This document shows positions 1 to 64,000 of a stretch of DNA of 64,000 nucleotides, in pieces. The position numbers and the translations under genes were made by a program. The DNA is from Minisyncoccota bacterium (GTDB lineage Bacteria; Patescibacteriota; Minisyncoccia; Phycocordibacterales; UBA9973). The notes under the pieces were generated by a model. It had not been told where the DNA came from. It made no database searches and worked only from the letters and a program-made list of their open reading frames with translations. How positions within the stretch are numbered: position 1 is the stretch's first letter; the number at the start of each line of letters is the position of its first letter. The stretch is taken from contig JAGOSH010000002.1 in NCBI GenBank assembly GCA_018062425.1, positions 9,541 to 73,540 of the forward strand, in the 5' to 3' direction.

Positions 1-1
1 C

Positions 2-442
2 GGTGAATGGACATTCACCCACAATCCATTTTCCAAGCCTCGCGCGGAACACATGAGTGATTTTATTAACAAACAAAATATCGGCAATATATTAACCACG
101 CAGTATGACATCACCCTCAATGGCTACGAAATAGGTGGGGGAAGTATCAGAAACCACGAAGCCAAAGCTCTTAAAAATACTTTTGAAATTATGGGTTACA
201 ACGAAGAACGCATTGAACTTAATTTCAAACACATGTTAGAAGCTCTTGATTTCGGAGCTCCACCACACGGAGGTATCGCTTGGGGTTTTGATCGTCTGAT
301 GATGATTCTTCACAATGAACCAAACATCCGTGAAGTTATACCGTTTGCCAAAACTGGTGAGGGTAAAGACCTGATGATGAACGCTCCTGCTCAAATACCG
401 GAAAAGCAAATGAAGGAACTAGGTATTAAGTCAAACAAGTAG
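2..442 (+). CDS. aspS: aspartyl-tRNA synthetase, C-terminal fragment (5' end outside window)
   Basis: Frame is open to the window start. THNPFSKP, GGGSIRNH and FGAPPHGGIAWGFDRL match the class II AspRS C-terminal motifs. Confidence 0.85.
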   Translation, partial: GEWTFTHNPFSKPRAEHMSDFINKQNIGNILTTQYDITLNGYEIGGGSIRNHEAKALKNTFEIMGYNEERIELNFKHMLEALDFGAPPHGGIAWGFDRLMMILHNEPNIREVIPFAKTGEGKDLMMNAPAQIPEKQMKELGIKSNK

Positions 443-447
443 ATCCT

Positions 448-786
448 ATGAGTAATAAATTACTAAACAAAAAATGCGTGCCTTGTGAAGATAAAAACAC
501 TGATCCTTTTACTCCCGAAGAAGCACGAAACTACATGCCCGATGTGCCAGAGTGGGTTCTGTCGGATGATGGCAAAAGTATCGAGCGAGTTTTCAAATTC
601 GCAGACTTTATCGGCTCGGTAAACTTCATCAACAACGTAGCCGACATCGCCGAAGAAGAAGGCCATCATCCAGACATAGAAGTACACTACAACAAAGTAA
701 AGCTAACCCTGTCCACTCATTCCATCGGCGGCCTGTCCGAGAATGACTTCATTGTAGCGGCAAAGGTTGATGAATTTAAAAAATAA
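448..786 (+). CDS. pterin-4-alpha-carbinolamine dehydratase (PCD/DCoH family)
   Basis: 112 aa. EEEGHHPDIEVHYNKVKLTLSTH is the PCD signature region. Confidence 0.8.
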   Translation: MSNKLLNKKCVPCEDKNTDPFTPEEARNYMPDVPEWVLSDDGKSIERVFKFADFIGSVNFINNVADIAEEEGHHPDIEVHYNKVKLTLSTHSIGGLSENDFIVAAKVDEFKK

Positions 787-804
787 ACTTTCTCGAAACT
801 AAAC

Positions 805-842
805 AAAAAGCCTTATGAGATTTATTTCTCGCAAGGCTTTTT
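805..842. terminator. bidirectional intrinsic terminator between convergent genes
   Basis: aaaaagcctt (805-814) pairs with aaggcttttt (833-842). An A-run lies upstream and a T-run downstream. Confidence 0.6.
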
Positions 843-861
843 AGTTTCTATTTAATTCCCG

Positions 862-1749
862 TCATATTTTAACGATGTCCAATACCATTTGTAATTGGTT
901 TTGAATATTCTCGTCATTTCGTCTCGGCATTGGCCGGACTTCTATACACAGGTCGTTACCGTATCTTTTCAATCTAAAATACCACCAAACACTCCTTATG
1001 AATAAAGGAATATTCAAATCCGTAACCTGATCAAAAGGTACAAGTTCCGGCCCTACGACTACCGAGTGTCCGCTCAACTGTTGGCAGTAATCATCCAGTG
1101 AATCAAAAAGTAGTGGTCCACCGTACCGATCGCTTTTGTATTCTGCTTTCGATGTCCGGATGTATTCACGCCAAATTCTGTCCTGGGGATATGATTCCAG
1201 AAACAGGTCTGTTTTACTTCCTAATCTGTTCAGAATTTCGATTGCATCAGTAGGGGATACAGATATCGTAAATTGTACCGATGAAGTCCGAGCCATAGGC
1301 ATCAAAGCTTCTTTGCCATCAAGCTGGAGCCAAATCGCATCCCTCTCGTCCGGAATGGCCAGTAAGTTTTCTTTGCCTTCCAGAATTGGTTCAAAAAAAG
1401 GATAGGCATCGAATAGCGCGGCGACAGAGTACAGTTTCTGTAACGAGTCTAGGGTTATCTCAACCACGGAATTTACACTGCTAACGAAACTGCCAAACTC
1501 AATGTTTTGTCGTCCGAGTTCGTAAGCAAAAGTATTTCCGTAAACATCTTGGACGCTAGTTATGAGCTCATTTTTTCGTTGCGTGATGTGCCATCCGCAT
1601 TGAGACAAATATCGCAGAATATTCTGGGACGTTTCAAGGCTAATGGGTTGGCCGTTTTCGCAGACGAATTGAGTTTCAACTTCGGATCCAATCGTTTGGA
1701 AATTTTTGGAAGTTGCACCATGGGTAAAGTACTGAAGTAAATGTTGCAT
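862..1749 (-). CDS. glutamate-cysteine ligase-like / carboxylate-amine ligase family protein
   Basis: 295 aa. Blocks GSEVETQF, YELGRQNIEF and LCIEVRPMPRR resemble the GCS2 family. This is a family-level guess only. Confidence 0.45.
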   Translation of the reverse strand: MQHLLQYFTHGATSKNFQTIGSEVETQFVCENGQPISLETSQNILRYLSQCGWHITQRKNELITSVQDVYGNTFAYELGRQNIEFGSFVSSVNSVVEITLDSLQKLYSVAALFDAYPFFEPILEGKENLLAIPDERDAIWLQLDGKEALMPMARTSSVQFTISVSPTDAIEILNRLGSKTDLFLESYPQDRIWREYIRTSKAEYKSDRYGGPLLFDSLDDYCQQLSGHSVVVGPELVPFDQVTDLNIPLFIRSVWWYFRLKRYGNDLCIEVRPMPRRNDENIQNQLQMVLDIVKI

Positions 1750-1802
1750 GACTGGTTGTTTTTTTGTGAAAAGACAATGAACTGTAAGTCTTGGACATCC
1801 AA

Positions 1803-1837
1803 AACCCCTTCTAAGTGATTAAACTTGAGAAGGGGTT
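1803..1837 (-). terminator. intrinsic terminator after the yerC-like gene
   Basis: 10-bp stem aaccccttct/agaaggggtt, followed on the minus strand by TTTTGG. Confidence 0.6.
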
Positions 1838-1855
1838 GGTTTCGAGTTTTAGAAG

Positions 1856-2248
1856 TTAACGACTCAAAGACAATCCTTTCCCAAGTTTGGCAGGATTACT
1901 ATGATGCCCATTTGATAGGCGAGATAAGACAAGACGATACCCACCCAACGATCCTTTCAGCCATTTGGATATGCGGGCTACTGTAGCCGAAGAAAGACCT
2001 GTTTTCTGAGTTATAAAGTTGTACTGCATGTCAGCTGACAGCAGGCGAGCAGCTTCGAGCCTTTTGCCGAATTCTGTTATCTCACCCTCGGTCATCAAGT
2101 CACGCAGAAAAGCTTCTGTTTCTTTTGAACTTTCAAGCGATAGTATAGCAGATACAAATTGCTTATTTTCTGGGGTATTCCAGTCTATGTTTTTCTGTAC
2201 AGATCGTGCAATTTCTACAGAAGTGTTTTTGTTCATTCCATTACTCAT
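1856..2248 (-). CDS. TrpR-related YerC/YecD family DNA-binding protein
   Basis: 130 aa. FLRDLMTEGEITEFGKRLEAARLL and QKTGLSSATVARISKWLKG form the typical TrpR-like HTH. Confidence 0.7.
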   Translation of the reverse strand: MSNGMNKNTSVEIARSVQKNIDWNTPENKQFVSAILSLESSKETEAFLRDLMTEGEITEFGKRLEAARLLSADMQYNFITQKTGLSSATVARISKWLKGSLGGYRLVLSRLSNGHHSNPAKLGKGLSLSR

Positions 2249-2291
2249 GTGGCTACTTTAGCAAAGTAAAGTACTTTAGTCAACTAAAGTA
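2249..2291 (-). promoter_or_regulatory. leaderless sigma70-type promoter overlapped by TACTTT/AAAGTA palindromes (candidate autoregulatory operator)
   Basis: On the minus strand: TTGACT (2278-2283), 17 nt, TAAAGT (2255-2260), 6 nt, ATG (2248). Inverted repeats are TACTTTAG-n4-CTAAAGTA (2272-2291), TACTTT-n3-AAAGTA (2254-2268) and AAAGTACTTT (2267-2276). Confidence 0.5.
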
Positions 2292-2325
2292 GATAAGTGA
2301 TTGAGGATAAGTGAGGTAGGCTGAG

Positions 2326-3180
2326 TTACTTAACTTTTTTACCTAGTATATAGGCTTCTTGGCCGATGCCTTTGCAATTGTGAGCGAACACGATGACACC
2401 ATCCCTGTCTGACTTTCTTATTTCAGTACCATCTGTACCGATGACCGCACCTTTTTTAATTGGGCTGAAATCAACAAATTGTTTTTTGAGGGTGAAAGAT
2501 TCTGTTTTAGTTAAATACAGACTCTGTACTACAAAAGCCGGACGAGTGCTTTTATGGGTGTTTGTCTTATCAAGAATATGCCCCTGAGCTTTCAAAAAAG
2601 CGATAAGGGTGTCTTCTGCTATGTTTATAGAATTAGGATCATTGTGTTGTCCGCATTCAACAGTTATTCCGATCTTGCCTCTATCATTCATATAATCCTC
2701 CGTTGCTCCTGGCTCTATTTTGCCGAACCCTCCGACTTCGCGTACAAATCTTTTTGTAAAATAAGGTGTTATTTTATTTGCATTTTTTTCGCAAATGATG
2801 AAAGGCTTGCTTCCTGGATTGGTTGTGGAATGAATATCCAACAATGTTTCAGCTTTATTCAAGAACTTCTTTAGATACTGAGCTCTTTTGTATTCATATG
2901 TTTTTTTGATTTTCAGGTTATAAAGTTTTGCATCTCGAAATGCTCTGTTTATATTGAATTCTGTAAATCTAACATTCTTTTGTATTGCTTTCGGATTACC
3001 GAATACAAAATACACTTCGCCAGAGTCTAGCCTCAGGTTGGGAACAATTTCATAAAAGGCTTTTACGCCACAGACCTCGTTTCCGTGTATACCTGCAAAT
3101 ATAACGCTTTTGGGACCAGGTTTTTGTCCTTTCAGTAAGTAACCTTTCTCAAATTTTGAAAACCATTCTTTTTTATTCAT
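2326..3180 (-). CDS. succinylglutamate desuccinylase/aspartoacylase (AstE/AspA, M14-like) family protein
   Basis: GIHGNEVCG zinc-ligand motif, plus DIHSTT and ITVECGQH. The ATG at 3180 is preferred over the TTG at 3195, because TATAAT (3187-3192) lies 6 nt upstream of it. Confidence 0.7.
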   Translation of the reverse strand: MNKKEWFSKFEKGYLLKGQKPGPKSVIFAGIHGNEVCGVKAFYEIVPNLRLDSGEVYFVFGNPKAIQKNVRFTEFNINRAFRDAKLYNLKIKKTYEYKRAQYLKKFLNKAETLLDIHSTTNPGSKPFIICEKNANKITPYFTKRFVREVGGFGKIEPGATEDYMNDRGKIGITVECGQHNDPNSINIAEDTLIAFLKAQGHILDKTNTHKSTRPAFVVQSLYLTKTESFTLKKQFVDFSPIKKGAVIGTDGTEIRKSDRDGVIVFAHNCKGIGQEAYILGKKVK

Positions 3181-3192
3181 ATTTTTATTATA

Positions 3193-3225
3193 CAAAAAAA
3201 CAGGCTGATCGGGTAATCAGCCTGT
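3193..3225 (-). terminator. intrinsic terminator after the GNAT gene
   Basis: 10-bp stem acaggctgat (3200-3209)/atcagcctgt (3216-3225), then TTTTTTT on the minus strand. It overlaps the GNAT stop codon. Confidence 0.7.
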
Positions 3226-3753
3226 GTCGTTTTCTGGGAAATACCAAGCTGCATTTTCTGCAAAAGGGCAAAAATTGCAAACACAAGGACCTTTTGGACA
3301 CATGCAAAGTTGTTTTCTGAGTTCAGAAAGTTCCTCTTGGTTGTCCATCGGTCTTCCTCCAATCTTCATAAAGAGATCTTGTATTGCGGAGTTGGTGGTT
3401 ACGCTAACAGGGAACCATCCTTTTTCTCGAGCAATCTGTATTCTCTCTTCTACGAAGATTCTTGCAAGTCCTTTTCTCCTGAAGTCAGGCTCCACAAAAT
3501 TCGAACCCAGTTCGACTACCGTTTTGAGCCCAAAATTTATGGGCTCGTGAGTCGCTGTGCGAGCTGGCACTATGGCGGCAGCACCTACGGGCCTTCCTCC
3601 GTGTAATGCAATCACAGCATGGAGTAGATCAGATTTGAAACTCTGATCAAGAGAAACCATATGTGGTTCTCTTTGTGTTGCAAGAATCCACCAGTTAAGA
3701 TAATCATCTATCTCTTGTTCCGGTGCAAGGTGAAGAAAATCAATATTATTCAT
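3217..3753 (-). CDS. GNAT family N-acetyltransferase with Cys-rich C-terminal tail
   Basis: VEPDFRRKGLARIF is GNAT motif A. The tail is CMCPKGPCVCNFCPF. Confidence 0.65.
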   Translation of the reverse strand: MNNIDFLHLAPEQEIDDYLNWWILATQREPHMVSLDQSFKSDLLHAVIALHGGRPVGAAAIVPARTATHEPINFGLKTVVELGSNFVEPDFRRKGLARIFVEERIQIAREKGWFPVSVTTNSAIQDLFMKIGGRPMDNQEELSELRKQLCMCPKGPCVCNFCPFAENAAWYFPENDTG

Positions 3754-3791
3754 TGTATTAAAAATTGGTTAAAGAACAAAGTGAAAAACAA

Positions 3792-3814
3792 AACGACCTC
3801 AGCGTGAGATCGTT
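3792..3814 (-). terminator. intrinsic terminator about 120 nt downstream of pepN
   Basis: Minus-strand hairpin AACGATCTCA-cgc-TGAGGTCGTT followed by TTTGTTTTT. Confidence 0.5.
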
Positions 3815-3935
3815 ATTTGAAAGTTCGTAATTGTGGGTAGGGGAGATATTACAAACACTCTGAAACGGCCTCACTGGTGAGCGAGTTCCGTCTTCGTAGT
3901 GATACTGCGTTTACTGTAATATCGAAATTCATAAT

Positions 3936-6518
3936 TTATAGATTACTCCTTTTCAGGAATTTGTCAAGGGCTTTGGCGTCGCGCTTTAGGCACAATACTT
4001 TGGCCTCTATACGTTCTTTGACTTGTTCTATGGATCGGTCCGCACCTGGGGCAGGGCGGTTTTTAAAGAAGGTTTTGTAGAAATCTAGGTGTTTTTTCTC
4101 TGGACTATTGCCTAGGGCGTAGAGGAGTCTACCCAAACTATGCCCACCATCACCATACCTATTTAGCATTATCTGCCAATTTGTTTTCATGCATTTTACC
4201 CAAATGTCCCGTCCGTTTGGGTTCATGGCCAAGTAGGATAATATGCCGATAGTGTCCTGAGGTCGGACGTCTTTTGACAGTGCAAAGTGTACAGTTTCGC
4301 AGAGTAATTTGTTACTTTCAAAGTCGCTTAGAGCATAGCCGATTCGGTTTTTTTCTTCGTGCAAGGTTTCAGCTTTGTATAATTTTACCAAAGCTTTGTA
4401 TTCTTTTTCTCCACCGTATTTGGCGGTAATGCTGTATGTGAGGCCACGCATGTTGGCATCGACTTTTTTCTTGGAAGAAATATCAGAGAAAAGTTTCTTG
4501 ACCTTTTTGATTACTTCTCCGAATCCTGCTTTCCCAAGCATCGAGATTATGAGTGGACGCAGGAGTATGTCTGTGTGGGTGTCGGTTAGTTTCTGCTCGA
4601 ATCCGAGCTTTCCATAAATAGGTAAATATAGATTGATAATAAATTTATTTAATTTGCTGATATTTTTGGTCTTGGCGAAAATTTGTTTCAAAGTACCTAG
4701 GCCAGAAGCTATTTCCAGCCAGACGATATACTCTTCTTCGTCTCGATAAGAAAGCAGAAAATCTAGTACATAGTCCACAGGCACTTTGCCGGAAGCGTTC
4801 AAGGCAAAAAGGTCACGAATGATTCCGAGTCGATCAACGTTGCTGATTTCTTTACGCAGAACAGCTTCTTTTAGTTCAGACAGTAGTTCATGAGAATACG
4901 CAGTACGGAAAAAACTAGTTTCGTTTTTGTTTACCTTGATCCAGTTATGGTTGCCAGGAATGGTGATCTGATTGCGATCAAAGAATATTTCTTCGCTACC
5001 ATTTTCCGTAAGTAGGGTAATCGGAGTAGGCCAGATGGTTTTGTCATGTGCTTGTTTCCCGGATACTGGGCTCGCGAAAAACCTTTCTTGAGTTAGTACT
5101 GTTTTATTATTTTTCTTAAATATCTGAACGAGAGGGTAACCAGATTTACTGGTCCAGACATTCATCATTTTCTTTATCGGTTTTTTCGACACCTTCTCAA
5201 AGGATTCCCATAAATGCACTGTCTCCGTATTTTTATAACTGTGTTTTTTCAAATAATGTCGGAGGCCGTCGCGGAATTGTTCTTCACCCAAGTATTCCGC
5301 CAGCATGCGAATGACTGAAGCACCTTTGGAATAAGACACTTCATCAAAAGCTTCTCCGATTTCGGATGGGTGGTGTACGGTAACTTCGATGGGGTGGGTG
5401 TTCGCCAGAGAATCCAGTTTCAAAGCTGCGGCAGTGCCGTGTTGACCTAGGGCAACAAATCTGTCCCAGATTTTCCATTCCGGAAATAGCTTATCAGTTA
5501 CAACATACGGTATATAAGAAGCGAATCCTTCGTTGAGCCACAAGTGCGTCCACCACTCCATTGTTACCAAGTTGCCGAACCATTGGTGAGCCAACTCGTG
5601 CGCGATTACTTCTACTATCCTTTCTTTTGAGCCGAGTGAAGTATTGTTTTCGTCAACTAAAAGTCCCACTTCTCGAAAAGTAATTGCACCCCAATTTTCC
5701 ATAGCCATGGAGGTGAAGTCCGGAATTGCTATCATATCCAAAGTGTTTAACGGATACGGAATATCAAAATATTCTTCATAAAAATCAAGTATGGATGCAG
5801 TTATGTCGAGAGCGAAATTCGCTTGTGACTTCTTGCCCGGGGTGGTGTAGACTCGCACCAACACACCATTTTTGGATTTCTTCTCTATGTATTCAAACTT
5901 ACCGACAATAAATGCGAGCAGGTAAGTAGACATCTTGGGTGTCGGTGCAAAACGTACGACTTCAAACCCGGCTTCATGTTCTATCTTTGATACCGGTAAA
6001 GTGTTCGATATCGCAGTCTGACCTTTTGGTACCACCAACGACACATGGAACACTGCTTTATGAGCTGGTTCGTCGAAACATGGAAAAGCTCGGCGAGCGT
6101 CCGTCGCCTCGAATTGAGTGGTTGCTAGGTGATTGACCTTACCTTCGTATACATAGGAGCTTCGGTAGAATCCGCGCATTTTGTCGTTTAGGACACCTCG
6201 AAAAGTAATAGTCAGTTGATTCTTGCCTTTGGATAATTCTTTGGGAAAAGTAAAAGTCGCAGTTTCGTTCTCCTCGTTATAAGTTATTTTGCCAAAAATC
6301 TTTTCTTGCTTTAGCTTGAATTCCACAGTGTCTATCGAGATTTCTTTAGAATGCAGGGTGATTTTTTTGATAGGGGAGGCAACCGAGAGGGTGATTACTT
6401 CAACTCCCGAAAAAGTAAAATTTTCAAGATCTGGGTGCAGTTTTATATCGTATTCTATTGGAAGTAGGTTTTTATCCAGGCGAACTTTAACCTTATTTTT
6501 ATTACTTTTATTTTGCAT
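3936..6518 (-). CDS. pepN: M1 family aminopeptidase N
   Basis: 860 aa. GAMENWG exopeptidase motif and HELAHQWFGNLVTMEWWTHLWLNEGFA (HExxH-18-E). Confidence 0.9.
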   Translation of the reverse strand: MQNKSNKNKVKVRLDKNLLPIEYDIKLHPDLENFTFSGVEVITLSVASPIKKITLHSKEISIDTVEFKLKQEKIFGKITYNEENETATFTFPKELSKGKNQLTITFRGVLNDKMRGFYRSSYVYEGKVNHLATTQFEATDARRAFPCFDEPAHKAVFHVSLVVPKGQTAISNTLPVSKIEHEAGFEVVRFAPTPKMSTYLLAFIVGKFEYIEKKSKNGVLVRVYTTPGKKSQANFALDITASILDFYEEYFDIPYPLNTLDMIAIPDFTSMAMENWGAITFREVGLLVDENNTSLGSKERIVEVIAHELAHQWFGNLVTMEWWTHLWLNEGFASYIPYVVTDKLFPEWKIWDRFVALGQHGTAAALKLDSLANTHPIEVTVHHPSEIGEAFDEVSYSKGASVIRMLAEYLGEEQFRDGLRHYLKKHSYKNTETVHLWESFEKVSKKPIKKMMNVWTSKSGYPLVQIFKKNNKTVLTQERFFASPVSGKQAHDKTIWPTPITLLTENGSEEIFFDRNQITIPGNHNWIKVNKNETSFFRTAYSHELLSELKEAVLRKEISNVDRLGIIRDLFALNASGKVPVDYVLDFLLSYRDEEEYIVWLEIASGLGTLKQIFAKTKNISKLNKFIINLYLPIYGKLGFEQKLTDTHTDILLRPLIISMLGKAGFGEVIKKVKKLFSDISSKKKVDANMRGLTYSITAKYGGEKEYKALVKLYKAETLHEEKNRIGYALSDFESNKLLCETVHFALSKDVRPQDTIGILSYLAMNPNGRDIWVKCMKTNWQIMLNRYGDGGHSLGRLLYALGNSPEKKHLDFYKTFFKNRPAPGADRSIEQVKERIEAKVLCLKRDAKALDKFLKRSNL

Positions 6519-6541
6519 TCAAAAATGATAGCATAAATGGC
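6519..6541. promoter_or_regulatory. 23-bp divergent intergenic region holding two overlapping extended -10 boxes
   Basis: The plus strand has TGATAGCAT (6526-6534), 7 nt before the scpA ATG. The minus strand has TGCTATCAT (6525-6533), 6 nt before the pepN ATG. The two boxes are near reverse complements of each other. Confidence 0.45.
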
Positions 6542-7297
6542 ATGTCTTCTCTACTTGAAGAAAAATCTGCATATACTATTAAAACCGGGACTTTCGAGGG
6601 CCCTTTTGGTTTGTTGCTGTCTCTAGTAGAAGACAGGAAGCTTTTCATAAATGATGTGTCCTTGGCTCAAGTCACAGAAGACTATCTAAAATACATAAAT
6701 AATTTACCAAAAGAAGAAAAGGAAGAAATAGCCAGTTTTATCTTAGTGGCGGCAACACTCATTTTGATTAAATCCAAATCACTCTTGCCGGATTTGTCAT
6801 TATCCGCAGAAGAAGAAACTGATATCAGGAACCTAGAGGATAGACTCAAGCTTTATGAGTTATACAATAATTTAGCAGTTCACATAAAAGACAATTTCGG
6901 AAAGAAAATAATTTTTCCAAGCGAAGAACGAAAAATTGCAGTCAAGATTTTCTTGCCAGATAGTCAGATTACCAAAGAAAGTATGCTAGAGTTGGCTTCC
7001 AGTTTGCTAAACAAGCTTCCAGGTAAGGCAAAACTCGGAGAAGTTGAAGTAAAGAAAGTTATCAGTATCGAAGAAATGATTGATAAATTAACTGACCGAA
7101 TCCAGTCTACTCTGAAGTTCAATTTCCGAGAATTCTCTGGTGGTACGAAAACCAAAGAAGAAAAAGTTTTTGTTATTGTGGGCTTTCTGGCAATGCTCGA
7201 GATGATCCGAACTGGTATCCTAGAAGCAGTGCAAGAAAATAGTTTTTCCGATATTATTATTGAGAAGCAAATAAACAATCATGAAATTAGCGAATAA
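6542..7297 (+). CDS. scpA: segregation and condensation protein A
   Basis: FEGPFGLLLSLVEDRKLFINDVSLAQVTEDYLKYI is the ScpA N-terminal signature. Confidence 0.85.
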   Translation: MSSLLEEKSAYTIKTGTFEGPFGLLLSLVEDRKLFINDVSLAQVTEDYLKYINNLPKEEKEEIASFILVAATLILIKSKSLLPDLSLSAEEETDIRNLEDRLKLYELYNNLAVHIKDNFGKKIIFPSEERKIAVKIFLPDSQITKESMLELASSLLNKLPGKAKLGEVEVKKVISIEEMIDKLTDRIQSTLKFNFREFSGGTKTKEEKVFVIVGFLAMLEMIRTGILEAVQENSFSDIIIEKQINNHEISE

Positions 7298-7829
7298 AAT
7301 AGAAGCCATACTTTTTTTCAAAGGAGAACCGATGTCCAGTAAAAAACTAGCATCTATTCTCAAGGTAACTACTACCGAAATAGACGAAGCAGCGAACGAA
7401 CTATCGGCTAGTTACGAAGGCCGGGGTTTCGTGCTGATCAAAAATACCGAGGAATATTCTCTGGGAACAACACCAGAATTGTCTGATTTGATTGAGGAGA
7501 TGCAAAAAGAAGAATTGAATAAATCACTTACCAAGGCAAGTTTAGAGACTCTTACCATTATACTGTACAAGAATGGAGCAAGTCGAAGCACGATAGACTA
7601 CATCAGAGGAGTGAACTCGAGCTTTACCTTGAGAGCTTTATCGATGCGTGGATTAGTAGAGAAGGTTACCGACCCGAAAGATACCCGTAGATACATTTAT
7701 CAACCAACCACAGAGCTTTTGGCATACATGGGAGTTACCAGAGTAGAAGATTTACCAGAATTTGAAAACATAAAGCATAATTTTGTAGAGGCAGAGAAGA
7801 ATTTAGAAAACAATACACAAGAATCTTAA
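7281..7829 (+). CDS. scpB: segregation and condensation protein B
   Basis: IEAILFFKGEPMSSKKLASIL and ETLTIILYKNGASRSTIDYIRGV. Overlaps scpA by 17 nt. Confidence 0.85.
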   Translation: MKLANKIEAILFFKGEPMSSKKLASILKVTTTEIDEAANELSASYEGRGFVLIKNTEEYSLGTTPELSDLIEEMQKEELNKSLTKASLETLTIILYKNGASRSTIDYIRGVNSSFTLRALSMRGLVEKVTDPKDTRRYIYQPTTELLAYMGVTRVEDLPEFENIKHNFVEAEKNLENNTQES

Positions 7830-7843
7830 TTTAAAACAGGAGT

Positions 7844-8758
7844 ATGCAAATCACTAAATACGAAAAAGGGTTACTAGTGTCACTTTTTATTCTGGCTATA
7901 GTTGCCGGTAGTTTTTATGCGGAAAATAAAAAAAGAGAAGACGCTATAGAAAAAGAAAGAACGGAGAAAGTACAAAAAGAGCTTGAGGTACAAAGGCGAA
8001 TCGAAGCGAGCTTGGGTGGAATCGAGCTTCTGGCGAAAGCTTTTTCTGTGTACGACATAGATACCCACAAGAAAATCTATGGCAAAAACGATGATATGAA
8101 GCTACCGCTGGCGTCACTCGCAAAAACGATGACGGTTATGGTTGCACTAGACACTAATACCAAAAACTATATAAAAATCACACCTGAATTTTTAAAAGAA
8201 GAAGGAGAATACAACATAGTCGAGGGCGAAATATGGGACGTAAAAGACTTGTCACGTTTTGCTTTGATATTGTCGTCTAACGACGCAGCTGCTGCTATCG
8301 CGCGGGGAGACAAAGATTTTGTTACCAGAATGAATGCAAAAGCTCAAGCGATCGGAATGAGTAACACAATTTTTTCCAATGTTACCGGTTTGGACATTTC
8401 AGAAAATACTGCTGGAGTTTACGGTACCGCAGAAGATGCCAACAAGTTAGCGTCGTACGCCTTTTTAAATTATAGTGAAGTATTCGAGGCTACAATCTGG
8501 CCAGCACTCCGAGTAAAGTCAGAGTCTGGTTATACTCACGACATAGTGAATACAAATTTGATAATCAAAGAAGTGCCGGGAATATTATTTTCGAAAACTG
8601 GCTTCACCGAATTGGCAGGTGGTAACCTAACTGTAATATTCAACAATGCGTACGCCCACAGACTCGCTGTGACTCTGCTCGGCTCAACCATGCAGGGTAG
8701 ATTCAGAGACATGGAAAAAATAGTAGAAGCACTGTATAATTTACAGTATGAGATTTAA
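7844..8758 (+). CDS. D-alanyl-D-alanine carboxypeptidase (S11 family)
   Basis: SxxK (SLAKT), SxN (SSND) and KTG (SKTGFT) motifs, with an N-terminal TM helix. Confidence 0.75.
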   Translation: MQITKYEKGLLVSLFILAIVAGSFYAENKKREDAIEKERTEKVQKELEVQRRIEASLGGIELLAKAFSVYDIDTHKKIYGKNDDMKLPLASLAKTMTVMVALDTNTKNYIKITPEFLKEEGEYNIVEGEIWDVKDLSRFALILSSNDAAAAIARGDKDFVTRMNAKAQAIGMSNTIFSNVTGLDISENTAGVYGTAEDANKLASYAFLNYSEVFEATIWPALRVKSESGYTHDIVNTNLIIKEVPGILFSKTGFTELAGGNLTVIFNNAYAHRLAVTLLGSTMQGRFRDMEKIVEALYNLQYEI

Positions 8759-9644
8759 AAAAGTTTTTTTGTTTCTATTTACCTTTCTATTGGTTGCATC
8801 GCCTTATATAACACTAGCTCAAAATCAAAACGTTGGTTTTGTTGAAACTAATATCTGGTATTCCAAGGATCCTTTCGAGGAAGGAGATAAGATTAAAGTT
8901 TACACTTTAGTATTCAACCCGTCTGCCAAAAACTTCAAAGGTACAGTATCGTTTTTCGACAAGACAACTCTTTTGGGTAAAAAAGATTTTACTATTTCCA
9001 GCTTGAGCGCTGAGCCTGTTTTTGTCGACTGGACTGTCACGGTGGGTGGTCATCAGATATTTGCTAGAATCGAGAACCCGCGTCTTGAAGTTTCTGCAGG
9101 AAAATACGAAGAAATTTCTTTGGCCAATACGGAAACCGATAAAAGCGAACACACTGTCGCCAAGAAACTTCCGAATGTTAAAGAGGTCAAAGAAAAAATA
9201 AATGAAACTCTGGATTCTAGTATTAAGCCGATAGAAGATCTGAAGGATAAAATAAATGAAAAATTGCCACCTTCGGTGAGCAAACCAGTAAACAGCGCTT
9301 TTGGATTTATTGAAGAGGCTAGAATAAATGCTTCAGACTCCATCGAAGAGAAGCGCCTGGAAGTCAAAAGTGAGATAGATAAAATTCAAGAATCCTCTAA
9401 TCCGAGCCAAGAAAACATCGACAAGGAAACTGGTGACAAGTCAGACGTTTCTACCGAAATTACAGACACTGAGAATACTGAGAACAGGCCGGTGTCTGTC
9501 AGCGCCCAAACCCCACTCAAATATGTGTCATTATTTTTCTTAACTCTTTTGGGTTATGTGCTGAAATACAAAATACTTTTCTACTTGCTTTCGTTGGTAA
9601 TAATTTACCTAATCATTCGTTTGATCATCAAACTGTTCAAGTAG
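8748..9644 (+). CDS. hypothetical exported protein with C-terminal TM anchor
   Basis: Signal-like N-terminus, acidic low-complexity middle, hydrophobic C-terminus. No family recognised. Confidence 0.5.
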   Translation: MRFKKVFLFLFTFLLVASPYITLAQNQNVGFVETNIWYSKDPFEEGDKIKVYTLVFNPSAKNFKGTVSFFDKTTLLGKKDFTISSLSAEPVFVDWTVTVGGHQIFARIENPRLEVSAGKYEEISLANTETDKSEHTVAKKLPNVKEVKEKINETLDSSIKPIEDLKDKINEKLPPSVSKPVNSAFGFIEEARINASDSIEEKRLEVKSEIDKIQESSNPSQENIDKETGDKSDVSTEITDTENTENRPVSVSAQTPLKYVSLFFLTLLGYVLKYKILFYLLSLVIIYLIIRLIIKLFK

Positions 9645-9679
9645 TTTGTTTTTTGGGTTTAATTTTGTAAGATAAATAA

Positions 9680-9964
9680 ATGTATACCAGAATCCCGTTT
9701 GTTCTATTGTTTGCTTCTTCTGTACTCTGGGGGCCATTTTGGTTTTCCGCGATTTTGCTCCTAATCGGTGTTGCTCTGTATAGATACTTTGTAGAAGCTC
9801 CGATTTTGATGCTTTTGGTTGACCTACTATACGGTGTGCCACTCGACAGATTCTATGGTTATACTTTTGTGGCTTTTTCTTTTGGAATGATACTTTTGTT
9901 TTTGGCAGAATATATCAAGAAAAAATCGAGGTTTAAAACTTTCTATGAAAAAAACATTTCTTAA
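9680..9964 (+). CDS. small polytopic membrane protein (MreD-like by position only)
   Basis: 94 aa with 3 predicted TM segments, immediately upstream of and overlapping PBP2. Confidence 0.4.
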   Translation: MYTRIPFVLLFASSVLWGPFWFSAILLLIGVALYRYFVEAPILMLLVDLLYGVPLDRFYGYTFVAFSFGMILLFLAEYIKKKSRFKTFYEKNIS

Positions 9965-11660
9965 AAAAAGAGGACGATATCACAATGTGCTTGTTGAACC
10001 AGATGAAATCTTCTTGGATTCTGAAAACTTGGCTGGGTTTAACGAACAACAATTCGAAGGGCGAATCGAGAAACCGATTAAAAGTCGCACGATATATTCT
10101 GTAGGCATATTTTTCGTAATTTTCATCTTAGTTTTTTCTGGACAATTGTTTAATTTGCAAATAAAAAATGGTGAATCTTATTTCAAAAGAAGCGAGAACA
10201 ATACTTTGAACAAAGCTATCATTTTTGCCGAACGAGGAATTATTTATGATCGCAACGGTGTAGAACTAGCTTGGAATAGTAAACCAGACGTCGCCGAGGC
10301 GGGAGTTTTTTCAACCAGGATGTACAAGACCCCGGGATTTTCTCATGTGCTCGGTTATCTCTCCGCTCCAGCCAAGGATGACAAAGGTGTATTCTGGCAA
10401 ACCGAATTCGTAGGCAAGGACGGTTTGGAAAAAATTTATGCTGACAGGTTGGCTGGAGAGAATGGTGCTAAAGTAATAGAAATAGACGCTCATGGAGCAG
10501 TTCATTCGGAAAATATAGTAAACACTCCGAAGCGAGGCGAAGACCTGTACACCACGATCGACTCGCGACTGCAAGCGGAGCTGTATAACCTGATAGCAGA
10601 ACATTCCCGAGCAAATTCTTTCATCGGTGGTGCGGGAATAATTATAGACGTAGGAAGTGGTGAAATTTTAACTTCGACCAGTTACCCTGAATACGACCCA
10701 TTAGTGCTTTCTTTTGGTAAAGATTCTGAGAAAATTCAAGGCTATCTAAAAGACAAACGTAAAGTTTTTCTAGATAGAGCTATCTCTGGGTTGTATGCTC
10801 CTGGTTCGATAGTCAAACCGTTTTTTGCTCTGGGAGCTTTGGCAGAAAAAATAATAGACCCATACAAAGAAATACTTTCGACTGGATCCATCGCGATTCC
10901 TAACCCATACGTAAAAGGCGCGGAAACAGTCTTCAAAGACTGGAAGGCTCATGGTTGGACAGATATGAGTGAAGCGATTGCGGTTTCTTCGGACGTGTAT
11001 TTTTATGCTATTGGTGGTGGTTTCGAGTCGCAGAGAGGATTAGGAATTAGTAATCTAAATAAATACGCGAGACTTTTTGGAATTGGAGAAAAAACCGGAG
11101 TTGATTTACCGGACGAGAAGAGTGGAAACATACCCAGCCCCGAATGGAAACTAAAGACTTTCAAAAATGATCCTTGGCGCATAGGTGACACCTACCACAC
11201 CGCTATCGGTCAATATGGTTTTCAAGTTACACCCCTCGAGATGGCTCGGGCTACGGCGGCGCTAGCAAATGGAGGCACATTGGTAACTCCTCATTTTATA
11301 AACAAGGACGACAAGGGAGCTCCTGTAAAGCAAATAGTTGATGATAAAATTTTGGATTCGCATTATACTAGTGTGAGAGAGGGGATGCGAGAGGCGGTGA
11401 CATATGGTGCAGCTTTAACCATGAATGTCCCTTTTGTAGATGTTGCAGCTAAAACCGGTACAGCCCAAGTCGGTATTTCGAAAAATAAAGTGAATTCTTG
11501 GGTCATAGGTTTCTTCCCGTATGAGAACCCCAAATATGCTTTTACTGTTATGATGGAATCTGGGCCAGCAGTCGGTACCGTAGGTGCAGCCCCGATAATG
11601 CGCCAATTACTGGACTGGATGGCCATTTATACCCCAGAATACTTCGATAAACAACCTTAG
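9945..11660 (+). CDS. mrdA: penicillin-binding protein 2 (transpeptidase)
   Basis: SxxK (SIVKP), SxD (SSD) and KTGTAQ motifs, with an N-terminal TM helix. Confidence 0.85.
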   Translation: MKKTFLKKRGRYHNVLVEPDEIFLDSENLAGFNEQQFEGRIEKPIKSRTIYSVGIFFVIFILVFSGQLFNLQIKNGESYFKRSENNTLNKAIIFAERGIIYDRNGVELAWNSKPDVAEAGVFSTRMYKTPGFSHVLGYLSAPAKDDKGVFWQTEFVGKDGLEKIYADRLAGENGAKVIEIDAHGAVHSENIVNTPKRGEDLYTTIDSRLQAELYNLIAEHSRANSFIGGAGIIIDVGSGEILTSTSYPEYDPLVLSFGKDSEKIQGYLKDKRKVFLDRAISGLYAPGSIVKPFFALGALAEKIIDPYKEILSTGSIAIPNPYVKGAETVFKDWKAHGWTDMSEAIAVSSDVYFYAIGGGFESQRGLGISNLNKYARLFGIGEKTGVDLPDEKSGNIPSPEWKLKTFKNDPWRIGDTYHTAIGQYGFQVTPLEMARATAALANGGTLVTPHFINKDDKGAPVKQIVDDKILDSHYTSVREGMREAVTYGAALTMNVPFVDVAAKTGTAQVGISKNKVNSWVIGFFPYENPKYAFTVMMESGPAVGTVGAAPIMRQLLDWMAIYTPEYFDKQP

Positions 11661-11683
11661 GCCTTTACAAAGTCAACAATATA

Positions 11684-12730
11684 GTGTATAATATACAAGT
11701 GAATAAATTTCTACAAAAGTTAAAAAATCATCTAATCCCACACGAGGGTAATAATTTTGAACCCCACATAGCAAAGCGTCAGGCGTTTAAATTTGCAGTA
11801 CTTTTGCTTGTGATTCTAGAACTTGGACTATTGGTTCAAGTATTTGTAGTTTTCGATAAAACCAAGTTCTTAGCTTCTGTTTTACCAGGGGTTCTTACTA
11901 GTATGACGAACGAAAAAAGAACCGAGAATCAGCTAGCTACTCTGACAACCAACCCATTACTAGTACAAGCTGCCCAACTGAAAGCAAATGACATGGCAGC
12001 GCGAGGATACTTTTCACACGATACTCCTGACGGCAAAACTCCGTGGTACTGGCTGGACCAAGTCGGTTACACATACCAATATGCTGGTGAAAACTTAGCG
12101 GTAAATTTCGTCGAATCAAAAGACGTTACCGAAGCTTGGATGAATTCTCCATCACACAGAGCAAACATAGTGAAAGGTAGCTATACTGAAATCGGTATAG
12201 CCGTTTCGAGCGGTATGTATAAAGGCAGAGAAAGTATTTTCGTGGTTCAATTTTTCGGAAAGCCAATTACAAAAACTCGGTTGAGCGACATAATATCAAT
12301 AACCAACACCAAACCTGCCACTACTAACACTAAACCAGCGACTACTAAAACGACAGACACTAAAGTAGTTAGTACTAAACCAACTGAAGTCAAAAAAGAG
12401 GCGCCAAAACAAGTATCCGGACAAGCTGTTGCCACTCCAGAAAAAGTTGTTAAAAAGGTGCCGACTGACAAGGTTTTGGGTGAAGATATCGAAGCCGCAC
12501 TCACTTCACCAAAAAGCTCTCTGAAAACAATTTACTTGGTTGTGGGTGTATTGGCTATGATGTTGTTGTTGAGCTGGCTCAGATTCAAAAATGCTCCGGT
12601 CAAAGCGATATTGCGTAGCGCCTTTCTAATAGCGGTGATAGTGGCCCTTGTGTACATAAATGAGAAAATATTTCCGGTCAATACACTGACCCCGACTCCT
12701 TCTGCAAACAGTATTTCAGTAGAAAAATAA
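11684..12730 (+). CDS. CAP/SCP (YkwD-like) domain protein with Thr/Lys-rich linker and C-terminal TM segments
   Basis: YFSHDTPDGKTPW, GENLA and WMNSPSHRANI are CAP domain blocks. The more likely start is the GTG at 11699, because TTTACA (11664-69), 17 nt, TATAAT (11687-92) lies 6 nt upstream of it. Confidence 0.7.
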   Translation: MYNIQVNKFLQKLKNHLIPHEGNNFEPHIAKRQAFKFAVLLLVILELGLLVQVFVVFDKTKFLASVLPGVLTSMTNEKRTENQLATLTTNPLLVQAAQLKANDMAARGYFSHDTPDGKTPWYWLDQVGYTYQYAGENLAVNFVESKDVTEAWMNSPSHRANIVKGSYTEIGIAVSSGMYKGRESIFVVQFFGKPITKTRLSDIISITNTKPATTNTKPATTKTTDTKVVSTKPTEVKKEAPKQVSGQAVATPEKVVKKVPTDKVLGEDIEAALTSPKSSLKTIYLVVGVLAMMLLLSWLRFKNAPVKAILRSAFLIAVIVALVYINEKIFPVNTLTPTPSANSISVEK

Positions 12731-12782
12731 GGAAAATAATCCAAACTAGCTTCGAGTTTTATGTTTTGGTATAATAAAGCCC

Positions 12783-12986
12783 ATGCAAAAGGCAAAATTA
12801 TTTTTAGTGCTTGGTTTCTGGATCGCAGTACTACCTTACTTGGGTTTCCCGATATTACTCAAAAATATATTGTTTTCAATTACCGGTTTGATTCTGGTTT
12901 ATTTTGGTTTGCTTATACGCTCAAAAATGCCTAAGAACAAGAAAAACTTCGACAACTTTTCTGAAAATAATTCTCATAATTTTTAA
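12783..12986 (+). CDS. small membrane protein, unknown function
   Basis: 67 aa with 2 TM segments. TGGTATAAT (12767-12775) lies 7 nt upstream of the ATG. Confidence 0.45.
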   Translation: MQKAKLFLVLGFWIAVLPYLGFPILLKNILFSITGLILVYFGLLIRSKMPKNKKNFDNFSENNSHNF

Positions 12987-12989
12987 TCA

Positions 12990-14219
12990 ATGCAAATACA
13001 AAATTTTTTTAAAGACAGGAAGGTGCGAATAGCTGGAGTGGTAATACTCGTGGTTATTTTTTTCTTTCTGGGGGCTTATTTCGGGGGTAAACACAGTGAA
13101 CAGTTAGGAAAATTCGTACCACTCTCAGAAATCAGTGGAGAAATGAAACCAGGAGTGAACTTCGAATCATTCTGGAAGGTTTGGAATGCTATAGACGAAA
13201 AGCATCCTGGAGCCAAGGATGTAACCGACGAAGAAAGAGTCTACGGAGCAATCAAAGGATTGGTTGGTTCACTCAAAGATCCATATAGCAACTTCTTTGA
13301 TCCGTATGAGACCGAACTATTTGAAGCTGACATTGCTGGAAACTTCAGTGGTGTTGGTATGGAAATCGGAATCAAAGACGGAATACTGACCGTGATCGCT
13401 CCACTGAAAGACACTCCTGCTTACAAAGCTGGAATCAAGTCCGGTGACAAAATACTCAAAATCAACGACACAGTGACCAACGACATGACCGTAGACGAAG
13501 CCATCAAGAAAATCCGCGGTGAACGTGGTACAACTGTAACCTTGAGTATTTTCCATGAAGATGATGTGGAGCCAAAAGAAATAAAAATCACTCGAGACAT
13601 CATAAATGTTCCAACACTCAAAACAGAATTGCGCAAAGACGGTATTTTCGTTATAGAGCTTTACAGCTTCTCAGCAACTTCAGCGGACCTTTTCCGAAAT
13701 GCTATCAAAGAATTTACCGAATCAAATAGCGATAAGTTGCTATTAGACTTGCGTGGTAACCCTGGTGGCTATTTGGAGGCGGCAGTAGATATGGCTTCTT
13801 GGTTCCTCGACAGTGGCAAAGCTGTAGTTATAGAAGACTATGGTGAGAATAAAGAGGAGAGCAAGTACCGAAGTAGTGGTTATGATATTTTCAACGATAA
13901 TTTAAAATTTGTCATATTGGTTGATGGTGGTTCGGCTTCCGCTTCAGAGATTTTGGCTGGTGCGATGCAAGACTATCACAAAGCTAAACTAGTTGGCACC
14001 AAAACTTATGGTAAAGGCTCAGTACAAGAAGTCGTAGAAGTAGGCAAAGATACTATTTTTAAAGTAACGGTAGCTAACTGGCTGACCCCAAACAAAAACT
14101 CGATTTCAGGCAAGGGTCTGACTCCGGACGTCGAGGTTAAATTCACCGCGGAGGATTTGAAAAACAAGAAAGATCCACAATTGGACAAAGCGGTAGAACT
14201 TTTGCTAAATTGGAAGTAA
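12990..14219 (+). CDS. ctpA: S41 C-terminal processing peptidase with PDZ domain
   Basis: [24 protein letters not shown] (PDZ), LDLRGNPGG and SASASE. Confidence 0.85.
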
Positions 14220-14223
14220 TACA

Positions 14224-14670
14224 ATGAAAGTCATATTCTTAAAAGATGTACCCAGAGTAGGGAAGCGCCACGAGGTCAAAGACGTCAACGACGGCTATGC
14301 TTTGAACTTCCTCTTGCCACATAAAATGGCTGAGCTAGCTACCCCCAAAGCCTTAAAAGAGCTTGAAACTAGAAAAAGCAAAATCGTAGTAGAGCGCCAG
14401 GTGCAGGAGGATTTGCTACTGCGGAACCTAGAAGAACTAAAGGGTAAAGTAATAACTATCAACGCAAAGGCCAACGAGAAGGGAAGTCTGTTCTCCTCTA
14501 TTCACAAAAAAGAAATTATAGAAGTGATGTTCAAAGAACACAAAGCCACCTTGTCCGAAGAATCCATAGCGTTAGATAAGCCAATAAAAGAAACCGGCGA
14601 ATTCGACATCCAGGTTGAAGTTAACAAAAAGAAGTCCTCATTCAAACTCGTTATTGAAGCAATACAGTAA
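14224..14670 (+). CDS. rplI: 50S ribosomal protein L9
   Basis: [32 protein letters not shown]. Confidence 0.9.
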
Positions 14671-14673
14671 ACC

Positions 14674-14701
14674 TTGCTTTTTCTCTAACTCGTGTTATAA
14701 T
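14674..14701 (+). promoter_or_regulatory. sigma70-type promoter with extended -10
   Basis: TTGCTT (14674-79), 16 nt, TGTTATAAT (14693-14701). Confidence 0.45.
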
Positions 14702-14717
14702 AAGCTCAGATTATATT

Positions 14718-14772
14718 TAGGTTAAAAATAGCTCAGTGGTTATACATAGACCTTTGAGCTATTTTTAACCTA
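14718..14772 (+). other. 18-bp perfect inverted repeat (leader hairpin or rplI terminator)
   Basis: taggttaaaaatagctca (14718-35) is the exact reverse complement of tgagctatttttaaccta (14755-72), with a 19-nt loop. Confidence 0.6.
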
Positions 14773-14793
14773 GTTCAAAATTGTTTTTTTACA

Positions 14794-16122
14794 ATGAAAC
14801 AAACTGTTTTTCATCTCTTTTTTTGGGCGATTTTATCGCTATCCGCCGCAAGTTGCTTCAGCACTAAGGGCTACCATCTGAACAATCAAAACGAATGGGC
14901 CAAAAGCCCTAACATTGATTCCTTGGCCTTCGAAGCATTAATGGACGCCGAAAATATATGGAGTCAACCGGAATTATTCGAACCCATCGGTTTCAGTAAA
15001 TTCTCCACAGCAGGTGGTGACTTTATTATCAACAAAACCGACAAGGCAACTGTACAGATTGACTTCAATTTTGATGGCACAACGGCTGAAGTTACCTTCC
15101 TGTATAGCGGCTGGCAAGGCCACTGGATGTACGCCCAAGGCGAAGATGGCTGGCAACTGGTCAACAAGTTTTACTCAAGTCGGTTTGTGCCGGCTATTGA
15201 TGAGTACATCAACCCGATGATCCAATGGCTAAACACCGCCGCGCTCCGTAGCGATCTGGCCTGGCTTACTGAATTTGTTGGCGAGGAGATAGAAGCCCAG
15301 GATGCTACCGTGATTTATCACAGCGCCGATTCTCCTGTTCAAAGAAAGTTCTGGGCTGATCAAGTAATCGAGCAATCCGTCCTTTTTGAAGAAAGAATAA
15401 AAGCAATGCAACCTGATACTACCTACATAGATAGTGAAGGGTGGCCTGTTGAAATATTCTTTCTGTATGGGCTTCGGTTTGAAACAAACTGGAGTCAAGA
15501 TCATTCCTTGCGATTATGCATGATTTCAGACACTGCTAGTGGACTGAACTCAATGTTGTATGAAATTCTCGAAGGGGATTGGCACGGTCAGGTTTGGAAA
15601 CAAACCAACAAAAACGACGTATCCGGACAGTGGAGAAACACAGACGAAACCTGGAACTATAAAGTTTCAGAAGACAGACAAAGTATCTCTACTGACAACG
15701 ACTATCCTCCACACAGAGAGATGGCACCTATCCCTGAAACAGGACAGCAACTGCAAGATTTTCTGGGGAAGCTTGAATACCTCAACGCAAAATGGTCCGA
15801 ATCCGTTACTTTGGACGCGACCATGATGGACTCCGATTCGGTTGTCTGGGACGTTACCTACACAACCGATCCGCAGTTTGATTGGACTTGGGAATATCTA
15901 AACCAAACAACTCCCACGTCGGGTTCGGTTTACTATTTCGACGCCGCTGGTAATTGCCTCCGAGGCAGCCACATTTCCTACCAAATGGAATTCGCTGAGA
16001 TGAAAGAAACAACTCCGACAAGTACAACAAAAATGAAAATCGTACGCTTTTCCGGAAATCTCTATGAATTGGACTGTTTGAGTACCCCACCCATTCCGTT
16101 TGAAAAAACAGGATTGAAATAA
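14794..16122 (+). CDS. orphan lipoprotein, unknown function
   Basis: Lipobox-like LSAASC after a hydrophobic N-terminus. 442 aa, rich in Trp, Gln and Asp. No family recognised. Confidence 0.6.
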   Translation: MKQTVFHLFFWAILSLSAASCFSTKGYHLNNQNEWAKSPNIDSLAFEALMDAENIWSQPELFEPIGFSKFSTAGGDFIINKTDKATVQIDFNFDGTTAEVTFLYSGWQGHWMYAQGEDGWQLVNKFYSSRFVPAIDEYINPMIQWLNTAALRSDLAWLTEFVGEEIEAQDATVIYHSADSPVQRKFWADQVIEQSVLFEERIKAMQPDTTYIDSEGWPVEIFFLYGLRFETNWSQDHSLRLCMISDTASGLNSMLYEILEGDWHGQVWKQTNKNDVSGQWRNTDETWNYKVSEDRQSISTDNDYPPHREMAPIPETGQQLQDFLGKLEYLNAKWSESVTLDATMMDSDSVVWDVTYTTDPQFDWTWEYLNQTTPTSGSVYYFDAAGNCLRGSHISYQMEFAEMKETTPTSTTKMKIVRFSGNLYELDCLSTPPIPFEKTGLK

Positions 16123-16145
16123 TAGAAGTGCAATTGCAATAATGC

Positions 16146-16198
16146 AGCCGCCCACGAAGAACTCAAAAGCCGTTCTTCCAAGGGCGGCTTTTGTTTTG
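16146..16198 (+). terminator. intrinsic terminator
   Basis: GCCGCCC..GAAGAAC pairs with GTTCTTC..GGGCGGC, followed by TTTTGTTTTG. Confidence 0.65.
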
Positions 16199-16219
16199 CA
16201 ATTTTTATAATTCAGGTAA

Positions 16220-16245
16220 CAAAAAATCCCCGTTAGGGGACTTTT
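16220..16245 (-). terminator. weak intrinsic terminator after rpmA
   Basis: Minus-strand TCCCC-taac-GGGGA followed by TTTTTT. Confidence 0.4.
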
Positions 16246-16256
16246 ATTTTCAGAGA

Positions 16257-16532
16257 TTAAACTTTTACGTTTACAACTTTGTTCACTTTTGTTTTACCGT
16301 TGAAAGAAGTCTTACGCTTAGATCCGAATTTCACAGTTCCAGCTTTGAGTGCAAACAGGGTATGATCCTTGCCCATGCCGACGTTTTCACCGGCTAGTAT
16401 TCTGGTACCGCGTTGACGTACTATCACAGAGCCTGGTTGTGCCTTCTGGCCATCAGCAAGCTTAGTACCTAGGTACTTTGGATTCGAGTCTCTTAAGTTT
16501 TTGGCGGTTCCGCCGGCTTTACGTGTTGCCAT
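16257..16532 (-). CDS. rpmA: 50S ribosomal protein L27
   Basis: [32 protein letters not shown]. Confidence 0.95.
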
Positions 16533-16571
16533 GTTTTTTTATATTCCTATTGCTATAATAAATCTATAGGG

Positions 16572-16976
16572 TTGAGTATATATAAATATATGGAAAAAAT
16601 CAAGCGATTTATAAAAAGCGACCAAGGCAAGGATTTGTGGATAGTACTAATAGTCTTTTTGGTCGGATCGGTATCCTTTGGATTAGGCAGACTTTCAGCT
16701 TCAGATACGGGTGGCCTGGACATAAAGTACACCAACCTAGAGGCTTCTGGCCTCACAGGAGCCCAAGAGGCTAGGGTATTCCTACAAAACAACCCAAAGC
16801 TCGATAAGTCGACCCAAGCCGTTAAAAAGGCATTTTACGCATCTAGTCGAGGCAAGAAATATTATTCGGCGGATTGTAGCGCTGGAAATACTATTAAGCC
16901 TGAGAATAGAATATATTTTGAGACTGCGGAGAGAGCGGAGTCTGCCGGGTATTCATTGTCTACTGCTTGTCGCTAA
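16572..16976 (+). CDS. membrane-anchored protein with conserved C-terminal Cys motif (Ada Zn-binding-like)
   Basis: One TM helix. The C-terminus is FYASSRGKKYYSADCSAGNTIKPENRIYFETAERAESAGYSLSTAC. The ATG at 16590 is the more likely start. Confidence 0.55.
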   Translation: MSIYKYMEKIKRFIKSDQGKDLWIVLIVFLVGSVSFGLGRLSASDTGGLDIKYTNLEASGLTGAQEARVFLQNNPKLDKSTQAVKKAFYASSRGKKYYSADCSAGNTIKPENRIYFETAERAESAGYSLSTACR

Positions 16977-17086
16977 GATTATACGCAGGGTAGAAGTATC
17001 AGGAACAAAAACAAGGGCCGTTTGACCCTTTATTTTAAATACATACCATGTCGCACAATATATCTTTGGTAAAGTACCTTATAATC

Positions 17087-17122
17087 AAAAAAGCCCCTGG
17101 AATGCTAGAAATGGGGCTTTTG
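17087..17122. terminator. bidirectional intrinsic terminator
   Basis: aaaaaagcccc pairs with ggggctttt around a 15-nt loop, flanked by A and T runs. Confidence 0.6.
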
Positions 17123-17146
17123 AACTTCCTTATATAACTTAAGCTT

Positions 17147-17293
17147 CTACCAAACGCTCCAGAATAGGTTCTCTATCCAGGCCCAGACTCCTGTGAAGGT
17201 CAATCCGTAATAACGCATGATCAGCAAAAATATTACGATAGAAATAATAACCTCGAGGAATCCTCCTTGTTTATTTTTTAAATTTTTACTCAT
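17147..17293 (-). CDS. candidate 48-aa single-TM protein (below the ORF-track cutoff)
   Basis: Hand translation gives MSKNLKNKQGGFLEVIISIVIFLLIMRYYGLTFTGVWAWIENLFWSVW. It is preceded by TTGCCA (17323-28), 17 nt, TAAAAT (17300-05), 6 nt, ATG, and followed by the 17087-17122 terminator. Confidence 0.4.
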   Translation of the reverse strand: MSKNLKNKQGGFLEVIISIVIFLLIMRYYGLTFTGVWAWIENLFWSVW

Positions 17294-17307
17294 GGATTAA
17301 TTTTACG

Positions 17308-18615
17308 CTAGTTTTTATAAGGTGGCAAATATATCATCGGATCTAAGTACGCATTGGTTGCGGCCAAAGGTTGGGTCAAAGTTTTGCCTGAACAAGACTT
17401 TGAAGGCACTGTTTGCACTCCGGCGGCCGAGCTCGCGTACAAAGTTATGTGTAGATGCGGACCCGTGACTCGTCCAGTAGCACCAGAGTAGCCGACAACC
17501 TCACCTCGAGACACTTTTTGCCCAGTATAAACTTTCTGCAAAGAAAGGTGTCCATAGGTAGCTGACAGTCCATTATCAAACTCGATGAATATCCATTTAC
17601 CGAACGATGCTCCCGGACAAGTGGTATCAGTGTCGCCGAAACCACGCACTGTACCACCAGCCATAGATTTGACCGGTGTGCCTACAGACGCCCTGAAGTC
17701 CACACCGCTGTGACTTCCGGATGCGTACAATCGCTTTGCAGCGACTGTTTTACCGAAAAGTTGTGTCACATACACATTATCAATTGGCCAGGCCAATACT
17801 CCAGCGGATGGTAGTGTTGAAGGATCTAAAATATATTTTAGTTTTGATTCAAAGTCCCGAAGCTCTTGTTCGAGAGCTAATTTCTTTGCAGTTTGCTCTC
17901 TCAATAATTTCTGATAATTCGCTTCGTTATTTTTAGTTAACTTTAATAAATTATTTTTTTCTTTTGTGTTTTGTTCGGTGATTTTCTTTTGGTCAGACAA
18001 GTCGTTTTTAAGCGAACTTAGTTCATTGCGAGCTACGGTCGTCTCGTCTCTGGTATCAACCAGTTCGTTTTTTACTACGGTGAGCTCCCCTATCTGTTTT
18101 ATAACTTTTTCTCTTATTGAAATCATATTGTCCACATCAGTCCAGGTGTCCGCAAAATTGTTACCGGCGAGCAAGGTTGTCAGAATTAAATTGTCTGATT
18201 CGATTTCGTTTACTCGACGTAATCCAGCCATCACTGCCCTCTCGTTATTTGAAATGGAACTTTCTTTCTTTCCGATATCAGTATTCAACGAAGAAATTTT
18301 TAGATTGGTTTTCTCTATTTTTTTCTCAGTTAAATTTATGTCAGCATTTAACTTTTTTTTAGTCAGATCCAGCTGTTTTATTTGATTCGCCAGAGAGTCT
18401 TTTTGAGCGCCTATGTTATTTAGCTGGCTCTGGTAGCTTTTGATTTCCTGCTCAATTTTTTCGATGTCTGCGCTCTTTTCGTTTATTCTATTTTGTAATT
18501 CTTCGGCTGTTTGACCGTAGACAAAATATGGCAAAAGTAGCATACAGAGTATGCCAAGTACAACAGGTAGCTTATGTCTAAGCAATTGCTTTTTGTAGTC
18601 GTTTGATTGTTTCAT
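17308..18615 (-). CDS. M23 family metallopeptidase with N-terminal coiled coil (EnvC-like)
   Basis: HSGVDFRA, YGHLS and TGPHLH are M23 motifs. A long coiled-coil N-terminal half follows a TM helix. Confidence 0.85.
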   Translation of the reverse strand: MKQSNDYKKQLLRHKLPVVLGILCMLLLPYFVYGQTAEELQNRINEKSADIEKIEQEIKSYQSQLNNIGAQKDSLANQIKQLDLTKKKLNADINLTEKKIEKTNLKISSLNTDIGKKESSISNNERAVMAGLRRVNEIESDNLILTTLLAGNNFADTWTDVDNMISIREKVIKQIGELTVVKNELVDTRDETTVARNELSSLKNDLSDQKKITEQNTKEKNNLLKLTKNNEANYQKLLREQTAKKLALEQELRDFESKLKYILDPSTLPSAGVLAWPIDNVYVTQLFGKTVAAKRLYASGSHSGVDFRASVGTPVKSMAGGTVRGFGDTDTTCPGASFGKWIFIEFDNGLSATYGHLSLQKVYTGQKVSRGEVVGYSGATGRVTGPHLHITLYASSAAGVQTVPSKSCSGKTLTQPLAATNAYLDPMIYLPPYKN

Positions 18616-20041
18616 TTTTGCCTAATACGGTCGCAATTATAAACGGATCTGGTGATCGGTCTTGACCGGATAAGGCAAAACGAATTGGGTGCAGTAATTC
18701 ACCACGTGAAGGTAATGTGTCAGCGTAGTTCATCAAAAGTTCTTTTATTTTTTCGTAAGCGAATTCACCATCGCTCAATCCAGAGAAAATATCTATCGCT
18801 TTTTGTATGTGAGCGGTGATTTGTTTTGGATCGGTGTTTTTAAACATCAATTTTTCTTTTGAATATTCTGGGTCGCGGAGTATAAAATTAAACTCCCCTG
18901 CTCCAACTAAATCACCGATATCGCTACCCTTAGCGATACGGTCCGCTATTACCGGTATCATCCTCTTTTGGATGTCCTGTGGTAAATTTGTAAGCTCAGA
19001 TGGAGAATTGCTTAGAATGAAATTCTCTAACTCCTCCCCTTTGAGCATTTTGATATGTTCACGATTCACCCAGTCGAGTTTCTTATCATCAAAACCAGCG
19101 CCGGATTGTTTGACGCGATAGATGTCGAAAATTTGTATTAACTCTTCTCTGGTAAAAATTTCTTTTTCGGTACCATCTGCTTCTGGTTTTGGATGCCAAC
19201 CTAAAAGGGCTAAGAAATTTATAAAACCATCTGGTAGGTAACCTTCTTTTCGGTATTCTAATGTATCCTTAGCTCCGTCACGCTTACTTAGTTTTTTCTT
19301 TCCATCTGGTGCCATGATCGGAGACAGGGTTGCAAAGATTGGAGGCTTAACTCCAAGTGCCTCGTATACAGCAAGGAATTTTGGAGTTGAAGCGATAAAT
19401 TCCCGTCCACGCATAACGTGGGTTACGCCCATTTCGATATCATCCACAATATGAGCAAAGTTGTAGGTCGGATAGCCGTCACTCTTTATAATCACCATGT
19501 CATCGAGTGCTTCTGGCCCAGCAGACAAGTCACCAAAAACAACATCGTTCCATCTGGTTTCTTTTATTTCTGGTACACGAAAACGGAGAGGTTTTTTTTC
19601 ATCCCAAGCTTCAATGCTTTCGCTTCTGTGTTCACGGTAAAGAAAAGGTCTTTTTTCTAGCTCCGCTTTTTGACGCAAAACTTCTACTTCTTCTTCAGTA
19701 AACGGATCAGGATAAGCAAAACCTAGCTCTATCAGCTTGTAGGCATATTTTTTATAAATATCTAAGCGTTGTGATTGAATATATGGTGCATTTGGGCCAC
19801 CGATACCTGGGCCATAATCCCAATCAATACCGAGCCATTTTAAGGATTCTTGAATATGCTCAATCGATCCAGCGACTTCTCTTTCTTTGTCAGTATCTTC
19901 AATACGTAAAATAAATTTACCGCCATTTTTGCGTGCCCAAAGCCAGGCATACAGTGCAGTGTGTACACCGCCAACGTGCATAAAGCCAGTTGGGCTGGGG
20001 GCAAAACGGGTTACTACATTCAAATTATCTCCTTGTTCCAT
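18578..20041 (-). CDS. gltX: glutamyl-tRNA synthetase
   Basis: RFAPSPTGFMHVGG (HIGH motif) and KLSKR (KMSKS motif). Confidence 0.95.
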   Translation of the reverse strand: MEQGDNLNVVTRFAPSPTGFMHVGGVHTALYAWLWARKNGGKFILRIEDTDKEREVAGSIEHIQESLKWLGIDWDYGPGIGGPNAPYIQSQRLDIYKKYAYKLIELGFAYPDPFTEEEVEVLRQKAELEKRPFLYREHRSESIEAWDEKKPLRFRVPEIKETRWNDVVFGDLSAGPEALDDMVIIKSDGYPTYNFAHIVDDIEMGVTHVMRGREFIASTPKFLAVYEALGVKPPIFATLSPIMAPDGKKKLSKRDGAKDTLEYRKEGYLPDGFINFLALLGWHPKPEADGTEKEIFTREELIQIFDIYRVKQSGAGFDDKKLDWVNREHIKMLKGEELENFILSNSPSELTNLPQDIQKRMIPVIADRIAKGSDIGDLVGAGEFNFILRDPEYSKEKLMFKNTDPKQITAHIQKAIDIFSGLSDGEFAYEKIKELLMNYADTLPSRGELLHPIRFALSGQDRSPDPFIIATVLGKNETIKRLQKAIA

Positions 20042-20097
20042 AAGGAGATTTTAACACAGATTTGTAAAAATAAAAATCAGAAGTAAGAAAGTAAAAA

Positions 20098-20433
20098 TTA
20101 GTGGACTTGGCTACCAGATGGTACTTCTTGGATTGGCCCTAAAAGTATAGGACTACCATCTTCGGCGCTCACCGCTAGGATCATTCCGTTTGACATCTCA
20201 CCTCGCATTTTACGTGGCTCTAGGTTTAAAAGCACAGGTATTTGCTTGCCTACAAGAACTGAAGGATCCGGATATGCACTAGCTATACCCGAGAGGACTT
20301 GTCTTTCTTCTCCCCCACCGATATCAAAAATAAGGCGAAGAAGTTTGTCTGAGTCAGGTAATTTTTCTGCTCGAAGCACGGTGCAAACTTTTATTTCAAT
20401 CTTGTGAAAGTCGTCGATGGTAATGTTGTCCAT
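20098..20433 (-). CDS. tRNA-binding domain protein (CsaA/EMAP-II-like)
   Basis: DFHKIEIKVCTVLRAEKLPDSDKLLRL and RKMRGEMSNGMILA. Confidence 0.75.
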   Translation of the reverse strand: MDNITIDDFHKIEIKVCTVLRAEKLPDSDKLLRLIFDIGGGEERQVLSGIASAYPDPSVLVGKQIPVLLNLEPRKMRGEMSNGMILAVSAEDGSPILLGPIQEVPSGSQVH

Positions 20434-20441
20434 ATTATTTT

Positions 20442-21584
20442 TTATTTTTCGTGTGATAGCGCTATGTCTGTAATCTCGCGAGCGATTTTCATGGCTGCGT
20501 CAGGTTTATAAAAACTCTTGGCTGCTTTTTGCATATGCGACCAGTTTGCTTTGTCGGTCATAATCCTATCAATTTCAGCAACCAAAATATTTGCGGTCAA
20601 ATTTTCCTCTTCGACAACACTGGCTGCGCCAGACCTAGCATAGGTAAAAGCGTTCTTCTTGGCATGAATGGCATTCGAACCCATTTTCTCTTCTGAGAAA
20701 GGTATCAATATAGAAGGAATTCCCCAAGCTGCTATTTCGAAAATAGCAGAACCAGCTCGAGAGATAACTAGATCAGCTACCCCGGCAGCATTTTTCATCT
20801 GTAAGTTATTTAAATAATCTATCGGTGTGTATCTGCTACGGTTTTTGTTTTCAGCTAGCACAACCTCGGATCGACTTTTAATTGTTTTAAAGTTTTTAAC
20901 GCCTGTTTGATGTAATACTTGGTAACGATCGAGAATTCGAGGCAACGCATCCAATATAACATTGTTGATGAGCTCTGCTCCTTGTGAACCACCCATAATA
21001 AAAATAGTTGGCAGGTCAGATTCTAATTTGTAGTATTCGATGGCCTTAGCTCTGTCACTCGGTATTTCGATTTCAGTTCTAACTGGCTGACCAGTCCAGG
21101 CAATTCTGTCTTTTGGAAAATATTCTGCAGCTTCTAGATACGACACCGCGATTCTTTTGGCAAATTTTCCTGACCATAGATTCATTCGTCCGGGTACAGA
21201 GTCAGATTCATGAATGACAACCGGAATATTCAGTATTCTAGCAGCCATGACCGCCGGAAAAGATGCAAAGGCTCCTTTACTGAAGACTACATCTGGGTAA
21301 ATCTTAAAAAGTTTTATCAGGGCTCCGAATACTCCAAAAAAGGTTTTAAAAAGATCAGAAAAATTCTTAACTGAAAAATAAGTTCGCATTTTACCAGCAG
21401 AAATTTCTTCGTATTTTATTCCGTTTTCAAAAAGAGCCTCTCGGTCATAAGGATCGGTAGAGAAAAAATAAAGCTTTGATCCCACAATGCTTTCTTCGTC
21501 AATAATTTTATTTACTTTCTGTGCGATGGCGATGATCGGAGTAAAGTGTCCACCCGTACCCCCACCAGTAAAAACGATTTTCAT
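20442..21584 (-). CDS. murG: undecaprenyldiphospho-muramoylpentapeptide beta-N-acetylglucosaminyltransferase
   Basis: The start MKIVFTGGGTGGH is chosen 1 nt after the ftsW stop codon. The C-terminal glycosyltransferase motifs are present. Confidence 0.9.
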   Translation of the reverse strand: MKIVFTGGGTGGHFTPIIAIAQKVNKIIDEESIVGSKLYFFSTDPYDREALFENGIKYEEISAGKMRTYFSVKNFSDLFKTFFGVFGALIKLFKIYPDVVFSKGAFASFPAVMAARILNIPVVIHESDSVPGRMNLWSGKFAKRIAVSYLEAAEYFPKDRIAWTGQPVRTEIEIPSDRAKAIEYYKLESDLPTIFIMGGSQGAELINNVILDALPRILDRYQVLHQTGVKNFKTIKSRSEVVLAENKNRSRYTPIDYLNNLQMKNAAGVADLVISRAGSAIFEIAAWGIPSILIPFSEEKMGSNAIHAKKNAFTYARSGAASVVEEENLTANILVAEIDRIMTDKANWSHMQKAAKSFYKPDAAMKIAREITDIALSHEK

Positions 21585-21585
21585 T

Positions 21586-22689
21586 TTATTTTTTTGTTTG
21601 AAATTTTGATATTTGTAACACGACACCTATAGCCAAGAGATAAAGCGCGAGCGAAGTTCCCCCATGACTCATAAACACCAGAGGTACACCGGTTAGTGGA
21701 AAGACACCGATAACAGAAGCTATGTGCAAGAACGACTGCGCTCCGATTAGTATAACAATTCCAAATACGAAAAGTCTACTGAACGAATCAGGTGAATTTT
21801 TGGCGATAGAGATGCCTTTTAGTATAAAAATCACGTAGAGTAATATGACGATACAACTGCCCACAAATCCAAACTCCTCCCCTATTACCGCAAAGATGGA
21901 ATCCCCTTGGGGCTCGGGTAAGTAACTAAATTTTTGAATACTCTGACCATAACCTCGACCAAAAAATCCGCCCGAACCTATGGCTATCATGGATTGTTGT
22001 ATTTGATAAGACGCTCCACGGGCATCTTGTGATGGGTCGATGAATGTTTGAACACGTTTTTGTAAATATGGAGTAAAGAATACTACGGTACCTAGTAATA
22101 CAACAGCCAATGCGCCCATGCCGAGAATGTATTTCAAACGAACTCCAGAAACGAACAACATGCAAAGCCCAGTAAAACTAATCAGGATAAAACTTTTGGT
22201 ATCAGGTTGTTTTAGGAGTATAAAAGCAATTATGGAAAGCAAGATCGCGAAAGGTAAAATACCGAATTTAAAATCTTGGACCTTGTGTTTTGCCCAAGAA
22301 AGCCAAGCAGCAAAATAAATAATAAAGCCGAACTTCAACAGCTCTGCTGGTTGGAAAGAAATAGGCCCGAGATCCAGCCACCTCTGTGCTCCACCATGAG
22401 CCCTGCCTAGTCCAGGTATGAATACGGCCGCTGTCAGTAAAACTGAGCCAAGTAAAATCCAAAAGGCATTCTTTCGCCAAAATTGATAGTCAATCCGATA
22501 AGTAAAATACATACCCACAAAACCCAAACCCAAGCCTAAAACTAATTGGCTGACAAGTACCCCGTAGAAAGTTTTCTCACTTCTCGGCAAAATCCCCAGA
22601 GATGCTGAAATAAAAGTGGCTACCCCAACTACGATCAAAATGATGACCAGACTGAGAAAAAATTTATCGGGTTTTGCCTTGCGAAGCAT
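21586..22689 (-). CDS. ftsW: SEDS family lipid II flippase/polymerase FtsW
   Basis: 10-TM SEDS protein with PEPQGDSIFAVIGEEFG, located between mraY and murG. Confidence 0.85.
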   Translation of the reverse strand: MLRKAKPDKFFLSLVIILIVVGVATFISASLGILPRSEKTFYGVLVSQLVLGLGLGFVGMYFTYRIDYQFWRKNAFWILLGSVLLTAAVFIPGLGRAHGGAQRWLDLGPISFQPAELLKFGFIIYFAAWLSWAKHKVQDFKFGILPFAILLSIIAFILLKQPDTKSFILISFTGLCMLFVSGVRLKYILGMGALAVVLLGTVVFFTPYLQKRVQTFIDPSQDARGASYQIQQSMIAIGSGGFFGRGYGQSIQKFSYLPEPQGDSIFAVIGEEFGFVGSCIVILLYVIFILKGISIAKNSPDSFSRLFVFGIVILIGAQSFLHIASVIGVFPLTGVPLVFMSHGGTSLALYLLAIGVVLQISKFQTKK

Positions 22690-23748
22690 TTATTTGGTCA
22701 TTATTGCTAAGATCACACCCAAGATCGCAAAGATAATAGAAAGTACCCAGTACCGCATGGTAACTTTGTAGCCCGGCCAACCCAAGGCTTCAAAATGATG
22801 GTGCAGTGGCGCCACTTTGAAAACCTTCTTGCCGAATCTTTTGGCGATGAGTTGCGCACTAGAAGAAAAAGAAGTTGCCACCAACGGAAACGCGATGATT
22901 GGTAGGAGTAGTACGGTGTCAGTGAGGAAAGCGAATGTGGCCAGCACTATAGTAAGTGGCATCATTCCGGTCTCTCCCATATAAAAACGCGCTGGTGGAA
23001 TGTTAAACCACAAAAAAGCTAAAGTCGCCCCGCTGATAACCAGAGACAAAGCAGCTAGGTCGATTTGATTGTTGGCATAGGCGATAACAGCATAGGCTGC
23101 GAATATGCAAGACAGCACTCCACCAGAGAGCCCGTCGATCCCGTCAATAACGCCTCCCGAGAAAGTAGCTAGCATGATCAGGACAACAAATGGTATGAAC
23201 CATATACCCAAGTACCACATGCCGTCCCATGGAACATGAACAGAATCCATGCCTAATTTAGTGAAGAACCACCAACCAGCGATCGCCCCGATGACGGTAA
23301 TGATCCCGAGCTTTAGTTTGGTATACCAAAATGAGTCCCGGGTGATGTTCGAGTGTCCTGTTATTTCAAGCATGTCATCAAATAGTCCCAAAATAGCCCC
23401 CAGAAACAGAACCCCTAGCGGCAAAAGCGTCTGCGAACGACTAAAAAAGTTAAGCCCGTGTAGAAAAGTGTTGTTTGGAAACAATACAGACAACAAATAA
23501 AACCCAGCGGAGGTTGCCAGTACAGAAAACCAGACGATGATCCCACCAACGCAGGGTGTCGAGACTTCGCTAGCCTCTTTATCTTTGTGTATTTTGCTGA
23601 ATTCGGTCGAACCTACTGTCTGGGTGCGTGCTCGCTTCTTCCACATTTTGTACTTATAGAAATAATGCGTAGCTAGTGGCGTAATAAGTATGCCAAAGGT
23701 AAAAGCAGCTGTCGCTGGTATGAGAATTTTCATTAAATTAAGAAGCAT
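22690..23748 (-). CDS. mraY: phospho-N-acetylmuramoyl-pentapeptide transferase
   Basis: DGIDGLSGG and APLHHHFE. TATAAT (23756-61) lies 7 nt upstream of the ATG. Confidence 0.9.
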   Translation of the reverse strand: MLLNLMKILIPATAAFTFGILITPLATHYFYKYKMWKKRARTQTVGSTEFSKIHKDKEASEVSTPCVGGIIVWFSVLATSAGFYLLSVLFPNNTFLHGLNFFSRSQTLLPLGVLFLGAILGLFDDMLEITGHSNITRDSFWYTKLKLGIITVIGAIAGWWFFTKLGMDSVHVPWDGMWYLGIWFIPFVVLIMLATFSGGVIDGIDGLSGGVLSCIFAAYAVIAYANNQIDLAALSLVISGATLAFLWFNIPPARFYMGETGMMPLTIVLATFAFLTDTVLLLPIIAFPLVATSFSSSAQLIAKRFGKKVFKVAPLHHHFEALGWPGYKVTMRYWVLSIIFAILGVILAIMTK

Positions 23749-23976
23749 TGGCTCTATTATATGCTTTCTTTTACTTATTTCAACGTCTCAAAATGTGGAG
23801 TTACTATGGGTAAAATTAAAAATTAAAAATCCTAACTGTGGATAAACTTTTTGTTTTCCAAAACACCCGCTCCGGTAAAGGCATTTTGGCATTTTGCACC
23901 GTTTAGAAAACCTATGGTAAGATTAGGGAACGGAAATATTTTTTAGCAATTTTTTTATCAGTTTATTTAAAGAATT

Positions 23977-25293
23977 ATGAGTCAAAATAGTGATCAAAAG
24001 CTTGTTACCTGCATTAAAAAACGAGATCAATCAATTCAGGACTTTGATTTAGGTAAAATTGCAGATGCAATATACAAAGCGATGATTGCAGTTGGCAATG
24101 GAACCCGAGAAGACGCTGAAAAAATAGCGAAAGAGGTCTCAGTAAAGCTAAACGAACACTTTGCTCTAACAATAGAAGGAAACGATAACGTTGTTAATCT
24201 CTGCCCTAGCGTAGAAGAGGTTCAAGACCTAGCCGAAGAGCGACTCATGGCCAATGATTTTTTTGATGCTGCTAAAGCCTACATTTTATACAGACAACAG
24301 CGAGCTGAGCTAAGAAAAAGGGACATTTTCAAGAAAAGATTGAGCCTAAAACCATACGAATACCCTGAACTTTACGAATACGTGAGCGCTATTCGCCACT
24401 CTTATTGGATCCATACCGAATTTAACTTTGTTGGAGACGTTCAAGACTTCAAAGTAAACGTAAATCCTAAAGAAAAAATCGTCATCAGGAACGCCATGTT
24501 GGCCATAGCTCAGATAGAAGTAGCGGTGAAAACTTTCTGGGGTGATATTTACAAAAAAATGCCAAAGCCAGAGATTGGATCTGTAGGTTTTACTTTTGCT
24601 GAAAGTGAAGTCAGACACATGGATGCATACTCTCACCTTCTAGAGATTCTAGGTCTCAACGATGAATTCAAAAAAATTCAGGACTTCCCAGCAATAATGG
24701 CTAGAGTAAATTATTTGGAAAAGTCTCTCAAGAACGCTCGTAGTGAAGACAATCGCGAATATAGTCAGTCTATACTTCTGTTTTCTTTATTCATCGAACA
24801 TGTTTCCCTCTTCTCGCAATTCTTGATTATCATGTCCTTCAATAAACACAAGAATTTATTCAAGGGTATTTCAAACGCAGTGGAAGCGACTTCGAAAGAA
24901 GAACAAATTCATGGACTTTTTGGAATAGATGTAATCAATATAATAAAGAGCGAACACCCAGAATGGTTCGACAAAGAATTCGAAGATACCGTAGTCCGAC
25001 TCTGCCGAGAAGCTTTCGAAGCTGAAATGGGAATAGTGGATTGGATATTCGAAGCCGGCGAACTTGATTTTATGCCAAAAGTTGTGGTAATCGAATTCAT
25101 CAAACAACGATTCAATAATTCTCTACAGAGTATCGGAATCCAGAAAATATTCGACATCGACGAGACTTTCCTCAAAGAAGCAAACTGGTTTGATGACGAA
25201 GTTATTGCAACTAAACACGGAGATTTTTTCAACAAGAAGTCAATAAACTACAGTAAAAAAACCAAAAGTATTACAAGCGAGGATCTGTTTTAA
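23977..25293 (+). CDS. nrdB: class I ribonucleotide reductase beta subunit with N-terminal ATP-cone
   Basis: Residues ~10-100 form an ATP-cone (VTCIKKRDQSIQDFDLGKI...AYILYRQQR). The ferritin-like ligands are QIE, ESEVRH (+Y at H+4), FIEH and EEQIH. Confidence 0.85.
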   Translation: MSQNSDQKLVTCIKKRDQSIQDFDLGKIADAIYKAMIAVGNGTREDAEKIAKEVSVKLNEHFALTIEGNDNVVNLCPSVEEVQDLAEERLMANDFFDAAKAYILYRQQRAELRKRDIFKKRLSLKPYEYPELYEYVSAIRHSYWIHTEFNFVGDVQDFKVNVNPKEKIVIRNAMLAIAQIEVAVKTFWGDIYKKMPKPEIGSVGFTFAESEVRHMDAYSHLLEILGLNDEFKKIQDFPAIMARVNYLEKSLKNARSEDNREYSQSILLFSLFIEHVSLFSQFLIIMSFNKHKNLFKGISNAVEATSKEEQIHGLFGIDVINIIKSEHPEWFDKEFEDTVVRLCREAFEAEMGIVDWIFEAGELDFMPKVVVIEFIKQRFNNSLQSIGIQKIFDIDETFLKEANWFDDEVIATKHGDFFNKKSINYSKKTKSITSEDLF

Positions 25294-25317
25294 TTATTAA
25301 TATAATCGAGTAAACAT

Positions 25318-27051
25318 ATGTATTGGCTAAACGAAAATAGTAAGAAGTTTTTATCAAAAGGTTATTTGTTGGAAGGTGTTACCGCCGAAGAAAGAATCAG
25401 GGAAATAGCAACCATAGCCGAGAACTATCTACAAAAGCCTGGTTTTGCCGATAAATTCTACGATTATATGTCTCGCGGGTTCTATTCTCTTGCCTCCCCT
25501 GTCTGGTCCAACTACGGACTCACTCGAGGTCTGCCTATTAGTTGTTTTTCCAGTTACATTGGTGACGACATGGCGCGAATACTTTTCACCCATGCCGAAA
25601 TCGGTATGATGACAAAATACGGAGGTGGGACAGCGGGGCACTTTGCCGACTTGCGACCACGCGGAGCTGTCATTAAGGACAATGGTTTCTCTTCCGGGTC
25701 TGTACACTTTATGGAACTTTTCGATGGACTTATAAATATAGTGAGCCAGGGTTCAGTTAGACGTGGACACTTTGCACCGTACCTGCCAGTGGAACATCCA
25801 GACATTGAAGAATTCCTGAGCATCGGCAAAGAAGGTCATCCGATTCAAGAATCAACTTATGCTGTTACTGTAACCGATAAATGGCTCAAGGATATGGTTG
25901 GTGGTGACCAGGACAAGAGAAAAATCTGGGCGAAGGTAATCCAACGCCGAACTGAAATCGGATATCCTTACATTTTCTTTACTGACACAGTAAACAACAA
26001 TACTGTGGATGTGTATAAAGACAAGAATATGAAAATATACGGTAGTAACCTTTGCTCCGAAATCTGCCTACCTACCAGCGACGAGATTTCTTTTGTATGT
26101 TGCCTTTCCTCTATCAACTTGCGCCACTATCAAGAATGGAAAGACACTGACGCGGTTGAAACCTTGGTTATGTTTCTGGATACAGTTATTTCCGATTTCC
26201 TAATACGATTAGAAGCCTTGCGCGATAGCTCTGACCCTCAGAAACAAACTGCTTTTTATTTCATGCAACGTGCCTACAAATTTGCCAAAGAACACCGAGC
26301 ACTCGGATTAGGTGCTTTGGGTTGGCATACTCTACTCCAAGAAAACAACTTAGCTTTTGAAAGTGAAGAAGCAACTGCTCTCAACAATGAAATCTTTAAA
26401 ACAATCAAAGAGCGTGCTTACCGAGCATCCAAAGATCTAGCTGAGACTTTCGGTGAGCCTGAAATATTGAAAGGTTATGGCCGTCGCAACACTACGCTCA
26501 TGGCTATCGCCCCGAATACTTCTTCAGCTTTTATCTTGGGCCAAGTCTCCCAGGGTGTTGAGCCTTTGATGTCTAACTGCTTCGTAAAAGACGTAGATAA
26601 AATGAAGGTAACCATAAAAAACCCCATGCTCGAAGAATTGCTAAAAGAAAAAGGAGTGAATACTCAAGAAATTTGGAACAGTATCCGAGAAAACGATGGT
26701 TCTGTACAACATTTGTCCGAATTGACCGATCACGAAAAGAAAGTATTTAGAACTTTTAGTGAAATCGAACAAAAAGCCATCATTGACCAAGCCGCTGATA
26801 GACAAAAATATCTAGACCAATCCCAGTCACTAAACCTCATGGTGGATCCTACTATCTCGACCAAGGACTTGAACGCTTTGTATTTGTACGCTTGGGAAAA
26901 AGGAGTGAAAACTCTCTACTACCAACACAGTATGAGCGCTGCTCAACAGTTCGGCAGAAAGAAACTCCAAGAAGCAGAGATAAAGAGAAAGCAGACAGCT
27001 TATAACAGCGCCGACCCTAGTGCTAATGTTTGTGTCAGTTGTGAAGGTTAA
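25318..27051 (+). CDS. nrdA: class I ribonucleotide reductase alpha subunit, short form without ATP-cone
   Basis: 577 aa. Active-site SNLCSEI and a C-terminal CVSC redox tail. The N-terminus runs directly into the catalytic barrel. Confidence 0.9.
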   Translation: MYWLNENSKKFLSKGYLLEGVTAEERIREIATIAENYLQKPGFADKFYDYMSRGFYSLASPVWSNYGLTRGLPISCFSSYIGDDMARILFTHAEIGMMTKYGGGTAGHFADLRPRGAVIKDNGFSSGSVHFMELFDGLINIVSQGSVRRGHFAPYLPVEHPDIEEFLSIGKEGHPIQESTYAVTVTDKWLKDMVGGDQDKRKIWAKVIQRRTEIGYPYIFFTDTVNNNTVDVYKDKNMKIYGSNLCSEICLPTSDEISFVCCLSSINLRHYQEWKDTDAVETLVMFLDTVISDFLIRLEALRDSSDPQKQTAFYFMQRAYKFAKEHRALGLGALGWHTLLQENNLAFESEEATALNNEIFKTIKERAYRASKDLAETFGEPEILKGYGRRNTTLMAIAPNTSSAFILGQVSQGVEPLMSNCFVKDVDKMKVTIKNPMLEELLKEKGVNTQEIWNSIRENDGSVQHLSELTDHEKKVFRTFSEIEQKAIIDQAADRQKYLDQSQSLNLMVDPTISTKDLNALYLYAWEKGVKTLYYQHSMSAAQQFGRKKLQEAEIKRKQTAYNSADPSANVCVSCEG

Positions 27052-27052
27052 A

Positions 27053-27916
27053 TTAAACTAATTTATATGGATCATGCAGGAAATGTAAATTCTCGTTTAG
27101 AGAATCCAGCGTGTTCATGTCTTCCATATCCAATTCGAAATCAAATATTTGGATGTTTTCTATTATGTGGTCTGGCTTAGCTGAACGTGGGAGCGGTACC
27201 ATCCCGTGTTGAAGAGACCAACGCAAAAGTACTTGTGAGGCTGGTTTGCTGTGTTTTTTTGCGATTGTAGTTATGCGCTCGTCTGTTAATTTGTTGCCCT
27301 GAGTAAGGGGTGCGTATGCTTCAACAACAATGCCATGCAATCGGCAGTATTCCAGTAGTTCTTTTTGATAAAGGAATGGATGAAACTCCACTTGGTTTAC
27401 CATTGGCATCACGTTGGCGTACTTTTCCATTTCTTTTAAATGCTCCACAGTGAAGTTTGAAACACCAATAGCGCGGGCTTTGCCAGATTTATAGATTTCC
27501 TCCATTGCGCGCCAGGTTTCTTGTCTCTTGTCTATCATCTTATTATTAATTTTCAAGTCCGCGTCAGCTGTGGGCCAGTGTACTAGATATAAATCAACAA
27601 AAGAAACGTTCAGATTTTTCAAAGACTCGTCGATAGCTTTTAGCGTATTTTCATAACCTTGATCGGCATTCCACAACTTTGTAGTGATAAAAACTTCTTC
27701 TCGCAGAAGACCATAGCTTGTGATGGCTCGTGCAACACTTGGTTCATTTTTGTAAATAGAAGCCGTATCTATCATCCGATAACCTGCTTCCAGGGCAGAT
27801 TTTATAGAGTGTTCGGCTTCATCGCCTTCTTTTAGTTTATAAGTTCCAAACCCAACAACAGGCAAAACTACCCCGTTTTTAAGGGTTATTGTTGATTCAT
27901 GATTTAGCTTTTGCAT
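27053..27916 (-). CDS. aldo/keto reductase (DkgA-like)
   Basis: GFGTYKL, DTASIYKNE, LVHWP and IPLPRSAKPDHI-like blocks. Confidence 0.85.
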   Translation of the reverse strand: MQKLNHESTITLKNGVVLPVVGFGTYKLKEGDEAEHSIKSALEAGYRMIDTASIYKNEPSVARAITSYGLLREEVFITTKLWNADQGYENTLKAIDESLKNLNVSFVDLYLVHWPTADADLKINNKMIDKRQETWRAMEEIYKSGKARAIGVSNFTVEHLKEMEKYANVMPMVNQVEFHPFLYQKELLEYCRLHGIVVEAYAPLTQGNKLTDERITTIAKKHSKPASQVLLRWSLQHGMVPLPRSAKPDHIIENIQIFDFELDMEDMNTLDSLNENLHFLHDPYKLV

Positions 27917-27940
27917 ATCCAGATTATACCAGAAAGAAAA

Positions 27941-28990
27941 CTAGTCTTCTACGTGCAACTCGAGTTCCTTGAGGATGCTTTCTACTTCAACTCTGACTTT
28001 TTCCTCTTTAACTTCAGCCTTCAGTTCGGACTCTTTTGAGATCTGTGCTTCTGACTTTTTAGATTCTTCTTTTTTAACTTCTTTAGTTTCTAACTTTAAC
28101 TCAGCATCTACAGATGTGTCGTCTTCGTCTTCTATCTCTGTGCGAAGTGTAGCAGTAATGTCTTGGTCATCTTTCGTATCTTCGCTTTCTTTTGATTTGT
28201 TTTCGGATTTTGTTTCTGGGCTAGATTTTTTTGAATCGGATTTAGCATCAGCTTCGATTTCAGCTTTTTCTTCTTCGAGGACTTTAGCATCCTCCTCTAC
28301 TTTTAGAACATTTATATGTTCGTCAACCATGGCGCCGATTTCTTTGATATCACTTTTACCCTCGTCATCGATTTCGACTATGGTATCTTCGTCACTGGCT
28401 AGCTTTGAAAGCACCACTGAGTGAGCTTCTAGCTTGTTCTCGAACTCTGCTTTCACTTCTGCTGCCTCTTCCGCTCCACCACTGGCTTCGATTTCAGCTA
28501 CAATTTGTTTTATTTTCTCTGCGTTTTTTGCAAAATTTTCCTTAACCTGAGCTTTGGCTTTGGGGGTGATCTTCTTTTTCTGTACAGTCAGCTTTTCTAC
28601 TTCTTTTAGGCGTCGATCAACTTTGACTGATTCAAAACGCGCATTGGCATTAGGCGTTAGAGCCATCCAGGACTCCATCTCTTCGTTTACGTTAACTTTC
28701 ATTCCATACAAAGCTTCACCTGGTAGCGCAAAATTAGCCGCAAATGAAGTGCCACCGAATACAACTAGTATTACAAACACAGCTACTGGTACAAACCTCT
28801 TTTCGTGTAAAGAAAGGCCCATACGGAAATGATATAAATAAGGACTTGCGACATCTTTTTTAGTATCTAAAACAGGTGCCTTGTGATAATAGACTTGTTT
28901 GTGGATTCTTTCCAATATCAAATCATGCTCCTCCTTGGTCAAGGAAACATTTTTTGCTTCATTTATAATTTTATTCCATAAACTTTTCAT
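27941..28990 (-). CDS. putative anti-sigma factor / DUF5667-like membrane protein with acidic Lys/Glu-rich tail
   Basis: Starts 3 nt after the ECF sigma gene. Single TM helix, an LPGEALYGMK block, and a long E/K/D low-complexity C-terminus. Confidence 0.5.
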   Translation of the reverse strand: MKSLWNKIINEAKNVSLTKEEHDLILERIHKQVYYHKAPVLDTKKDVASPYLYHFRMGLSLHEKRFVPVAVFVILVVFGGTSFAANFALPGEALYGMKVNVNEEMESWMALTPNANARFESVKVDRRLKEVEKLTVQKKKITPKAKAQVKENFAKNAEKIKQIVAEIEASGGAEEAAEVKAEFENKLEAHSVVLSKLASDEDTIVEIDDEGKSDIKEIGAMVDEHINVLKVEEDAKVLEEEKAEIEADAKSDSKKSSPETKSENKSKESEDTKDDQDITATLRTEIEDEDDTSVDAELKLETKEVKKEESKKSEAQISKESELKAEVKEEKVRVEVESILKELELHVED

Positions 28991-28993
28991 ATT

Positions 28994-29491
28994 TTATTCT
29001 TCTTTGAAAATTTCTTGTATTTTCTTTATTCCTCGATGCAATTTAACTGATATTGCGTTTTCTGTTTCGTTTAAAAATTCGGCAATTTCCTGGTTGGTCA
29101 TATCCTGTACATATTTCATAAAAATAACCTCGCGATACTTCTCAGGGATGCTCTTCATGACTTCTAAAGCCATTTTACCGTCAATAATGTCCGCAATTCG
29201 CCCCCCTTCGTCTACTCGAATGTCGAATCCAGCGTCGGTCAAGTAATCTAGTGAGATGGTCTTCTTCTTACGATATTGGTCAATAATGATATTACCCAAT
29301 ACCCGATAGAAAAATGCCTTGAAATTGTCCACCTTACCGCCTTGGGCTACATGGTTCCAAGCCCGAAGGAAGGTTTCTTGAACAAGATCTTTCGCTAGGT
29401 CTCTGTCGGACACCTTAAAAAGCGAGTACCGAAAGAGGGCGTCTGCGTTCGCGTCACATGCCTGTATAAATTTTTCCTCTACACTCTCCAT
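28994..29491 (-). CDS. ECF-type RNA polymerase sigma-70 factor
   Basis: 165 aa with region 2 (DLVQETFLRAW) and region 4 (MTNQEIAEFLNETENAISVKLHRG). Confidence 0.8.
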   Translation of the reverse strand: MESVEEKFIQACDANADALFRYSLFKVSDRDLAKDLVQETFLRAWNHVAQGGKVDNFKAFFYRVLGNIIIDQYRKKKTISLDYLTDAGFDIRVDEGGRIADIIDGKMALEVMKSIPEKYREVIFMKYVQDMTNQEIAEFLNETENAISVKLHRGIKKIQEIFKEE

Positions 29492-29497
29492 ATTTCT

Positions 29498-29523
29498 AGA
29501 CGGTTAAGTTATATAAATGTTAC
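29498..29523 (-). promoter_or_regulatory. ECF-like promoter (AAC / CGT type) directly upstream of the sigma gene
   Basis: On the minus strand: TGTAAC (GTAAC at 29519-23), 16 nt, CGTCT (29498-502), 6 nt, ATG. Confidence 0.35.
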
Positions 29524-29565
29524 AAAAACCAACCTAATTCTAGCAGAAAACAGGCGTCGGGGCTA

Positions 29566-31305
29566 TTACCTTTCACCTACTTGCTGACGCCACATAGCAT
29601 AATACAAACCCTTCAGGGCTAAAAGCTCCAAATGGGTACCACTTTCACTTAAAATACCCTTCTCTAGTACATATATTTTGTCGGCGTGCATGATAGTGGA
29701 GAGTCTGTGGGCGATAAGTATGGTTAGGTGTTCCCTGTTTCCGCCCAGATCCTTTACAGTTTTGGTTATCTCTTCTTCGGTAATAGAGTCCAATGACGAA
29801 GTAGCTTCATCAAAGACTAGTATTGTGGGCTTGCGAAGGAGTGCTCGGGCAATAGACAACCTTTGCTTTTCTCCTCCTGAGATTTTGACCCCACCCTCAC
29901 CGATAGTGGTATCCAGGCCTTTGTCTGCGCGGGCCAAGAGGGTGTCACAAGCACTTTTTTTCAGTACCTCCAGCATTTCGGCATCAGTAGCTTGTGGATT
30001 GACGAAAAGTAAGTTTTCTTTGATAGTTCCTGCGAAAAGTTGCGTGTCTTGGGTGACGAAACCAATTTGTGAACGGAGTTCTTCTAGGTCGATGTTTCTG
30101 CTGGAAGTGTTGTTGTACAGGACTTCACCCTTTACTGGTTGATATAGTCCGACCAGTAATTTGACCAGGCTAGTTTTACCAGAACCGGAAGGTCCTACAA
30201 AAGCAACGGTGTCACCTTTGTGCATACTAAAGGAAATATTTTCTAATGCTTCCGTATTCGCATTTTTATATTTAAAAGAGACATCGTTGAAAGCCAAGTC
30301 TTCTACTTTATTTAAAGTGGTCGGACTTTTAGGTACAATTTCAACCGGTATATCAACGATAGATTTAAACTTTTCCATAGAAGTTTGAGCTTCCCTGTAA
30401 GCCGTGATAACTGCACCCACTTCTTGCAAAGGTCCGAAAACAAAAAAAGAATATATGTATAAGGAGAAGAATTGTCCGAAAGTAATAATTTTACTGAAAA
30501 CCAAATAAAGCAAAAACAGTAAAATAGAGTTTCGAATTAGGTTGATCATTGTACCCTGTACAAAGCTGATACTCCTGATGTAGCGTAATTTTTTCAGCTC
30601 CAAGTTCAGGATTTTAGTAGTTGTATTATTGAGCCTTTGTATTTCTTGTTCGGCCAATCCGAGACTTTTAACAAGCTCTATGTTACGCAGGGATTCAGTG
30701 GTCGAGCCAGCAAGCGCAGTAGTCTCAGCAACTATTTGCTTCTGCATTTGCTTTACTTTTTTGGTTAGAAAATACGAAAGTCCACCAACCACAGGAATAG
30801 TTAGGGCATAAACCAAGGCTACTCCCCAGTACAACGTAGCCGCATAAATAGAAACAAAGATAAATCCAATCAACGATATGAACACTATATTTATCAGTAA
30901 TCCTAAATATTTCTCCGCATCGGCACGGGCTTTTTGTAATACACCAAGCGTTTCCCCGCTCCTCTGGTCTTCGAATACTTCATACGGTAAAAGTAGCGAA
31001 TGCCTGACCCCAGACTGATACATGTCTGCACCGGATCGTTGGGTGACCATATTCAGATAATAATCCTGCAAGTTCTTGGCAATACGAGATACGAAAACCA
31101 CCCCGATAGCTATGAGGAGTAGTTTTACAACCCCAGCGAAAAACTCTGCGCTAGTATAGGCGTCTGGCTTGGAGGCGTATTCGTCTATGATCCTTTGAAA
31201 AATAAGAGGGTCAATCAGAGAGAAAACTTGATTCACTGTCGCCAGTGCCAAAACAGCAATGCAGAGTTTCCAATATTTTTTTAGATACGAATATAAAGTT
31301 TGCAT
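29566..31305 (-). CDS. ABC exporter, fused permease/ATPase (MsbA-like type I exporter)
   Basis: 6 TM helices plus Walker A GPSGSGKTS, signature ISGGEKQR and Walker B ILVFDEATS. Confidence 0.85.
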   Translation of the reverse strand: MQTLYSYLKKYWKLCIAVLALATVNQVFSLIDPLIFQRIIDEYASKPDAYTSAEFFAGVVKLLLIAIGVVFVSRIAKNLQDYYLNMVTQRSGADMYQSGVRHSLLLPYEVFEDQRSGETLGVLQKARADAEKYLGLLINIVFISLIGFIFVSIYAATLYWGVALVYALTIPVVGGLSYFLTKKVKQMQKQIVAETTALAGSTTESLRNIELVKSLGLAEQEIQRLNNTTTKILNLELKKLRYIRSISFVQGTMINLIRNSILLFLLYLVFSKIITFGQFFSLYIYSFFVFGPLQEVGAVITAYREAQTSMEKFKSIVDIPVEIVPKSPTTLNKVEDLAFNDVSFKYKNANTEALENISFSMHKGDTVAFVGPSGSGKTSLVKLLVGLYQPVKGEVLYNNTSSRNIDLEELRSQIGFVTQDTQLFAGTIKENLLFVNPQATDAEMLEVLKKSACDTLLARADKGLDTTIGEGGVKISGGEKQRLSIARALLRKPTILVFDEATSSLDSITEEEITKTVKDLGGNREHLTILIAHRLSTIMHADKIYVLEKGILSESGTHLELLALKGLYYAMWRQQVGER

Positions 31306-31347
31306 AGGTTCTATACTACCACAATCTCAACTTTTCTTTTAAACATA

Positions 31348-31376
31348 TTGACGAATATACTTAGGTATGTTACGAT
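31348..31376 (+). promoter_or_regulatory. strong sigma70-type promoter in the ABC/GNAT spacer
   Basis: TTGACG (31348-53), 17 nt, TGT-TACGAT (31368-76). Confidence 0.45.
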
Positions 31377-31382
31377 AAAAGT

Positions 31383-31478
31383 ATGAGAAATTATTGTTTT
31401 CACATGTTTAATACCGGGTCAGTCGCCATCGAACTTCGCGAGGCGGTTTTTACATGTATGGAGAATAATATAGGTTAA
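31383..31478 (+). CDS. candidate 31-codon leaderless ORF (or non-coding leader/sRNA)
   Basis: The ATG is 6 nt after the -10 box. Translation is MRNYCFHMFNTGSVAIELREAVFTCMENNIG. A terminator-like hairpin (31422-31451) lies inside the ORF. Confidence 0.3.
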   Translation: MRNYCFHMFNTGSVAIELREAVFTCMENNIG

Positions 31479-31505
31479 ATCACTATTTAAGCAACGTCAT
31501 TGTAA

Positions 31506-31537
31506 AGGCCGCCCCCTAAAGGCGGTTTTTATTTTTG
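31506..31537 (+). terminator. intrinsic terminator
   Basis: aggccgcc pairs with ggcggttt around a 7-nt loop, then TTATTTTTG. Confidence 0.55.
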
Positions 31538-31574
31538 TTCTTTCTTAATTCTTAAATCTTTAAACTTTTAAACA

Positions 31575-32153
31575 ATGCAAAATCTTTTTTTCAGAAAAGG
31601 TAAGCTCGTAACCTTGCGCCCCGTCCTCAAAGAGGACATCGAGCAATTCATGTTTTGGATGAATGATCCAGAAGTCACCCAGTTTCTATTACGCACCAAT
31701 CCAGTTTCCTTGAAAGAAGAGGAAGAATGGTTTGAAAGGGTCTCGAAACCGAACGGCACTAGCTACACCTTGGCCATCATTGAAAATGAAGGTGGCACAC
31801 TGATCGGCTCGATGGGAATCAATACCATTGACCACAAACACGGCACAGCGGTCACCGGTGCACTCATCGGCGACGAAAAATTCCGAAACAAAGGCTACGG
31901 TAGCGAAGCAAAAATGTTACTTCTAGAGTATGCATTCCACGAACTCAACTTACGCAAAATTTATTCGTATGTTATCGAGTACAATGGACGGAGTGCCCGC
32001 TATTCCGAGAAATGTGGCTACGCCGAGGAATCCCGGCTTCCAAAGCATTACTACAAGAAAGGCCGGTATTGGGATCAAATAATCCTGGCAGTCTATCGGG
32101 AAAATTGGGAAAAGATTGCAGAAAAGTTTTTTTGCAACAGCAAGCTAATCTAA
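31575..32153 (+). CDS. GNAT family N-acetyltransferase (RimJ/RimL-like)
   Basis: LRPVLKEDIEQFMFWMNDPEV and FRNKGYGSEAKMLLLEYAF. Confidence 0.8.
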   Translation: MQNLFFRKGKLVTLRPVLKEDIEQFMFWMNDPEVTQFLLRTNPVSLKEEEEWFERVSKPNGTSYTLAIIENEGGTLIGSMGINTIDHKHGTAVTGALIGDEKFRNKGYGSEAKMLLLEYAFHELNLRKIYSYVIEYNGRSARYSEKCGYAEESRLPKHYYKKGRYWDQIILAVYRENWEKIAEKFFCNSKLI

Positions 32154-32158
32154 ACACC

Positions 32159-32195
32159 AACGGTGCTGACGCCAAGTCAGCACCGTTATTTTTAT
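32159..32195. terminator. intrinsic terminator between convergent genes
   Basis: 12-bp stem aacggtgctgac/gtcagcaccgtt with a 5-nt loop, then ATTTTTAT. Confidence 0.65.
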
Positions 32196-32212
32196 ATATT
32201 GAAAAAGAAAGA

Positions 32213-32893
32213 CTAAACCAAAGCCACTAAGCGCACGGGGGCTTCAGTGCCATCTATAATCTTCATCGGTAATACCAGAATCTTTGCCCCCGTCGGAGGT
32301 AATTCTTTTGCGTTGGCGATATTTTCTACCAGATATTTGTCCGAGCCCAATATTGCACGATGAACCGGAAAGCCATCAGCCCCGGTATCAGCAGACAAAG
32401 TATCTATCCCCAGCCCAGCGATATTTCTTTTGAGTAAAAGCTCTGCGGTAGACACATCCACACTCGGGAATTTGTGATTATTTATGTATTTTTCGGGATC
32501 ATTCCAATACTTGTCCCAGCCAGTATAAAAAATTACAAAACTTCCTCCTTTTATTTCTCTGTGTTCTTTTTCGAATTTCTCGACAGCTTCTGGCATGATG
32601 ATGTAATTTTCATCCGATTCGGCGCTTACGTCTATCATTACGCAATTAGTCACCAGCTCTTCAAGCGCGATTTTATCTATCGTTCTTCCGTTTGGAATTA
32701 CATGCGCTGGCGCATCCATATGAGTGCCGATACCGGACTCCATCTTCAAACTGTGTTTTCTAAAAAGGTCGGGTGGTGTGCAATCCTTGTAATCAAGAGT
32801 TAGTTCCATTTCAAAACCACAACCTCCATCCCAAGTTGGAATTTCGGGTGACAATGTGTGGGTTAGATCTATGATTTTGAAATCTTTATTCAT
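32213..32893 (-). CDS. cyclase family protein (kynurenine formamidase-like)
   Basis: GIGTHMDAPAHV matches the HxGTHxDxPxH cyclase/arylformamidase motif. Confidence 0.8.
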   Translation of the reverse strand: MNKDFKIIDLTHTLSPEIPTWDGGCGFEMELTLDYKDCTPPDLFRKHSLKMESGIGTHMDAPAHVIPNGRTIDKIALEELVTNCVMIDVSAESDENYIIMPEAVEKFEKEHREIKGGSFVIFYTGWDKYWNDPEKYINNHKFPSVDVSTAELLLKRNIAGLGIDTLSADTGADGFPVHRAILGSDKYLVENIANAKELPPTGAKILVLPMKIIDGTEAPVRLVALV

Positions 32894-32906
32894 TAACTTT
32901 TCGGGG

Positions 32907-32977
32907 CTGGGAGACTAGGAATCGAACCTAGATTAAAGGCTTCAAAGGCCTCTGTCCTACCGTTAGACGATCTCCCA
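32907..32977 (-). tRNA. tRNA-Gln (anticodon UUG)
   Basis: Hand-folded cloverleaf. Acceptor stem TGGGAGA/TCTCCCA, D stem GTCT/GGAC, anticodon stem GAGGC/GCCTT with loop CTTTGAA, and T arm CTAGG-TTCGATT-CCTAG. 71 nt, no encoded CCA. Confidence 0.9.
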
Positions 32978-33041
32978 ATACGTAAACACCTAAAAAAGAT
33001 AACATATTGCTACCATTTTCTCAATGTTTACGTTGATTTTA

Positions 33042-34811
33042 CTAGTCTACAAAACGCATAGGGATAGAAAGCTGTTTTACCTCGTTTAAGTGGTAATCCA
33101 GTATCCGCTTCCCTGCGAAAATAACAGCCACTGGACTGTCTTTCATCTCAGAAATGAAATCAATGTTGTCCTCCAGTAAGCCCTTGCGACTTATGAACTC
33201 AAAAGTTATATCGTTGCTTTGAATGTCGTCTAGGCGTTTCTTTTCTGAACTGAATTTTTCTAGGGCAACTTTTTGAATTTCTTTTTCTAATTCTGGGGTA
33301 AATTTCTGCTCTAGACACAGAAGTAAAATAACTTTGTTGATGTTGTTTTTAAGGGCGTAGTCAGTAACCTCAGTTATTCTATTAGTAAATCCGTAACCGC
33401 GCGAAACAATCATGACCGATGGCTCCGTCGGCAAGACTAGATTCTCATCATCTTTCATTGTGGTTGCAACTTTGAGCCACTGAGCTATTTTCGGTGTTAG
33501 TGGTGGTGCTACAACTAAAGTACAAAGTATCACCCACATACCTACTTCTAGGAGGCCCTCTGTGCCCGGTAGCGCCAAGGATACTATTGTTACCAACAAT
33601 ACTGCTGGTATTGCTCCAGTCTCACGAATCGCTGAGATGAACCAGATGTCGCGGAAAGACATCTTCTCTTTGCCAAAATATCTAAATACGGTAAGTGATA
33701 TAAAAACAGAAAGAGGTCGTACAACCAACATGAACAAAAGCCCGATCAATATACCGATAGGTGCGTACTCAAGGAGTTTGGTTATGTCTACCATAGCCCC
33801 GAGCAATATGAATATAGTTGGTTTCAAGAAACCTTCTACGAGGTTGTTAAAGAAATGCTCTGTTTCCTTTAGGTGGTCTGTCATATGGAAAAGTAGTCCC
33901 GTAATGAATGCTGCTAAATATCCACTACCTCCGAGAGCTGTCGCAAAAGCGAAAATCATTATTGGAACAAAGAGAAAGAAAGATAAATCAGCCTCATGCC
34001 CATAGTCATTCCTCTTTTTAAAACGTAGCAGAAATTCCAACAAGAAATATCCAACAATACCGAGCAAAACTCCGAAGAATAATTTCTGCATTACCAAAAT
34101 TCCACTATCCAAAGTAAATATCGAAGCGTACCAAGCTGATATTGAATCAAAGCTAACCCCTGCTACAACCAAGGTCAGGAATACCCCTGTTAAGAGTGCT
34201 CCAGTCACATCAGTGAATGCACTTTCGGAGACAATGATATCTTTGACCGAACGGTTGTTGAATTTAAGTCTTTTTAATATTGGGATAATGGCCGCTGGAT
34301 CAGTAGAGGCGAGTACTGCACCCAACAAGACTGCGGTCACTAACGAAATACCAGAACCTAGCCAATTGCTCCCAGCGTATATGAACATTGAAGTCAAAAA
34401 AGCAGTAATGAGTAGTCCCGGGAAAGACAGCGAGAGTATCTGTCCCATTAACTTTTTGAAATTCTTGAAAGGGGTTTCTAACCCTCCACCAAAAAGTATC
34501 AGTGCTGCACCTAGTCCGACCAACACTCCTAAAACTGCTTCCTTTTCTAGGATTGGGTGCAGAAATGGACTCGCAGCCAATCCAAAGAATATGGCAACAA
34601 CGAATGATGGTAATTTAACCAATCTAGACACATGGGAGATCAGAGATCCCAGCACCGACAAAAGTCCAACCAAGAAGAATGCCACCAATAAATGGTGCTC
34701 AGGATTTTTCTCAAACGAATGGTAGATATAATCTTTAAAATAAAAAGATGCCCCCAAAACCCCTACAAAAATAATAATGGAAATTGCGTAATTTATAATT
34801 TTACTTTTCAT
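33042..34811 (-). CDS. CPA1 family cation:proton antiporter (NhaP-type) with C-terminal cytosolic domain
   Basis: Polytopic protein with ASTDPAAIIPIL. The start at 34811 is preferred, because TGATATAAT lies 10 nt upstream of it. The longest ORF begins at a TTG at 34850. Confidence 0.8.
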   Translation of the reverse strand: MKSKIINYAISIIIFVGVLGASFYFKDYIYHSFEKNPEHHLLVAFFLVGLLSVLGSLISHVSRLVKLPSFVVAIFFGLAASPFLHPILEKEAVLGVLVGLGAALILFGGGLETPFKNFKKLMGQILSLSFPGLLITAFLTSMFIYAGSNWLGSGISLVTAVLLGAVLASTDPAAIIPILKRLKFNNRSVKDIIVSESAFTDVTGALLTGVFLTLVVAGVSFDSISAWYASIFTLDSGILVMQKLFFGVLLGIVGYFLLEFLLRFKKRNDYGHEADLSFFLFVPIMIFAFATALGGSGYLAAFITGLLFHMTDHLKETEHFFNNLVEGFLKPTIFILLGAMVDITKLLEYAPIGILIGLLFMLVVRPLSVFISLTVFRYFGKEKMSFRDIWFISAIRETGAIPAVLLVTIVSLALPGTEGLLEVGMWVILCTLVVAPPLTPKIAQWLKVATTMKDDENLVLPTEPSVMIVSRGYGFTNRITEVTDYALKNNINKVILLLCLEQKFTPELEKEIQKVALEKFSSEKKRLDDIQSNDITFEFISRKGLLEDNIDFISEMKDSPVAVIFAGKRILDYHLNEVKQLSIPMRFVD

Positions 34812-34863
34812 ACAAACCTGTATTATATCAGCAAGGTGAAGCTTTTTCAAGAAGGTGAAAAAG

Positions 34864-34895
34864 AAAACACCCCTTGCTTGCGCTTGGGGTGTTTT
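34864..34895 (-). terminator. intrinsic terminator
   Basis: aaaacacccc pairs with ggggtgtttt, and a T-run follows on the minus strand. Confidence 0.6.
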
Positions 34896-34918
34896 CGAGA
34901 AAAGTGGACAGAAATTAT

Positions 34919-35662
34919 TTAGTCTTGGTCTTGGCTAACATTGCGAACTACAGTTGCATCGATGGTGTTGTCAGCATTGATGACTCCGTATACACGCACC
35001 TTGTTGTCTACTTGGAAATTTCCAAGTGTTGCTGTAAGCCATTTTTCGTTAAGTACTGAGGTGGTTGCACTTACTTTCACAGTGTACACTTTGTCTCCTG
35101 ACTTCAATGTAAATGTGGTTGGGGCAGTTGCTCCAGGTACTGTTACCACTTTGCCTTCAACTGTAGTCTTCACTTGTGGCATAACTGACCAGTTCTTTAC
35201 TGACTTTGCTTGAACAGTAAATGTAGATCCCGCCATCAAGTTTCCAGAGAAGCTTACGAAGTCCCCTACTTTAACTTGGCTAATATTTGATTGACCGTTT
35301 TTAAGCTCGATGAACTTTGTATTAGCATCGGTGTTTATATTCCAATTCAACATTGCACCGTTCCATTCGGTTAATGCGGTGATAGTGGTACCCGACACTG
35401 CGGTTACTTTACCCCCACGCACTACTACAGAACCGTCATTGTTAATGTGCACTTCCAAAGGAGAACCTTTTTTGTTCACCATTTCCTTGTGCTCACCGTA
35501 CCATTTGTCCTTCATCATGACGCCTAGTTTCAAACCCATTTTACTGTCGTCAAACTTGTCGTCGTCATCTCCCCCATTCTTTGCTTGGGCTACTGCTGCA
35601 AAAGCACCAGAAGCTACCAAGGCAAATGCTAGAAAACTCAATAATAACTTTTTGTTTTTCAT
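34919..35662 (-). CDS. exported repeat protein (DUF5666-like beta domains)
   Basis: Signal peptide ...GAFAAVAQA and repeated VKVGD/VRVYG-type blocks. ATG at 35662 (the longest ORF starts at a TTG at 35674). Confidence 0.55.
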   Translation of the reverse strand: MKNKKLLLSFLAFALVASGAFAAVAQAKNGGDDDDKFDDSKMGLKLGVMMKDKWYGEHKEMVNKKGSPLEVHINNDGSVVVRGGKVTAVSGTTITALTEWNGAMLNWNINTDANTKFIELKNGQSNISQVKVGDFVSFSGNLMAGSTFTVQAKSVKNWSVMPQVKTTVEGKVVTVPGATAPTTFTLKSGDKVYTVKVSATTSVLNEKWLTATLGNFQVDNKVRVYGVINADNTIDATVVRNVSQDQD

Positions 35663-35787
35663 AAATAAATTCAATTAAAAATTAACTACTAATAAGGCCT
35701 TCGCATCTATTGACGTAGCATATCGAGAAAAGTTTCATAGCATTTTTTTAGCAACAGAAGTTAACTTTTGTCCAAATAACAAAAGAA

Positions 35788-35825
35788 CCCCAGACAACAA
35801 CCTGTCAGGGTTCTTTTGTCTGGGG
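35788..35825 (-). terminator. intrinsic terminator
   Basis: 10-bp stem ccccagacaa/ttgtctgggg, then TTCTTTTGTTATTT on the minus strand. Confidence 0.6.
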
Positions 35826-35837
35826 TTTGTTCATGGC

Positions 35838-36398
35838 TTATTGCCAAAATAAATCATCTAAGTTGTCTGTTCCATTGCCTTTCGGGGGTTTGGGGGTTTT
35901 TGCGGGTGCCTTCGGTGTGAATTTCGGAAGTTGTTTTTTGAACTTTTTCAAAAGCTCCACAAAATCAGGCCTTTGTCCTTTAAACCCACCACATCCGGTT
36001 AGCGAGTCGAATATTTCATTCAGCATAGCAAGTCCGACGCCATAGCAAGACGAAATATATTCAAAAAACTTCGGGTTGATTGTGTTGCCTGGGCCTTTCA
36101 CTGCTTTCAGCAGTTCTTCGAGGGTAAATACTTTTCTCGAATTTCCGAGCTTTGATTTCATGAAATTGTCGAGTATCTGTTTTGCGTCGTTCGGGCGCTT
36201 GAACCGTTTGACATACTGATCAAGTCGCATGTTTCCGTCGCACCCATTACCTGGATCGGGCTGAGATCGAGGAAGAGTTACATCCAATACCCGTGGGAAC
36301 GAGCACTGAAACTTGTCTGCAAACATGAAAAAGGTGGCGAGTAAGGCAAGGGAAATCACTAAGATTGCCGGTAAATTAAGGCGAGGAGCGAGAACCAT
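35838..36398 (-). CDS. hypothetical membrane-anchored protein with Lys/Pro-rich tail
   Basis: 186 aa with an N-terminal TM helix. No family recognised. Confidence 0.5.
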   Translation of the reverse strand: MVLAPRLNLPAILVISLALLATFFMFADKFQCSFPRVLDVTLPRSQPDPGNGCDGNMRLDQYVKRFKRPNDAKQILDNFMKSKLGNSRKVFTLEELLKAVKGPGNTINPKFFEYISSCYGVGLAMLNEIFDSLTGCGGFKGQRPDFVELLKKFKKQLPKFTPKAPAKTPKPPKGNGTDNLDDLFWQ

Positions 36399-36554
36399 AA
36401 TTAGGTTGTTTTATAGGTGATTGTTGAAAGAACGTAAGTCCAGATATTACCATTGTTTTATAAAATGTCAACGGTATCTAGCCAACATCCCAACCTGTGT
36501 TAGTATGTCACCCAGAGCAATATCGCTTTAGTTCTTTTTTAAAAACTCAATACT

Positions 36555-37202
36555 ATGAAGTGGTTTCACCTATTCATGATGAAACCCATTTCGAAATTAT
36601 TGGGTTTCTTGTTTAGCAAAAATGGCGCTACTTTCAGCATTGGTGTAGCAACACATTTTTTGATAAACCTATTAGTGAACGGATTTATCGCAGGATATGT
36701 GACTTTCCGTTTACCATTACTTTGGTCATTATTTTCGATGTTTTTTATAAACATATTGAAAGTAATCATCATGGTAAAACTTTACGACCGTTTCGAGAAG
36801 GATATTTTCGGAATCGAAACGCTAAAGAGCGGGCAAATAGACGACAGAAAAGTGGTTAGAATGGTCAAAAAAATTCTACACCACCTTGATCGTAGGGGTA
36901 AACTTTTTACCCATGTCACACTGATCGCGATTGATCATTTCTTTGGTGTTATCTACATTCGTAGAGAACACCGCATGTACCGTGGCATACCACGGCAAGA
37001 TTGGCTAGCTATTCTGTTGGCTATGCTGATATCCACTCCCGTGATAGTACTCGGCTGGGAAATCTTAATCAAAATTTATTGGATATTACATTCGCTGTAT
37101 ATCCAAATCGGACCCAAAGGCACCTTCTTTGTGTCTGTAATCATTTTGATTTTTATATTTCTCATTAAACGTTTCAAAAAACATAATCGTTCCCAAAACT
37201 AA
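36555..37202 (+). CDS. hypothetical polytopic membrane protein
   Basis: 215 aa with about 5 hydrophobic segments. No family recognised. Confidence 0.5.
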   Translation: MKWFHLFMMKPISKLLGFLFSKNGATFSIGVATHFLINLLVNGFIAGYVTFRLPLLWSLFSMFFINILKVIIMVKLYDRFEKDIFGIETLKSGQIDDRKVVRMVKKILHHLDRRGKLFTHVTLIAIDHFFGVIYIRREHRMYRGIPRQDWLAILLAMLISTPVIVLGWEILIKIYWILHSLYIQIGPKGTFFVSVIILIFIFLIKRFKKHNRSQN

Positions 37203-37234
37203 TCAGCCTTTTGCACAACGCAAAAGGCTGATTT
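37201..37234. terminator. bidirectional intrinsic terminator
   Basis: 14-bp perfect stem aatcagccttttgc/gcaaaaggctgatt with a 5-nt loop. It starts inside the stop codon. Confidence 0.75.
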
Positions 37235-37256
37235 AAATTCCAGTTTATTTATCTAA

Positions 37257-37628
37257 TTATTTCCCAAAGTTGAAATTCTCTATCACCACACTGCTGTCTG
37301 TTGGGTTAAAAGTATACGAAAAATGATTTTCCCTTTGTACATGTCCATCTTCATACTTTACATCTCCCACATCGTTTTCAGTATCTACCTTAGTCTCAAG
37401 CACATACCAACGTCCACCCAGCAAGGCTTCACCGGCTAATTCGTTGATGTTATCACGAACATAGGTTTCAACTGCTTGTCTCTCGAGCATTCTTTGCTTT
37501 TCGTAGTCGACAACAGTATCCGTTGTTAAAATATCTTCAGTTTTCTTGTTAAGAGCAAAATATGAAATTACTCCAGCGGCGACAATGATTATTACTAAGA
37601 GTATAACTATGTTCTTTTTCATACACAT
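37257..37628 (-). CDS. hypothetical membrane-anchored exported protein
   Basis: 123 aa with an N-terminal TM helix. Confidence 0.5.
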   Translation of the reverse strand: MCMKKNIVILLVIIIVAAGVISYFALNKKTEDILTTDTVVDYEKQRMLERQAVETYVRDNINELAGEALLGGRWYVLETKVDTENDVGDVKYEDGHVQRENHFSYTFNPTDSSVVIENFNFGK

Positions 37629-37667
37629 ATTATACCACGGATGAGCACTATATATTTAGACAATAAA

Positions 37668-38912
37668 TCATGCATTCATCCCCGCCACAAATCCGCTAGT
37701 CCAGCAGATTTGGAGTGAATATCCCCCAGAGGGTCTGTTTATATCAAGCAAGTCCCCAGTGATGAACAAGTTTGCAAAAAGTTTTGAGCGCATTGTCTTG
37801 GTGTCTATTTCCTTCAACACCACACCCCCGTCGGCAACCACAGCCTTGTCGTAACCCATCAGGTTGGTCACCTGTATCGGCAGGGCTTTGAGCGTGTCCA
37901 CAATTTTTCTCCTCTGCGCTTTGGTGATGCTATGCACTTTGGTTTCCATATCTAATTCGGAGAGGAGCATAGATATGCCGGGTGCAGTTCCGTCCGGAGC
38001 AATGTCTTTCAAAATGTTTTTCAAAATTTTATTTTTATTCTGATCAAAAATTTCTGTCAGTTTGTGGTCGAGCGCACCGATGTCGAGCTCCGGAAACGCG
38101 TCGATGGTTGCCGTGACAGTGCCACTTTGCAACCAGTCTCCAACCTTGCTGGCATTGTTTAGTATGAGTGGCCCCGAAAGTCCAAAATGGGTAAAAAGTA
38201 TCCTGCCAACAAGTGAGAGTTGCTTCTTGCCTTCGAGGTAAAAAGTAATTTTCATATTGGCTAGGGCCCTGCCGGATAATTTGTGTACCCATGTATCAGA
38301 GACTTCGATCGGCACAATAGACGGAGTTGGAGTTTTGACTATGTGGCCTAATCCACGCAACCAATCGAACCCATCCCCAGTGGAACCTGTTTCCGGGTGC
38401 GACACACCGCCCGTGGCTAGGATGTAGCTTTTTGCTTTATATGTTACACCACCAGCTACGACGCCTTCTACTTTGCCGTCTTTATGAATTATCTTTTTTA
38501 CTGGCGTACCAGACATAATGCTGACTTTGCCTTGCTTCATGTATTTCAAAAGTGCATTCAATACATCCACGGCTTTCTCTGTCTTTGGAAAAGCTCTATT
38601 CCTGGCTTGCACTACTAGGGGTAAACCTAAATTTTCAAAAAAAGTGAAAGTGTCTTTGACTCCAAACTGCGAAAAAGGTGAAGGTAGAAAAGCCCCCGCA
38701 GTGCCGTAGTTTTGCAAGAATGTCCGTGTGTCATATGTAGCATTAGTGACGTTGCATCTACCCCCGCCAGTAATTCGTAGCTTCTGGCCAAGGGTTTTGT
38801 TCTTCTCTATTAGGAGCACTCTTTTACCCATAGCTCCAGCCTTCCCAGCCGCCATCATCCCGGAAGCCCCGCCACCAACTACAATAACGTCGTATGTCTC
38901 TATTTTTTGCAT
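37668..38912 (-). CDS. HI0933/BaiN family NAD(P)/FAD-dependent oxidoreductase
   Basis: DVIVVGGGASGMMAAG, GGGRCNVTN and a C-terminal GGYSLQICWTSG. Confidence 0.8.
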   Translation of the reverse strand: MQKIETYDVIVVGGGASGMMAAGKAGAMGKRVLLIEKNKTLGQKLRITGGGRCNVTNATYDTRTFLQNYGTAGAFLPSPFSQFGVKDTFTFFENLGLPLVVQARNRAFPKTEKAVDVLNALLKYMKQGKVSIMSGTPVKKIIHKDGKVEGVVAGGVTYKAKSYILATGGVSHPETGSTGDGFDWLRGLGHIVKTPTPSIVPIEVSDTWVHKLSGRALANMKITFYLEGKKQLSLVGRILFTHFGLSGPLILNNASKVGDWLQSGTVTATIDAFPELDIGALDHKLTEIFDQNKNKILKNILKDIAPDGTAPGISMLLSELDMETKVHSITKAQRRKIVDTLKALPIQVTNLMGYDKAVVADGGVVLKEIDTKTMRSKLFANLFITGDLLDINRPSGGYSLQICWTSGFVAGMNA

Positions 38913-38924
38913 AGATACTTTCGA

Positions 38925-39599
38925 TTACTTTGAAGTCTCACTTGTTGTTGTATTAGATAGTGCTAACTTTTTGAATACTTTGTATGAATAGACGATGGAT
39001 ATAACAGTAGAAAGGACGACACAGGTGATGAGTGTAGCAAAGGCTAGAGTCCCTCCGATGAGTCCAGCGCCGAGGGTTAGGATGCCAGAGAGTTTAAAAA
39101 GTCCACCACCTAGTTTGTGGGTTTTGTCCCAGACGACGTCAGAGGCCATGGTCCACGGCGTGCGGATACCCATAAAAGAATTCCGTTTTGTGCTAAGCAA
39201 TAAATTTCCGATGAAATAAAACAGCATTCCCATAGCCGGAATCATTGCCTGAGTAAAGTCGAACTGCGCACCTAGGTTCCAAGCATTACTCAAAGCAGAA
39301 ATATAAAAAAAGAAAACGAAAAGCCCTACCCAAAATAAATTGAAAGTCTTCCGAAATTCAGCAATGTTTTGTGCTCGCGGATCTATGCGCGGAATGACTA
39401 CATATAGTGCATAAAACACAATCATAATGATTGATATCAAGGAAACTCCCCAAAATTTCGACATGTGGCCGTCGACTTCGCCCTGTGCATTCCAATGTGT
39501 GGCCACCTGATCTGGAAAATATGGATACAGGTATATGCCCAGCACTACTTGGGTGACGATGAAAGCAAGGAGGACTATATGGGTGATTTTATTATTCAT
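38925..39599 (-). CDS. SdpI/DUF1648 family membrane protein
   Basis: HWNAQGEVDGHMSKFWG (DUF1648) followed by SdpI-like TM helices. Confidence 0.65.
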   Translation of the reverse strand: MNNKITHIVLLAFIVTQVVLGIYLYPYFPDQVATHWNAQGEVDGHMSKFWGVSLISIIMIVFYALYVVIPRIDPRAQNIAEFRKTFNLFWVGLFVFFFYISALSNAWNLGAQFDFTQAMIPAMGMLFYFIGNLLLSTKRNSFMGIRTPWTMASDVVWDKTHKLGGGLFKLSGILTLGAGLIGGTLAFATLITCVVLSTVISIVYSYKVFKKLALSNTTTSETSK

Positions 39600-39601
39600 G
39601 T

Positions 39602-40678
39602 TTAATTTTCTTTAGCTAATATTTTCATAAGTGCCAGTTCGAGCGGTAACCCTGGAATAAATGCAAAGTTTAGGTTGTTGTAGGCTTCGAGCAATATGGA
39701 TAGGTTTGTTGAACGCAGTATTCCAGCTTTGTCTTTTTCTAAAAGATTTTTCAGTTTTTCGATATCGCGCTCCGACAAATCCCCTCGCATTTCATCTTCG
39801 AGTTTTGGTGCGTAGCGCAGGAACATAGCCATCCGGAATTTAACGACAACGAGTTTGATATAAAGCGCCATGTCCAAATTCTCTTCACCTACTTTTCTGA
39901 CCACTGCCAGACCTTTTTCCAAATCTCCTTCTACTATGGATTCCAGCAATTCATCGACGAGCAAAGTTTTCGGTGAGCCTGTAATGTTTTCGACTTCTTC
40001 ACGAGTTATTTTTCCTTGCCTACCGGCAGGCAGGTTATTAGAACTACCTCCGAGTTGGTTTAGCACTTTCTGCAAATATCCCAATCCATCACGAAAAGAC
40101 CCATCACCCAAGATAGCCAAGAGTTCCGCTACCCCATTGTCGAGTTCGAAACCTTCCTCCTTGGCCACATGCTCCAGAAGCTTTTTGAGTGCAGTATCAG
40201 ACGCTTTTTTGAAAGCAAACACCTGACACCGTGAAGTTATAGTGTCCGGTATTTTGTGTACTTCAGTAGTAGCCAAAATAAATATCACGTGTTTTGGTGG
40301 CTCCTCCAGAGTTTTAAGGAGTGCACCCCAGGCGTCTTTGGAAAGCATGTGCACCTCGTCGATGATGTAGATTTTATATTTGGAATCAAATGGCAGTACT
40401 CGCACCCCGTCGCGCAATTCACGAATGTCGTCGATGCCACGGTTCGACGCTGCGTCTATTTCATACAAATCATTCGGTGTTGTTTTAAGTGCCTCAGCAA
40501 AGATGCGAGCTACTGTGGTCTTGCCGGTACCGCGTGTTCCGACGAAAAGGTATGCGTGCGAAGCCTTGCCTTCTTTGGCTGATTTTTCAAGTACGTCGAC
40601 GATGTGGTCCTGCCCGAAAACTTCTTTGAAGTTCTTTGGTCGATATTTACGATAAAGCGCTAAATGCTCTGTGCTCAT
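39602..40678 (-). CDS. dnaX: DNA polymerase III subunit gamma/tau (short form)
   Basis: YRPKNFKEVFGQ, GTRGTGKTT, IIDEVHMLS and SRCQVF. Confidence 0.9.
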   Translation of the reverse strand: MSTEHLALYRKYRPKNFKEVFGQDHIVDVLEKSAKEGKASHAYLFVGTRGTGKTTVARIFAEALKTTPNDLYEIDAASNRGIDDIRELRDGVRVLPFDSKYKIYIIDEVHMLSKDAWGALLKTLEEPPKHVIFILATTEVHKIPDTITSRCQVFAFKKASDTALKKLLEHVAKEEGFELDNGVAELLAILGDGSFRDGLGYLQKVLNQLGGSSNNLPAGRQGKITREEVENITGSPKTLLVDELLESIVEGDLEKGLAVVRKVGEENLDMALYIKLVVVKFRMAMFLRYAPKLEDEMRGDLSERDIEKLKNLLEKDKAGILRSTNLSILLEAYNNLNFAFIPGLPLELALMKILAKEN

Positions 40679-40717
40679 GAGTCTATATTACCAAATTTCA
40701 ACCCGAAAACAAAAAGG

Positions 40718-40758
40718 CCACCGAAACGTGAAGTCCGATGACTTTTTTGTTTCGGTGG
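40718..40758 (-). terminator. intrinsic terminator upstream of dnaX
   Basis: 10-bp stem ccaccgaaac/gtttcggtgg with an inner GAAGTC/GACTTT helix, then CCTTTTTGTTTTC on the minus strand. Confidence 0.65.
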
Positions 40759-40790
40759 TCTGGGGTTATTGGGTTAACGGTTTAAGTTTT

Positions 40791-41561
40791 TTATTCAGGT
40801 GTTAAAAAACGTAAACAATCTTTAAGATTATGCTGATACAGCACTAAAGTAGCTAGTGGACCCAATTTATAGTTATTAGCAGCATCAATTGCCTGAGCTG
40901 CTTTTGTTATGTCTTGGATACTGTTTATTTTAGAACTTTTCGGCACTTTAACATTTTCAATATTATTTTTTACTAAAACTGTTTGCAAAAACTCTAATTG
41001 AAAAAGATAGGCCTGCTTTTCCCTTTCCAACGAGGGTAATTCAACTTTCGTTTTTTGGGTCATGAACCATTGAAAGACATGCATGGACTCGTGTAGCATA
41101 GTTGTAGCTAAATAATCCATAAATACTTCACTGTTGGCCATTTCGAGAAACTTCGGATTAAAAATAACGAGGAGAATTTCCCTTCCGGCGATATTGCCTT
41201 TCTGGGTTCCCATAACGGCAGGCTTTCCGCACCCTTTATCATAATCCGCCTGACTTTCAGGTAAAAGGAACAATATATAAAAATCTCCCTGCGGGACAAA
41301 ATTCCACCCATTAGCACTATAAGTAGCCGGTATTATCTGAGTCTGGGGAAATATTTGTTTAAGCCCGTATGGATCTTTTTTATTATCAAGACCAGAAAGT
41401 AGATTTTTCGCTCGGGTAAAAACTTGTTGAGACTTTTGGTGGTTAGAAGGTTCGCTTCTTGTTGTTTTTGGTTTTTCGTTTACCTTAGACTTTTCTTTGC
41501 AAGAAAAGTTCGCAAAGGAAACAAGCAAAAAGATGACTGAAAGAAGAAGGATCTTTTTCAT
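40791..41561 (-). CDS. putative secreted zinc metallopeptidase lipoprotein (HExxH), family unknown
   Basis: Signal plus lipobox-like ANFSC, and TMLHESMHVFQW contains HExxH. Confidence 0.5.
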   Translation of the reverse strand: MKKILLLSVIFLLVSFANFSCKEKSKVNEKPKTTRSEPSNHQKSQQVFTRAKNLLSGLDNKKDPYGLKQIFPQTQIIPATYSANGWNFVPQGDFYILFLLPESQADYDKGCGKPAVMGTQKGNIAGREILLVIFNPKFLEMANSEVFMDYLATTMLHESMHVFQWFMTQKTKVELPSLEREKQAYLFQLEFLQTVLVKNNIENVKVPKSSKINSIQDITKAAQAIDAANNYKLGPLATLVLYQHNLKDCLRFLTPE

Positions 41562-41592
41562 GTGGACAGTTATTTAGATGTGAAAATTTAAA

Positions 41593-41611
41593 AACCACTG
41601 CATTAGTGGTT
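41593..41611 (-). terminator. intrinsic terminator after dus
   Basis: aaccact pairs with agtggtt, then TTTTAAATTTT on the minus strand. Confidence 0.5.
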
Positions 41612-41654
41612 CGGTGAAAGGTACTTGAAACTGGCGTTATTAAAGCACAAATAT

Positions 41655-42632
41655 TCAATTTTGTAAATGGTTACCGTTCTTTAAAAAATTGGTTACTGTT
41701 TTTTCTACCTCGTCTGCATTTTTGGCATCCATCAATTCCATCCGCAATTCTTTGGCTCCGTCGAAGCCATTCACATACGCTTTGTAGTGCTTTTTCATAA
41801 TGGCAAAGTTTTTTACCCCACCTAACATGCTCTCGAAAAGTTTGGTGTGTTCTGCCATGACAGTTAATTTTTCCTGAAGCGAGGGCGCGTATTGAGATAG
41901 GTTTTTGAATAACCAAGGGTTACCAAAGATAGCCCGACCGAGCATTGCTCCATCGCAGCCTGTTTCTTCGCACTTCTTCTTCGCATCATCCAGATCTAGC
42001 ACATCACCATTACCAATTAGAATAATATTTGGATTTATTTTATCGCGCAAAGCTACGATTTCCGGCATGAGTTCCCAGTGGGCTGGCACGTCCGACATTT
42101 CCTTGCGAGTACGCAAATGCACTGTGAGCGCTGCTATGTCCTCGTTTAGGAGGACTGGCAACCAAGTTTCAATTTCAACCTTGTTGTATCCAATACGAGT
42201 CTTTATTGAGACAGGCAAATCCCCTGCACCTTCTTTGGCGGCACGAATTATTTCCTTAGCCAGTTCCGGGTTTTTCATAGTAGCAGCACCAGCACCTTGT
42301 TTCTCGATAGTTCGATCTGGGCAACCCATGTTTATATCTATTCCATCGAAACCAAGCTCCCGGCAGAGATTTGCGGCTTCGCGAATATTTTCTGGTTTAG
42401 AGCCAAAGATTTGCGCCACTATCGGATGCTCACCTTCCTCGAACTTCAAATCAATCAACAGTTTTTCTCGAGCCACCGGATGAGCCAACCCATCTGCTGC
42501 GACAAACTCGGTCCACAATACATCTGGCTTACCATACTTTGTAATCAGTTTACGAAAGGCACAGTCCGTCACATCCGCCATCGGCGCCAAGCAAAAGAAA
42601 GGCTTATCGAGTTTTAACCAGAAATTTTTCAC
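41655..42632 (-). CDS. dus: tRNA-dihydrouridine synthase
   Basis: LAPMADVTDCAFR and DGIDINMGCP. GTG start. Confidence 0.85.
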   Translation of the reverse strand: MKNFWLKLDKPFFCLAPMADVTDCAFRKLITKYGKPDVLWTEFVAADGLAHPVAREKLLIDLKFEEGEHPIVAQIFGSKPENIREAANLCRELGFDGIDINMGCPDRTIEKQGAGAATMKNPELAKEIIRAAKEGAGDLPVSIKTRIGYNKVEIETWLPVLLNEDIAALTVHLRTRKEMSDVPAHWELMPEIVALRDKINPNIILIGNGDVLDLDDAKKKCEETGCDGAMLGRAIFGNPWLFKNLSQYAPSLQEKLTVMAEHTKLFESMLGGVKNFAIMKKHYKAYVNGFDGAKELRMELMDAKNADEVEKTVTNFLKNGNHLQN

Positions 42633-42647
42633 CTAGGATTTATAGCA

Positions 42648-43487
42648 CTATTTAAACTTGTAGTACACCTTGTTATCGAAACGCAGGTCAATATACATGA
42701 GCAACTTGTAATTTTCTTTAATCTCAGTTTTTAGTGGCTCGGACTGTACTGCTGTTTGTAAATTTTCAATAACTCGAGTCAGATCGTTTTTCCGGTTCAA
42801 GACAATCTTTGGAACCATTGTTTCATCTGCTGAAATTAGAAAAATCTCTGTTTCGTTCTCTTTTGATAAATTAACCAGGGTGGCTTCTAGTCCAAAAGAC
42901 TTCATAGTTTCGGTAAAAGTCGTTAGTTTTTCAAAGTCAGCCCCGGCTACGATTTGCCCGACTGGCGTTTTGTCCAGGTTCACCCCACCTTTGAATTTCA
43001 AATACACCGGTCCAGAAAAATACGGCGCCTCATCAAAGATGTATCCATACTCATCTGTAAAATAACATTTTATATACTCATCACACCAGACATACTGGGC
43101 GCCACGCTCTTTTATTTTGATCGAAAGTGTCAGGTCTGCGTTGCTAGATATTTCTATATTCTCTATTCGTTTAAAACGTTCTCGTATTTTATCTTTGAGT
43201 TCGAGGTCTGGATAAATCATAATATTACTCTTGGGATAAAGCCAAAAGAAATGCCCACCCAAAACCTCCCAAGTAAAATCTTCCAATTCTTTTGTGTCGA
43301 TTAATTTATTACCCGTTATAGAAACCGTCTGAATGTTCACATCCTTTAATCTAGCAGCAAAACCGAGCAGTACGAATATAGCCAAAAAAAGCACCGCTAT
43401 TATAACGAGTTTTCTGCGCACGGTATTCCTCCGTTTTTTCCTCATTTCCCGTAAACGCGGAGAGTCTAAAACAGCTTTGCTACGCAT
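42648..43487 (-). CDS. FtsQ-like cell division protein (POTRA)
   Basis: Basic N-terminus, one TM helix, then VNIQTVSITGNKLIDTKELEDF (POTRA-like). Confidence 0.55.
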   Translation of the reverse strand: MRSKAVLDSPRLREMRKKRRNTVRRKLVIIAVLFLAIFVLLGFAARLKDVNIQTVSITGNKLIDTKELEDFTWEVLGGHFFWLYPKSNIMIYPDLELKDKIRERFKRIENIEISSNADLTLSIKIKERGAQYVWCDEYIKCYFTDEYGYIFDEAPYFSGPVYLKFKGGVNLDKTPVGQIVAGADFEKLTTFTETMKSFGLEATLVNLSKENETEIFLISADETMVPKIVLNRKNDLTRVIENLQTAVQSEPLKTEIKENYKLLMYIDLRFDNKVYYKFK

Positions 43488-43493
43488 GCAAAA

Positions 43494-44768
43494 TTAAGAA
43501 TTCTTTCGGATTACTTCCTTGCCTCCCATGTATGGTCTTAGAACTTCGGGAATTATTATACTGCCGTCTTCTTGTTGGTAGTTTTCAACTATCATGATAA
43601 GTGGTCTACCTGAAAGTGCTGTGTTATTGAGTGAATGCACAAACTTCATTTTTCCATCATCGTCTCGATAACGAATATTTAGCCTGCGGGTTTGAAAATC
43701 ATGGAAATAACTTGCTGAACCAGTCTCACGATATGTGTTTTCTGAAGGAAGCCAAGCTTCAATATCGTACTTTTTAACCTGACCGAGGCCAAGGTCGCCA
43801 GCACAGTTCACCACCACGTGGTAAGGCAGTCCTAAAGCTTGCATAATATCTTCTGTATTCTTTTGTATTTCTTCATGAAAGTTTACTGACTCAGTATGTG
43901 ATGCTTCACAAAGTACAACTTGTTCATATTTAAAGAATTCATGCACTCTAAGAATTCCTTTTGTATCTTTACCGTGACTTCCTGCTTCTCTGCGAAAAGC
44001 AGAAGAAAATCCAAGCATTTTTATCGGTAAATCCTTTTTTTCTAAAACTTCTCCCATATAATGCCCCATCATTGCGACTTCAGCGGTACCAGCTAGATAA
44101 TCACCGTCCTGTGTTTTGTATAAATCATCTTCGCCCTGAGGCAAATAACCTGTACCCAGAAAGACTTCCCGTTTCACGAGCGAGGGAACAATCATGGGAA
44201 CAAATCCACCTTTCTTTCGGAAGAATTCAACTACAAACTGCCATAAAGCGAATTCCAACATTGCACCATCCCCTTTCAAAAAATATCCTCGAAACCCAGC
44301 AACCTTTACACCCCGCTCGGTATCAAGCATTCCTAGATTTTCCATGAGTTCAACATGGTTCTTTGGTGTAAAATTGAATACTGGTTTTTCTCCCCAAACT
44401 TTCACTTCTTTATTTTCTGCATCAGTTTCGCCTTCCGGTACAGACATGTCGGGTACATTAGGTACTTGCACCATTAACTTCTGCCATTCTTCCATTATTG
44501 TCTTTAACTTTTCTTCTTTTACTTTTATATCCTCTTTAACTACTCGCATTTCTTCGATCAGTTGAACCTTGAGGACGTCGTCGTGGTTACGAGCGATGTC
44601 ATTAGAAACGCGGTTCACATCTGCGCGTATGTCTTCTACTTCTTTTAAGATTTTTAGCCTTTCGTCGTCTAGGGTGACAAGTCGGTCGATGTCTACATCC
44701 ACGTGCTTTTTCTTGGCACCGGCTTTTACCACGTCCTTATTGTCCCGAATAAATTTAATATCCAACAT
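43494..44768 (-). CDS. serS: seryl-tRNA synthetase
   Basis: MLDIKFIRDN, FRREAGSHGKDTKGILRVHEF and TALSGRPLI. Confidence 0.95.
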   Translation of the reverse strand: MLDIKFIRDNKDVVKAGAKKKHVDVDIDRLVTLDDERLKILKEVEDIRADVNRVSNDIARNHDDVLKVQLIEEMRVVKEDIKVKEEKLKTIMEEWQKLMVQVPNVPDMSVPEGETDAENKEVKVWGEKPVFNFTPKNHVELMENLGMLDTERGVKVAGFRGYFLKGDGAMLEFALWQFVVEFFRKKGGFVPMIVPSLVKREVFLGTGYLPQGEDDLYKTQDGDYLAGTAEVAMMGHYMGEVLEKKDLPIKMLGFSSAFRREAGSHGKDTKGILRVHEFFKYEQVVLCEASHTESVNFHEEIQKNTEDIMQALGLPYHVVVNCAGDLGLGQVKKYDIEAWLPSENTYRETGSASYFHDFQTRRLNIRYRDDDGKMKFVHSLNNTALSGRPLIMIVENYQQEDGSIIIPEVLRPYMGGKEVIRKNS

Positions 44769-44793
44769 GTAAAATAGTATATAATATTATTGT
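44769..44793. promoter_or_regulatory. 25-bp divergent spacer with back-to-back -10 boxes
   Basis: The plus strand has TATAAT (44780-85), 8 nt before the dprA ATG. The minus strand has TATACT (44776-81), 7 nt before the serS ATG. Confidence 0.45.
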
Positions 44794-45654
44794 ATGGAAA
44801 TAAAGAAGCTGCCAGTAGAATATTGGCCAGAGGGCCTTCATGAAATTCCGCAACCTCCAAAAGAACTTTATATACTAGGTGATTTTCCCGACGAAGACTT
44901 GACCTTCTTGTGCGTAGTAGGTTCCCGTAAATTCACAACTTATGGCAAAGATGTTTGTGAGAAATTGATCACAGGGCTCCGTGGTTACCCAGTAGCCATA
45001 GTTTCTGGACTGGCTATGGGCATAGATGCTATCGCTCATAAAAAGGCACTGGAAGTTGGGCTCAAAACTCTGGTCTTCCCTGGTTCAGGACTTTCAAAAG
45101 AAGCCATGTATCCAAAAACAAATGCTATCTTAGCAGAAGATATAGTAAAAAAAGGCGGGTGTTTGATTTCTGAATTCGAACCGAACTTCAAAGCCACCCT
45201 TTGGAGTTTTGGAAAGCGAAACAGGCTCATGGCTGGAATTTCTAAAGCAGTATTGATTATCGAAGCCGCCGAAAAGTCCGGAACACTCATTACCGCGAGA
45301 CTAGCAACAGAATATAACAAAGATGTATTGGCAGTACCAGGGTCAATATTTTCCCCGAATGCAAAAGGTACCAACATGCTTCTACGACTCGGCGCTACTC
45401 CCATAACCTGTGTGGAAGACCTGCTAGATGCTTTAGGATTTAAACAAGAAACAGACAGCGAAAAACAGCAGAAACTTTTTGCTGACTTGTCGCCAGAAGA
45501 AATGAAAGTGGTAGATATATTAAGTGAGCCCATGCCTCGCGACGAACTGATCCGCGAACTTGATATGAGCGTGGCCGACGCTAACACTCTGCTCACGGTA
45601 ATGGAGATAAAAAAGCTTATTAAAGAAGAGATAGGCGAAATCAGGCTCTACTAA
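44794..45654 (+). CDS. dprA: DNA processing protein DprA/Smf
   Basis: VVGSRKFTTYG, SGLAMGIDAIAHK and SGTLITARLA. Confidence 0.85.
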   Translation: MEIKKLPVEYWPEGLHEIPQPPKELYILGDFPDEDLTFLCVVGSRKFTTYGKDVCEKLITGLRGYPVAIVSGLAMGIDAIAHKKALEVGLKTLVFPGSGLSKEAMYPKTNAILAEDIVKKGGCLISEFEPNFKATLWSFGKRNRLMAGISKAVLIIEAAEKSGTLITARLATEYNKDVLAVPGSIFSPNAKGTNMLLRLGATPITCVEDLLDALGFKQETDSEKQQKLFADLSPEEMKVVDILSEPMPRDELIRELDMSVADANTLLTVMEIKKLIKEEIGEIRLY

Positions 45655-46331
45655 TCATCCTCGTCTTCGTCTTCGTCCCATTCGCTCCAATCTACTTCAT
45701 CATTTTCTACTTCAGTTTTTATTACTTCCCCACTTTTACTGATATGAACTTCGTATAGCTTGTCGTTGTCGATAACTTTGGCAACATAGAAATCACTTTT
45801 TGGTTCTACTTTAACTATCTCGCCATTGGGATATATTTTCTTTAATGCTTTTTCAATATCGGTTAAAGATTTTTGCGTATTAGACACAGGAATACCGGCG
45901 GTTGAGCTACCCACCACCGTGGTAGCGGATCCAACTTTCCCTACATAATATTTCTTGAGCAAATTCCACGCAAAATTGGAGTGAATCGTAGAGAATACTT
46001 TTGTAGCTTCGCTTCCACACCTACTGGTGATATTCCTAACTCCACCGGGGTGTTGGTTGATATATGTAGACACGTTATATACAGCATCATTTACGATCAA
46101 ATAACAGTCGCCCGCCGTATTATGATTTGCTATGTTTTCGAGGGTTAGGAGGTTTTTCGGATCTACTGCTACTATCGGTGATACTCCGTTTGTAGTACCA
46201 ACAGGGGTAATGTCGGTGGTTTGTGAAGAATTACTAATCGAAGAAATAAAATCAGTAGGCAAAACCGCAAGCGCCGTAAAAAAGGCGATAAAAATAAACA
46301 AAGAAATAAGTGTTATTTGTTTGAGCTTCAT
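45651..46331 (-). CDS. exported cytochrome b5-like heme-binding domain protein with PepSY-like domain and acidic tail
   Basis: N-terminal TM or signal sequence. CYLIVNDAVYNVSTYINQHPGG (cytochrome b5 HPGG motif). YVAKVIDNDKLYEVHISKSGEVIK (PepSY-like). C-terminus is DEDEDEDD. Confidence 0.6.
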   Translation of the reverse strand: MKLKQITLISLFIFIAFFTALAVLPTDFISSISNSSQTTDITPVGTTNGVSPIVAVDPKNLLTLENIANHNTAGDCYLIVNDAVYNVSTYINQHPGGVRNITSRCGSEATKVFSTIHSNFAWNLLKKYYVGKVGSATTVVGSSTAGIPVSNTQKSLTDIEKALKKIYPNGEIVKVEPKSDFYVAKVIDNDKLYEVHISKSGEVIKTEVENDEVDWSEWDEDEDEDD

Positions 46332-46346
46332 ATGACTATTATACTA

Positions 46347-47657
46347 CTAATCCCTTAAATTAAATTCTTCGGAGTGAATAAACTTGTTCTTTACCCCCGA
46401 GGCTAATAACTGCTTTCGCATCGATCGGATCATTACCGGCGGAGCGCATAGAAATACATCTTTATTATTAAATCCATTAGACTTTGTATTTACAATATCT
46501 GCATTTATGAATCCATCTGTATCCGAATAATGGGTAATTATTTTTATTTTACTATTTTCTTTTGTTTCGTATTTCTTTAAATCTTCTAAGTGCACGGCCT
46601 CTTTTTCATTCTTTAAACAATAATAAAAGTCTACAGAATATTCTGGCTCTTTGGACACAGAATCAATCATAGACAGGAATGGGGTTACCCCTATTCCTCC
46701 GGCTATCCAGATTTGATTTTTATTTTCGGAATCTTTGTAGGAAAACTTGCCGAACGGACCTTCTATTAAAGCTTCGGACCCAACAGACAAATTCGGTAAC
46801 TCGCTCGTATAATCCCCCAATACTTTCATAGTAAAAGATATCTCATCTAGACCCACTGGTGAAGACAATGAAAACGGATGACTTTCTTTGGAAACCTTAA
46901 CATCTTTGAAACTAACAAAGGCGAATTGGCCCGGGGTGAAGTTGAGCTTTTCTCCGGCGGGTTTGAGCAGTACTTCTGTTACATTACCCCCGAGGACTCG
47001 TACCGCAGACACTATATATTTGTATTTCTTCACAAAGTAATGCCCTAGCACCGAATGATATATAAAAGAGTATATTCCAAAAACAAAAACTACTAATATG
47101 TAAATGCGCAGTGGCATATATGTAGCCACATCGCTAGGAATCATAAACGCATGCACCGCCCCAAAGAAAAACGCCAGACCCATGAATTTGTGAGTCCATT
47201 TCCAGATGTGGTACTTGGGTCGTAGATACAGAGTTAGCACGATCAGTAACACCATCAAAGCTAGTGAGAAAATGCCCCAGTTGATGGACCAGTCCAAACT
47301 TGGCGTAAAAAAAGAAATAGCTCCACCAAAACTGAAACCACGATAATTACCCAAAAGTAGTAGTGGGTGGAAAAGCATCAGCATGAATGCTACCTGGCCT
47401 ATCTGACTATGCCTCTCGTATACCTTGTTCAAACCATAAAAGATATTTTCGAGAAAATGAAACCGAGCAGACAATATCAGCGATGTGGCAAAAAGCGTGA
47501 ATCCAAGAATACCGAAAGCCTGTCCCAACATAAACAGTACATCGAGGGTGCTATTGAAAGTAAAAACAGTTGTTGGCGAAAGCACCCAGAGTGCTACCCC
47601 TACGATAGATATAGCTATAACAAAAAATATTCCTAAGTTGTATTTGAAAGTTCTCAT
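46347..47657 (-). CDS. NOX/FRE family flavocytochrome (ferric-reductase TM domain + FAD + NAD(P)H domains)
   Basis: Two His pairs with 13 and 12 intervening residues (ERHSQ..LFHPL and WTHKF..AVHAF). HPFSLSS is the FAD motif, IAGGIGVTPF the NAD motif, followed by CAPP. The start is set at 47657, because TGCTACAAT lies 8 nt upstream. Confidence 0.8.
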   Translation of the reverse strand: MRTFKYNLGIFFVIAISIVGVALWVLSPTTVFTFNSTLDVLFMLGQAFGILGFTLFATSLILSARFHFLENIFYGLNKVYERHSQIGQVAFMLMLFHPLLLLGNYRGFSFGGAISFFTPSLDWSINWGIFSLALMVLLIVLTLYLRPKYHIWKWTHKFMGLAFFFGAVHAFMIPSDVATYMPLRIYILVVFVFGIYSFIYHSVLGHYFVKKYKYIVSAVRVLGGNVTEVLLKPAGEKLNFTPGQFAFVSFKDVKVSKESHPFSLSSPVGLDEISFTMKVLGDYTSELPNLSVGSEALIEGPFGKFSYKDSENKNQIWIAGGIGVTPFLSMIDSVSKEPEYSVDFYYCLKNEKEAVHLEDLKKYETKENSKIKIITHYSDTDGFINADIVNTKSNGFNNKDVFLCAPPVMIRSMRKQLLASGVKNKFIHSEEFNLRD

Positions 47658-47702
47658 GTTCAAGCATTGTAGCATATTTAAATATTGGCATAAAAACAAT
47701 TC

Positions 47703-47729
47703 AGCCACATTCCTTGTCGAAATGTGGCT
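47703..47729. terminator. intrinsic terminator
   Basis: 9-bp stem agccacatt/aatgtggct with T-rich flanks on both strands. Confidence 0.55.
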
Positions 47730-47824
47730 TTGTTGTGTTTTTGGTTTCGTCTTACGACGAATTTGTGTTTTTAAAGGCAGGAATTAAATAATCAATTCAT
47801 TGGATGTAGCAAGAAAGAGTATCA

Positions 47825-48466
47825 CTAGTCAGCCAAATAAGGCTGGTCCTTTCCATTTTGATGGACAATACTTTTTCCAGTTACCACATTCACTTCAATA
47901 GAATATTCAGCCGAAACAGTGGCCAACCAGATCGCGCCGTTTTTGGTAATAACAGCAGAAGTGGTGACAACCAAACTCGGTTTATTCTTTTGAAAAGTGA
48001 CAACCCTCAACTCTCCATGGTTTTCGTCCAGCAAGAATTCAACGGTGGCATACTCAGCCATGAGGAAGTTGGGACTAACCTGGATGTTTTCTGAAATCGA
48101 AGAATTCGTCATTTGCGGCAAAGTCTGAATGAAGGCAATCAACTCCAGTGTGCTTTTGTTCCGCTCCTGCAGAGCAAGTGTGTCGCTTGCGCAAGGAGCG
48201 CATTTTTTGAGCAGAGTAATCTGAGTGTTTGCCTCCGCGGTGTCAGCTTGGAGTTTAACAATCGCTGCCTTCAGATCCGGAACGGACATCAGACTTGGAT
48301 TGAATAGGACATAGGTTTCTTCTCCTTCGTCTTGAGGGACTAGTCGAAGTCCGGGGGCCTGAGCATTATACATAAAGACGCTGCTCGGGATTTGTCCAGT
48401 TTGTCCAAAAACGGAAAGAGTGAAGGAAACGAGGGTAATGGCGGTCAGAATGATGTTGCGTACCAT
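47825..48466 (-). CDS. hypothetical exported protein
   Basis: 213 aa with a signal-like N-terminus. No family recognised. Confidence 0.5.
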   Translation of the reverse strand: MVRNIILTAITLVSFTLSVFGQTGQIPSSVFMYNAQAPGLRLVPQDEGEETYVLFNPSLMSVPDLKAAIVKLQADTAEANTQITLLKKCAPCASDTLALQERNKSTLELIAFIQTLPQMTNSSISENIQVSPNFLMAEYATVEFLLDENHGELRVVTFQKNKPSLVVTTSAVITKNGAIWLATVSAEYSIEVNVVTGKSIVHQNGKDQPYLAD

Positions 48467-48496
48467 AAGGCGGTTGTTTTAAGTGATGAATGTTAT

Positions 48497-48551
48497 TGTG
48501 AGCAAAAGCCATAATTGCCAAAACCTTTAGAAACTATGGTTTTTGCTCACA
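48497..48551. repeat. 17-bp inverted repeat in a divergent promoter region
   Basis: tgtgagcaaaagccata (48497-513) versus tatggtttttgctcaca (48535-551). One mismatch, 21-nt spacer. Confidence 0.6.
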
Positions 48552-48715
48552 TTTCCTGCCTTTTCAAAGAGCATACTTTACCTAAATAGTATACCATATA
48601 TAGTATGATATGTCAATAGCTAATGCATCTTTCAGCTCCCCTCTTTAAACATTGCTTTAAGTGATTCGTGATACAATATATATGTTCAATTATTAGTTAA
48701 TAAATAAAAAATTTT

Positions 48716-49174
48716 ATGGGAGGACTAGAAGGACCAAAATTACCACCTCAGCCACCTATCGACGAGGCTGAAACACGAAAGTATCAAGATGTAGTAGCAG
48801 ATCGTAAAGCAGGAAAAGTAGAAGAAGGAGAAACTTACAATCTCCCAGCTGATTACGAAGGAGGAGCCGGAGAACCGGTGTTTCGAGTGCAGTATGAAAT
48901 TAAATATACCAGAGCAGATAGTAGTACATACACTCGTGAAGGTTTGGGTGAAAGTACTGATGTCATCTTGCGAAAGAGCGACTTGGAAGCACTCCAAGCA
49001 TTGAAAGCTGGTGATGTAGTTCCCAGCGACTCACGATTCCCAGAAATCTTTTGGGGTGTTACAATTTCAGACAAATACAAAATCCGTGAGGATCATGCTC
49101 CTGGTACAAGACTTCTTTATTTAATCAAGACTTCAGCTGGTGGAAACGTTCAGCCAAACTACCCTAACAGTTAA
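48716..49174 (+). CDS. hypothetical cytosolic protein
   Basis: 152 aa with a Pro/Glu-rich N-terminus. No family recognised. Confidence 0.5.
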   Translation: MGGLEGPKLPPQPPIDEAETRKYQDVVADRKAGKVEEGETYNLPADYEGGAGEPVFRVQYEIKYTRADSSTYTREGLGESTDVILRKSDLEALQALKAGDVVPSDSRFPEIFWGVTISDKYKIREDHAPGTRLLYLIKTSAGGNVQPNYPNS

Positions 49175-49188
49175 TATTCAATAGAAAT

Positions 49189-49230
49189 AAAAACACTCTC
49201 ATTGTAAATACTGAGAGTGTTTTTATTTTT
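49189..49230 (+). terminator. intrinsic terminator
   Basis: 13-bp stem aaaaacactctca/tgagagtgttttt followed by a T-run. Confidence 0.7.
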
Positions 49231-49274
49231 TGTAAATTTGCTAAAAAATTATTATTCGTGTAATACTCTAAAGA

Positions 49275-51515
49275 ATGAAACTATTAATAGTAGAGTCACC
49301 ATCCAAAGCAAAGACCATCGAGAAGTACCTCGAGGGCGCTTTTACCGTGCGTGCATCAGTGGGCCATGTGCGGGATTTACCAAAGTCCAACAAGAAAGCC
49401 ATCGACATAGAAGGTGGATTTATTCCCCACTATGAGATCAGCAAAGGCAAAGAAAAAGTAGTGCACGAACTACAAGACCTAGCCGAGAAAGCCACCGAAA
49501 TACTTCTAGCAACTGACCCCGACCGTGAAGGTGAAGCCATAGCTTGGCATATAGATGAATTATTGAAATCTGACAAAAAAGTAAAAGCTCCAATACAGCG
49601 AGTTACTTTTCATGAGATAACCAAAGAAGCAGTAGAGGAAGCACTAAAAGAACCTCGTGAAATCGATACAAATCTGCGCAAAGCTCAGGAAGCTCGCCGA
49701 GTGCTCGATAGACTCGTGGGTTATGATTTGTCTGGAATTATCTGGAAGAAGGTTCGCTACGGACTATCTGCAGGACGTGTTCAATCCCCCGCACTTCGCA
49801 TCATCATGGAACGTGAACGTGAAATCCGTGCTTTCGTGCCAGAGAGGTATTGGAAATTATTCGGAGAATTCGAAACTTTAAAAAAATCCAAGATTACTCT
49901 GACCTGCGACGAAGAACCTCGCGACGAAAAACTAGTAGAGAAAATACTGGAAGTTGGCAAGAAAAGCGACTGGGTGGTGAGCGCGGTCAAGGAGTCAGAG
50001 CAGAAGCGCTCTCCTCGTGCACCATTTACCACCTCGACTCTCCAACAGACTGCTAGCTCCCGCCTAGGATACTCACCTTCTCGCACTATGCAACTCGCAC
50101 AAAAGCTATATGAGGCTGGGCACATCACCTACATGCGTACAGACAGTACCAACCTGTCTGCTGTAGCTCAGACCGAGATACTAACCATGGTGAAAAAAGA
50201 ATACGGTCCTGAATACGCCGAAGCCAGAACTTATAAAACCAAATCAAAAAACGCTCAAGAAGCTCATGAAGCTATCCGTCCTACACATATAAAAGTAGCC
50301 CACGCTGGTACCGAGGAACAACAGAAGCTTTATCGGCTGATTTGGGAGAGAACCGTATCGAGCCAGATGACAGATGCCAAACTTTCAAAGACAAAAATAT
50401 CTGCAACTATCGAGGACGACAAATCCTTGCCAGCATTTTCTGCCAATGGCTCCCGACTCCTTTTCCCTGGCTGGTTGAAAGCAGAACCAGATGCTCGTGG
50501 TGAAGACGTTGAACTTCCAGTTTGTGTAGTTGGCGAGAAAATAAAATTACTTGATTTGCAAAGCCAAGAGAAATTTACCGAACCACCAGGCAGATACAGC
50601 GAAGCCGGACTGGTTAAAGAACTCGAAGAACGTGGCATAGGTCGCCCGTCTACCTATGCGTCTATCATGCGTACCATCGAAGACCGTGGTTATGTCAAAA
50701 AAGAAGGTAAGACATTGTTCCCTACTGACACTGGTGAAGTGGTGTCTGATTTCTTGGAGAAAAACTTTGCGGAATATATTTCAGACACATTCACTGCCGG
50801 CATGGAAGACCAGTTAGACGAGATTTCTCGTGGTGAAAGTAAATACGAAAAAATATTGAAAGACTTCTATGGACCATTCTTAAAAGAAGTAAAAGAAAAA
50901 GACAAGCTTGCCAAAGCCACCGACCTAGGCGATGCACCAGAAGATATAAAGTGCCCAAAATGCGGAAAGAAAATGATTATCAAACTCTCTCGTGGAGGCA
51001 AGTTTTATTCATGTTCTGATTATCCAGACTGTACCGGGGCACTGATGCTAGACGGCACCGAACTCCAAGGTCCAAAAGAAATAGGCGAACCCTGCCCTCT
51101 TTGTGGTATTCCAAAGGAAACAAAAACAAAAAGTAGAAGCAAAAAAGAACCGGAACTAGGCAAACTCGTAATCCGAGAAAGACGTGATGGTACCGGAACT
51201 TTTATCTCCTGCTCTCGCTATCCAAAATGTAAGTTTATAAAAGAAGACGAAGAAGAAAAGAAAAGAAAAATGACAGACGTACAATGCCCAACATGTAAAA
51301 AAGGTTTTATGATGGAACGCAAAGGCCGTTTTGGCATATTCTATTCTTGCTCCAACTACCCGGATTGTAAAAACGCTATCAAAGCCAAGCCTACAGGTCG
51401 GACCTGTGATATGTGCGGAAGTTTAATGATGGAAGGAACCAAAACTATTCCCGAGAGATGCAGTAACAAGACTTGTCCTAACCACAACCCTCATAAACTA
51501 AACCAAATAAAATAA
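49275..51515 (+). CDS. topA: DNA topoisomerase I with four C-terminal zinc ribbons
   Basis: TOPRIM domain (LIVESPSKAKTI, DPDREGE), active-site region GHITYMRTDS, and four repeats of CxxC..CxxxxC. Confidence 0.95.
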   Translation: MKLLIVESPSKAKTIEKYLEGAFTVRASVGHVRDLPKSNKKAIDIEGGFIPHYEISKGKEKVVHELQDLAEKATEILLATDPDREGEAIAWHIDELLKSDKKVKAPIQRVTFHEITKEAVEEALKEPREIDTNLRKAQEARRVLDRLVGYDLSGIIWKKVRYGLSAGRVQSPALRIIMEREREIRAFVPERYWKLFGEFETLKKSKITLTCDEEPRDEKLVEKILEVGKKSDWVVSAVKESEQKRSPRAPFTTSTLQQTASSRLGYSPSRTMQLAQKLYEAGHITYMRTDSTNLSAVAQTEILTMVKKEYGPEYAEARTYKTKSKNAQEAHEAIRPTHIKVAHAGTEEQQKLYRLIWERTVSSQMTDAKLSKTKISATIEDDKSLPAFSANGSRLLFPGWLKAEPDARGEDVELPVCVVGEKIKLLDLQSQEKFTEPPGRYSEAGLVKELEERGIGRPSTYASIMRTIEDRGYVKKEGKTLFPTDTGEVVSDFLEKNFAEYISDTFTAGMEDQLDEISRGESKYEKILKDFYGPFLKEVKEKDKLAKATDLGDAPEDIKCPKCGKKMIIKLSRGGKFYSCSDYPDCTGALMLDGTELQGPKEIGEPCPLCGIPKETKTKSRSKKEPELGKLVIRERRDGTGTFISCSRYPKCKFIKEDEEEKKRKMTDVQCPTCKKGFMMERKGRFGIFYSCSNYPDCKNAIKAKPTGRTCDMCGSLMMEGTKTIPERCSNKTCPNHNPHKLNQIK

Positions 51516-51535
51516 AATGCTATAATAAAACGCAT

Positions 51536-53020
51536 ATGGCCGACGTTAAAGAGATATTGGATTTAATAGAAGGCGGAGCAACCAAAAAAGATGAGGTGCT
51601 TATTGCAAAGGCGTATGCTTTTGCAGAACGTGCACACGATGGACAGAAACGCATGAGCGGTGAACCGTATTTTTTACACGTTTTTGAAACATCAAAGATT
51701 CTAGCCAAACAAGGTATGGATGCTATCACCATAGCTGCTGGACTGATGCACGACGTACTCGAAGACACCGAAACCACCGAAGCAGAGATGGAAAAAGAAT
51801 TCGGTGAAGAAATAGTTTTCTTGGTGAAAGGTGTCACCAAACTCGGAACCTTGAAGTACCGTGGTCACGAAAGGCACATAGAAAGTCTACGCAAGTTTTT
51901 CATAGCCATGGCAAACGACCTGCGTGTGGTCATCATAAAATTTGCAGACAGACTACACAACCTAAAAACCCTACAGCACCACTCCAAAGAAGAAAAACGC
52001 CATCGAATTGCACTTGAGTCCATAGAACTGTATGCACCACTCGCCAACAGACTTGGAATGGGTAAACTAAAAGGTGAAATAGAAGATGCCGCATTCCCTT
52101 ACGCTTTCCCGAAAGAGTCCGCTATGATCGAAACCCTGCTCAAAGACCGTCAGGAAGAATATGAGCACAACCTGGTTTTAATAAAAATACTGCTCAACAA
52201 AAAGTTAAAAGAATCTGACGTTAAATTCTCTGAAATCAGCCACCGAGTGAAAACCAATTACAGTCTTTGGAAAAAAATGCAACGCTACGAGATGGACATA
52301 GACAAAATCTACGATGTCATCGCGCTACGCGTAGTAGTGGACACGGTGGAGGATTGTTATCGGGTACTTGGTATAGTGCACTCTTTGTGGAGACCAGTTT
52401 TGGGTAGAATTAAAGACTATATTTCCCTACCAAAGCCCAACGGTTACAGGTCATTGCACACCACGATATTTGCTGGTGAAAATGGTTTCGCCGAGATTCA
52501 GATCAGAACTCATGAAATGCACGCCGAAGCAGCCTACGGTATCGCGGCCCACTTTGTGTACAAAGAAGGTTCCAATAAAAAGAAAAAGATCAACGACAAT
52601 TTGAAATTCAACTGGCTCGAAGAGCTCACAGACTTGAATTACAACCCAGACAAACCAGCCAGCTTCTTTGAACACTTGAAGATGGATTTCTTTAGTGATC
52701 GGATATTTATATTAACCCCAAAAGGTGACGTGGTTGACCTGCCCGAGAACTCCACCACTATTGATTTTGCTTACTCTATCCACTCGGACATCGGCGACCA
52801 CATATCAGGTGCAAAAATAAATGGTAAACTCATGCCGATTTTCTCTACTCTGAAAAACGGTGACGTAGTTGAAATCATAACCAAAAAAGACGCCAATCCA
52901 ACGCGTAAATGGCTGGATAATACGAAGACAAACCTCGCAAAGAAGCACATACGTATCTATCTTGAAAGCAACGAAAGTAGCCTATTCAACAGACTCAAGA
53001 GCCTAGGCGGTTACAAATAA
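51536..53020 (+). CDS. rel: bifunctional (p)ppGpp synthetase/hydrolase, short form (HD-SYNTH-TGS)
   Basis: HD motif (LMHDVLEDT), synthetase blocks (RVKTNYSLWKKM, YRSLHT), and TGS (FILTPKGDVVDLPENSTTIDFAY). The protein ends about 45 aa after the TGS domain. Confidence 0.9.
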   Translation: MADVKEILDLIEGGATKKDEVLIAKAYAFAERAHDGQKRMSGEPYFLHVFETSKILAKQGMDAITIAAGLMHDVLEDTETTEAEMEKEFGEEIVFLVKGVTKLGTLKYRGHERHIESLRKFFIAMANDLRVVIIKFADRLHNLKTLQHHSKEEKRHRIALESIELYAPLANRLGMGKLKGEIEDAAFPYAFPKESAMIETLLKDRQEEYEHNLVLIKILLNKKLKESDVKFSEISHRVKTNYSLWKKMQRYEMDIDKIYDVIALRVVVDTVEDCYRVLGIVHSLWRPVLGRIKDYISLPKPNGYRSLHTTIFAGENGFAEIQIRTHEMHAEAAYGIAAHFVYKEGSNKKKKINDNLKFNWLEELTDLNYNPDKPASFFEHLKMDFFSDRIFILTPKGDVVDLPENSTTIDFAYSIHSDIGDHISGAKINGKLMPIFSTLKNGDVVEIITKKDANPTRKWLDNTKTNLAKKHIRIYLESNESSLFNRLKSLGGYK

Positions 53021-53022
53021 AA

Positions 53023-54045
53023 CTAGATACTAAAATTCGAAATATCGTAGAGGATTGCTTCTTCTGCTTGTCTTTTATTTTCTTCTGCTGCTAGGCGGAG
53101 CTCTTCTTCTCTCAAAGCTAGTTCTTCTGGGCTCTCCTGTTCTAGTTCGACGATGTTTGACGCAAAGTTTATATTGGAAGCAATGTGATTCTCGAGCATG
53201 TGAGTAGACCCTTTTATGTCATCTGACTTCTTGATCATACCCAAAATAGTCTGCAGGTCGGCATTTGAAAAGAAATCTATCTTGATGTGTCCACCGTTTT
53301 CTTTCATCTCGATTTGTACCCGAGTGCCTAGTTTTTCACCCAGTTCTTCTTCCATCTCTACAATAACCGGATCTACTAAATATTCCTTCTTGCGTACGCG
53401 GTCGTAGGCTATTTTACGTGCGATTTTCTCGGCATCTCGAACAGTTAGCTTTTTGTAAACAATTTCTTTGAACAAGACTCCTTGCTCTTCGAGATGGTCA
53501 GACAACATCAATAGCGGTCGGGTGTGACCTTCGTGAATCCTGCCCTCTGATAAAGAATTAAGGATATCTTCCGGCAAAGCTAAAATACGGAGTGAGTTGG
53601 AAACGTATTCTCGACTTTTGCCCATTTTTTTGGCGATTTCATTGTGGGTAAATTTAAATTCACTTGCTAGGCGCTCGAATGCTCGCGCTCGGTCAACAGC
53701 ATTCAAATCCTCTCTCTGCAGGTTCTCCAAAATAGCGAGTTCAAGCTTCATGAGGCTCGAATCCCCGACTCGGATGATGACTGGCACCTGGTAAACACCT
53801 GCTATCTTGGCTGCACGTAGTCGACGCTCGCCGGCGATGAGCTCGTATTCGGTCATGAGTCCACCGTCTTCTTTTTCTAACTCAACGCGGGAAACGGTAA
53901 GCGGCTGAAGTACCCCGTATTGCTTGATCGAGTCTGCTAAGTCTTGTAGGGGTTTAGCGTCAAATTCACGCCGTGGTTGATACGGGTTTGGTTTGATTTT
54001 ATCGGTCTCTATCCAGAAAATTGAATTGGAATATAAATTAGACAT
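53023..54045 (-). CDS. parB: ParB/Spo0J chromosome partitioning protein
   Basis: NPYQPRREF, LIAGERRLRAAKIAG and an HTH region, with an acidic C-terminal extension. Confidence 0.85.
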   Translation of the reverse strand: MSNLYSNSIFWIETDKIKPNPYQPRREFDAKPLQDLADSIKQYGVLQPLTVSRVELEKEDGGLMTEYELIAGERRLRAAKIAGVYQVPVIIRVGDSSLMKLELAILENLQREDLNAVDRARAFERLASEFKFTHNEIAKKMGKSREYVSNSLRILALPEDILNSLSEGRIHEGHTRPLLMLSDHLEEQGVLFKEIVYKKLTVRDAEKIARKIAYDRVRKKEYLVDPVIVEMEEELGEKLGTRVQIEMKENGGHIKIDFFSNADLQTILGMIKKSDDIKGSTHMLENHIASNINFASNIVELEQESPEELALREEELRLAAEENKRQAEEAILYDISNFSI

Positions 54046-54132
54046 GCGGCTATTTTAGCATAAAAAAACTTTTTTCAAAAAAGTGCATAATGAGTTGAAA
54101 AAAAATGGAAAACAATATACTATTGGGCTTAT

Positions 54133-54216
54133 GCCGGGGTGGCGAAATTGGTAACCGCAATTGACTCAAAATCAATCGGGGGCAACCCCTTGGGAGTTCA
54201 AGTCTCCCCCCCGGCA
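54133..54216 (+). tRNA. tRNA-Leu (anticodon CAA), class II
   Basis: Hand-folded. Acceptor stem GCCGGGG/CCCCGGC, anticodon stem ATTGA/TCAAT with loop CTCAAAA, long variable arm GGGGG-CAA-CCCC, and T arm GGGAG-TTCAAGT-CTCCC. No encoded CCA. Confidence 0.9.
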
Positions 54217-54218
54217 CA

Positions 54219-55103
54219 ATGGCTAAATCTAAAAAACCAATCGTATTGGTAATAGTTGGAACCACAGCCTCTGGAAAAAGCGACTTGGCAGTTGCCTTGG
54301 CCAAAAAACACAACGGTGAAATAATCTCTGCCGACTCTAGGCAGGTTTACCGTGGCCTCGACATAGGTACCGGAAAAATAACCAAACGTGAAATGCAAGG
54401 CATTCCGCACTACTTGCTCGACGTCGCAAGTCCAAAAAAAGTCTTTACAGTAGCGGATTTCAAAAAGCTAGCAGAAAATAAAATTGCGGACATCGTAGCG
54501 CGGGGCAAGCTACCGATCATCGTCGGTGGCACTGGATTTTATATTGAAGCAATCACAGAAAACAGAATCCTGCCCCAGGTAGAGCCGGATATAAAACTTC
54601 GCAATCAGTTAGCAAAAAAAGAAGCACCAGAATTATTTGAAATGCTAGCAAAGCTAGACCCGAGGCGTGCCGAAGATATAAAAAACAAAAACGAGATTAA
54701 CAACAAACTGCGTTTAATCCGGGCCATCGAGATTGCCAAAGTGCTGGGCAAAGTTCCTGAAATTACAGAGGGTAACCCTATGTATCAATTTATAAAAATA
54801 GGCATTCTGTTGTCCGACAAAGTTTTGAAAAATAGGATTGAAACTAGAGTTAAAAAAATGTTCCGCAAAGGCCTGCTGAGAGAAATCCAGAAATTACGAA
54901 AATCTGGTGTGTCTAAAAAGAGGTTGGCAGAGTTCGGCTTTGAATACAACAACCCTACGCCTGAGAGCGTTATCGTAGACAGCATCAAATACTCAAAAAG
55001 GCAGTGGACTTGGTTCAAACGAGACCCGGAAATTAATTGGCTTCCGGTGTCGAAGATTTCCCCTTTTTTAAGAAAGAAAATACCATCGGTAAAACCGAGA
55101 TAA
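54219..55103 (+). CDS. miaA: tRNA dimethylallyltransferase
   Basis: VIVGTTASGKS P-loop, SADSRQVYRGLDIGTGK and HYLLDV. Confidence 0.9.
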   Translation: MAKSKKPIVLVIVGTTASGKSDLAVALAKKHNGEIISADSRQVYRGLDIGTGKITKREMQGIPHYLLDVASPKKVFTVADFKKLAENKIADIVARGKLPIIVGGTGFYIEAITENRILPQVEPDIKLRNQLAKKEAPELFEMLAKLDPRRAEDIKNKNEINNKLRLIRAIEIAKVLGKVPEITEGNPMYQFIKIGILLSDKVLKNRIETRVKKMFRKGLLREIQKLRKSGVSKKRLAEFGFEYNNPTPESVIVDSIKYSKRQWTWFKRDPEINWLPVSKISPFLRKKIPSVKPR

Positions 55104-55641
55104 CCACTACTACGATTATCAGCCAGTGCAGATGATCCTTTATATTCGGGAAAGCTCTTCCGAGGAAAAATCCAACCAAAGTAACCGAAGTAGACCACAG
55201 AATAGATCCGATGAGGTTGTATTCTAAATATTTTTTGAGGTCCATATATGCCACTCCGGCTACTATCGGCATAAAGGTTCGTACAATCGGCACAAAACGC
55301 GACAAGACGATAGCAAGGCGTCCATGTTTTTCCAAAAACACATGCGTTTTTTCTAGGTGCTCCTTCTTTAAAATTTTATTGAAAAAATCAAACTTCCGTA
55401 ACTTCTCTATATAAAAACCGACATAATAACCCGCGATTCCTCCGAAAAATGTGGCGACGAAGATGAGCGGTATTATGTACCAAACATTCAAAAAACCAGC
55501 AGACGCTAGTATGCCAGCTGTAAAAAGTAGCGAATCCCCAGGCAAAGCAAAGAATATGCCAGACTCCAGGAACACAACAACGAATATACCTATATACCCA
55601 TAGGTTGTTATGAGCGTTTGAATATCAAAAAGGAATTCCAT
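55033..55641 (-). CDS. DedA family membrane protein
   Basis: FLESGIFFALPGDSLL and SRFVPIVRTFMPIVAG. The start MEFLF is preceded by GAGGAG. Confidence 0.8.
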   Translation of the reverse strand: MEFLFDIQTLITTYGYIGIFVVVFLESGIFFALPGDSLLFTAGILASAGFLNVWYIIPLIFVATFFGGIAGYYVGFYIEKLRKFDFFNKILKKEHLEKTHVFLEKHGRLAIVLSRFVPIVRTFMPIVAGVAYMDLKKYLEYNLIGSILWSTSVTLVGFFLGRAFPNIKDHLHWLIIVVVVISVLPMVFSFLKKGKSSTPEAN

Positions 55642-55642
55642 G

Positions 55643-55816
55643 TTACTCCTCTGTGCTGTCCTCGATCTCTGGTCGGACAACACGGTGGTCTCCGTCAGCA
55701 CAACTGCATTCTACGAGCTTCTGCTCAAAGTGACTACAATCCGCTGCCTGACAAACACCCGGCAAACCGGAAACCCCTTCGCACTCCCCTAGACATATAA
55801 AATGGTTTTTATCCAT
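55643..55816 (-). CDS. candidate 57-aa Cys-rich protein (below the ORF-track cutoff), possible metal-binding protein
   Basis: Hand translation gives MDKNHFICLGECEGVSGLPGVCQAADCSHFEQKLVECSCADGDHRVVRPEIEDSTEE. TGGTATAAT (55823-31) lies 6 nt upstream of the ATG. The stop codon is 1 nt before the dedA ATG. Confidence 0.5.
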   Translation of the reverse strand: MDKNHFICLGECEGVSGLPGVCQAADCSHFEQKLVECSCADGDHRVVRPEIEDSTEE

Positions 55817-55840
55817 GAGTATATTATACCACCATACTAA

Positions 55841-56350
55841 TTAAAATTTCCTACTGTCATAGGCCCAGTGCAGCAATGCTTGTCTTTGACGAGCATTGCA
55901 AGCAAAGTCACCTTTACGGCATTTATTTGTAATTTGAGCGATATGCCTAGTCATAGCCTTCCAGCGCTTTATCTGACGAGCATCATCAACGCTTCTACGT
56001 CCAAGATAATAACGAAAATACCATTGCATCCAGCCACGAGGATCTTGTTTATTTATCCAACCATTCTTTTGCCACACAGCAAGCGATTGACTGGCGTTAA
56101 CTTTAAAGAAATTGAGTTCCTTGTGCACTCTGCCATCTTTCGTGATCTTAGCTTTAGCAAACCAAGTTTTAGGAAACTCTTTTGGCTTATCAGAGAAATA
56201 AAGCCCTCCGAAAACCCCGAGCTCAAGCATTTCTTTGGGCGTTAAGTCCGGACGAAATTCGGGATTAAAATTCTTACCTGCGGGTTCCGTTATTTCATAA
56301 CGATAATTTTTCTGCGTTTTATCGTTCACTAGAACTTTTTTTATTTTCAT
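55841..56350 (-). CDS. conserved hypothetical protein
   Basis: 169 aa. The GWMQWYFRYYLGRRSVDDARQIKRWKAM block looks family-like, but I cannot name the family. Confidence 0.55.
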   Translation of the reverse strand: MKIKKVLVNDKTQKNYRYEITEPAGKNFNPEFRPDLTPKEMLELGVFGGLYFSDKPKEFPKTWFAKAKITKDGRVHKELNFFKVNASQSLAVWQKNGWINKQDPRGWMQWYFRYYLGRRSVDDARQIKRWKAMTRHIAQITNKCRKGDFACNARQRQALLHWAYDSRKF

Positions 56351-56353
56351 AAA

Positions 56354-56812
56354 CTAAATATTAGTAGACAGATGGTACACCACCAAAGCCAGATTCCCCC
56401 ACCAGCAAATAAATGAAATTATAAATGAAATAGTTATTTTTATCTGCCAGGACTTGGGTAAAAGCTCACCAGCTTTCCCTTCTTTTTCCTTTTTTAACAA
56501 AAATGGACTGACAGAAAAGGACAAGAAAATACCATTCAAAATCATTATTACAGCAGTAATTATATGAAACAGGATAGTGTTTGTAATCTCGGTGTTTCTG
56601 TACAAAATAATTCCTCCAGTAATTGCCAGAAACATACCGATCCAAATCAAAGGTTTAGTCACCTTGTGGGTGCGAGTGGTGGCTTCGGTCCAATACGCAG
56701 ACTTCCTACCCAGGAATCCATGTAGATCAATGACCGTTACTGCGCCCAAACCAATTATAAATCCCGCCAGTAAAGTAAAAATCCCAATGAAATCTAAAGA
56801 TAAGTATTGCAT
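56354..56812 (-). CDS. hypothetical 4-TM membrane protein
   Basis: 152 aa, hydrophobic. Confidence 0.5.
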   Translation of the reverse strand: MQYLSLDFIGIFTLLAGFIIGLGAVTVIDLHGFLGRKSAYWTEATTRTHKVTKPLIWIGMFLAITGGIILYRNTEITNTILFHIITAVIMILNGIFLSFSVSPFLLKKEKEGKAGELLPKSWQIKITISFIISFICWWGNLALVVYHLSTNI

Positions 56813-56836
56813 ATAATGTTTACAGTTTAATAATAA

Positions 56837-57427
56837 TTAAATTCTCATCCCCCAGGCATTTGCACTAGGATTCCTTTCCTTACGAGATAGCACAAACTGC
56901 CAAACAGAAAAAGCGAGGAGTACCCCCAATGTGCACATTTTGTAATACACCCAACCTGCTGGAGTTAAATACACCAAAGCGAATTGATTAGATATGGCTA
57001 ACATGAAGGCAAATATCGCCCAGCGCAAGGACACCACCCGCCACCCACGATCCGTAATATCAAATATTGAGATAAACCATTTTTTAAGTATAAAATTACC
57101 ACGCACATAATACCCTCCGATAATTAGGCCAAATATTCCCCAGAATAAAGTGTCTTTGAAAATTATATAATCTGGGTTCTCCAGTAGGACTGTAGCCAGA
57201 CCAAATGTCAGTATAGACCCCGAGGCAAACAAAGAAAACACGGCCACCCTCTTTTCAATAAAAACCGAAAGCAGAAAAGCTACGATGACAACACACACGA
57301 GCACGATCGTCGCTCGAATAAAATCAAAAAAATTAAAAGCCACGAAAAAAGCCAGTATCGGCCCGAATTCAATAAACAGATTGAGAAGAAGCCTCCGAGA
57401 CAGAAATTGCGGTGTTTTATTTTCCAT
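56837..57427 (-). CDS. YciB/IspZ-like inner membrane protein
   Basis: The pattern FGPILAFFVAF..., the five TM helices and the length resemble the intracellular septation protein A family. The start at 57427 overlaps the upstream gene by 11 nt. Confidence 0.45.
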   Translation of the reverse strand: MENKTPQFLSRRLLLNLFIEFGPILAFFVAFNFFDFIRATIVLVCVVIVAFLLSVFIEKRVAVFSLFASGSILTFGLATVLLENPDYIIFKDTLFWGIFGLIIGGYYVRGNFILKKWFISIFDITDRGWRVVSLRWAIFAFMLAISNQFALVYLTPAGWVYYKMCTLGVLLAFSVWQFVLSRKERNPSANAWGMRI

Positions 57428-58214
57428 TTTTATTTTTTGGAAACCAAGGCACAAACATGTTTACCCGAGCTTTGTATTCTGGAAAGTCTGGGTGGCTCGA
57501 CATTTTAGCTTCGAGCATAGGCACACCAGAAACTTTGAGCAATAAAAATGTAATCAACATCGGTCCAACAATGCTGACCGGTCCATAGGGAGTAGAGAAT
57601 GCAATCAGCCAAATGCCCCACCACATGGTAGCCTCGCCGAAATAATTCGGGTGCCTAGTATATGCCCACAACCCAGACTGCATGAGCTTGCCTTTGTTCT
57701 CTGGATTTTTTAGAAATTTAGCCAACTGCGCATCCCCCACCGATTCAAACAAAAATCCAATGATCCAGATTGCAATTCCAATATAATCAAACACACCCAT
57801 AGGCACGATATAATCCAGATTCATGTAACGGTAAATGCCGATGGCAATTATTGGTGCTGATACCACAAGCAACAGAAACCCTTGTAGTAAAAACACTTGG
57901 AGGTAACTCCGTATTAGAAACCATTTACCCCACTCCATCCGCCAAGCCTGATATCTATAATCTTCGGTCTTGTTTCTATTGCGGAGATAGATGTGTAAAG
58001 ACAAACGCAGAGACCACACCCCCACCAATACAGTGACGATTAATCCGCGATCAGTATCGAAACCTGAAGACAAAAAGGACACCAGCGCAACTATGAGAAA
58101 ACCCAACCCCCAGGCCACATCGGCTAAATCATTCCTTTTTTTAATTTGAGCAAGGATAAACCACAGTGTCGCGTGGCAGAAAATTATTGTCGCTAGCAGT
58201 GATAGAAGTCCCAT
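57417..58214 (-). CDS. DUF1295 / steroid 5-alpha-reductase-like membrane protein
   Basis: SGLWAYTRHPNYFGE signature. The start is 2 nt after the upstream stop codon. Confidence 0.7.
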   Translation of the reverse strand: MGLLSLLATIIFCHATLWFILAQIKKRNDLADVAWGLGFLIVALVSFLSSGFDTDRGLIVTVLVGVWSLRLSLHIYLRNRNKTEDYRYQAWRMEWGKWFLIRSYLQVFLLQGFLLLVVSAPIIAIGIYRYMNLDYIVPMGVFDYIGIAIWIIGFLFESVGDAQLAKFLKNPENKGKLMQSGLWAYTRHPNYFGEATMWWGIWLIAFSTPYGPVSIVGPMLITFLLLKVSGVPMLEAKMSSHPDFPEYKARVNMFVPWFPKNKNGK

Positions 58215-58216
58215 AA

Positions 58217-58627
58217 TTATGCGAAATATTTTGTTAGATAAAAAGCTATCACCGCCGTGACCCCGGTCAGTGCTGCGCCCCAAGCCATATCAACTACAGT
58301 GACAACAGTCGGCCAAGATTTGAGGGTGGCCTGATTTGTGAGGTCATACGTTGCATAGGCAGTAAATCCAAACAACGCCCCGAGCAGAAACACCCGCAGG
58401 GTACTTGATCCATTGTGGATGGCTGGCACCACCACCAGCACCGACAAAGCAAAAGTATATATCAGATAGAAAATCCCAGCTGGTAATAAATTTGGGCTCT
58501 CTGCCATCAGGTGGCCGATATGTTTAGAATAGAAAGTCTTGGCCATGGTTGATAGCCAGACTGCATCAATGGCTAGCATAGACACTAGAGCAGAAACTAA
58601 AGAAATTAAAATATTTTTCATATCCAT
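58217..58627 (-). CDS. DUF2177-like membrane protein
   Basis: 136 aa with 4 TM helices. AIDAVWL and YATYDLTN blocks. Confidence 0.6.
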   Translation of the reverse strand: MDMKNILISLVSALVSMLAIDAVWLSTMAKTFYSKHIGHLMAESPNLLPAGIFYLIYTFALSVLVVVPAIHNGSSTLRVFLLGALFGFTAYATYDLTNQATLKSWPTVVTVVDMAWGAALTGVTAVIAFYLTKYFA

Positions 58628-58672
58628 ATTATATCATTTCACACTCCCCTTCGCTCCTTGATTAATAACAAT

Positions 58673-60334
58673 TTAATTAATCTTCGAATAGAAAACCATT
58701 TGCGTTTCCCAGGGTTTAAGTTTGACAAAGGTTCCTCCAATCCTTTCCATATCCGGGTTTGGGATCACCCCTTCGGACAGACTTTGTACTTCTAATTCAT
58801 AATCTTTATTTATTTGCGGTAAGTGTCCTGTATTTTCATACTTACTAAAATTAACCAGCACTATGGCTCCGAGCTTGTATTCATCTGGGTCATCGTGTTC
58901 TATGTCGTGCGTCGGTGCTTCTACCCTTATTGCGTGGATGTCTGGGGGTAATGCATCTATCTCAAAAGTACTCCACTTTCCATTTTCAAATAAATTTGTA
59001 TGTTTTAATAAAAGTAACTTTTCATATTGATTTTTTAAATTTTCATTTGGAGTTTCATTAGGCCAGCGTCCTATTTGCATTGGTGGACGGATTTCTTTAC
59101 CTTCTGGTTGACCTTGATTTACTAGAAATATTGAGTCTGGTATGAGCCCCGCGAGAACAGCTGCAGCTCCTGAAGCTTCTTCTCCGAAAGTAGCCTTGGC
59201 CCTTTCCTCGTCATGATTTTCTACAAAAAGAACATCCCGATAATGCCTTTCATTATTGGCTCGTTCAATTAAATATTGAAGATGTTTGGTCAGGCTCTCA
59301 GGGTCAGCTTCTCCGTCTTTTACCTTTTTCAAATGATCATAGAAATCCTTTCTATAAATAAAATCGAAGTTTTTACCTAATTCTTCTTTGTCCCAATACG
59401 CCTCTGCTATGAAATGAAAAGGCCGGTCTCCTTTCTCTTTTACACTTTCTTTGATTATTGGAATAGTCTTTTCCCAAAATTCATTTTGAGAAATGTAATC
59501 TTTTTCTTGATCGCTCAAAAGTCGATCCCAAGTACGGATAAAAGTACTAGCGTCTAGTAGCATTGCCATGTCACACCTGACACCATCAGAGTGTTTCGCT
59601 AGCTCCATTAAAACTCCTTGCATCTTTTCTTGCACATCTCTACGAGCATAATTCAACTGTAGAGTATCTGCCCATTCCGGATAATTGGGATCCTTGCCAT
59701 GTGCTAAATAATAATCCTTCCCGTCATTTGCTCGTACGGGATGGAAAAGGCTTTTATTATTTTCATAATCATCTTTACTTCCTTGAACATAATATTCAGG
59801 GTGCCTCATTACCCACGGATTGTCGAGCGCTGTATGGTTGGGTACAAAGTCTAAAATAACTTCTTTACCTTTTCCATTTAGCATGCTTTTCATCTTGTCC
59901 CACTCTTTCCAACTTTTAGCAATTTGCGGGTTAGGTGAATACCGAGGAATAGAAAACGGGGAGCTTACCACGTCTTTATCCTTATCGAGTCCCGGCAGAG
60001 CATATTCGTATTGATGGGCCCAGTTTTGAGCATGATTTTTACTAGCCCCGCTCGGAGCATGCACCCCCATAAACCAAAACATGTCGTACTTATCTAAAAG
60101 TTCTTCCCACTCATTTTCTGGAATAGTATCGATGGTTACAGCCCTATTGTATTTTTTACTCAACTCATCCATCCAAAGTCTGGTATTGATCAAATTCAAA
60201 TCAAGCTGATGCTTATGCACCTCTGCTCTTTCCAGCAAATTTCCAAAACTCTTTTTTAAATTAGAATTTTCCAGATGAGGACTGGTGCCTTTATCTTTTT
60301 TTGCTTCAATTACTGGGGGTTTGTTTTCTATCAT
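58673..60334 (-). CDS. GH13 alpha-amylase family glycoside hydrolase
   Basis: GH13 regions I to IV: DFVPNH, GVRCDMAM, FIAEAYW and FVENHDE. Confidence 0.8.
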   Translation of the reverse strand: MIENKPPVIEAKKDKGTSPHLENSNLKKSFGNLLERAEVHKHQLDLNLINTRLWMDELSKKYNRAVTIDTIPENEWEELLDKYDMFWFMGVHAPSGASKNHAQNWAHQYEYALPGLDKDKDVVSSPFSIPRYSPNPQIAKSWKEWDKMKSMLNGKGKEVILDFVPNHTALDNPWVMRHPEYYVQGSKDDYENNKSLFHPVRANDGKDYYLAHGKDPNYPEWADTLQLNYARRDVQEKMQGVLMELAKHSDGVRCDMAMLLDASTFIRTWDRLLSDQEKDYISQNEFWEKTIPIIKESVKEKGDRPFHFIAEAYWDKEELGKNFDFIYRKDFYDHLKKVKDGEADPESLTKHLQYLIERANNERHYRDVLFVENHDEERAKATFGEEASGAAAVLAGLIPDSIFLVNQGQPEGKEIRPPMQIGRWPNETPNENLKNQYEKLLLLKHTNLFENGKWSTFEIDALPPDIHAIRVEAPTHDIEHDDPDEYKLGAIVLVNFSKYENTGHLPQINKDYELEVQSLSEGVIPNPDMERIGGTFVKLKPWETQMVFYSKIN

Positions 60335-60587
60335 GGGTTTAAATCGTCGGTTAGATTATACACCAAATAAACCCCAGAGTGTTTGGGTTATATTATACGT
60401 ATATATTACGCCGTTCGGTAGAGCTATTTCTTTTTCTTCTTTGGTTTCTTAACTTCCTTTTTTGGGTGTGAATTACCTTTTGCCATAAAATTTATTTTAT
60501 TAATATTAATCCAATTATTATATCACGAGGTTGCGTGGGTTATATGTGGATTGTACCCTTGCTGAATATTTCAAAGTCTTTTGACTC

Positions 60588-60622
60588 AAACATTCTTATA
60601 TTCTGCAGAATACCAGAATATT
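60588..60622. repeat. copy A of the 34-bp quasi-palindromic element
   Basis: aaacattcttatattctgcagaataccagaatatt. Its reverse complement shares the 20-nt core ATTCTGGTATTCTGCAGAAT with copies B and C. Confidence 0.8.
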
Positions 60623-60890
60623 ATTTGAAAGATTGGATGAAAGCGACGACCTTGTCTCCGTACGGCGACAGAGAGTGTGTGACATTGCGACCTTGGTATT
60701 TTTTATTCAACAATCCAGCTTGGACTAGTTTGCGAGTATGTTCAGAAATCGTTTTGAAGTTCCCATCGAGTTCACTGACTATGCCGTCTAGGGTAATCTC
60801 TGGATTCTTTTTCACTAGAAGCAAGACACTGATTCGCCAATGGTTAGCTATGCCTTTGAAATGTCGCTCCATTTGCCTGGCTGTTTTCAT
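60621..60890 (-). CDS. ArsR/SmtB-type winged-helix transcriptional regulator
   Basis: 89 aa. FKGIANHWRISVLLLV and ISEHTRKLVQAGLL form the wHTH. No metal-binding Cys pair is seen. Confidence 0.75.
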   Translation of the reverse strand: MKTARQMERHFKGIANHWRISVLLLVKKNPEITLDGIVSELDGNFKTISEHTRKLVQAGLLNKKYQGRNVTHSLSPYGDKVVAFIQSFK

Positions 60891-60940
60891 AAATAAATTA
60901 TACTACTCCCTAATTAAAAATCCATAAACATCCCCACCTG

Positions 60941-60974
60941 AAACATTCTGGTATTCTGCAGAATGTTGGAATAT
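60941..60974. repeat. copy B of the 34-bp quasi-palindromic element
   Basis: aaacattctggtattctgcagaatgttggaatat, identical to copy C. Confidence 0.85.
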
Positions 60975-61001
60975 AAATTTGTAGGGGAAGGTGGGGTTAG
61001 G

Positions 61002-61364
61002 TTACTTACCTTCGATGAATTTTAGGGAGATTGAATTTACACAATGACGGATATCCTTTTCAGTTAGATGCTCGCCTTCGAATACGTGGCCTAGATGGCC
61101 ACCGCAATTTGCACAGGTTATCTCTGTACGCGTTCCATCGGCATCTACTGTCCGCCTTACCGCCCCTTTTATCTCATCATCAAAGCTCGGCCAGCCACAA
61201 GTGGACTCAAATTTATCTTTAGAATTATACAGCGGGGCATTGCATTGCCGGCACACATACACCCCATGGGCGGTATTGTTTACATACTCACCCACAAAAG
61301 GCGCCTCTGTCCCCTTGTCTATTATCACCCTTTTCTCTTCTTCAGTTAAATTATTTAATTGCAT
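61002..61364 (-). CDS. msrB: peptide-methionine (R)-S-oxide reductase
   Basis: CxxC (x2) zinc site, CGWPSF and RHCVNS. Confidence 0.95.
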
Positions 61365-61384
61365 AGATTATTTTTTGTTGTTTA

Positions 61385-61418
61385 AAACATTCTGGTATTC
61401 TGCAGAATGTTGGAATAT
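61385..61418. repeat. copy C of the 34-bp quasi-palindromic element
   Basis: aaacattctggtattctgcagaatgttggaatat, 20 nt upstream of the msrB ATG. Confidence 0.85.
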
Positions 61419-61430
61419 TAATATAAGGGG

Positions 61431-61703
61431 TTATTCAAACTGTAATGCGTATATGCCTTTGTCTAATATTTCTGGTTGATTGGCTGCCCAATCTTTCAAA
61501 TCAATTTTTTGCATATAAGCAACTTTCTTTTCTATATACCTGCCTGTAAATTTACGCTCTGCGCCGTCACCCACCCATTCTTCAAGCCGAAGAATGTCGC
61601 CTTCAGCGATATCAAAATCAGCGAGCCTTAATTCAAACTTTTTCCTCCCCGTCAAAATCCCCTCAAACCAAATGGTATCTATTTTTTTAATGGTGGTTTT
61701 CAT
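61431..61703 (-). CDS. ASCH-fold DUF3850-like protein
   Basis: The pattern IWFEGILTGRKKFELRLADFDIAEGDILRLEEW matches DUF3850/ASCH. Overlaps the upstream gene by 17 nt. Confidence 0.6.
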   Translation of the reverse strand: MKTTIKKIDTIWFEGILTGRKKFELRLADFDIAEGDILRLEEWVGDGAERKFTGRYIEKKVAYMQKIDLKDWAANQPEILDKGIYALQFE

Positions 61704-61980
61704 CAGATTTAAATTTAGATTGTAAATATTTAATAAAAAGTTTTATAAAAGTTAAAGATTTTAAGTCCCTAGGTATATTTAGTGCAAAAGAAAAGAAATC
61801 AACAAAAACTAAAGACATGAAACCTGAAGAAATCAAGATTATTAATAATTTCATGTTCGCACCCTGGGTAAGCACATCATAAATAGCATCAGCAAAAATG
61901 CTTAAAAATACACCAAAAACTCCAGCAATGACAACAAATGCCATATTTATATCTAAATTAATTTTTTCTTTGTCATCCAT
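61687..61980 (-). CDS. small 3-TM membrane protein
   Basis: The start MDDKEK is 4 nt after the upstream stop codon. Three hydrophobic helices. Confidence 0.45.
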   Translation of the reverse strand: MDDKEKINLDINMAFVVIAGVFGVFLSIFADAIYDVLTQGANMKLLIILISSGFMSLVFVDFFSFALNIPRDLKSLTFIKLFIKYLQSKFKSDENHH

Positions 61981-61984
61981 AAGT

Positions 61985-62377
61985 TTAAAACAAATGCTTA
62001 TACTCAGGATAATTAGTTTTAATAATCTTTTGCCATTCTGCTGTCTCATTATGTCCGCTTAAATCAGTTTTTCCATAGACTAAGAGAACTCTAACTTCTC
62101 TTTTAGTATAATCAGCAGAAACTATACATCTATTTCCAGATGTTTTTGCAGATTCGTTTGTGCCAAAAACTCTGAATTTAGTTTTAATAATCTTGATATT
62201 ACCTATATCAGTAATTGTTTCTGCCTTATCTGTTAAAAGTAAAGAATCTATGCGTTCTAGCATTTCTATAATAGCCCTACGTGTAAGCTCCCAATTATTT
62301 TTATACTTTTTTGCAAAAGATTTAATAAAGTATCTTTCGGTAAAATCTTCGAACTGTACAGAAAAATTTGGTTCCAT
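61985..62377 (-). CDS. putative RelE-fold toxin (HigB-2-like)
   Basis: IIKTKFRVFGTNESAKTSGNRCIV..REVRVLLVYGKTDLSGHNETAEWQKI parallels the KGKRGGSRIIY..LLTIYGKNE..L core of HigB-2-type toxins. Confidence 0.5.
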   Translation of the reverse strand: MEPNFSVQFEDFTERYFIKSFAKKYKNNWELTRRAIIEMLERIDSLLLTDKAETITDIGNIKIIKTKFRVFGTNESAKTSGNRCIVSADYTKREVRVLLVYGKTDLSGHNETAEWQKIIKTNYPEYKHLF

Positions 62378-62390
62378 GACACTTCTCTAG

Positions 62391-63092
62391 CTAGAAAACC
62401 ATTTCAGGGTCTTCTTGGGTTATTAGTTCGTAAGGAATAATCTCGTCTGGTTTGCATAAAACATATGGGAGTTGGTTGTGAGTAAAGTTCACAATTTCTT
62501 TGGTATTTTTACCTTTCCATTTTTTACAAATTTCTTTCATTAACTTAATCTCTTCTATAGACAAGGAGTTAATTTTTTCATTTCTATTACTATCTGACTC
62601 CTCGATTAAAAACATTTCCTTACCATTAACGCTCTTTCTGTCTATGTTTATTTTCCCATTTGCTTCAAGTTCATCTATTGCTCGAAAAAAAGCATCTGGT
62701 ACGGGACCAAAATCAATTTTTCTATATTGCATACCACTCATGCTTTGAGCGTGATCATAAAACCATGCAAAATCAGCTAAATATAACAACTTTGCCAATT
62801 TTGTCTTCGGAACTTTATTGTCATTTTTATCTGTAAGTTGCATGCGAAGGAACGTTAAAATCATCTGTTTATATTTTGCAATGTTTGAGACATTGCCAGT
62901 GATTAACTCGTCAATTGTTATGCTCATAAAAGAGGCAAGCTTCTGTGCTTCTGCCGCACTCAGCTCTTGTTTACCTGACTCAATTGCAGTGTAAGTAGGT
63001 CGAGAGACCCCTATAGCCTTTGCTATTTGTTCTTGAGAGAGATTATTTTTAATGCGAAAATCTTTAACTTTTTGCATATACTTATTGCTCAT
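62391..63092 (-). CDS. XRE-family HTH fused to DUF4065 (SocA/Panacea) antitoxin-type domain
   Basis: HTH is LSQEQIAKAIGVSRPTYTAIESGK. The DUF4065 block is TKLAKLLYLADFAWFYDHAQSMSGMQYRKIDFGPV. The start at 63092 is set by the promoter. Confidence 0.75.
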   Translation of the reverse strand: MSNKYMQKVKDFRIKNNLSQEQIAKAIGVSRPTYTAIESGKQELSAAEAQKLASFMSITIDELITGNVSNIAKYKQMILTFLRMQLTDKNDNKVPKTKLAKLLYLADFAWFYDHAQSMSGMQYRKIDFGPVPDAFFRAIDELEANGKINIDRKSVNGKEMFLIEESDSNRNEKINSLSIEEIKLMKEICKKWKGKNTKEIVNFTHNQLPYVLCKPDEIIPYELITQEDPEMVF

Positions 63093-63098
63093 GCAACA

Positions 63099-63127
63099 AG
63101 TATATGCAAAGAATGTAAAAAAGTCAA
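63099..63127 (-). promoter_or_regulatory. sigma70-type promoter giving a leaderless transcript
   Basis: On the minus strand: TTGACT (63122-27), 17 nt, TATACT (63099-104), 6 nt, ATG (63092). Confidence 0.5.
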
Positions 63128-63231
63128 GCCAAAAGTGTTGAAAACTTGACATGGAATAATTAAGTAATATGCTTAAAACAGGACCAGATTAGTCGCGCTG
63201 GTTATTATAAAAATTTAACAAAATTAAAAAC

Positions 63232-63438
63232 ATGGCAAAAGACGCACCTGGTATGAAAGGCGAAAGGTCTAGGAATCCACATGGCCCTCTACGTGAAAAA
63301 CGAGGAGATACATTTGTGGAAACTATAGAAAAACAATATGGTAGAGATTTTGGTGTTCGCGGAGATATGCACCTTGATACTCTTCTTGAGCAAAAAGGTT
63401 TTGATTCGTTGAACGACCTCCTCCACAACGAAAAATAG
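63232..63438 (+). CDS. hypothetical small basic protein
   Basis: 68 aa, divergent from the TA-like operon. TTGACA (63143-48), 16 nt, TATGCT lies upstream. Confidence 0.4.
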   Translation: MAKDAPGMKGERSRNPHGPLREKRGDTFVETIEKQYGRDFGVRGDMHLDTLLEQKGFDSLNDLLHNEK

Positions 63439-63543
63439 ATCAAATTTAGCAAAAGCACTGGCTTATGTAGATTCTGAGGAGAAGGATAAAAGATTGAGTT
63501 ATTGCTATTCACCAACGAAGACAGAAAGGTGCACCTTGCTTAT

Positions 63544-63571
63544 AAAAAATACCACATTTGTGGTATTTTTT
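63544..63571. terminator. bidirectional intrinsic terminator
   Basis: aaaaatacca pairs with tggtattttt, flanked by A and T runs between convergent genes. Confidence 0.65.
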
Positions 63572-63574
63572 ATT

Positions 63575-64000
63575 TTATATTCCTGATTTTCTTCTGTTAC
63601 ATTCTTTGCAGAGCATCTGACAATTTTCGGCTATGGTTTTTCCTCCTTCATGCCATGGGTCGATATGATCTGCTTCCATCTCTCCCATTCCCCATTTCTT
63701 TTTTTTATTCTCACCCTTACAATGTGGGCAAATACCCTTTTGTCGTTCGTACGCTTCTCGCTTCATGTTTGGTGTAAACGCACGAATAGACAGATATCGT
63801 TCTTTGCGAGTCAATACATATGGATAAATACCAGATTTCTTTGTCACATCTTCGTTTTCCATTAATTCCTTTATTTCTTTTTCTATTTTTTCAGAATCAA
63901 GTTTTTTACCCTTAAATTCATTATGAAGTTCACCCCAATTCACACCTGACATTTCCTTTCTGTAATTTGGAAAAGTTTTTCGTACCCAATGAATTACATT
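63575..64000 (-). CDS. HNH endonuclease domain protein, C-terminal part (5' end outside window)
   Basis: The frame stays open upstream of the first Met through to the window edge (NVIHWVRKTFPNYRKE...). HNH motif is CPHC...EADHIDPWHEGGKTIAENCQMLCKECNRRK. Confidence 0.75.
   Translation of the reverse strand, partial: NVIHWVRKTFPNYRKEMSGVNWGELHNEFKGKKLDSEKIEKEIKELMENEDVTKKSGIYPYVLTRKERYLSIRAFTPNMKREAYERQKGICPHCKGENKKKKWGMGEMEADHIDPWHEGGKTIAENCQMLCKECNRRKSGI

Follow-up and report, generated by a model that had tools for sequence, protein, structure and literature searches.

To what does a bacterial relative of NADPH oxidase (NOX) pass its electrons? Both structure papers on the Streptococcus pneumoniae enzyme (SpNOX) leave the physiological role and the true acceptor of bacterial NOX homologues open, and one of the two proposes an unidentified protein acceptor. 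The same question is raised by a locus in a Candidatus Pacebacteria (Paceibacteria, CPR) MAG. Here, within the 64,000 nucleotides of DNA that we analysed (the window), an SpNOX-like gene is followed 15 nt downstream, on the same minus strand, by a gene for a predicted exported cytochrome b5. A first-pass annotation had read the two as a two-component chain in which NAD(P)H in the cytosol supplies electrons to a b5 beyond the cytoplasm. This is still the best-supported reading, given the synteny, the co-variation and the retention of anchor and haem ligands, while the electron transfer itself, like the topology and the terminal acceptor, is what we infer. We thus consider it fairly probable that the pair forms one bicistronic operon and encodes a minimal outward electron chain, in which electrons would run from NAD(P)H through FAD and two haems b to a tethered b5 and on to an acceptor outside the cell. 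The upstream gene and its parts are as follows.

46347..47657, minus strand: SpNOX-like flavocytochrome gene of the 'long-form' ferric-reductase-domain type, 436 aa, ATG start, stop codon within the coordinates
47043..47657, minus strand: six-helix transmembrane haem domain, residues 1-205 (coordinates verified)
47409-47411, minus strand: codon of haem ligand H83
47367-47369, minus strand: codon of haem ligand H97
47190-47192, minus strand: codon of haem ligand H156
47151-47153, minus strand: codon of haem ligand H169
46350..47009, minus strand: cytoplasmic dehydrogenase domain, FAD lobe and NAD(P)H lobe
46869-46880, minus strand: HPFS of the FAD lobe, residues 260-263
46677-46700, minus strand: GGIGVTPF of the NAD(P)H lobe, residues 320-327
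46362-46364, minus strand: C-terminal aromatic residue F432

Public gene calls give an identical 436-aa product, which matches Pfam Ferric_reduct, FAD_binding_8 and NAD_binding_1, each above its gathering cut-off. SpNOX (8qq7/8qta) is its best solved relative, matched near full length at E 1e-36 (1.6e-36 for 8qq7, over residues 46-428), in line with the pneumococcal architecture that the first pass had recognized. Both are single chains in which six TM helices with two bis-His haems are combined with FAD and NAD(P)H lobes and an aromatic residue at the C-terminus, as in the 'long-form bFRE' family (Hajjar 2017; Zhang 2013); identity between the two is moderate, and the TM3-TM4 outer loop is ~9 residues longer in the window protein. 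The haem histidines, paired as H83-x13-H97 and H156-x12-H169, align with the SpNOX ligands H69/H83/H129/H142 (ligands per PMC11564096); their spacing had been read correctly, but the helices that carry them, taken to be adjacent, are TM3 and TM5. All four are invariant in 28 homologues, and the HPFS and GGIGVTPF motifs, rightly assigned to FAD and NAD, are invariant or nearly so in the same set, so that the conservation on which the annotation had staked its proposal holds. All the sequence filters that define bacterial NOX (Hajjar 2017) find their counterpart here: a bis-His pattern of H-x12-14-H in separate helices (TM3 and TM5), the FAD motif H[PSA]F[TS][LIMV] in HPFSL at 260-264, with H260, P261 and F262 invariant and S263 nearly so, and the NAD motif in GIGVTP at 321-326, kept across homologues.

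The downstream gene encodes the candidate partner, with these features.

45651..46331, minus strand: gene for a predicted exported, membrane-tethered cytochrome b5, 226 aa, with PepSY-like domain and acidic tail, stop codon included
46266..46325, minus strand: N-terminal hydrophobic helix, residues 3-22
45927..46154, minus strand: cytochrome b5 haem domain, residues 60-135 (Pfam Cyt-b5)
46050-46052, minus strand: predicted haem ligand H94, in HPGG at 94-97
45981-45983, minus strand: predicted haem ligand H117, the second His
46104-46106, minus strand: C76 of the Cys pair
46017-46019, minus strand: C105 of the Cys pair
45702..45869, minus strand: PepSY-like domain by fold and profile, residues ~155-210, one helix on a four-stranded sheet
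45654..45701, minus strand: conserved acidic, Trp-containing tail, D-W-x2-W-D-x-D-x-D-D, net charge -12

Its haem domain, N-terminal anchor or signal and poly-acidic tail had all been noticed in the first pass, and each is borne out. The match to Pfam Cyt-b5 (PF00173) covers residues 63-133 at 69.9 bits against a cut-off of 23.7 (E 1.9e-19). H94 and H117 align with the ligand-bearing motifs of classical b5 structures (HPGG and the downstream His), and both histidines and both cysteines are invariant in 27 members of the b5 family and in 24 diverse NOX-adjacent b5 domains; from these conserved bis-His ligands, the domain is predicted to bind haem b. A close parallel is the soluble periplasmic b5 of Ectothiorhodospira vacuolata, cytochrome b558 (1CXY), which shares the exported b5 fold and the His/His ligation, and whose Cys positions (DCW...CG) recur in every NOX-adjacent b5 domain. 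This Cys pair reportedly forms a disulfide in the 1CXY structure. Cytochrome b558 is, on the other hand, small and soluble and has no known NOX-like partner, whereas the window b5 is anchored and has, besides its linker, a C-terminal PepSY-like domain with an acidic tail. The AF2 helix at residues 3-22 (KD hydropathy 2.7) may serve as a signal anchor or be cleaved off as a signal peptide; it is followed at residues ~33-58 by an S/T/N-rich disordered linker (pLDDT <50), and a hydrophobic N-terminus of the same kind occurs in every syntenic b5 partner. The positive N-terminus with its hydrophobic helix, the S/T/N-rich linker and the 1CXY-like Cys pair thus suggest an extracytoplasmic location for the b5.

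Synteny with the b5 gene in other genomes was the second point on which the annotation had rested its case, and in 23 of 80 related genome loci the b5 gene indeed lies directly downstream of the NOX-like gene. All 23 are in CPR- or DPANN-type MAGs and keep the same gene order and orientation; the gaps are mostly -4 to +25 nt (the three outliers are partly first-Met start artefacts), and in ten loci start and stop codons overlap by 4 nt (ATGA-type). The two proteins co-vary in their pairwise identities (r=0.63, a value reached by 0 of 2000 permutations), and NOX and b5 are the only gene families common to all b5-positive neighbourhoods. The pair is also present on an archaeal contig, the pattern thus covering both bacteria and archaea. 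Some partners have tandem double b5 domains, as would be expected of a relay, and in Rhizobiales the slot beside the NOX-like gene holds a protein of ~1100 aa with c-type cytochrome domains and an N-terminal hydrophobic, signal-like segment. Against a relay, many close relatives of the reductase have no adjoining b5, including one at 74% identity; either the reductase can do without a b5 next to it or it has its partner gene elsewhere. No natural NOX-b5 fusion came up when 24 b5 domains were used for a profile search, which returned short single-domain proteins only, a weak negative in view of the small candidate set (382), and comparison of the outer loops of the reductase with the b5 domain and acidic tail gave no clear pattern of charge complementarity. 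By our reading of the sequence, a ZIP-like metal permease apparently sits beside the pair in three Saccharibacteria loci.

In the mechanism that we propose, the flavocytochrome would take electrons from NAD(P)H in the cytosol through its FNR-type domain and pass them from FAD to the inner and then the outer b haem, and so to the outer membrane face, where the co-encoded b5 would act as acceptor. The N-terminal anchor and a flexible linker of ~35 residues would hold the b5 at the cell surface, allowing the bis-His domain to dock on the exposed outer haem, swing off and reduce something else. The final acceptor is most likely extracellular Fe(III) or another metal, or some other external oxidant, with O2 as an alternative; the role would be metal assimilation and/or an NAD(P)+-regenerating electron outlet of a fermentative cell. 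A point against this relay is that CPR bacteria are generally thought to lack haem biosynthesis, and the three haems per system would thus have to be scavenged. In line with such a relay, purified SpNOX reduces cytochrome c directly, also anaerobically, and faster than O2. That SpNOX does reduce O2, on the other hand, counts against the b5 relay and makes O2 reduction by the window reductase alone possible.

Four other readings have to be weighed. First of all, the reductase could be a true NADPH oxidase that turns O2 into superoxide or H2O2 at the outer haem, whether to scavenge O2 or to attack or signal to the host, with the b5 as an accessory (regulator, superoxide sink or stabilizer) and not an acceptor. 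We regard this as unlikely. The O2-dependent NAD(P)H oxidation described for SpNOX, the closest characterized relative, speaks for it, as does a rubrerythrin gene that adjoins the pair at one archaeal locus. However, the signature of ROS-producing NOX enzymes includes a His four residues past the outer TM3 haem ligand (NOX2 His119) and a Thr-Gly dipeptide in TM4 (NOX2 Thr178-Gly179) (Zhang 2013), and the reductase has Leu at the equivalent of His119, position 101, invariant in the 28 homologues, and W127 in place of Thr before the invariant G128, an equivalence judged by eye without a NOX2 alignment. SpNOX likewise has no eukaryotic O2-site His, and the authors of the SpNOX work themselves doubt O2 as the physiological acceptor. 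As the residues characteristic of dedicated O2 reducers among NOX enzymes are apparently missing, the name 'NOX' overstates what is known, and the NOX activity itself, formation of superoxide from O2 with NAD(P)H, is only putative for the window protein. An oxidase would, moreover, leave unexplained the translational coupling and co-variation with a haem-binding partner whose ligands are invariant.

Second, the pair could serve reductive acquisition of haem or iron, the exported b5-fold protein capturing haem or iron chelates from outside and the reductase reducing them for release and uptake, with no standing relay. CPR cells are presumably haem scavengers, and the apparent ZIP-like permease would fit such a role. 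In some CPR operons, a MAPR-like, Tyr-ligated b5 is added, of a type that the preprint authors note to hold haem tightly in the ferric and weakly in the ferrous state (bioRxiv 10.1101/2021.11.17.468889). No MAPR-like ORF was found anywhere in the window, however, and the b5 that is present has the classical bis-His HPGG site typical of stable electron carriers; the direct ferric reductase activity of purified SpNOX is, moreover, weak. We find this reading quite unlikely.

Third, the b5 could be the true acceptor but an intermediate one, feeding a specific extracytoplasmic enzyme such as a reductase for repair or an oxygenase that modifies lipids or the cell wall. In eukaryotes, desaturases and hydroxylases are the typical clients of b5, and by analogy MsrQ of Escherichia coli feeds MsrP, this being the one ferric-reductase-domain (FRD) system with a known physiological partner. 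Like the window pair as we picture it, MsrQ-MsrP has an FRD haem protein with an exposed outer haem, from which electrons pass to a separately encoded extracytoplasmic partner. MsrQ, on the other hand, has no fused dehydrogenase domain and draws, according to the published accounts, on Fre or the quinone pool, and MsrP is a molybdoenzyme with no sequence relationship to the window cytochrome; in place of a YedZ-type FRD without dehydrogenase and a molybdopterin partner, the window has a fused dehydrogenase and a b5, and the relation is one of functional analogy only. Clustering of 25 neighbourhoods found no third conserved component, and the 213-aa exported protein encoded upstream in the window is not beside the pair elsewhere, which makes a dedicated downstream enzyme distinctly improbable. 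Finally, although an adjoining b5 is missing from most of the reductase's relatives outside CPR/DPANN and from some within, a fortuitous adjacency of two functionally unrelated genes is very unlikely indeed, given 23 independent loci in which the genes share order and orientation and often overlap by 4 nt, the co-varying proteins and the spread over bacteria and archaea.

We thus return to the outward relay, and to what the remainder of the b5 protein might contribute to it. The PepSY-like domain proposed in the first pass is upheld by fold and by profile, though not by Pfam. A profile match links the C-terminal domain to 4fr9 (E 9.5e-6), and its AF2 model (pLDDT ~88) has the antiparallel helix-on-four-strand fold of solved PepSY_like members. 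The best Foldseek matches (4fr9, 4k61, 4hbr, 4ipb and 3due) have TM scores of 0.63-0.67 and rmsd values of 1.2-1.4 A, with ~1.2 A across 52 residues, and the top six are all DUF2874/BLIP-like proteins (TM 0.59-0.67). The Pfam PepSY_like (PF11396) score, on the other hand, is 16.4 bits against a gathering cut-off of 28.3, and PepSY (PF03413) matches just 3 of 18 members, the best at E 0.0065 and not above its gathering score. The predicted domain thus shares the alpha+4-strand fold of periplasmic PepSY_like/DUF2874 (BLIP-like) proteins such as 4fr9, 4k61 and 3due, and differs from them in being a single repeat and below the Pfam thresholds. In the tail, alignment positions E58, D60, W61, W64 and D67 (domain numbering) are invariant. 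This PepSY-like sub-type with its W-rich acidic tail amounts to 51 clusters among 1.84 billion representatives and is almost confined to the C-terminal end of exported b5 proteins. Domain and tail are an optional accessory, as many orthologues have neither, and their role is probably docking, positioning or cation binding. Other membrane b-haem proteins, such as PepSY_TM haem reductases, come with PepSY-type domains too, an example being one of the compared loci, where a PepSY_2 gene lies downstream of the NOX-like gene.

How new is such a pair? The first-pass annotation had called the chain unexpected in a genome of this kind, which is not so: a 2021 preprint has already reported the colocalization of ferric reductase and cytochrome b5 in CPR as 'pFre + cytochrome-b5-domain' clusters, and it counts PF01794 in 1427 of 7645 CPR genomes, 185 of which have a b5 gene no more than 10 kb away (bioRxiv 10.1101/2021.11.17.468889). 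Novelty is limited accordingly, the window pair being one more such cluster by its PF01794 and PF00173 genes 15 nt apart, where the limit is 10 kb. The preprint authors proposed a membrane complex and left its CPR-specific function unknown; their focus was on operons in which the MAPR-like, Tyr-ligated cytb5MY stands with further b5-like proteins and a two-component system, a cluster with cytb5MY and a two-component system being the proposed ancestral form. The window has none of these; its pair, on the other hand, is the minimal form of two genes, with a b5 of the classical His/His kind, and no response regulator or kinase is called among the genes within 10 kb. The preprint reports the pairing inside CPR only, and its text does not mention PepSY, signal peptide, extracellular, DPANN or NADPH oxidase. 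New here are thus the link to the question of the physiological acceptor of SpNOX, for which the searched passages of three SpNOX papers mention no partner gene, the presence of the pair in DPANN archaea, its PepSY-like variant and the parallel pairing with secreted c-type cytochromes in Rhizobiales.

The operon offers a natural, genetically linked candidate acceptor for an SpNOX-like enzyme in a simple two-protein system. If the relay is real, it would give CPR and DPANN cells, usually described as having no electron-transport chains, a membrane redox outlet, and these cells would have to take haem from outside. A broader proposal, which we put forward tentatively and hold to be possible rather than probable, is that the SpNOX-like family overall has exported cytochromes and not O2 as physiological acceptors (b5 in CPR/DPANN, c-type in Rhizobiales), the module of these ultra-small episymbionts being a minimal extracellular electron outlet that delivers NAD(P)H electrons to external or host acceptors and is laterally exchanged between bacteria and archaea. 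Supposedly purely fermentative cells would, in that case, dump NAD(P)H electrons externally.

The immediate surroundings of the pair suggest how it is expressed, two further elements lying upstream.

47703..47729, minus strand: 11-bp hairpin followed by a T-run, probably an intrinsic terminator of the upstream gene
47666..47674, minus strand: putative extended -10-like element TGcTACAAT, read from the sequence, ending 8 nt before the ATG

Folding of the intergenic region gives z = -4.7, and the upstream terminator hairpin would isolate the pair as its own transcription unit, probably a tight and autonomous bicistronic one. The proximity of the -10-like element to the ATG suggests a very short or absent leader, and a consensus promoter scan missed the element because it has no -35. 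A longer GTG start for the reductase at 47708 was rejected, as it falls within the hairpin and as homologues and public gene calls are 430-436 aa. An Rfam scan of the window gave two tRNAs, none near the operon. Neither the upstream 213-aa exported protein nor a 152-aa protein has a Pfam or NCBIfam match, and among the neighbourhoods compared the two adjoin the pair in the source organism only. The reductase gene had been thought far more AT-rich than its partner (~30% against ~48% GC), but both are at 39.1% GC in a window of 40.7%, which rules out horizontal transfer as argued from AT-richness; GC falls to 32% just in the final ~300 nt of the reductase gene.

The reductase and b5 genes of the window make up an operon that is real, conserved and mechanistically suggestive, and that belongs to an already noted, uncharacterised CPR gene pairing. 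A 2021 preprint on MAPR origins (bioRxiv 10.1101/2021.11.17.468889) found genes for putative ferric reductases colocalised with genes for cytochrome-b5-domain proteins in CPR, with PF01794 in 1427 of 7645 CPR genomes and PF00173 within 10 kb in 185 of these. Its authors proposed a membrane complex with a CPR-specific function and reported no such pairing outside CPR; a term search of their text gave no match for NADPH oxidase, PepSY, signal peptide, extracellular or DPANN. The first-pass annotation had considered such a system unexpected in a genome of this kind, a view that does not hold given how common the genes are in CPR. Compared with the CPR pFre-b5 clusters, the window contains the minimal form, without the MAPR-like (Tyr-ligated) b5 and without a two-component system, and a fuller form of the cluster is found in five of the loci we surveyed. 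We add that the pair occurs in DPANN archaea too. At locus L018, an archaeal aIF5B-type IF-2 lies a few kb from the pair (629 bits vs a cut-off of 468), and locus L011 carries a Pacearchaeota label and L037 a Woesearchaeota one. The features of the operon are as follows.

47703-47729, minus strand: strong 11-bp hairpin with a T-run, between the preceding gene and the reductase gene
47666-47674, minus strand: extended −10-like element TGcTACAAT, ending 8 nt ahead of the reductase ATG
46347-47657, minus strand: reductase (NOX-like) gene, 436 aa
45651-46331, minus strand: b5 gene, 226 aa, on the same strand as the reductase gene and 15 nt away

Both ORFs were thus found as first described, 15 nt apart with the b5 gene downstream. 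An exact sequence match assigns the window to a metagenome-assembled genome of Candidatus Pacebacteria (Patescibacteria/CPR), GCA_017991565.1. The hairpin looks like the terminator of the gene preceding the reductase and, because this hairpin and the TGcTACAAT element both precede the ATG, the two genes probably constitute their own bicistronic unit; the closeness of the element to the ATG hints at a leaderless or near-leaderless transcript. The genes beside the pair are housekeeping genes, dprA and then serS and topA. dprA is convergent to the b5 gene, their 3′ ends sharing 4 nt (45651-45654) that reach into the b5 stop, and no terminator-like site was found at this junction. Two nearby ORFs, one of 213 aa with an N-terminal hydrophobic segment (47825-48466, minus strand) and one of 152 aa (48716-49174, plus strand), have no Pfam or NCBIfam match and adjoin the pair on no contigs other than those of the source organism.

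The reductase is best described as an SpNOX-like long-form ferric-reductase-domain flavocytochrome. Ferric_reduct, FAD_binding_8 and NAD_binding_1 are above threshold (Pfam), the best solved relative is Streptococcus pneumoniae NOX (SpNOX; E about 1e-36, near-whole-length alignment), and the protein passes every sequence filter by which Hajjar et al. define bacterial NOX; the NOX/ferric-reductase signature originally read from the sequence is thereby confirmed. Its histidine pairs, H83-x13-H97 and H156-x12-H169, align to H69/H83 and H129/H142 of SpNOX, which are, according to PMC11564096, the TM3 and TM5 residues that ligate the inner and outer haems; the pairs therefore sit in non-adjacent helices and not, as had been stated, in adjacent ones. 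In an alignment of 28 homologues (45-90% identity), all four histidines, H260-P261-F262, most of GGIGxTPF and the C-terminal F432 are invariant, and S263, G320 and T325 are nearly so, showing that the haem-ligand and FAD/NAD motifs on which the assignment depended are kept. The contrast in composition claimed between the two genes is absent (39.1% vs 39.1% GC), and the claim probably arose from a local dip in the final ~300 nt of this gene for the NOX-like protein (46347-46649, the end of the NAD-binding lobe), where GC is 32% vs 41% elsewhere in the gene.

The partner carries the cytochrome-b5 haem domain that had been proposed for it. Pfam Cyt-b5 matches residues 63-133 (E 2e-19), and classical b5 structures align with both axial histidines in place. 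The AlphaFold2 model has an N-terminal helix (3-22) and two confidently folded parts, the b5 fold (60-135) and an alpha+4-strand domain (156-209). The S/T/N-rich linker ahead of the b5 fold (33-58) and the acidic tail at the end are disordered, and a further short linker joins the two folded parts. Modelled alone, the C-terminal domain is nearest to DUF2874/PepSY_like (BLIP-like) periplasmic proteins (TM 0.63-0.67, rmsd ~1.2 Å), and its sequence profile matches 4fr9 (E 9.5e-6). The earlier PepSY-like label is thus upheld by fold and profile but not by the Pfam PepSY models, all of which fall below threshold, so that "PepSY-like" is a fold-level statement. The domain and tail form a rare module (51 clusters in a search of 1.84 billion cluster representatives), nearly all of whose strong non-fragment matches are to proteins of 200-290 aa that the b5 profile picks up as well; the module is a specific accessory of exported b5 proteins of this type. 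Many orthologues are without it and end directly after the b5 domain or with an acidic tail alone. In L012, one of the surveyed loci, the ORF after the NOX-like gene (2508-3023) still encodes the PepSY-like domain and acidic tail intact, next to a degraded b5 part of which only a relic of the last helix is readable; a pseudogene or a frameshift from assembly may explain this.

Four features point to a location of the b5 domain outside the membrane. First, the N-terminus is positively charged and leads into a ~20-residue hydrophobic helix. Second, negative charges come after the helix. Third, a low-complexity tether is present. Finally, the protein has two invariant cysteines, conserved throughout 24 diverse NOX-adjacent b5 domains, whose positions are also those of two cysteines in 1CXY, the periplasmic cytochrome b558 of Ectothiorhodospira vacuolata, where they reportedly form a disulfide. 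The N-terminal segment may be an anchor or a cleavable signal, and an A-L-A motif in the window's b5 protein is not conserved.

Conservation of the pairing was surveyed in one genome per species, yielding 80 loci with relatives of the reductase. An iterated b5 profile located a gene with a b5 domain immediately downstream, in the same orientation, at 23 of these loci, so the synteny expected of a genuine pair is seen in other genomes, and the downstream protein has an N-terminal hydrophobic segment in every case (23/23). The gaps are mostly −4 to +25 nt, ten being 4-nt overlaps, and the three outliers are partly first-Met start artefacts. Beyond these loci, one has the b5 gene upstream and another, L012, the decayed copy. 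Only the reductase and b5 are common to all b5-positive neighbourhoods, their pairwise identities correlate (r=0.63 over 24 pairs; 0/2000 permutations as high) and, independently of the locus survey, 19 of the protein-search matches for the two genes come from contigs of identical length. The loci with a b5 gene all come from assemblies of CPR or DPANN type, and among the 80 no locus from Proteobacteria, Chloroflexota, Actinomycetota or Clostridium has an adjacent b5 gene. Many reductase relatives in the 80 loci, one of them 74% identical, are also without one; the b5 profile search returned no NOX-b5 fusion proteins, and no electrostatic signature for the reductase-b5 pairing was seen. Loci L008, L024, L030, L032, L042, L046, L052 and L075 are titled "uncultured Gammaproteobacteria/Pseudomonadales" and their NOX-like genes group with Patescibacteria, as do the adjacent b5 genes of L008, L042, L046, L052 and L075; the MAGs are co-assembled, and their taxonomic titles may not be reliable.

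The most likely route would take electrons from NAD(P)H through FAD, the inner haem, the outer haem and the tethered b5 to an external acceptor. NAD(P)H is a much stronger reductant than b-type haems, and these redox potentials set the direction towards b5; it is genetics only that points to the step from outer haem to b5. We favour Fe(III), other metals or another external oxidant as the final acceptor, its reduction serving either assimilation or as an outlet for electrons. O2 is a possible terminal acceptor; the proposed marker of dedicated O2-reducing NOX, a His four positions after the outer TM3 His (Zhang et al.), is not present in the reductase, where that position is an invariant Leu. 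Weak points of the proposed route are the negative search for fusion proteins, the lack of an electrostatic signature, the many reductase relatives with no b5 gene beside them, and the pair's three haems, which need a source. CPR/DPANN may use b5 because its b haem, bound non-covalently, can do without a cytochrome-c maturation machinery. Both SpNOX structure papers describe the physiological function as unresolved, the outer haem as unusually exposed and cytochrome c as directly reduced by SpNOX, and one proposes a protein acceptor. An exported haem protein that co-varies with the reductase and is translationally coupled to it is precisely a candidate of this sort, and the value of the operon is that the acceptor question for bacterial NOX homologues becomes directly testable.

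Outside CPR/DPANN, the gene directly after the SpNOX-like gene in Rhizobiales (L071, L077, L078, L079, L080 and L082, about 7100-10600 each) follows within a few nt. Its ~1100-aa product has c-type cytochrome domains (Cytochrom_C, Cytochrome_CBB3, PSCyt1) and, at the N-terminus, a hydrophobic segment resembling a signal, so that a reductase seems here to be paired in parallel fashion with an exported cytochrome. Elsewhere the gene directly downstream encodes a periplasmic PepSY_2 protein (L085 7295-7687), a periplasmic DUF2271 protein (L084 6674-7168) or a cytochrome b561 (L039 7116-7673). Extracytoplasmic redox proteins thus occupy this same position in independent lineages. Among b5 partners, those of L013 (7236-8333), L033 (7251-8384) and L052 (7215-8066) have two tandem b5 domains, each with its own His pair and Cys pair, and two of the three have a divergent PepSY-like end; the tandem domains are consistent with a relay role. 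The Saccharibacteria partners of L015 (6661-7431), L020 (1555-2517) and L017 (7176-8282) have a very divergent b5-like domain without HPGG, preceded by apparent repeated beta-rich modules; nearby, L015 encodes another large protein that contains this domain (8503-10983), and L020 an 829-aa repeat-rich protein (3135-5621). In L025, L026 and L029, also Saccharibacteria, a His-rich multi-pass membrane protein that reads like a putative ZIP metal permease is encoded upstream of the pair on the opposite strand, and in the Woesearchaeota locus L037 the pair is followed by a rubrerythrin (Pfam; 1616-2194).

Follow-up and report, generated by a model that had tools for sequence, protein, structure and literature searches.

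A candidate Panacea-type toxin-antitoxin pair with a predicted RelE/HigB-2-like toxin and a palindrome centred on its start codon

Do four closely packed genes form one functional module, or do they join a self-contained gene pair to unrelated neighbours? This question is raised by four minus-strand open reading frames (g1 to g4, Table 1) in the window, by which we mean the whole stretch of 64,000 nucleotides that was analysed. An earlier note on this DNA described them as one operon, in which a toxin-antitoxin pair is coupled to a small membrane protein and an RNA-binding-fold protein, and proposed a larger module that might serve in defence or abortive infection. The ORF coordinates bear out exactly the spacing that it reported for successive genes, namely a 13-nt gap, a 4-nt gap, and a 17-nt overlap. 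The four genes neighbour an EcoRI-like methylase gene and a GmrSD_N-HNH restriction gene.

Table 1 Positions of the genes and DNA elements of the locus, numbered within the window.
Feature	Positions	Strand	Description or basis
g1	62391..63092	-	233 aa; antitoxin/repressor candidate
g2	61985..62377	-	130 aa; toxin candidate
g3	61687..61980	-	97 aa; two hydrophobic segments; neighbour
g4	61431..61703	-	90 aa; DUF3850/ASCH-like; neighbour
Sigma-70-type promoter of g1	63099..63127	-	Promoter scan, conservation
Palindrome, presumed operator	63071..63110		Arm complementarity, covariation
Hairpin repeat 3' of g4	61386..61415	-	Exact second copy after msrB

The low GC content attributed to the four-gene stretch was borne out: it is 32.4%, compared with 40.7% for the window, and only 0.6% of windows of the same size are equally low (standard deviation 2.1%). 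The earlier note had also placed a sharp compositional boundary at msrB, to which it assigned a GC content of about 50%. The measured value for msrB is 44.6%, and g4 has a GC content of 38%; therefore, the sharp dip lies inside the supposed operon, at g3 (26%) and g2 (29.5%), and not at the msrB border. A recent foreign origin was considered as the reason for the low GC content. This idea is weakened by a comparison of 54 loci, in which the GC content of the g1-g2 pair follows that of its flanks (r 0.84) and is on average only 2.7 points lower.

Domain content and predicted fold of g1 and g2

The protein encoded by g1 consists of an XRE-type helix-turn-helix (HTH) at approximately residues 7-67 (Pfam HTH_3, E 1.1e-15) and a SocA_Panacea domain (PF13274, DUF4065) at residues 99-207 (57.9 bits against a cutoff of 25.7, E 2.4e-15), in agreement with the earlier motif-based reading. 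Among PDB entries, the HTH is similar to regulators of the 434-repressor type, and its recognition helix, GVSRPTYTAIE, is invariant among the homologues. The first ATG is conserved in these homologues and the second is often ATA, which supports translation from 63092. In a comparison with the NCBIfam HigA model, which has a cutoff of 47.7 bits, g1 scored only 19.

No model in Pfam, NCBIfam, PADLOC, or PHROGs matches g2, and none of the RelE/ParE-family HMMs (PF05016, PF06296, PF09907, PF05973, and others, together with the NCBIfam RelE/ParE models) reaches it at E ≤ 0.1. The profile searches suggested by the earlier note thus gave support for the Panacea domain of g1 and the DUF3850 domain of g4, and none for g2. 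The g2 family comprises 218 clusters at 50% identity; we examined the best 150 matches of a representative library, a selection that leaves out the 64 most distant members, possible bridges to known RelE families, and the named members among those listed are all labelled 'hypothetical protein'. Among 45 diverse members there was no consistent Pfam family (one matches PF06296 with an E value of 0.014), and a phmmer search of the PDB with the g2 sequence alone returned only noise.

The RelE assignment of g2 therefore rests on predicted structure and profile evidence. The AlphaFold2 model (pLDDT 84.7) has the order E-H-H-H-E-E-E-E-H-H, with N-terminal helices packed on an antiparallel beta-sheet as in the RelE-type fold, and the first 41 ranks of a Foldseek search of the PDB with this model are all RelE, HigB, YoeB, ParE, or Cami1 entries. 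The best match is RelE from P. horikoshii (1wmi_A, E 1.5e-4, TM-score 0.73 on target). When the g2 family profile was compared with the PDB, the matches were exclusively to HigB-2, with an E value of 0.13, or a still marginal 0.006 with a broader profile, and hhalign of the family against HigB-2 gave a probability of 65% (E 5.9e-5). The K-x-SG-x-R and LLxYGK motifs, which the earlier note had singled out as a HigB-2-type core, are present in g2 and conserved across its family. From these models and profiles, g2 is predicted to have a fold of the RelE/ParE superfamily, closest to that of HigB-2, and is a toxin candidate, so that the HigB-2/RelE-like assignment in the earlier note holds on grounds other than a curated HMM.

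The invariant residues of g2 include K65, F68, R83, Y101, K103, and E111, of which R83, Y101, and K103 are unchanged in the 45 diverse members. In the marginal alignment with VcHigB2 (E 0.006), R83, Y101, and K103 lie opposite R64, Y82, and K84, which are catalytic residues whose substitution by alanine reduces the activity 350-, 1200-, and 3000-fold, respectively (PMC5416850). The same marginal alignment places R69 of the g2 in the window at the position of VcHigB2 R51, and this residue is variable in the wider family; the invariant K65 might substitute for it.

The closest sequence-level relative of g2 is HigB2 of the Vibrio cholerae HigB2-HigA2 system (PDB 5JA8, 5JAA, and 8A0X; PMC5416850), with which it shares the G-x-R...LL-x-Y-x-K core, the three catalytic-site equivalents, and a RelE-type fold with N-terminal helices. 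The two systems differ in several respects. The toxin gene comes first in higBA, whereas the antitoxin candidate comes first in g1-g2; g2 is approximately 20 residues longer than HigB2, and its family does not conserve the R51 equivalent. In HigA2 the N-terminus is disordered and the HTH lies at the C-terminal end, whereas in g1 an N-terminal HTH precedes the Panacea domain; the two proteins are unrelated. Within the RelE/ParE superfamily (RelE, YoeB, HigB, and YafQ), the fold matches that predicted for g2, and the face of the active site is likewise basic; g2 reaches no member HMM at E 0.1. The sequence links between g2 and HigB-2 are weak, and together with the unconserved R51 equivalent and the lack of a match to any curated HMM they speak against the explanation that we prefer below.

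On the basis of domain content and structural models, we consider it likely that g1 and g2 form a type II toxin-antitoxin pair of the PanAT kind. Most likely, g2 would enter the ribosomal A site and cleave the mRNA being translated by means of R83, Y101, and K103. The protein encoded by g1 would neutralise g2 by binding it through the C-terminal Panacea domain, and its N-terminal HTH would repress the promoter of the pair at a palindrome of approximately 40 bp. The -10 box and the start codon, the latter at the beginning of a leaderless mRNA, would both lie within such an operator. The pair would then be a self-contained cassette, recurrent in Patescibacteria and often located inside or beside restriction-modification loci, and would here happen to lie immediately upstream of an unrelated small membrane protein gene (g3) and a DUF3850 gene (g4).

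A PanAT-type pair with a predicted HigB-2-like partner is of a kind already catalogued. According to Kurata et al. 2022 (PMC8832971), PanAT systems have, like g1-g2, a Panacea antitoxin encoded first in a two-gene operon; the same paper reports an N-terminal HTH in 343 PanA sequences, and its Dataset S1 already contains PanA partners whose best HHpred matches are HigB-2, RelE, or ParE. None of the RelE-like partner rows retrieved from that dataset is marked as experimentally tested. The g2 family differs from the PanAT toxins in being a separate clade, restricted or nearly restricted to Patescibacteria and without a Pfam model; the names Patescibacteria, Parcubacteria, and Nomurabacteria were not found in the portion of the Kurata 2022 supplementary data that was searched. 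Our analysis thus defines an unannotated family of RelE/HigB-2-like toxin candidates that is always paired with an HTH-Panacea antitoxin candidate in Patescibacteria, and giving this family a name and a model would bring the candidate phyla radiation into the PanAT catalogue.

Conservation and genomic contexts of the pair

The comparison set consisted of loci from 65 other species, nearly all of them Patescibacteria. In all 62 loci that have DNA upstream of the g2 match, g1 is directly upstream of g2, with g1 identities of 38-87%; in the other three, which have no g1, the contig ends within 41 nt of the match. The adjacency of the two genes persists down to 36-38% identity. The earlier note had asked whether all four genes co-occur in other genomes, and this was the case only for g1 and g2: g3 was found in none of the 65 loci, and a DUF3850 gene in two, not adjacent to the pair in either. 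The gene downstream of the pair varies between loci, and the nearest relatives of the pair (76-80% identity) either have other genes in that place or are on contigs that end just after g2. In a homologous locus of Gracilibacteria (L074), eight in-frame stops were present under translation table 11, possibly reflecting a recoded stop codon.

The genes around the pair are often those of restriction-modification systems. In L016, L045, L046, L056, and L065 the pair separates the hsdS and hsdR genes of a type I system, and the arrangement is partly similar in L028, L036, and L076. It is beside an EcoRI-like methylase and a GmrSD_N-HNH protein in four loci, including that of the window, and beside a Schlafen-like helicase-S24 protein with MazG in seven. 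Type ISP enzymes, UvrD-PD-(D/E)XK proteins, and Fic proteins are also among its neighbours, as are histidine kinases, lipase-like genes, and housekeeping genes. No match to g2 was obtained by tblastn among the GenBank phages or the PLSDB plasmids, and no relative was confirmed in a scan of IMG/VR with the g2-family alignment.

These surroundings suggest a possible role, which we entertain only tentatively, as an anti-phage abortive-infection module, in which a phage product, on being sensed by the Panacea domain, would cause the RelE-like toxin to be freed, providing a second line of defence beside restriction-modification. The positions between hsdS and hsdR and the other defence-related neighbours listed above are consistent with this role. 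It is also counted in favour that, in CapRel, a Panacea-related antitoxin domain reportedly senses a phage capsid protein. A comparable arrangement is that of PrrC in the EcoprrI locus, an example of a toxin or abortive-infection gene embedded in a type I restriction-modification locus, much as the g1-g2 pair is inserted between the hsdS and hsdR genes of at least five species. However, g1 and g2 are unrelated to PrrC, and the settings of the pair include many others. The argument from the neighbours is one of guilt by association, and toxin-antitoxin pairs also collect in defence islands for no other reason than addiction or stabilisation. Moreover, the searches of the phage, plasmid, and IMG/VR collections yielded no homologue, and no PADLOC model corresponds to the pair. 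The frequent position inside restriction-modification operons makes the candidate toxin-antitoxin pair a testable case of how such pairs are wired into the defence islands of tiny genomes.

Promoter, start-codon palindrome, and the role of g1

Upstream of g1, the sequence TTGACT (63127-63122) is followed after 17 nt by TATACT (63104-63099) and, after a further 6 nt, by the ATG of g1. With a score of 10/12 in a promoter scan, this site is the joint best in the region, where promoter-like sites taken together are no more frequent than chance would give (12 found against 13.2 expected). The -35 box, the spacing, and the -10 box are conserved base for base in approximately 41 other loci of the main clade, and thus the promoter described in the earlier note is upheld by conservation as well as by its score. 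The position of the ATG, 6 nt past the -10 box, implies that the g1 mRNA would be leaderless.

The start codon of g1 lies at the centre of a 40-bp palindrome (TTTGCATATACTTGTTGC / atga / GCAATAAGTATATGCAAA). Its 18-nt arms are 94% complementary; the left arm holds the -10 box, and the right arm corresponds to codons 2-7. The arms are at least 15 bp long in 25 of the 41 main-clade loci, and pairing is confined to the outer arms in 12 loci. Although the inner 5-8 bp differ between loci, they are still complementary in 25 of the 41. Compensatory changes were detected at 11 of the 16 aligned pairs, and the number of double-change cells was 60, compared with 16.3 ± 5.3 in shuffled alignments, of which none in 500 reached 60, and with 4-15 in slid controls. 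The DNA fold has a predicted energy of -16.4 kcal/mol (z -5.9). Among the 41 loci there are 36 distinct left arms, and 86% of cells are nevertheless Watson-Crick paired; the 92 mismatches include 14 G:T and 30 A:C. An Rfam search of positions 60400-64000 produced only sub-threshold miRNA-like matches, which reflect the palindrome. A palindrome centred on the start codon and marked by compensatory changes is a new feature and, beside the genomic setting of the pair, the second that lends itself to testing.

The palindrome is presumably an operator. Two explanations of its variation were tried and set aside. Co-evolution with the binding specificity of the HTH was rejected, because the recognition helix is invariant, and an RNA hairpin that tolerates wobble pairs was not supported, because G:T pairs are not enriched among the mismatches. 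The combination of an invariant recognition helix with complementary variation of the arms is not predicted by a simple repressor-operator model, and to that extent it stands against the explanation that we prefer.

A more doubtful proposal is that complementarity is kept because the arms pair, whether in a cruciform or hairpin of the DNA or in an RNA hairpin of read-through transcripts, or that it results neutrally from quasi-palindrome 'correction' by template switching. The diversity of the left arms under largely preserved Watson-Crick pairing and the varied, still complementary inner base pairs point in this direction, as do the compensatory changes, which include non-synonymous ones in codons 2-7 while the recognition helix remains unchanged. 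Since the left arm contains the -10 box, however, a transcript from the g1 promoter would lack it and could form no RNA hairpin, and the proportion of G:T mismatches gives no sign of one. Pairing of the outer arms alone in 12 loci is what two spaced half-sites would show, and type II antitoxins normally have palindromic operators over their promoter. It is unlikely that both ideas hold together, with the palindrome maintained for pairing, as a cruciform or hairpin switch at a leaderless promoter, and the pair acting as a phage-sensing abortive-infection cassette in restriction-modification operons. If this were true, toxin-antitoxin expression would be seen to follow a new regulatory principle, and a defence-type role of such a pair would have been described for the first time in the episymbiotic Patescibacteria with their reduced genomes.

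We regard as very unlikely a function of the pair as a transcriptional controller of its neighbours, similar to the controller (C) proteins of restriction-modification systems, with g2 as a non-toxic co-regulator. In PADLOC, the HTH of g1 matches Control_protein (E 3e-9), capH, and RmrA, and in several type I loci the pair immediately precedes hsdR. A leaderless transcript that has a palindrome at its start, as predicted here, is also reminiscent of C genes (C.PvuII and C.AhdI systems). However, the PADLOC matches of g1 are generic HTH matches only, with Control_protein covering residues 5-65, and the Panacea domain and the invariant equivalents of the HigB-2 catalytic residues in g2 favour a toxin-antitoxin pair. 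Because the pair is also found beside genes as varied as those for histidine kinases, lipase-like proteins, and housekeeping functions, there is no single regulated partner.

A SocAB-like (type VI) mechanism, in which g1 would hand g2 over to a protease as an adaptor without inhibiting it by binding, is highly improbable. SocA is the protein in which the Panacea domain was originally characterised, and g1 has a weak match to the NCBIfam SocA_antitoxin model (NF047745, E 0.04), but its 13.6 bits are far under the cutoff of 190, and g2, with its predicted RelE fold, is unrelated to SocB. In addition, complex formation with the toxin was found for the PanA proteins studied by Kurata et al. (PMC8832971).

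The downstream genes g3 and g4

The protein encoded by g3 has two hydrophobic segments according to hydropathy, rather than the three transmembrane segments that had been assigned to it, and matches nothing in Pfam, NCBIfam, PADLOC, or PHROGs. A single homologue was found among 5.8 billion proteins. It occupies the syntenic spot in a related genome (L083), after an Mrr gene and before DoxX-msrB, and the DNA homology with this locus begins no more than a few bases from the start codon of g3. At the protein level, the homology begins at residue 25 of a 120-aa ORF, which supports the 97-aa start of g3. The protein encoded by g4 belongs to DUF3850 (PF12961, 47.5 bits against a cutoff of 22.9), as proposed previously from its DUF3850/ASCH pattern; all 120 homologues among the matches listed carry PF12961, and a weak match to the ASCH protein 3iuw was found in the PDB. 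Close homologues of g4 (76-78% identity) are located beside a NUDIX gene, without PanA or g2, and within 5 kb of the pair a DUF3850 gene occurs only in the two loci mentioned above.

The lack of co-conservation of g3 and g4 with the pair, which the earlier note had said would make their adjacency accidental, was thus what we found, and the two genes are unrelated neighbours that are probably co-transcribed with the pair only by position. That all four genes constitute one novel defence or abortive-infection module, with g3 and g4 acting together with the pair, is the least credible reading: tight packing behind one promoter with a hairpin at the end and the adjoining methylase and restriction genes suggest it, but it is contradicted by the distribution of g3 and g4 across the 65 loci, by the other downstream genes or contig ends in the nearest relatives, by the sole g3 homologue following an Mrr gene with DNA homology from the start codon onwards, by the pairing of DUF3850 homologues with NUDIX elsewhere, and by the absence of matches of g2, g3, and g4 in PADLOC-DB 2.0. 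A false lead is thereby removed, as these four genes do not amount to a new defence system.

The transcription unit probably ends at the hairpin repeat after g4; because this repeat has no T-run, its function as a terminator is one that we infer. Its second copy is located at 60942-60971, and a degenerate third copy (60589-60622) abuts the end of an ArsR-like gene.

Gene content of the block and of related loci

The four minus-strand genes examined here encode a candidate HTH-Panacea antitoxin (g1), a candidate RelE/HigB-2-like toxin (g2), a small membrane protein (g3) and a DUF3850/ASCH-like protein (g4). The ORF coordinates confirm their tight packing (gaps of 13 and 4 nt and an overlap of 17 nt), and the single promoter described in the earlier note is present upstream of g1. 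Both HTH_3 and SocA_Panacea are found in g1, far over the Pfam thresholds, and g4 is DUF3850/ASCH-like, bearing out the motif-level calls of an XRE HTH plus DUF4065 and of DUF3850/ASCH. No match for g3 was found in any family library searched, and hydropathy gives two membrane segments rather than the three originally proposed.

Features of the four-gene block and its flanks (window positions)
Feature	Position	Strand	Description
g1	62391-63092	-	ORF, 233 aa
g2	61985-62377	-	ORF, 130 aa
g3	61687-61980	-	ORF, 97 aa
g4	61431-61703	-	ORF, 90 aa
g1 promoter, TTGACT-17-TATACT	63127-63099	-	ATG 6 nt past the -10 box
Palindrome	63071-63110	both	40 bp, arms 18 nt, centred on g1 start codon
Divergent unit	63146-63438	+	back to back with g1 promoter
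Divergent promoter, TTGACA-16-TATGCT	63146-63173	+	
5' hairpin, CCAG..TAGTCG..CTGG	63184-63201	+	conserved
orf68	63232-63438	+	small ORF, 68 aa
HNH ORF	63575-63952	-	125 aa, at window edge; C-terminus of GmrSD_N-HNH protein
Hairpin	63542-63573		perfect 15-bp stem
Repeat TTCCAACATTCTGCAGAATACCAGAATGTT	61386-61415		exact copy, after g4
Repeat TTCCAACATTCTGCAGAATACCAGAATGTT	60942-60971		exact copy, after msrB
Repeat TTCCAACATTCTGCAGAATACCAGAATGTT	60589-60622		degenerate copy

With each GTDB species represented by one genome, a scan yielded 65 loci with a g2 relative, nearly all in Patescibacteria MAGs, and their gene content was tested by tblastn with the four window proteins. In 62 of them, g2 is directly preceded by a g1 homologue (38–87% identity); in the other three, no more than 41 nt separate g2 from the contig end. 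By the same search g3 was present in 0/65 loci, while a DUF3850 gene lies within 5 kb of g2 in two and is adjacent to it in none. The immediate downstream neighbour of g2 varies, and in the nearest relatives of the g1–g2 pair (76–80% identity) g3 and g4 are absent or the contig stops just after g2.

Both downstream genes have other neighbours elsewhere. Among 5.8 billion proteins, g3 has one homologue (63% identity), which in a related genome follows an Mrr restriction gene and precedes DoxX, msrB and DUF2177; msrB and DUF2177 also lie downstream of the window g3, so its position is syntenic. At the nucleotide level, homology between these two genomes sets in at the g3 start codon, give or take a few bases, and runs out just past the stop. 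Close DUF3850 homologues of g4 (76–78% identity) have a NUDIX gene beside them, and PanA, g2 and g3 are absent there. The four-gene defence system is therefore not supported: since g3 and g4 are not kept with the pair, the arrangement in this genome is one of accidental placement, the very result by which the earlier note would have its larger module refuted. The earlier observation was largely right, and its toxin–antitoxin reading of g1 and g2 is supported. In loci L085–L089, a NUDIX hydrolase gene consistently comes 15–22 nt after the close g4 homologue, which suggests that DUF3850-NUDIX is a conserved pair in Patescibacteria; the window g4 has no NUDIX partner.

The low GC content reported for the block holds (32.4% vs 40.7% for the window, the lowest stretch of that size), with the dip located at g3 (26%) and g2 (29.5%) and g4 at 38%, but msrB has 44.6% rather than about 50%. 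Because the GC content of the pair tracks that of its flanks (r 0.84, 54 loci; on average only 2.7 points lower), low GC here is a weak sign of recent import. The window derives from a Patescibacteria genome; its g2 protein has an identical counterpart in a 'Candidatus Pacebacteria' MAG, and the window locus was found again in GCA_017991565.1. Exact copies of a 30-nt hairpin-forming repeat (TTCCAACATTCTGCAGAATACCAGAATGTT) after g4 and after msrB flank msrB on both sides, and a third, degenerate copy abuts the end of an ArsR-like gene. The repeat has no T-run and, among the loci compared, occurs only in two copies of the window locus (L001 and L004); in this genome it may be either a terminator at gene ends or an element of the REP type.

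Family and fold of g2

Searches of g2 against Pfam, NCBIfam, PADLOC and PHROGs returned no match. Its family is a tight group of 125–145 aa proteins (582 matches in a word-indexed search; 218 clusters at 50% identity in an exhaustive one), every named member of which is labelled hypothetical. From 39 homologues an AlphaFold2 model was obtained (mean pLDDT 84.7) and compared with the PDB by Foldseek; RelE, HigB2, HigB, YoeB and ParE toxins occupied about 40 consecutive ranks, the best match being P. horikoshii RelE (E 1.5e-4). Against all PDB sequences, family profiles matched HigB-2 entries only, at E 0.13 with the first profile and E 0.006 with a broader 45-member profile (next match 0.94). 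Alignment of the family with Vibrio cholerae HigB2 (VcHigB2) by hhalign gave 65% probability and E 5.9e-5; the core of the HigB2 sequence used agreed with the profile-PDB alignment. R83, Y101 and K103 of g2, invariant in the 45-member alignment, are opposite VcHigB2 R64, Y82 and K84, whose replacement by alanine lowers activity 350-, 1200- and 3000-fold (PMC5416850). At the position of VcHigB2 R51 the window g2 has the equivalent residue, and the family is variable. The fold and profile evidence thus supports the proposed HigB-2-type RelE-fold assignment, for which no curated HMM speaks; g2 lies outside every curated RelE family model.

Antitoxins with the Panacea domain pair with toxins from dozens of families, and N-terminal HTH domains occur in 343 PanA proteins (Kurata et al., PMC8832971). 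Dataset S1 of that study includes untested partners whose best HHpred matches are HigB-2, RelE or ParE, and no Patescibacteria names were found in the searched parts of its supplement (PMC8832971). Judged from sequence and the model, the pair would work like a Panacea toxin–antitoxin (PanAT) system with a RelE-type toxin; it is no HigBA module, as gene order and antitoxin differ. As PanAT systems with predicted HigB-2/RelE-like partners are already catalogued, this kind of system is known, and the finding is of value mainly for an unannotated Patescibacteria toxin family, its tie to restriction-modification loci and the start-codon palindrome.

Promoter and start-codon palindrome of g1

Among main-clade loci (g1 identity of about 58% or more), some 75 bp upstream of g1 are conserved, comprising the -35 box TTGACT, the -10 box and the 17-nt spacer between them. 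With the first ATG 6–11 nt past the -10, the mRNA would be leaderless; many homologues have ATA in place of the second ATG of the window g1, which is therefore not the start.

The palindrome, conserved in about 41 species, holds the -10 box in its left arm and g1 codons 2–7 in its right arm. Arms are at least 15 bp long in 25 of 41 loci, and in 12 others only the outer 8–13 bp are paired. Across the 41-locus alignment, two-sided changes occur at 11 of the 16 pairs, with 60 double-change cells vs 16.3 ± 5.3 after shuffling (0 of 500 shuffles as high; slid controls 4–15). The simplest reading, by analogy with most type II systems, is that g1, as a dimer or tetramer, would bind the palindrome as an operator for autorepression. 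Two observations fit this reading poorly: the arms vary complementarily, non-synonymous changes included, while the HTH recognition helix of g1 is invariant, and the inner bases differ between loci with complementarity kept. They speak for maintenance by DNA-level pairing or quasi-palindrome correction instead of repressor recognition, an alternative we consider possible, at rather long odds. An RNA hairpin is unlikely, because a transcript from the g1 promoter would be without the left arm; G:T pairs are not enriched in the palindrome.

A divergent unit stands back to back with the g1 promoter. Its promoter and hairpin recur in five loci (L014, L019, L020, L028 and L049), and the hairpin also in L034, where the sequence upstream is different. 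Behind them come small ORFs (43–71 aa) that vary between loci; orf68, which has no family match, is 78–90% conserved in L020, L034 and L036.

Genomic surroundings of the pair

The pair recurs beside restriction and other conflict genes. In L016, L045, L046, L056 and L065, from several Patescibacteria species, a type I system has the pair inserted between its hsdS and hsdR genes; L028, L036 and L076 are partly similar. In four loci (the window, L019, L034 and L055) it adjoins an EcoRI-like methylase and a GmrSD_N-HNH enzyme; the 372-aa GmrSD_N-HNH protein follows the EcoRI-like adenine methylase (L001 1527-3803, past the window end). Directly past the end of the HNH gene, a hairpin (ATAAAAAATACCACA..TGTGGTATTTTTTAT) with A-runs and T-runs on its flanks resembles an intrinsic terminator that works in both directions. 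Other loci have type ISP enzymes, UvrD-PD-(D/E)XK proteins, PIF1 helicases or Fic proteins as neighbours. Searches of GenBank phages, PLSDB plasmids and IMG/VR gave no relatives.

A Schlafen-type helicase-S24 protein and a MazG-like gene accompany the pair in seven loci. In these (L005, L013, L015, L040, L043, L051 and L052), a protein of about 670 aa with a Schlafen-group-3-type helicase and Peptidase_S24 is encoded directly upstream of the pair; ahead of it comes the MazG-like gene, in some cases together with a RhuM-like one, and the set may itself be a module of the defence type. In L024 (2372-3097) the pair is followed immediately by a further, different HTH-Panacea gene, which makes tandem PanA loci. 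An alternative genetic code has been reported in the Gracilibacteria lineage and would fit the eight in-frame stops under table 11 in the g1 homologue of a Gracilibacteria MAG (L074, 4322-4990), where the pair is intact.
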